Assembly: GCA_963816185.1 (NCBI GenBank)
Contig: CAWFJJ010000004.1
Span: 1-15,145 of the forward strand
DNA length: 15,145 nt
Reading direction: 5' to 3'
Source of the DNA: Thermoanaerobaculia bacterium
GTDB lineage: Bacteria; Acidobacteriota; Thermoanaerobaculia; UBA5066
Numbering within the stretch: position 1 is the stretch's first letter; the number at the start of each line of letters is the position of its first letter. A model generated the notes under the pieces. That model was not told where the DNA came from. It saw nothing but the letters and a program-made list of their open reading frames with translations, and made no database searches. The position numbers and the translations under genes are program-made. Positions 1 through 15,145 of this stretch are shown one piece after another.

Positions 1-2
1 GT

Positions 3-65
3 GTACGCCTCGTTCAGACAGGCGAGAGGATGGACGCACTGGTGGAGGCGTTCAAGGTCGGCTAG
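3..65 (+). CDS. Possible 3' end of an upstream gene (partial, unknown product)
   Basis: Frame 3 reads VRLVQTGERMDALVEAFKVG* with GC-ending codons. Its TAG (63-65) overlaps the convergent stop of the HDAC gene (62-64). Too short to assign a product. Confidence 0.35.
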   Translation, partial: VRLVQTGERMDALVEAFKVG

Positions 66-931
66 AGCCCCGCCAACCGTCCGATGATCGGCGGGATCAG
101 ATATGTCGCGAGCTGCCGTTGAGAGCCTCCTCCGAGGACGACCTCCAGCTTCGCTCCGCAGGCCTTCTCCGCCAGCTCTTTCATCAGAACCGCGATGCTC
201 CAGTAGCAGGGTCCCGAGAGGCCTATGTCAGCGTAATCGCCCTCGTGAGTGTCGAAGCCGAAATACCAGAAGAGAAAGTCCGGCTTAAACGTGCCGACCC
301 GGTCGTCGGCGTTCCGCGCGACGAGATCGAAATAGGCGTCGTTCATGGCTTCGCTTCCTCCGCCCTCCGAGGGGATCGGACAGGCCACGTCGACCTTCGT
401 GCCGTCTTTGGACTCGAAGTCCGCGCTGCAGAAGCAGATGTGGAGGACGTCGGAATCATCGCGGAAGATCTCGCGCGTCCCGTCGGCGTGGTGTGCATCC
501 GTGTCCACGATCGCAAAGCGCTTCAGGCCGACCTTCTCGCGCAGGTTGACGATGCAGAGGGCCACGTCGTTGAAGCAGCAAAAGCCTCCGAATTCGTTGC
601 TACCCGCGTGATGCCCGCCCGCGCCGATGAACGCAAAGGCGTTCGTGAGGTCCCCGCTCGCGATCCTCTCGCCGGCGGCGACCACGCCTCCCGCCGAATG
701 CCAGGCCGTCGAGCAAAGGGGATCCTTTTCGACGCGCTCCAGAAGGTCAGGCGTGTGAATCTTCAACAGCAATTCCCGGGAGACGGGCTCCGGCTCGTAC
801 AACTTGACCCTGTCGCTCTCCAGAAGCTTGTCGAGGGCGCTCGGAAAGTCGGCCAGCCGCGTGCCGACCGTCAGGTAGCTACGCCGGGAGAAGGAAGAGT
901 GATAGAAGACTCCGGTCGCGTGCTTCGCCAT
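62..931 (-). CDS. Histone deacetylase-family (AcuC/AphA-like) Zn-dependent amidohydrolase, 289 aa
   Basis: Start set at MAKHATG (ATG 929-931); the longer ORF call runs through the hydratase gene in another frame. Motifs present: GGHHAG (His dyad), GFCCFNDVA, DTDAHHADG and FGFDTHEGD (Zn ligands). The C-terminal EGGY motif is altered to GGGS. Confidence 0.88.
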   Translation of the reverse strand: MAKHATGVFYHSSFSRRSYLTVGTRLADFPSALDKLLESDRVKLYEPEPVSRELLLKIHTPDLLERVEKDPLCSTAWHSAGGVVAAGERIASGDLTNAFAFIGAGGHHAGSNEFGGFCCFNDVALCIVNLREKVGLKRFAIVDTDAHHADGTREIFRDDSDVLHICFCSADFESKDGTKVDVACPIPSEGGGSEAMNDAYFDLVARNADDRVGTFKPDFLFWYFGFDTHEGDYADIGLSGPCYWSIAVLMKELAEKACGAKLEVVLGGGSQRQLATYLIPPIIGRLAGL

Positions 932-962
932 GATTGTCTCGCCCTGAGAAGAAAGACGAGGC

Positions 963-1742
963 CTACTCCCACTTCGGCGGTCGCTTCTCGAGGAAGGCGT
1001 GGAGGCCTTCGGCGAAGTCGGGGGTGCCCGCGAGGTGAACCGCCGCGTCGAGCTCGAGGGCGAGGGCATCTTCATACGGGAGATCGAGGCCCAGCGTGAT
1101 GCACCGGCGGATGGCCGCGAGCGCGGAGGCCGGCTTCTTTGCCAGAGCCGCGGCATACGCCTGGGCCTCCTCCCGGAGCTTCTCGGGAGGCACGACGAAA
1201 TCCACGAGCCCCATCGCGAGCGCTTCGTCGGCCGTGACGAGATTTCCCTCGTAGAGAAAACGCAACGCACGAGGGCGGCCGAGGAGCCGGGACAGGGACT
1301 GCGTGGTGCCCACGGGCGGAATGAAACCGATGTTGATCTCCGGCTGCCCAAGGCGTGCATCCTCCGCGGCAAAACGGACATCGCAGTTGAGAACGATCTC
1401 GAGTCCGCCGCCGACGGCCGTCCCGTGAATGGCGCCGAGAAGCGGCTTCGGCGCCTCGCGGATCTGTCCGACGAGACGATGACAGATCTCGACCCATTCC
1501 CGCATTTCGCCCGGCCGCATGGCCTTGAGGACTTTGAGGTCCGCTCCGGTCGAAAAGAACTTTTCGAGCGCGCTGGCAATCACGACGACGCGAACGCCGG
1601 CATCCCGCAGGAGCTCGTCCAGCGCCAGCGGGATTTCGCGGAGCATCGTCCAGTCGATGGCGTTGAGGGGCTCCCGCCGGTACTCGAGCCAGCCGACGCG
1701 GTCTCTTACGCTCGTTTTCAGGAACTCGTAGCTCACGGTCAC
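963..1742 (-). CDS. Enoyl-CoA hydratase/isomerase (crotonase) family protein
   Basis: FSTGADL oxyanion motif, GTAVGGGLE and QPEINIGFIP carrying both catalytic glutamates, and a typical C-terminus (EGLHAFLEKRPPKW). GTG start. Lies 31 bp upstream of the HDAC gene, so probably co-transcribed. Confidence 0.93.
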   Translation of the reverse strand: MTVSYEFLKTSVRDRVGWLEYRREPLNAIDWTMLREIPLALDELLRDAGVRVVVIASALEKFFSTGADLKVLKAMRPGEMREWVEICHRLVGQIREAPKPLLGAIHGTAVGGGLEIVLNCDVRFAAEDARLGQPEINIGFIPPVGTTQSLSRLLGRPRALRFLYEGNLVTADEALAMGLVDFVVPPEKLREEAQAYAAALAKKPASALAAIRRCITLGLDLPYEDALALELDAAVHLAGTPDFAEGLHAFLEKRPPKWE

Positions 1743-1815
1743 CTCGCCGAATCGATCTTCAGCGGGCGATTATCGGCCCGGCATACGATCGGCCGCCGGA
1801 CTTAGGGGGGCGGGG
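1743..1815. promoter_or_regulatory. Short divergent promoter region
   Basis: 73-bp gap between divergent genes, with -10-like hexamers TACGAT (+, 1784-1789) and GATAAT (-, 1769-1774). No convincing -35 boxes. Confidence 0.3.
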
Positions 1816-2970
1816 ATGGCGGAGCATGCGGACGTCGCGATCATCGGCGCCGGAGTCATCGGCTGCAGCGTCGCGTTCCACCTCGCGCATCTCGGCCGGC
1901 GTGGCGTCTTTTTGATCGAGAAGGAGCCGTTGCCTGGCTCGGGCTCGACGTCGAAGGCGAACGGCGGCATCCGGGCCCAGTTCACGACGGAGATCAACGT
2001 CGCGATGTCCCTCGCCTCGATGGCCATCCTCGACTCTCTCGCGGACGAGATCGGCGACCCGCCGCTCTACAGGAAGGCCGGCTACCTCTTCCTCACGGGC
2101 GACCCGGCGCGGCTCTCCGCGATGAAGGCCGCCGCCGCGTTCCAGCGCGCGCACGGCGTCAGCGTCGAGGTCCTCGACGCGGCGGGCGTGCGGGCGCTGG
2201 CGCCCTACGCGGCCGGGCCGATCCTGGGCGGCACTTTCGGCTCGCGCGACGGATTCATCGATCCGGGCGGCCTGACGAATTTCTTCCTGCGCGAGGCGAC
2301 ACGGGGCGGCGTCACGGTGCGCTACGGCGCCGGGGTGACGGCGGTCGAGAGGGAGTCCTCCGGGCCGTTCTGTCTCCGCACGGACGCCGGCGAGATCCGT
2401 GCTTCCGTCGTGGTCGACGCAGCAGGACCTTTCTCGGGCCGCGTCGCGGCGCTCTTCGGGGTGAGTCTTCCCGTCGTGCCCGTCCGCCGGCACATCCTCA
2501 TAAGCGGGCCTTGCCCCACGCTCCCGCAGGTGATCCCCATGACGATCGACGTGGACAGCGGCATCCTCATCCGCCGCGAGGGAAACCGGATCCTGATCGC
2601 GTACTCGAACCCCGACGAGCCCGCCGGCTTCAACACCGCCTTCGACCCCGACTTCCCGCTCCGCATCGCCGAGCCCTTGGACGCGCGTTTCCCCGCGGTC
2701 GGTGAAGCGGGCCTCGACCTCAAGCGGAGCTGGGCCGGGCTCTACGAAGTGACGCCGGACCACCACGCCGTCATCGGCCCCGTTCCGGACGTGCCGGGCT
2801 TTTTCGTCGTCTCAGGCTTCTCCGGCCACGGGGTCATGCACGCGCCGGCGGCGGGCCGGGCGGTCGCCGAGATGATCGTCAATGGGCGGAGCGAAAGCGT
2901 GGATGTCGAGGCGCTGTCCCTCGAGCGGTTCGCCCGCGGCGAGGCGATCCACGAAACGATGGTCCTCTGA
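1816..2970 (+). CDS. FAD-dependent oxidoreductase, DAO/DadA family (sarcosine oxidase beta / glycine oxidase-like)
   Basis: N-terminal Rossmann motif IIGAGVIG, then GSTSKANGGIR, VVDAAGPFS, WAGLYEVTPDHHAVIG and GFSGHGVMHAPAAG. Confidence 0.92.
   Translation: MAEHADVAIIGAGVIGCSVAFHLAHLGRRGVFLIEKEPLPGSGSTSKANGGIRAQFTTEINVAMSLASMAILDSLADEIGDPPLYRKAGYLFLTGDPARLSAMKAAAAFQRAHGVSVEVLDAAGVRALAPYAAGPILGGTFGSRDGFIDPGGLTNFFLREATRGGVTVRYGAGVTAVERESSGPFCLRTDAGEIRASVVVDAAGPFSGRVAALFGVSLPVVPVRRHILISGPCPTLPQVIPMTIDVDSGILIRREGNRILIAYSNPDEPAGFNTAFDPDFPLRIAEPLDARFPAVGEAGLDLKRSWAGLYEVTPDHHAVIGPVPDVPGFFVVSGFSGHGVMHAPAAGRAVAEMIVNGRSESVDVEALSLERFARGEAIHETMVL
2911..2970 (+). repeat. Direct repeat copy 1 (last 60 bp of the DAO-family gene)
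   Basis: 56/60 nt identical to 6196-6255. Confidence 0.95.
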
Positions 2971-3018
2971 CCGAATCGCTTCGAAAACCGCCGCGCGGAT
3001 ATCATTCCACGCGGGAAC

Positions 3019-6000
3019 ATGGAATCGGGGTCAGACAGCCCGGACGTCGGGAAACGCCTCCGGGAGCGGGGAGAGCGTGTTCAGGCGGCGGCCTTCCGAA
3101 TCGCCGAAGCCGTCGCAGCGACCGAGAGCCTGAAGGAGCTGTTCTCGAGGATCCACTCGATCGTGAGCGGGCTGATGGAGGCCGCCAATCTCTACATCGC
3201 CCTGCACGACCCGGACCGCGACATCCTCAGCTTTCCGTACTTCGTCGACGAGGTGGACGAGCCGTTTCCGCCGAAGCCTCTCGGCAAGGGCCTGACGGAG
3301 TACGTCCTCCGGACGGGCCGGCCTCTTCTCGCCTCTCCCGCCGTCTTCGAGGAGCTCGTCGCTTCCGGCGAGGTCGAGCCCATCGGGAGCGCCTCGATTG
3401 ACTGGCTCGGCGTCCCGTTGCGCGGCCGCGACCGGACCATCGGCGTCCTGGTGGTTCAGAGCTACTCGGGCAAAGTCCGCTACACCGAGGACGATCGCGA
3501 CCTCCTCGTCTTCGTCTCCTCCCAGATCGCCCAGACCATCGAGAGGAAGCGCTCCGAAGAGGCCCTCCGCGAGAGCGAGCTGAAGCTCCGGTCGACCGTC
3601 GCGGATCTGAAGCGCTTGACCGACAACATGGTCGACGTGATCAGCCAGGTGGACCTCGGAGGGCGGTTCCAGTTCGTCAGTCCGTCGCACGAGGTCGTGA
3701 CGGGCTGGACACCGGGAGAGCTTCTCGGCGCGAACGCTCTCGACCTCGTCCACCCCGACGACCGACAGATGATCCGCGCCAAGCTGCAGCGCGGGGCGGT
3801 GACCGGGAAATCCGGAGTCGCTGAGTACCGGTACCGGGTTCGGGACGGAAGGTACATCTGGGTCGAGACCGTTTCGAACGTCCTGCACGGTCCCGACGGA
3901 AAGCCGCAGGCCTACGTCCTCGGGTCCCGCGACGTGACCGCTCGCAAGAGGGCCGAGGCGGTCCTGGCGGTCCTCCACGAGACGGAGAGAAAGATCCTTC
4001 GGCGCGAGCCGATCGAACGGATCCTGCAGTTCATTTGTGACGAGGTGGCCGGCCGATTCGAGTTCGCCGTCGTGTGGATCGGCACCAAGGAGCCCGATGG
4101 GTCCATCAGCCAGCGGGCCGTCGCAGGATCGGCCGGGGCCTTCGTCAGACAGAGCAGCTTCCGGTGGGACGGCGTGCCCGAAGGGCAGGGTCCGAGCGGG
4201 GAGGCCATCCGCACAGGCCGGCCGGTGGTCATCACGACGAAGGCGGACGAGAGAGTCGCGGCCTGGAAACACCGCGTCGAGACGTTCCATCTCGGCTCGG
4301 CTCTGTCGATTCCGCTCGTCGTCGGGGAGTCCGTGCTCGGCGTCCTCTCGAGCTACTCGGACCGCGCGCACTCCTACGGCGAGGAGACGACCCGCCTTCT
4401 CACGCGTTTCGCCGACCAGGCGGCGCTCGCCCTCGTCGAAGCGCGTCAGCACGACCGGATCGAGCTGCAGACCGCGGCGCTCGAGGCGGCGGCCAACGCG
4501 GTCGTCATCACGGACCGCGAGGGCCTGATCGAGTGGGTGAACCCCGCCTTCACGGAGCTCACCGGATGGCAGAGGGAAGAGGTCATCGGGAAGACCCCGC
4601 GAATCCTGAAGTCCGAAATCCAGGCCCCCTACTATTACGAGAAGCTCTGGGAGACGATCCTGGCGGGGGACGTCTGGCGGGGCGAGCTTCACAACCGGCG
4701 CAAGGACGGCTCGGTCTACGTCGAGGAGCAGACCATCACCCCGGTCCGATCGGCGGACGGAGAGATTCGCAACTTCATCTCGATCAAGCAGGACGTCACG
4801 GCCCGAAGGCAGAGCGAGGAGCGGATCAGGCACCTCGCCTTGCACGACCCGCTCACGGACCTCTCCAACCGCCACGCGTTCGAAGAGTCTCTGGCGCGAA
4901 CGGTGTCCCGGGCGCTCCGCGGATCGCCGTCGTCGCTTCTCCTCCTCGACCTCGACAACTTCAAGATCGTCAACGATGCGCTCGGACACCCGGCCGGCGA
5001 CCGGGTCCTGGTCGAGGTGGCCCGCCTCATCGTGACGCTCGTGCGCCCCGGCGATGAGGTCGCCCGGTTCGGCGGCGACGAGTTCGCCGTCCTGCTCGAA
5101 GGGGTGGCGCTGGAAGGAGCCCGGATCACGGCGGAGCGGCTCAGGCAATCCGTCGATGAGCATCGGTTCTACGTCGGCGACCGTGCTTTCGACCTCGGGG
5201 TCAGCGTCGGGGTGGTCCCGGTGGACGGGACCGCGGACGCCTCGTCCCTGATGGCCGTGGCGGACACGGCGCTCTACGCCGCCAAGGAGAGGGGCCGCAA
5301 CCGGGTGATGGTCGTCGAAAGCGCGGCGAGCAGCTCCTCTCCGCTCTCCGAAGCGAGCCGCTGGGCGTCGCGGATCAAGGAGGCGCTCCGGGAGAATCGT
5401 TTCGTCCTCCACTACCAGCCGATCTTCCATTTCAAGTCGGGGCGTGCCGCACACTTCGAGGCGCTCATCCGCCTCAGGGAGGGACCGGACGAGCTCATCG
5501 CGCCGGCGGTCTTCCTCCCGGCGGCGGAGAGGTTCGGACTGATGCCCCACGTGGATCGCTGGGTCGTGGACCGCGTCATCGAGGTCCTGATCAGCCGTCC
5601 CGCCGTGGAGATCTTCGTCAACCTCTCGGGCACGAGCCTGGGCGACGAGTCTCTGCTCGCGTACATCGAGGAGCGCGTGACCTCGACCGGACTCCCGCCC
5701 GGACGACTGGCCTTCGAGATCACCGAGACGGCGGCGGTGAGAGATATCGTCGTCGCTCGCGAATGGATGCGCCGGGTGAAGGACCGCGGGTGCCGGTTCG
5801 CGCTCGACGATTTTGGAATCGGGTTCTCGTCTTTCTCCTACCTCCAAAGCCTGCCGGCCGATTACGTGAAGATCGACGGTTCGTTCATTCGAGGAATCGA
5901 CACCGATCAGGCCGCCCGTGCGCTCGTGCGTGCGATCGATACCGTGGCTCACACCCTGGGAAAAGAGACGATCGCCGAGTGCGTGGAGAGTCTGGATTCC

Positions 6001-6135
6001 GTGAGGACTCTCGTGGAGCTCGGCGTCGAGTACGGCCAGGGCTACGCGCTGGGCATGCCGGCCGAGGAGCTCTCGCTGCGCAGCGCGCCGGCCTTCCCGC
6101 CGCCGAAGGTCAAGCGGGCGACGGAAGGCGGCTGA
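3019..6135 (+). CDS. Hybrid diguanylate cyclase/phosphodiesterase (GAF-PAS-GAF-PAS-GGDEF-EAL)
   Basis: HDPLTDLSNR, intact RFGGDEF with an I-site RxxD (RPGD) five residues upstream. EAL motifs FEALIR, EITET, DDFGIGFSS, KID and YGQGY. Two GAF and two PAS/PAC segments lie N-terminally. No TM helices evident. Confidence 0.95.
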   Translation: MESGSDSPDVGKRLRERGERVQAAAFRIAEAVAATESLKELFSRIHSIVSGLMEAANLYIALHDPDRDILSFPYFVDEVDEPFPPKPLGKGLTEYVLRTGRPLLASPAVFEELVASGEVEPIGSASIDWLGVPLRGRDRTIGVLVVQSYSGKVRYTEDDRDLLVFVSSQIAQTIERKRSEEALRESELKLRSTVADLKRLTDNMVDVISQVDLGGRFQFVSPSHEVVTGWTPGELLGANALDLVHPDDRQMIRAKLQRGAVTGKSGVAEYRYRVRDGRYIWVETVSNVLHGPDGKPQAYVLGSRDVTARKRAEAVLAVLHETERKILRREPIERILQFICDEVAGRFEFAVVWIGTKEPDGSISQRAVAGSAGAFVRQSSFRWDGVPEGQGPSGEAIRTGRPVVITTKADERVAAWKHRVETFHLGSALSIPLVVGESVLGVLSSYSDRAHSYGEETTRLLTRFADQAALALVEARQHDRIELQTAALEAAANAVVITDREGLIEWVNPAFTELTGWQREEVIGKTPRILKSEIQAPYYYEKLWETILAGDVWRGELHNRRKDGSVYVEEQTITPVRSADGEIRNFISIKQDVTARRQSEERIRHLALHDPLTDLSNRHAFEESLARTVSRALRGSPSSLLLLDLDNFKIVNDALGHPAGDRVLVEVARLIVTLVRPGDEVARFGGDEFAVLLEGVALEGARITAERLRQSVDEHRFYVGDRAFDLGVSVGVVPVDGTADASSLMAVADTALYAAKERGRNRVMVVESAASSSSPLSEASRWASRIKEALRENRFVLHYQPIFHFKSGRAAHFEALIRLREGPDELIAPAVFLPAAERFGLMPHVDRWVVDRVIEVLISRPAVEIFVNLSGTSLGDESLLAYIEERVTSTGLPPGRLAFEITETAAVRDIVVAREWMRRVKDRGCRFALDDFGIGFSSFSYLQSLPADYVKIDGSFIRGIDTDQAARALVRAIDTVAHTLGKETIAECVESLDSVRTLVELGVEYGQGYALGMPAEELSLRSAPAFPPPKVKRATEGG

Positions 6136-6145
6136 CGGGAGGCGC

Positions 6146-6184
6146 GTGTGGAAAGACCGCATCGCCGTGATCGCCGGAGACGGA
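6146..6184 (+). pseudogene. Short 5' remnant of a tartrate/isopropylmalate dehydrogenase-family gene
   Basis: GGGAGG SD-like sequence and GTG, then RIAVIAGDG. Positions 6158-6184 are 24/27 nt identical to 9512-9538 (RIAVIPGDG). Confidence 0.65.
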
Positions 6185-6195
6185 TCTTCCTCGGC

Positions 6196-6255
6196 GCGCT
6201 GTCTCTCGAGCGGTTCGCCCGCGGCGAGGCGATCCACGAGACGATGGTTCTTTGA
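6196..6255 (+). repeat. Direct repeat copy 2: orphan duplicate of the DAO gene 3' end (ALSLERFARGEAIHETMVL*)
   Basis: Four differences from 2911-2970, all synonymous third-position changes (TCC/TCT, GAA/GAG, GTC/GTT, CTC/CTT). The match ends exactly at the TGA. Confidence 0.95.
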
Positions 6256-6259
6256 ACGT

Positions 6260-6316
6260 TCACTTGAGCCCTTCCGCCAGGTAGAGGTCGAAGAGGGAGC
6301 GCGCGTGGATGAATCG
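6260..6316 (-). pseudogene. Orphan C-terminal remnant (RFIHARSLFDLYLAEGLK*) resembling the end of kinase-beta-propeller proteins
   Basis: Lies immediately after the kinase stop in a different frame, has no start codon and uses mostly GC-ending codons. It resembles the 'RxLSDLYLVEGLK*' terminus I recall from acidobacterial Ser/Thr kinases with PD40/WD40 propellers (from memory, not searched). Confidence 0.55.
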
Positions 6317-6318
6317 TC

Positions 6319-8913
6319 TCAGCTCAATCCAACGCGCCGGCGCATCTGAGCGATCATCTCCTGGAGATGGGCTTCGATCCGCTGGAAGCGCGGGTCGCTT
6401 CGCAACGAATCGAGGAGCGGGCTCCGCGTGCCGAGGGGCCAGCCGCGCCAGCCGCCGTCAACGGCCTTGTCGAGCCAGCGGAAGGCCTCGTCCTTATCTC
6501 CGCGCAAGGCGTGCACGCAGGCCGTGTCGTACGGCACGCTCCAGTCCTCGTTGCCTTCGTCGTCGGCCCGGCGGTCCGTCGCGAGGGCCTCTTCGAGGAG
6601 CGCCTCGGCTTCACCGCGCCGCCCGGTTCGAAGGAGGAGATACGCGAGATTCGTCTCGGCCCCCGCTCCGGCATTCCGGAGTCCTTGTCGTATCCCTCGG
6701 AAGGACGGGAGAACCTGCTCGAAGAGCTGGCGCGCGCGCGGCAAGTTGCCGGTCACAAGCTCCGTGATAGCTGTGGCGTTAAACACCGTGGGGTCGTTTG
6801 GAACAAGGGTTACGGCGGTGCGGGCTAGCTGCAGGGCTTCCTCGTCGCGGCGCTGCTGAAGGTAGAAGTAGATCAGGAAGAGTCTTCCCTGGCCGAGGCC
6901 GGGCTGGAGCTCCAGGCTTCGTTTCAGCCAGCGCTCGGCCTGCCTCGCATCGCCCAGCGCCGCATACACGCTGCCGACGCCGGCGGACCCGACGGCGCTG
7001 GCGGGGTCGAGCTCAAATCCCCGGAGGATCCAGGGGAGGGCCTCGTCCAGCCTTCCCAGGTGCCTGAGCACATTACCGACGTTGACTACGGCACTCGCGT
7101 AATTCGGGTTGATCTCGGCGGCTCTCCTGGTCGCGTCCAGCGATTCCCGGTATTTCCCCTTTACGTTGTAAACGAGCCCGAGCGCTTTATACCCCTCGGC
7201 AAGGTCCGAATTGAGAGCGATCGCCTTTCGGCTTACTTCCAGGCTCGTGTCCAGCCAGGATTGCGGGAACCCGAAGCGGTTGACCCGTTGCGCGTAGGCG
7301 TCTCCCAGCCCCGCGTAAGCGAGCGCGAATGAGGGGTCCAACTCCAGCGCCTTCAGGAAGAGCTCGATCGCGGTTTCGTTGTCGGCCTTGCGGTAGTGGC
7401 TGTAGAGCTCCCGGCCCTTCAGATACAGATCGTATGCGGCGAGGTTCCATGTCGGGCTCTGCTCGATCCGCTTCTTCTCCGCCGGGGAGAGAGTCGCCTC
7501 GAGGGCCGCGGCAATCCGCTGAGCGACCTCGCTCTGGATCGCGAAGACGTCCTTGAGCTCGCGGTCGTAGGTCTCTGCCCAGAGCTGCTCGTCGCTTCTG
7601 GCATCGATGAGCTGGCCCACGATCCGGACCCGATTGCCGTCCCGCCGCACACTCCCTTCGAGGACCGTGGCGACGCCGAGCTCCGAGGCAATCGTCTGGA
7701 TCGGTTTCTGAGTCCCCTTGTAGCGCATCACGGAAGTGTGCGAGATGACCTTCACATCACGGATCTTCGCGAGCTGCGTCAGGATGTCCTCGGTCATGCC
7801 GTCAGCAAAGAAGGCGTTCTCGGGATCGGGGCTCAGGTTCTGGAACGGGAGCACGGCGATAGACTTGCGGTCGAGCGCGGAAGCGCGCGGCGCGCCGGTC
7901 TTCCCGCCACGTGTCCGCCAGAGGAGCACGGCCACGAGGACGAGGAGCGCCGCCGCGACGACTCCCCCGAAACCGAGCGCCATTCGCCGGCGCCACGCGG
8001 GCTTGCGCCGGATGGTCCGCGCCCCCGAGGCGGCCGGCGAGACATCCGAAAGGGCCTCGAGGTCGAAGGCGAGATCGTGCGCCGAGTGGAACCGCTGCTC
8101 CGGATTCTTCTCGATGCAGTGCCTCACGATTCGCTCGAGACCGGGCGAGATGCTCTGATTCGTGACGGAAAGATCGGGCGGTTCTTCCCGGAGGATCGCT
8201 GACATCGTCTCGGCCGGCGAGTCGCCGCGGAACGCTCTCTGGCCCGAGAGCATCTCGTAGAGGACGGCACCGAAGGAGAAGATGTCCGACCGGCCGTCCG
8301 CCGGCTTGCCCTTCAGCTGCTCGGGTGACACGTAGCCGAGCGTGCCCATCACGACGCCGGGCTCCGTGCCCGCCGAGGCCGTCGGCAGGTTGGTCGCCGG
8401 GGCGCCCTCTTCCTGATGTGTCAGCTTCGCCAGGCCGAAGTCGAGGATCTTGAGACGGCCGTCTCTGGTGATGAAGAGGTTCTCGGGCTTCAGGTCGCGG
8501 TGCACGATCCCCTTCTCGTGCGCCGCGGCCAGGCCGTGCGCGATCTGCAAGCCAAAGTCGATCGCTTTCTTCGGCGTCAGCTTCCCGCCCGCGAGCGCCG
8601 AGCGCAGCGTCTCGCCTTCGAGGAGCTCCATGACGAGGAGGTGGCGGGACGAGGAAGGAGAAGAACCGGGGCTTTCTTCGAATGAATAGATAGCCGCGAG
8701 ATTCGGATGGTTCAGCGAGGCCAGCAGCTTCGCCTCCCGTTCGAATCTCTGCCTCCTCTCTTCACCTTCAAAGAACTCTTCCGGCAGCACCTTGATCGCG
8801 ACCTCTCTCGCGAGACGCGGGTCTCTCGCCCGGTAGACCTCGCCCATCCCGCCCGCACCGATCGGCGCGACGATCACGTAAGGGCCCAACCGCGTACCGG
8901 GAGCAAGACTCAT
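6319..8913 (-). CDS. Hanks-type Ser/Thr protein kinase with a TM segment, TolB-like domain and TPR repeats
   Basis: Kinase motifs GAGGMGEV, VAIK, HRDLKPEN, DFG, GTLGYVSPEQ and DIFSFG. Hydrophobic stretch ALGFGGVVAAALLVLVAVLLW. SIAVLPFQN...DGMTEDILTQL TolB-like domain, multiple TPRs (e.g. KALELDPSFALAYAGLG) and a C-terminal LRSDPRF motif. Confidence 0.95.
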   Translation of the reverse strand: MSLAPGTRLGPYVIVAPIGAGGMGEVYRARDPRLAREVAIKVLPEEFFEGEERRQRFEREAKLLASLNHPNLAAIYSFEESPGSSPSSSRHLLVMELLEGETLRSALAGGKLTPKKAIDFGLQIAHGLAAAHEKGIVHRDLKPENLFITRDGRLKILDFGLAKLTHQEEGAPATNLPTASAGTEPGVVMGTLGYVSPEQLKGKPADGRSDIFSFGAVLYEMLSGQRAFRGDSPAETMSAILREEPPDLSVTNQSISPGLERIVRHCIEKNPEQRFHSAHDLAFDLEALSDVSPAASGARTIRRKPAWRRRMALGFGGVVAAALLVLVAVLLWRTRGGKTGAPRASALDRKSIAVLPFQNLSPDPENAFFADGMTEDILTQLAKIRDVKVISHTSVMRYKGTQKPIQTIASELGVATVLEGSVRRDGNRVRIVGQLIDARSDEQLWAETYDRELKDVFAIQSEVAQRIAAALEATLSPAEKKRIEQSPTWNLAAYDLYLKGRELYSHYRKADNETAIELFLKALELDPSFALAYAGLGDAYAQRVNRFGFPQSWLDTSLEVSRKAIALNSDLAEGYKALGLVYNVKGKYRESLDATRRAAEINPNYASAVVNVGNVLRHLGRLDEALPWILRGFELDPASAVGSAGVGSVYAALGDARQAERWLKRSLELQPGLGQGRLFLIYFYLQQRRDEEALQLARTAVTLVPNDPTVFNATAITELVTGNLPRARQLFEQVLPSFRGIRQGLRNAGAGAETNLAYLLLRTGRRGEAEALLEEALATDRRADDEGNEDWSVPYDTACVHALRGDKDEAFRWLDKAVDGGWRGWPLGTRSPLLDSLRSDPRFQRIEAHLQEMIAQMRRRVGLS

Positions 8914-9016
8914 CGATTGAACTCGGGCGGAATGCTCGTGGATTGCGCCGGGGATTATGGGCGGTCGAGCATCGCGGAGCGAGATTCCGCGGCGCCGAGC
9001 GAGCGGCCTCGGTCAG

Positions 9017-9046
9017 TTGACACCGGAGCGGCTTCTCGGATCTGAT
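9017..9046 (+). promoter_or_regulatory. Putative sigma70-type promoter, possibly giving a leaderless CBS-gene transcript
   Basis: Perfect TTGACA (9017-9022), 18-nt spacer and a weak -10 TCTGAT (9041-9046). The ATG is 6 nt downstream and has no SD. Confidence 0.4.
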
Positions 9047-9052
9047 TCCTCA

Positions 9053-9490
9053 ATGGCGACCGCGAAGGACCTCCTGGCGTTGAAGAAGTCCCGCGAGGTC
9101 ATCACCGTCCCACCGGGCGCGTCCGTGCGGGACGCGTGCCGGCTCATGCGGGACCGCCGGATCGGCGCCGTGCTGGTCTCGGAGGGGGAGACGCTCCACG
9201 GAATCTTCACCGAACGCGACGTCGTGAACCTCGTCGTCGCGGGGGAGAAGGACCCCGCTCTCACGGTGGTCGCCAAGGTGATGACGCAGAAGGTCATGGT
9301 GGTGCAATCCGACCGCTCGGTCGAGGATATCGAGGCGATCATGCGGCAGGAGCGGGTGCGTCACGTCCCCGTGGTGGACGGGAAGACTCTCATCGGGATG
9401 ATCTCGATCGGGGACGTCAACGCCTACAACGCGGCCGAGGACCATCAGAACGTCGAATACCTGACCCAGTACATCCACGGCCGGGCCTGA
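9053..9490 (+). CDS. Stand-alone CBS-pair (Bateman domain) protein, 145 aa
   Basis: Start at MATAKDLL. Motifs IGAVLV, GIFTERDV, VAKVMT, VRHVPVVD and GMISIGDV, and the family-typical terminus YLTQYIHG. Confidence 0.9.
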   Translation: MATAKDLLALKKSREVITVPPGASVRDACRLMRDRRIGAVLVSEGETLHGIFTERDVVNLVVAGEKDPALTVVAKVMTQKVMVVQSDRSVEDIEAIMRQERVRHVPVVDGKTLIGMISIGDVNAYNAAEDHQNVEYLTQYIHGRA

Positions 9491-9499
9491 CGACGCCGC

Positions 9500-9611
9500 G
9501 TGAACTCCTGTCGCATTGCCGTGATTCCCGGAGACGGAATCGGCCAAGGAGGTCGTCCCGGAGGGGATTCGCGTGCTCGACGCGGCCGGCGCGGTCGCCG
9601 GGGCGGTCTGA
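9500..9611 (+). pseudogene. Truncated, frameshifted 5' fragment of a tartrate/D-malate dehydrogenase (DmlA/TtuC-type) gene
   Basis: Reads MNSCRIAVIPGDGIG; removing one extra C (9544/9545) continues KEVVPEGIRVLDAAGAVAGAV* (TGA 9609-9611). This matches the DmlA-type N-terminus RIAxIPGDGIGKEVxPEGIRVL. Confidence 0.85.
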
Positions 9612-9655
9612 TCCGCCTCGCGCTAGGATTGGAGCAAAGCGGAGGAGGATCAATC

Positions 9656-10573
9656 GTGAGAAAAGCTCTCCGGATCGTTCAGATTCCCGCCCTGACGTTC
9701 GCCGCTCTTGCGCTCGCGAGCTGCGCGTGGAAGAAGGACCTCGACCAGGTCAAGGCCGAGAACAAGACCCTCACCGAGGAAAAGCAGCGCTCCCAGAGGG
9801 AGCTCGGCGCGGCCGGCGCGGCGACCGCCGAGATGCAGTCCACGCTCGACGAGGTGCAGAGGAGCCTCGAGGACCTGCGCGTCAAGGAGCTCAAGGCCGT
9901 CAAGACCTCGATCGCCGTCGCCCAGGAAGGGAAGACCGCCACCGCGCAGAAGCGCGAAGAGCTGAAGACGGAGATCGAGGAGATCCGCAGCGCCGTCAAG
10001 GCGAACCTCGCAAAGCTCGAGGCCCTGCAGAAGCAGAAACGGGCCTCGGACGTGAAGGCGACGACGCTCGAGCGCCTCGTCGGCGAGCTGCGTGCCTCCC
10101 TCGAGGAGAAGGAAGCTACGATCGCCGCGCTCGAGCAGAGGACGCAGGAGCTGACGAAGACGACGGAAGAGCTGAAGAGCACCGTGAAGGAGAAAGAGGC
10201 GGTCGTGCAGGAGAAGGAGGCCGCCATCGCGGACCGCGAGACGCAGTTGTCGACCGCCTACATTCTCATCGCGACGCAGAAAGAGCTGAAGAAGGCCGGC
10301 CTCGTCGAGAAGAAGGGCTCCGTGCTCGGCCTCGGAGGAAACTGGCAGAGGACCGGCCAGTTCGACGAGACGCTCTTCAAGCAGATCGACACGCGCAAGG
10401 ACACGGAGTTCGCCGTCGCCGCCGCCAAGGACAAGGCGCGGGTCCTCTCGGATCACCCGAAGGACAGCTACACGCTCTCGGCGGTGGGCCCGAAGGCGAG
10501 CACCCTGACCGTGACCGACGCGGCGCGCTTCTGGAAGGGCAGCAAGTACCTCGTCGTCATGCTCCCGGACTGA
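9656..10573 (+). CDS. Coiled-coil lipoprotein, Cbp1 (collagen-binding adhesin)-like, 305 aa
   Basis: Strong SD GGAGGAGG before GTG 9656, signal peptide with lipobox LASC, and a long heptad-rich region. The C-terminal domain AYILIATQKELKKAGL...FKQIDTR...HPKDSY...FWKGSKYLVV resembles the Bacteroidota Cbp1 family (recalled, not searched). Confidence 0.75.
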   Translation: MRKALRIVQIPALTFAALALASCAWKKDLDQVKAENKTLTEEKQRSQRELGAAGAATAEMQSTLDEVQRSLEDLRVKELKAVKTSIAVAQEGKTATAQKREELKTEIEEIRSAVKANLAKLEALQKQKRASDVKATTLERLVGELRASLEEKEATIAALEQRTQELTKTTEELKSTVKEKEAVVQEKEAAIADRETQLSTAYILIATQKELKKAGLVEKKGSVLGLGGNWQRTGQFDETLFKQIDTRKDTEFAVAAAKDKARVLSDHPKDSYTLSAVGPKASTLTVTDAARFWKGSKYLVVMLPD

Positions 10574-10607
10574 GGACGCTCACTCCGGCTGACGAACGCT
10601 CGATCCG

Positions 10608-11165
10608 TCAGGGTTTCGCGGCAAAGAAGGAGTAACGGGCCCGGTAGGGGACGCGGGCCTCCTTGCCCGATTGCGCCTTGTCGCAACCCTCGGCAGGGGC
10701 CTTCCCGCCGACGGTGGACAACCGCTGAATGCTGAGGATCCGGCCGAAAACGCCTTTCCCGGACGTGGACTTCGCGCTCAGCAGCAGCCACGGAATGGCG
10801 TTCGCGTCCGATCCGCCATCTTTGGCCACGACTTCGCCGACCACCTTGCTTCCGTCAAAGGATTCCCAGGTCGGACCCGCGTAGTGCTTGCCGATCTTCT
10901 TGCCCTTACCATCCCAGAGATCGGCCTCAGGAGCCTTGAAGACCCATTCGAACCGCGCCGGATCGGCCTTGCTGGCGCTGCACGTGTAGATCTGCACGCC
11001 GGCGGCATGCGCCTCGAGCGCCAACGTCTGGGTCGCGGGAACTTTGAGACTCTCGGGAACTGCGGAAGCCGTTCCCGTTTCGGGGGAGGCGTACGCGCCA
11101 GACGCGCAGCTTCCGACGGCCATCAGGAGGACCAGGAAGGCGGGACGCGGCGGAGTGACGAGCAT
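10608..11165 (-). CDS. Exported DUF3455 domain protein
   Basis: Motifs GVQIYTC, WVFKAPEADL, IGKHYAGPTWE, IPWLLL, IQRLSTVGGKAP and VPYRARYSF. Hydrophobic N-terminus ending in VGSC (possible lipoprotein). SD GAGGTG and a -10-like TAAAAT (11183-11188) lie upstream. Confidence 0.85.
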   Translation of the reverse strand: MLVTPPRPAFLVLLMAVGSCASGAYASPETGTASAVPESLKVPATQTLALEAHAAGVQIYTCSASKADPARFEWVFKAPEADLWDGKGKKIGKHYAGPTWESFDGSKVVGEVVAKDGGSDANAIPWLLLSAKSTSGKGVFGRILSIQRLSTVGGKAPAEGCDKAQSGKEARVPYRARYSFFAAKP

Positions 11166-11226
11166 GCCTGCACCTCGGCACGATTTTAGCCCGAGGTTTC
11201 CCCGGCCCTTTCCCGCTCTCTTCCGA

Positions 11227-12717
11227 TCAGAGCTCGTCGAACGCGCGCTCGATGCGCTTGCAGATGGTCTTGAGCACCTTGACGCGCGCGAATTTCTTGT
11301 CGTTCGCTTCCACGAGCGTCCAGGGGGCGCTGCCCGTCGACGTGCGCTCGATCATGTCGGCGGCGGCCGACTGGTAGAGGTCCCATTTCCCGCGGTTGCG
11401 CCAGTCTTCGGGCGTGATCTTGAAGCGTTTGAAGCGCATACGCTCGCGCTCCTTGAAGCGCCGGAGCTGCTCCTCGCGTGAGATCTGCAGCCAGAACTTG
11501 CACACCACGATGCTCGAGCGCTCGAGCTGCTCCTCGAAATCGTTGATCTCCGCGTAGGCGCGCATCCAGTCGGCCTCCGCGCAGAACCCCTCGATGCGCT
11601 CGACGAGCACGCGCCCGTACCAGGTGCGGTCGTAGATCGTGACCCGGCCTTTGCGCGGCAGGTGGCGCCAGAAGCGCCACAGATAGGGCTGAGCGCGCTC
11701 CTCGTCGCTGGGCGCGGCCACCGGGATCACGTTGTAGTGGCGCGCATCGAGGCCGGCGGTGACACGGCGAATCGTGCTCCCCTTGCCCGCCGCGTCCATG
11801 CCCTCGAACGCCAGCGCGACCGAGAGCCGCGGAAACTTCGCGTCGCGCGCGAGACGGTTGAGGCGCCCCTGCCAAGCCGAGAGCTCGGTCTTGTACGTCT
11901 TTTCGGTGAGGCCCCTGGACAGATCGAGCTCGCTCAGCACGTCCCGCCTGTCGATCGGGCGGACGATCGGCGCCGTCTTCGAAACCTCTCGAGCGCGCTC
12001 GGCCGGAGCGTCGAGGCGCTTCTTCATCGCTCCGAGCAGCGCCTTGCCGACCGTGAGGGAGCGGTACGGCGGGTCCGCGCCCTCGACCACGATCCACGGC
12101 GCGTCCGCCGTGCTGGTCGCTCGTAGCGTTTCCCCGGAGATCCGGTAGAAGCGGTCGTATCTCTTGAAGAAGTCCCAGTCGCGTTTGGTCACGCGCCAGC
12201 GCGTCTCGGGATCGGACGCGAGGGCCTTCAGACGTCTTCTCTGCGCCTCCCTGGACAGGTGAAACCAGAACTTGAGGATCAGCGCGCCCTCGTCGGCGAG
12301 CATCCTCTCGAACCGGTTGATCTCCTCGATCGACTGCAGCAGGTCGGAGCGGCCGGTGTTCCGGAAGACGCGGTCGATGATCGGCGCCGTGTACCAGGAC
12401 CCGAACAGGATGCCGATCTTTCCCTTCGGCGGCAGGGCGCGCCAATAGCGCCACATCGGCGGCCGGTCGCGCTCCTCGTCTGAAGGGGTGTCGAAGGCGT
12501 GCGTGAGGATGTGGCGCGGGTCCATCCACTCGTTGAGGACGTTGACGGTCTCGCCCTTGCCCGCCCCGCGCACCCCGGAGATCAGGATGATCAGCGGGAA
12601 CGTCCCGTTCTCTTTCAGGCGGTATTGGGCGTCCAGCAAGTCGGACCGCAGCTTCGGCACGGCGCGATGAAAGACGGTCTTCGCGACGGTATGACCAAGC
12701 TCCGCGGTTTCGAACAC
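11227..12717 (-). CDS. pap: Polyphosphate:AMP phosphotransferase (two-domain class II PPK2)
   Basis: Two PPK2 domains. The N-domain has GVRGAGKG and a degenerate Walker B (FGSWY); the C-domain has EGMDAAGKG, YDRTWYGRVL and FKITPEDWRNR. Start GTG 12717 (MFETAELGH) fits an SD GAGGG; GTG 12723 is an alternative. Confidence 0.93.
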   Translation of the reverse strand: MFETAELGHTVAKTVFHRAVPKLRSDLLDAQYRLKENGTFPLIILISGVRGAGKGETVNVLNEWMDPRHILTHAFDTPSDEERDRPPMWRYWRALPPKGKIGILFGSWYTAPIIDRVFRNTGRSDLLQSIEEINRFERMLADEGALILKFWFHLSREAQRRRLKALASDPETRWRVTKRDWDFFKRYDRFYRISGETLRATSTADAPWIVVEGADPPYRSLTVGKALLGAMKKRLDAPAERAREVSKTAPIVRPIDRRDVLSELDLSRGLTEKTYKTELSAWQGRLNRLARDAKFPRLSVALAFEGMDAAGKGSTIRRVTAGLDARHYNVIPVAAPSDEERAQPYLWRFWRHLPRKGRVTIYDRTWYGRVLVERIEGFCAEADWMRAYAEINDFEEQLERSSIVVCKFWLQISREEQLRRFKERERMRFKRFKITPEDWRNRGKWDLYQSAAADMIERTSTGSAPWTLVEANDKKFARVKVLKTICKRIERAFDEL

Positions 12718-12898
12718 GCGCACCCCTCAGCGCATCGCTTCTATTAGACCCAGTCTACTCGCGAGCGCGATGGCAGCTTCAGCCGGCCTGCACGGTTTCG
12801 TGCGCGGGCCTACCCCATGTGGTTTCCGAAGAGCACCCGAGGAGGCGCCCCGACGTGCCATCGGGTTGCAGGCCAACGCGATCGGCTGTTCCGCGCCG

Positions 12899-12913
12899 TG
12901 GCACCGCGATTGA
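12899..12913 (+). promoter_or_regulatory. Putative sigma54 (-24/-12) promoter upstream of the cytochrome c gene
   Basis: TGGCAC-CGCGA-TTGA versus consensus TGGCAC-N5-TTGC: one mismatch at the -12 C, correct spacing, about 40 nt before the ATG. Confidence 0.55.
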
Positions 12914-12952
12914 ACGGAAGACGAGGAAGCCCGGTTACGGGCAGGAGGAAAA

Positions 12953-13210
12953 ATGAAGAAGACCACCACCGCCGTCGTCGCCACCCTCGCCGCGGTCGCC
13001 CTCGGCAGCGCGGCCCTTGCCACCATGGACATCCAGAAGGAGTACAAGGCCAAGGACGCGAAGGCCAACTGCGCCACCTGCCACGTCGCGAAGATGCCGA
13101 AGAAGGACGCCGCCGAGCTCAACGACTTCGGCAAGACCGTCAAGGCCGCCAAGGGCAAGGACGGAAAGGTCGACTGGTCGAAGGTCAAGGCCCCCGAAGC
13201 GAAGAAGTGA
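12953..13210 (+). CDS. Small secreted monoheme c-type cytochrome
   Basis: SD AGGAGG (12943-12948), Sec signal peptide ending ALA, a single CATCH heme-attachment motif and strongly GC-biased third codon positions. Confidence 0.85.
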   Translation: MKKTTTAVVATLAAVALGSAALATMDIQKEYKAKDAKANCATCHVAKMPKKDAAELNDFGKTVKAAKGKDGKVDWSKVKAPEAKK

Positions 13211-13245
13211 AATTTCCTCCCCTGGCGGCCGCACGGCGGCTGTCG

Positions 13246-13281
13246 CGCCCCCGGATCCAAATCCGGGGGCGTTTTCGTTTC
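13246..13281 (+). terminator. Rho-independent terminator after the cytochrome c gene
   Basis: Perfect 11-bp stem CGCCCCCGGAT/ATCCGGGGGCG with a CCAA loop, followed by TTTTCGTTTC. Located between convergent genes. Confidence 0.85.
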
Positions 13282-13286
13282 GTGCG

Positions 13287-14663
13287 TCAGCGGGCCAGCG
13301 GAGCGAAGCGCGCCGTGAAGTGGCGGAGCATGCGCGGGGCCTCGGTGATGCGGTAGCCCGTGATCTTCGACGCGTTCTTTGCGACCTCGAGGACGGCCTC
13401 GGCCACGTAATCCACGTGAGACTGCGTGTAGACGCGGCGCGGGAAGGCGAGGCGCACGAGATCCATCGGGCCGGGCTGCTCGGTGCCGTCTCTCTTCAGC
13501 CCGAACATGACCGTCCCGATCTCGACGCCGCGCACGCCCGCGACCTCGTAAAGCGCGTTTACGAGCGCGATGCCCGGGTACTGGAGCGGCGGGATGTGCG
13601 GGAGCAGCGCGCGTGCGTCGAGGTACACCGCATGCCCGCCGGGCGGACGGATCATCGGCACGCGGGCCGATTCCAGCTTCTCGGCGAGGTACTCGATCGA
13701 GCGGATGCGGTATTGCAGGTACGGCTCTTCGACGACCTCCTCGAGGCCGCGCGCGATCGCCTCGAGGTCGTAGCCGGCGAGGCCGCCGTACGTCGGGAAC
13801 CCCTCCGTGAGGATGAGAAGGTTGCGCGCTTTCTCGGCCCAGGCGTCGTCGTTCATCGCGAGGAAGCCGCCGATGTTCGCAAGCCCGTCCTTCTTCGCCG
13901 ACATCGTGCAGCCGTCGGCCAGGGAGAACATCTCCTGCGCGATCTCCTTCGGGGTCCGGCCGTCCTGCCCCTTCTCACGGCGCTTGACGAGGTACGCGTT
14001 CTCGGCGAAGCGGCAGGCGTCGAGGAAGAAGGGCTTGTCGAACCGGTCGCAGAGCGCGCGCACGCCGTGGAGGTTCTCGAGCGACACGGGCTGGCCGCCC
14101 CCGGAGTTGTTCGTGACGGTGACCATGACGAGCGGAACGCGGCCGCCGTCCTTCGCGAGCGTCTCCTCGAGGGCTCCGAGATCGACGTTGCCCTTGAACG
14201 GGTGGAGGAGACTCGGGACGCGTCCTTCCGCAATGACGAGGTCGCGCGCCTCGGCGCCTTCGACCTCCACGTTCGCGCGCGTCGTGTCGAAGTGGTTGTT
14301 ATTCGGGACGACGTCGCCCTCGTGAAGGATCGTGTGGAAGAGGATGCGCTCCGCGGCGCGCCCCTGATGCGTCGGAATGACGTGCTTGAACCCCGTCAGC
14401 TCCTGCACGGCGTCGCGAAACCGGTAATACGAGCGGCTGCCCGCATACGACTCGTCGCCCTGCATGAGCGCGCCCCACTGCGCGGCCGACATCGCGCCCG
14501 TGCCGGAGTCCGTCAGGAGGTCGATGAGGACGTCCTCGGCACGGAGGAGGAAGACGTTGTATCCGGCCTCGGCGATGGCCTTTTGCCGCTCCTCGACGGT
14601 CGTCGTCTTGATCGTCTCGACGGATTTGATCCGGAAGGGCTCGATGATCGTGCGGAATTCCAC
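13287..14663 (-). CDS. tnaA: Tryptophanase (tryptophan indole-lyase), 458 aa
   Basis: Start GTG 14663 (MEFRTIIEPFRIKSVE). Motifs DLLTDSGT, GDESYAGS, HQGRAAE, the PLP lysine in MSAKKDG, and GGHAVY. Residues VEIG and RHFTARF are the tryptophanase type; tyrosine phenol-lyase has ERG and RFFTARF. Confidence 0.9.
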   Translation of the reverse strand: MEFRTIIEPFRIKSVETIKTTTVEERQKAIAEAGYNVFLLRAEDVLIDLLTDSGTGAMSAAQWGALMQGDESYAGSRSYYRFRDAVQELTGFKHVIPTHQGRAAERILFHTILHEGDVVPNNNHFDTTRANVEVEGAEARDLVIAEGRVPSLLHPFKGNVDLGALEETLAKDGGRVPLVMVTVTNNSGGGQPVSLENLHGVRALCDRFDKPFFLDACRFAENAYLVKRREKGQDGRTPKEIAQEMFSLADGCTMSAKKDGLANIGGFLAMNDDAWAEKARNLLILTEGFPTYGGLAGYDLEAIARGLEEVVEEPYLQYRIRSIEYLAEKLESARVPMIRPPGGHAVYLDARALLPHIPPLQYPGIALVNALYEVAGVRGVEIGTVMFGLKRDGTEQPGPMDLVRLAFPRRVYTQSHVDYVAEAVLEVAKNASKITGYRITEAPRMLRHFTARFAPLAR

Positions 14664-14671
14664 GAGAGGCG

Positions 14672-14680
14672 AGGATAGCA
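14672..14680 (-). promoter_or_regulatory. Extended -10 element of a probable leaderless tnaA promoter
   Basis: TGCTATCCT (TGnTAnnnT) lies 8 nt upstream of the GTG. There is no SD in the 23-bp gap. Confidence 0.55.
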
Positions 14681-14686
14681 GCGGGT

Positions 14687-15145
14687 TCAGGCCGGAGTGA
14701 GTCCGACCACCCGGCCGTCCACGAGGTCGATGCGCTCGGCTGCGGGGATGGCCGGAAGGCCCGGCATCCTGATCATGTCTCCGAGCAGCGGTACGAGGTA
14801 GCCCGCGCCGGCCGCGAGGACGACGCCCCGCACGGTGATGTCGAAGTCCTCCGGGCGCCCCAGGAGCTTCGGGTCGTCCGACAGCGACTTCTGCGTTTTC
14901 GCGACACAGAGCGGGAGGTCGCCGTATCCGAACGCGACCGCTCGCGCGAGGTCCGCGTCCGCCTCGCGAGTCCAGACGACGTCGCTCGCGCCGTACATGG
15001 CGCGGGCGATCTTCGACATCTTCTCCTTTGGGGGATCGGTTCTGTCGTAGAGCGGCCGGAACCGGCTGCCGGGCCCTTCCGCCTGCGCCACGACGGCGTC
15101 GGCGAGCTCGATGCCCCCCTCTCCGCCGCACGCGAAGACGTCCGA
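14687..15145 (-). CDS. fhs: Formate--tetrahydrofolate ligase, C-terminal part (runs off the window edge)
   Basis: Motifs VFACGGEGGIELA, KIARAMYGA, LPLCVAKTQKSLSDDP, AGAGYLV and MPGLPAIPAAERID. The frame is open to 15145. Confidence 0.93.
   Translation of the reverse strand, partial: SDVFACGGEGGIELADAVVAQAEGPGSRFRPLYDRTDPPKEKMSKIARAMYGASDVVWTREADADLARAVAFGYGDLPLCVAKTQKSLSDDPKLLGRPEDFDITVRGVVLAAGAGYLVPLLGDMIRMPGLPAIPAAERIDLVDGRVVGLTPA

Follow-up and report, generated by a model that had tools for sequence, protein, structure and literature searches.

Two alleles of a hypervariable gene islet lie head to tail on a contig of an uncultured soil bacterium, probably through additive merging

Results

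Layout of the locus

The window, i.e. the whole stretch of DNA analysed (15,145 nt), is an entire 15-kb contig, C4, from an uncultured soil bacterium. C4 represents a strain variant of another contig in its MAG, C29, which carries a simple allele in which a DAO-family oxidoreductase gene (DAO), a c-di-GMP enzyme gene (DGC) and a tartrate dehydrogenase gene (tdh) follow one another. The MAG mixes two strains, and most of its small contigs are 90-99% variants of segments of the large ones. C4 itself aligns collinearly with C29:261040-271601, and identity between the two falls from 99-100% at the contig ends to 80-92% nearing the joint described below, as expected of old alleles within freely recombining flanks. 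The features of the window are as follows.

1816-2970, plus strand: FAD-dependent oxidoreductase (DAO family), intact, 384 aa (Pfam PF01266, E 7e-68); conserved upstream border of the slot
2971-6135, plus strand: module 1 cargo, DAO-DGC spacer and DGC gene (93.9% nt identity to C29:264043-267247)
3019-6135, plus strand: DGC, a PAS/GAF-GGDEF-EAL c-di-GMP enzyme of 1038 aa (Pfam EAL 8e-67, GGDEF 2e-44, GAF, PAS)
6146-6184, plus strand: tdh', remnant comprising the first 39 nt of tdh, DGC-linked allele type
6185-6190, no strand: filler TCTTCC at the apparent illegitimate joint, matching neither tdh nor DAO in alignments
6191-6255, plus strand: DAO', remnant of a DAO 3' end (final 65 nt, stop codon included), in a different reading frame from tdh'
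6259-6313, minus strand: 3'-end remnant (~55 nt) of a PD40-type Ser/Thr kinase gene, recognized by alignment between DAO' and the stop of the TPR-type kinase
6319-8913, minus strand: Ser/Thr protein kinase with C-terminal TPR region, 864 aa (Pfam Pkinase 4e-51 and TPR families)
8957-9490, plus strand: CBS-pair protein gene (Pfam CBS 2e-24), conserved part from near 9014
9500-9611, plus strand: tdh'', remnant comprising tdh nt 1 to about 94 and the final 18 nt with stop
9656-10573, plus strand: lipoprotein gene of the coiled-coil Cbp1 family (NCBIfam NF052320, 158.9 bits, cut-off 90; 93% identical in nt to C29)
10608-12723, minus strand: second indel relative to C29, absent from this place there; further variable islet content (Pfam and NCBIfam)
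10608-11165, minus strand: DUF3455 gene, also in L064
11227-12723, minus strand: polyphosphate:AMP phosphotransferase (PPK2) gene; PPK2 also in L080
13287-15143, minus strand: tryptophanase-like beta-eliminating lyase gene (Pfam PF01212, 5e-75; NF009709, 667 bits)

A preliminary description, made from the window alone, had seen two stacked modules with gene fragments at their borders, and this layout is borne out: a copy of the DAO 3' end and two tdh start fragments frame the modules, and the repeats were verified both against shuffles and against C29. The direct repeat 2906-2973/6191-6258 covers 68 nt at 90% identity, its first copy being the final 65 nt of DAO (2906-2970), and scores 92.4 bits in blastn, a value reached by none of 100 dinucleotide-preserving shuffles of the window (maximum 35.6 bits). 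The tdh repeat (6158-6184/9512-9538; 27 nt, 89%, 36.5 bits) taken alone lies barely above the shuffle maximum; we nevertheless accept it because 6151-6184 independently matches the start of the C29 tdh region (97%, E 2e-9) and occupies the same position after the DGC stop. That no recombinase is in view also holds for the 18 large ORFs of the window, among which a Pfam scan found no integrase, transposase or recombinase; tRNA genes and Rfam families were likewise not found in the window. The similar context 'TGACG...CGCGTG' once seen before both dehydrogenase fragments is no conserved site, as the spacer differs in C29, where ATG directly follows TGA, and in the relative G007 as well.

Each module carries the marks of one allele type

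Allele-specific bases place module 1 with the DGC type and module 2 with the kinase-CBS type, in agreement with the earlier proposal that two alternative alleles stand in tandem. The tdh' remnant has the ATCGCC variant, as have C29 and G007, where the sequence runs on into a full Iso_dh gene, and it is placed after the DGC stop exactly like tdh in these two. The tdh'' remnant has the ATTCCC variant of G003 and, as in G003, follows the CBS stop. Previously described as a longer tdh 5' fragment, tdh'' does hold the 5' part, but the 3' end is also present, which makes it an internal-deletion derivative with its fusion point in a 3-nt match (9591-9593) and one extra base near 9545.

The left end of module 2 points in the same direction. 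DAO' is identical at 62 of 65 positions to the DAO ends of L059, L060, L063, L066 and L067, compared with only 59 of 65 for C4's own DAO end, and it continues into a kinase 3' end as in G003, G043, L061 and L063, which supports the allele assignment. The PD40-kinase remnant is convergent and adjoins the DAO stop at the position seen in those four relatives; C4 6191-6313 matches G003 at 88%, and L061 and L063 match 6191-6301 at 91-94%. A kinase and a CBS gene had been correctly recognized as the contents of module 2, except that the kinase gene is encoded on the minus strand, with this PD40-type remnant between its stop and DAO'. The kinase domain is orthologous to that of G003, with a TPR part (6314-8047) in place of the PD40 part: C4 8048-9593 matches G003 at 84%, 6314-8047 has no match there, and among 29 genus genomes the TPR part finds at best a relative with 40% aa identity. 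CBS orthologues adjoin tdh in G003, and DGC in G009, G043 and L099. The nearest relatives of module 2 are thus mixed (the L06x clade for DAO', G003 at 84% for the kinase domain, G009/G043 at 90-95% for CBS) and no single donor was found, which may indicate that the join is old or that the alleles are themselves mosaics.

The slot in relatives

The interval from DAO to tdh, the coiled-coil gene and the lyase gene is a recombinase-free hypervariable islet of the genus with rapid turnover, and it holds different whole genes, chiefly signalling genes, in different lineages. Its borders are conserved: 23 of the 24 genus genomes sampled have a DAO orthologue (72-96% aa identity), the coiled-coil gene is the regular downstream neighbour of tdh (G003, G007, L078 and L080), and the lyase gene lies downstream of DAO in 17 of 20 genus loci and in many of 59 metagenome loci. 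Across the 29 genus genomes and 59 metagenome loci, at least 10 arrangements were found between DAO and the lyase gene. The postulated slot of DAO, variable cargo and tdh could be recovered in its separate states: DAO-DGC-tdh in C29 and G007; DAO-kinase-CBS-tdh followed by the coiled-coil gene in G003, with the kinase on the minus strand and tdh intact (TIGR02089, 567 bits); and DAO-tdh followed by the coiled-coil gene, free of cargo, in three metagenome contigs (L074, L078 and L080). In a 34-row DAO tree, cargo varies between rows separated by under 0.01 substitutions per site, as illustrated by near-identical rows with a deleted tdh (L060 and L062) or a kinase (L061 and L063). Together, survey and tree make the hotspot character of the slot real. 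The composite itself occurs in one of the 29 genus genomes, as C4 only, and in none of the 59 metagenome loci.

G043, where DAO is followed by a kinase, DGC and CBS, raises the question of whether a whole slot of this kind (DAO-kinase-DGC-CBS-tdh) was duplicated in tandem and then thinned by reciprocal gene loss. Duplicating the stretch from DAO -65 to tdh +39 would give the same joint; however, three more precise deletions would be needed, each recreating a known spacer (DAO-DGC, DGC-tdh and kinase-CBS), and the border copies are ~10% diverged with different lineage-specific bases. We disfavour this course of events as highly improbable.

The tree also places G003 (kinase-CBS-tdh) as sister to G007 (DGC-tdh; SH-aLRT 97), so that sister lineages hold both simple types. 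It could be argued that the composite came first and that the simple alleles are resolution products of C4-like intermediates, since homologous deletion between the 65-nt DAO ends would yield exactly the G003-type arrangement (DAO-kinase-CBS-tdh), and deletion between the 39-nt tdh starts that of C29 and G007 (DAO-DGC-tdh). Yet the composite itself requires prior DAO-kinase and DGC-tdh adjacencies and hence cannot be primary, the repeats are short and only about 90% identical, DAO and DGC are widely found adjacent, with no tdh, in less closely related species (11 of 20 loci), and no resolution products with the TPR-type kinase were found in the 29 genus genomes or 59 metagenome loci. Such a switch appears improbable to us.

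The joint and other orphan DAO ends

As judged from the alignments, the modules meet at a non-homologous joint that runs from tdh nt 39 through TCTTCC into the final 65 nt of DAO. The junction had been put at 11 nt; a junction is indeed there, but it measures 6 nt (6185-6190), since bases 6191-6195 (TCGGC) match relatives' DAO genes and not C4's own DAO.

It should be noted that C4, a minor-strain variant in a two-strain MAG, represents the setting in which misassembly is most likely, and this counts against a genuine merging. An assembler may have fused a strain having DAO-DGC-tdh with a co-occurring one having DAO-kinase-CBS-tdh, so that no cell would hold both modules; the collinearity with C29 and the uniqueness of the composite fit such an artefact. 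Against it, the partners share no sequence at the joint, and 6 nt there belong to neither of them, a pattern typical of illegitimate joining and unlike an assembler's strain switch at a shared k-mer. Moreover, one would hardly expect a random chimera to bring two strains together at one and the same locus, collinear and equally oriented; the MAG holds no separate DAO-kinase-CBS-tdh contig, nor a second copy of 6314-8040 or of the CBS gene; and in independent assemblies (G017:C160 and L116), too, an orphan DAO end adjoins foreign sequence. We therefore consider a chimera decidedly unlikely.

Orphan DAO 3' ends were found in 4 of 84 sequences probed, namely C4, G017:C160, L116 and L118. The DAO' of G017:C160, from another species, starts within 1 nt of that of C4 (shared start TCGGCGCGC...), despite different left partners (tdh' in C4, a CAAX-protease gene region in G017:C160) and different right partners (a kinase end and DGC, respectively). 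This coincidence is not predicted by a purely random join, and it favours the idea of an anchor; we estimate its chance at roughly 1-2% for random breakpoints within about 200 nt. The final ~65 nt of DAO might hence be an att-like docking site or a break/repair hotspot to which modules are repeatedly added, through a recombinase encoded elsewhere or sequence-directed repair, which equals the anchor proposed in the preliminary description. The three consecutive kinases after DAO in L066 would suit repeated addition, but no DAO' lies between them, and most arrangement changes in relatives have left no DAO'. Breakpoints also differ elsewhere, in DAO (about -120 in L116, about -100 in L118) and on the tdh side (39, 68 and 94 nt), where independent deletions with other breakpoints occur in L060/L062 (68|~60) as well as in L064, L061 and L063. 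At the joints there was no sign of a recombinase, of inverted repeats or of a conserved core, the cargo consists of ordinary chromosomal genes, and the remnants of C4 and G017 may have common ancestry. A docking site is thus unlikely in our view.

Discussion

We propose that two islet alleles, DAO-DGC-tdh and DAO-kinase-CBS-tdh, were probably merged additively by homology-assisted illegitimate recombination. Both allele types exist, and by its sequence each module corresponds to one of them. The rapid turnover of the islet also speaks for this reading, as do the comparable scars in relatives, namely the other orphan DAO ends and the independent tdh deletions. In a single imprecise event, DNA with one allele would have paired with the resident allele via the common flank on one side, while the opposite side would have been sealed through illegitimate end joining, so that the incoming cargo was added and not swapped in, leaving the two alleles head to tail. 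The process could be a Ku-type end join or homology-facilitated illegitimate recombination; genes for ComEC, DprA and two homologues of Ku are present in the genome. Homology-facilitated illegitimate recombination usually leaves clean microhomology joints, while that of C4 has filler. The dehydrogenase gene, dispensable in the clade, may later have been gutted by internal deletion and frameshift. We infer the one-sided homologous anchor, the enzymes, the direction (i.e. which allele was resident) and the status of the contig as a true molecule. Given a non-homologous joint with filler, the duplicated gene ends are best seen as by-products of one imprecise join, that is, as scars and not as proven anchors. 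The preliminary notion of housekeeping gene ends serving as recombination anchors of a cargo-accumulating device is not supported in that form by such a joint, nor by a composite confined to C4 in the genomes and loci surveyed.

Several known systems offer parallels. The primary papers on homology-facilitated illegitimate recombination are said to be those of de Vries and Wackernagel (2002), Prudhomme et al. (2002) and Meier and Wackernagel (2003). As summarized in later accounts, it is known from Acinetobacter, S. pneumoniae, P. stutzeri and E. coli conjugation (PMC5361080, PMC2884548, PMC3240628). C4 resembles the process so summarized in that new DNA would lie beside a homologous anchor with its far end joined without homology, and in an insertion whose borders are partly duplicated or deleted, in the absence of a dedicated recombinase. 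Unlike in those accounts, the C4 event is deduced from one natural product with 6 filler nt in place of clean microhomology, and the incoming DNA would be another allele of the locus that it entered, so that both borders are duplicated.

Minimal mobile elements (MME) of Neisseria were reportedly introduced by Saunders and Snyder (2002) and Snyder et al. (2007). According to the definition quoted in PMC3082526, they share with our islet a conserved gene pair, strain-variable whole-gene cassettes between, no recombinase of their own and exchange presumed to occur via the flanks. By the same definition, MME are cleanly replaced by homologous recombination, whereas the C4 cassettes are stacked with border scars, and C4 comes from an uncultured soil genus with signalling genes as cargo.

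Sequential displacement arrays, comprising orphan immunity genes and effector 3' ends of the Vibrio cholerae T6SS and orphan Rhs/CDI tips, are described in PMC5361080, whose authors invoke homology-facilitated illegitimate recombination and note the absent integrase. In these, as portrayed there, a module anchored in a conserved upstream gene likewise displaces the resident downstream and pieces of displaced genes are retained; in contrast to their many repeats and selection to keep immunity genes, C4 displays a single stacking event and no apparent toxin-immunity logic.

Finally, C4 recalls genomic islands in the 3' end of a gene, in which att duplication leaves an intact gene, inserted DNA and, as a short direct repeat, a second copy of the 3' end of that gene; here, these are DAO, the inserted module and DAO'. 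Unlike such islands, C4 has no integrase, its repeats are 90% identical with no sharp common core, the other border of the 'island' is a tdh start fragment, and DAO-DGC adjacency is the common chromosomal state among its relatives (11 of 20 loci). We regard the locus as a clear but ordinary case of the reshuffling of accessory genes in bacteria without a dedicated mobile element.

Structure of the composite locus

Self-comparison of the window by blastn indicated that the end of the gene for an FAD-dependent oxidoreductase (DAO) at 2906-2973 recurs at 6191-6258 with 90% identity. At 92.4 bits, compared with at most 35.6 bits for the best direct repeat in any of 100 dinucleotide-preserving shuffles of the window, the repeated DAO 3' end reported in the preliminary description is real. 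A repeat of the tartrate dehydrogenase gene (tdh; 6158-6184 versus 9512-9538, 89%, 36.5 bits) is by itself barely above chance; the tdh start behind the first module was nevertheless borne out by a 97% match of 6151-6184 to the start of the tdh region on C29, a contig of the same assembly, and by its position behind the stop of the c-di-GMP enzyme gene (DGC), exactly as tdh is placed in C29 and in the genus genome G007.

Genes of the two modules and the upstream border (Pfam)
1816-2970: DAO oxidoreductase
3019-6135: PAS/GAF-GGDEF-EAL enzyme (DGC)
6319-8913, minus strand: Ser/Thr kinase with TPR repeats
8957-9490: CBS-pair protein

Module 1, consisting of the DGC and a tdh remnant, closes with tdh nt 1-39 (6146-6184) in the ATCGCC variant of C29 and G007. 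Six bases unlike either partner of the joint, TCTTCC (6185-6190), separate it from module 2, which opens at 6191 with an orphan DAO end, the last 65 nt of the gene with the stop included, and continues with the kinase, the CBS gene and a second tdh remnant. The first five bases of the orphan end (TCGGC) differ from the DAO of the window itself, and for this reason the junction had been counted as 11 nt; they match the DAO genes of relatives and hence belong to the orphan end, which leaves a junction of 6 nt. The orphan end is identical at 62 of 65 positions to the DAO ends of five other loci (L059, L060, L063, L066 and L067), and at only 59 of 65 to the resident gene. Read from the sequence, it is out of frame with the tdh remnant, so that no fusion protein is expected. 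The joint thus runs from tdh nt 39 through TCTTCC to DAO position -65 with no extended homology across it; TCGGC is common to tdh nt 42-46 and DAO -65 to -61, yet is not used cleanly.

Directly after the orphan DAO end, about 55 nt (6259-6313) remain from the 3' end of a kinase gene of PD40 type, in the convergent position that the full gene occupies in the genus genomes G003 and G043 and in the loci L061 and L063. The kinase of the window is common to that of G003 only in the kinase domain (8048-8913, within a block of 84% identity), and its TPR part (6314-8047) stands in place of the PD40 part in G003. The sensor part of the kinase has accordingly been swapped, with TPR repeats in the window (6314-8047, minus strand) and a PD40/WD40-like propeller in G003 (L028) and G043 (L058), and the stub at 6259-6313 is what was left of the replaced gene's 3' end. 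TPR-kinase paralogues are very numerous in the genus, with up to 16 matches per genome. Module 2 closes with a tdh remnant that starts 9 nt past the CBS stop in the G003-type variant ATTCCC, carries one extra base near 9545 and at 9591-9593, where 3 nt match, passes into the terminal 18 nt of tdh, stop included.

When the DNA of 6100-6330 was compared with all 29 genus genomes, a full-length match was found only in the window, and DGC and kinase stood together after DAO in none of 59 metagenome loci. Module 2 was matched throughout by no sampled genome, G003 coming to 84-88%, and for its TPR part no relative above 40% amino acid identity was found in the 29 genomes; different parts of the module have different nearest relatives.

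The contig and its sister haplotype

The window is the whole of contig C4 (15,145 nt), which belongs to a 30-contig, 5.09-Mb MAG with 94.9% completeness and 3.4% contamination. Most of the small contigs of this MAG are variants, 90-99% identical, of stretches on its large contigs, indicating that fragments of another, closely related strain have been binned with the main genome. C4 and C29:261040-271601 are collinear, from which it follows that C29 holds the simple order DAO-DGC-tdh-coiled-coil gene.

Correspondence between C4 and C29
C4 3-2969: C29 261040-264006, 97.8% identity
C4 2970-6184: C29 264043-267247, 93.9% identity
C4 6185-9511: no C29 counterpart at the locus
C4 9512-9593: C29 267221-267301, 90% identity
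Missing from C4: C29 267302-268251, body of tdh
C4 9591-10579: C29 268252-269238, 93% identity
C4 10580-12785: none in C29, DUF3455 and PPK2 genes
C4 12786-15145: C29 269243-271601, 99.4% identity

Both flanks of the composite are homologous to the simple allele (97.8% upstream, 93-99% downstream), and identity between the two contigs falls from 99-100% at the contig ends to 80-92% on approaching the joint. As the bin mixes strains, a contig chimeric between the two is the main technical risk to the interpretation. The joint is, however, without sequence common to its partners, a chance join of the same locus from two strains in collinear order is improbable, and analogous junctions occur in independent assemblies, all of which argues against a chimera.

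C29 has peculiarities of its own. In the main strain the DAO stop (C29:264004-264043) reads TGC, and the open reading frame continues for 12 codons into a spacer before the DGC that is 37 nt longer. The tdh of C29 (267209-268273, the counterpart of 9500-9611 in the window) differs from four intact relatives by 12 single-base indels (10 insertions and 2 deletions), while the 1054-aa DGC frame and the coiled-coil gene beside it are both intact; these indels reflect either advanced decay into a pseudogene or a local fault of the consensus in a stretch that differs between the two strains. Presence/absence also separates the strains at a second place, C4 10580-12785 versus C29:269238-269243, where only C4 has a DUF3455 gene and a two-domain PPK2, the latter a polyphosphate:AMP phosphotransferase (739 bits, TIGR03708). 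DUF3455 occurs without PPK2 in L064 and PPK2 without DUF3455 in L080. The borders of these and other indels (10580 and 12786; 6313/6314; 8047/8048) showed no direct repeats and no common motif.

The DAO slot in relatives

We took about 15 kb around the DAO orthologue from 20 genus genomes and placed the window's proteins on each. In G003 (DAO 90% identical in amino acids) the order is DAO-kinase (minus strand)-CBS-tdh-coiled-coil gene, with an intact tdh that scores 567 bits on the TIGR02089 tartrate dehydrogenase model (cut-off 470). G007 has DAO-DGC-tdh-coiled-coil gene, its tdh being recognized by Iso_dh (E 9e-91) and carrying one frameshift near its start. Two further combinations were DAO-DGC-CBS-coiled-coil gene, without tdh, in G009 and DAO-kinase-cytochrome c-DGC-CBS in G043. 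The DGC lies immediately 3' of DAO in 11 of the 20 loci, and neither DGC nor kinase was present in 8, where DAO is about 72-75% identical. A search of metagenome contigs with the DAO protein added 59 loci; those without an arrangement listed here end early or are distant.

Arrangements after DAO in metagenome loci
L074, L078, L080: intact tdh, then coiled-coil gene
L060, L062: internally deleted tdh (68 nt fused to about 60 nt)
L064: coiled-coil gene, then DUF3455
L061, L063, L067, L066: kinase(s), three in L066
Ten loci: DGC

The orders in G003, in G007 and C29, and in L074, L078 and L080 show that both parental alleles and the empty site exist. The expectation that some relatives would carry DAO-DGC-tdh and others DAO-kinase-CBS-tdh was thus confirmed, the former by C29 and G007 and the latter by G003. 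In L061, L063 and L064 the 3' end of tdh remains in front of the coiled-coil gene, showing that tdh was formerly there too and has been lost several times. Pfam gave mostly no name to the 97 open reading frames between DAO and the lyase in relatives beyond Iso_dh, CBS, DUF5666, subtilase and a CHAT protein, and none to a gene of about 314 aa located 3' of the DGC in more distant species.

In L066 (2230-9982) three diverged Ser/Thr kinase genes follow one another between DAO and the coiled-coil gene, with kinase domains 64-77% identical in amino acids to that of the window. In two metagenome contigs (L072, 946-2561, and L114) a CBS-pair gene lies directly upstream, not downstream, of DAO, so that CBS has moved to both sides of DAO in the group.

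Orphan DAO ends in other genomes

With the last 150 nt of DAO as probe, a second or orphan DAO end was detected in four of 84 sequences (82 loci, C4 and the C29 region): C4, contig C160 of the genus genome G017, L116 and L118. The full DAO of G017 stops exactly at the end of contig C132; on C160, a CAAX-protease gene region is followed by the last 65-66 nt of DAO with a mutated stop, the usual DAO-DGC spacer and the DGC. This remnant starts within 1 nt of the one in C4, though the neighbours differ on both sides. In L116 a kinase start and a CBS-type spacer precede about 28 unmatched nt, after which come a DAO end of approximately 120 nt and the 3' end of another kinase, and in L118, from a more distant organism of 71% GC, a DAO 3' end of about 100 nt is intergenic (5100-5370). 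The latter directly follows an inverted repeat of CTGACCA-like units. The region upstream of the G017 remnant yielded only the CAAX (Rce1-like) protease match and a 62-nt repeat; this stretch (L057, the C160 locus, 898-959) adjoins the orphan DAO end at the start of the CAAX protease frame and is found four times on contig C12 of the MAG that contains C4 (near 9445, 23273, 23813 and 24014; 83-86% identity), and could be a repeat element or belong to a small family of repeated genes.

The coincidence within 1 nt of the C4 and G017 breakpoints could be taken to mean that the last 65 nt or so of DAO are a preferred docking point, independent of any recombinase, to which kinase, DGC and other signalling modules are added serially. 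If so, the locus would be an integron-like accumulator working through host repair alone, and the C4 and G017 breakpoints, the DAO end flanked by kinases in L116 and the row of three kinases in L066 would reflect one recurrent process. We regard this as quite improbable, and the proposal of an accumulating device anchored in gene ends was not supported: breakpoints elsewhere are scattered (DAO at -65, about -100 and about -120; tdh at 39, 68 and 94 nt), and there is neither a recombinase nor a core motif. The same probe found no orphan DAO end between the three kinases of L066.

Proposed origin of the composite

Two allele types of the slot exist, each module of C4 is of one type, the joint between them is non-homologous and contains filler, and the flanks are like the simple allele. 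The arrangements in relatives support the original suggestion of a tandem join between two alleles of a slot of the type DAO-[cargo]-tdh. On one flank, DNA with one allele may have paired with its resident counterpart, while the other flank was sealed illegitimately, so that the incoming cargo would have been added rather than exchanged. The lack of extended homology at the C4 joint is the non-homologous far-end join expected of homology-facilitated illegitimate recombination, a process which, in passages of PMC5361080 and PMC2884548, is said to be rare beside homologous recombination yet to exceed purely illegitimate joining in efficiency 100- to 100,000-fold, and which, according to a portion of PMC3240628, occurs also in E. 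coli conjugation. The genome encodes two Ku homologues, which could supply a filler-adding end join; Ku was matched in only one of 14 control genomes. Homologues of ComEC and DprA are also encoded, but both are near-universal, being found in 10 and 11, respectively, of the 14 control genomes. That short border copies alone survive is plausibly due to removal of longer direct repeats by homologous recombination; the RecA threshold in E. coli is quoted in a passage of PMC2884548 as about 30 bp.

Other origins fit less well. A simple tandem duplication was rejected, since the cargo is wholly different and the border copies are 89-90% identical with different lineage-specific bases; duplication followed by reciprocal loss would require three additional precise deletions and ranks low. 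A site-specific island likewise ranks low. For one borne by an integrase in a gene 3' end, the DAO repeat is present but an integrase is not, and the DGC is the usual chromosomal neighbour of DAO in relatives. An integron or site-specific cassette array was rejected because no integrase is among the 18 large open reading frames, boundaries are scattered and the other indel borders have no common motif. In agreement with the preliminary description, Pfam identified no integrase or transposase among the 18 large open reading frames of the window, and no tRNA gene or Rfam family was found in it. A promoter and terminator scan of 2800-9800 (no promoter-like and two terminator-like sites, against a shuffle mean of 3.3) was uninformative. 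That the composite acts as a switch, resolving into either simple allele through its own repeats, is compatible with the structures; the join would still be needed first, however, and no resolution products were seen. Joining of two alleles with one illegitimately sealed flank remains our preferred reading.

Place among variable chromosomal loci

The flanks of the islet, i.e. the variable interval from DAO to the tryptophanase-like lyase gene (13287-15143), recur in the majority of the 20 loci from the genus and in many of the 59 from metagenomes, with DAO upstream and the coiled-coil gene (9656-10573), o179 and the lyase downstream. Between them the clade has at least 10 arrangements: tdh, deleted tdh, DGC, DGC-tdh and DGC-CBS on the one hand, and kinase, three kinases, kinase-CBS-tdh, kinase-cytochrome c-DGC-CBS and coiled-coil gene-DUF3455 on the other. 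A maximum-likelihood phylogeny of 34 DAO genes places loci with different cargo at distances below 0.01 substitutions per site (deleted tdh in L060 and L062, kinase in L061 and L063), and in it G003 with kinase-CBS-tdh is sister to G007 with DGC-tdh (SH-aLRT 97). The cargo hence turns over far more quickly than the border gene diverges. It is accompanied by no recombinase, and its differences at such short distances suggest exchange by homologous recombination in the flanks; the stacking in C4 is itself no clean replacement.

Conserved flanks, different whole-gene cassettes and the lack of a recombinase place the locus with minimal mobile elements, as characterized in part of PMC3082526; it does not qualify as an integron or an integrase-borne island. 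In its stacking it is similar to sequential displacement arrays in the T6SS clusters of V. cholerae and in Rhs loci; for these arrays a section of PMC5361080 proposes homology-facilitated illegitimate recombination.

The C4 composite reveals no new genetic device, being a well-documented event of a known kind. Rather, it provides a legible natural case of accessory-gene gain, beyond swapping, at a chromosomal hotspot without mobile-element machinery, in an uncultured soil lineage for which the two parental alleles, the empty site and several decay products that arose independently can be compared. Given its c-di-GMP enzyme, its CBS protein and its Ser/Thr kinases, whose sensor domains have been swapped, the islet can be called a nursery of sensory and signalling genes, and it may be of interest for the study of the large kinase expansions in such bacteria.
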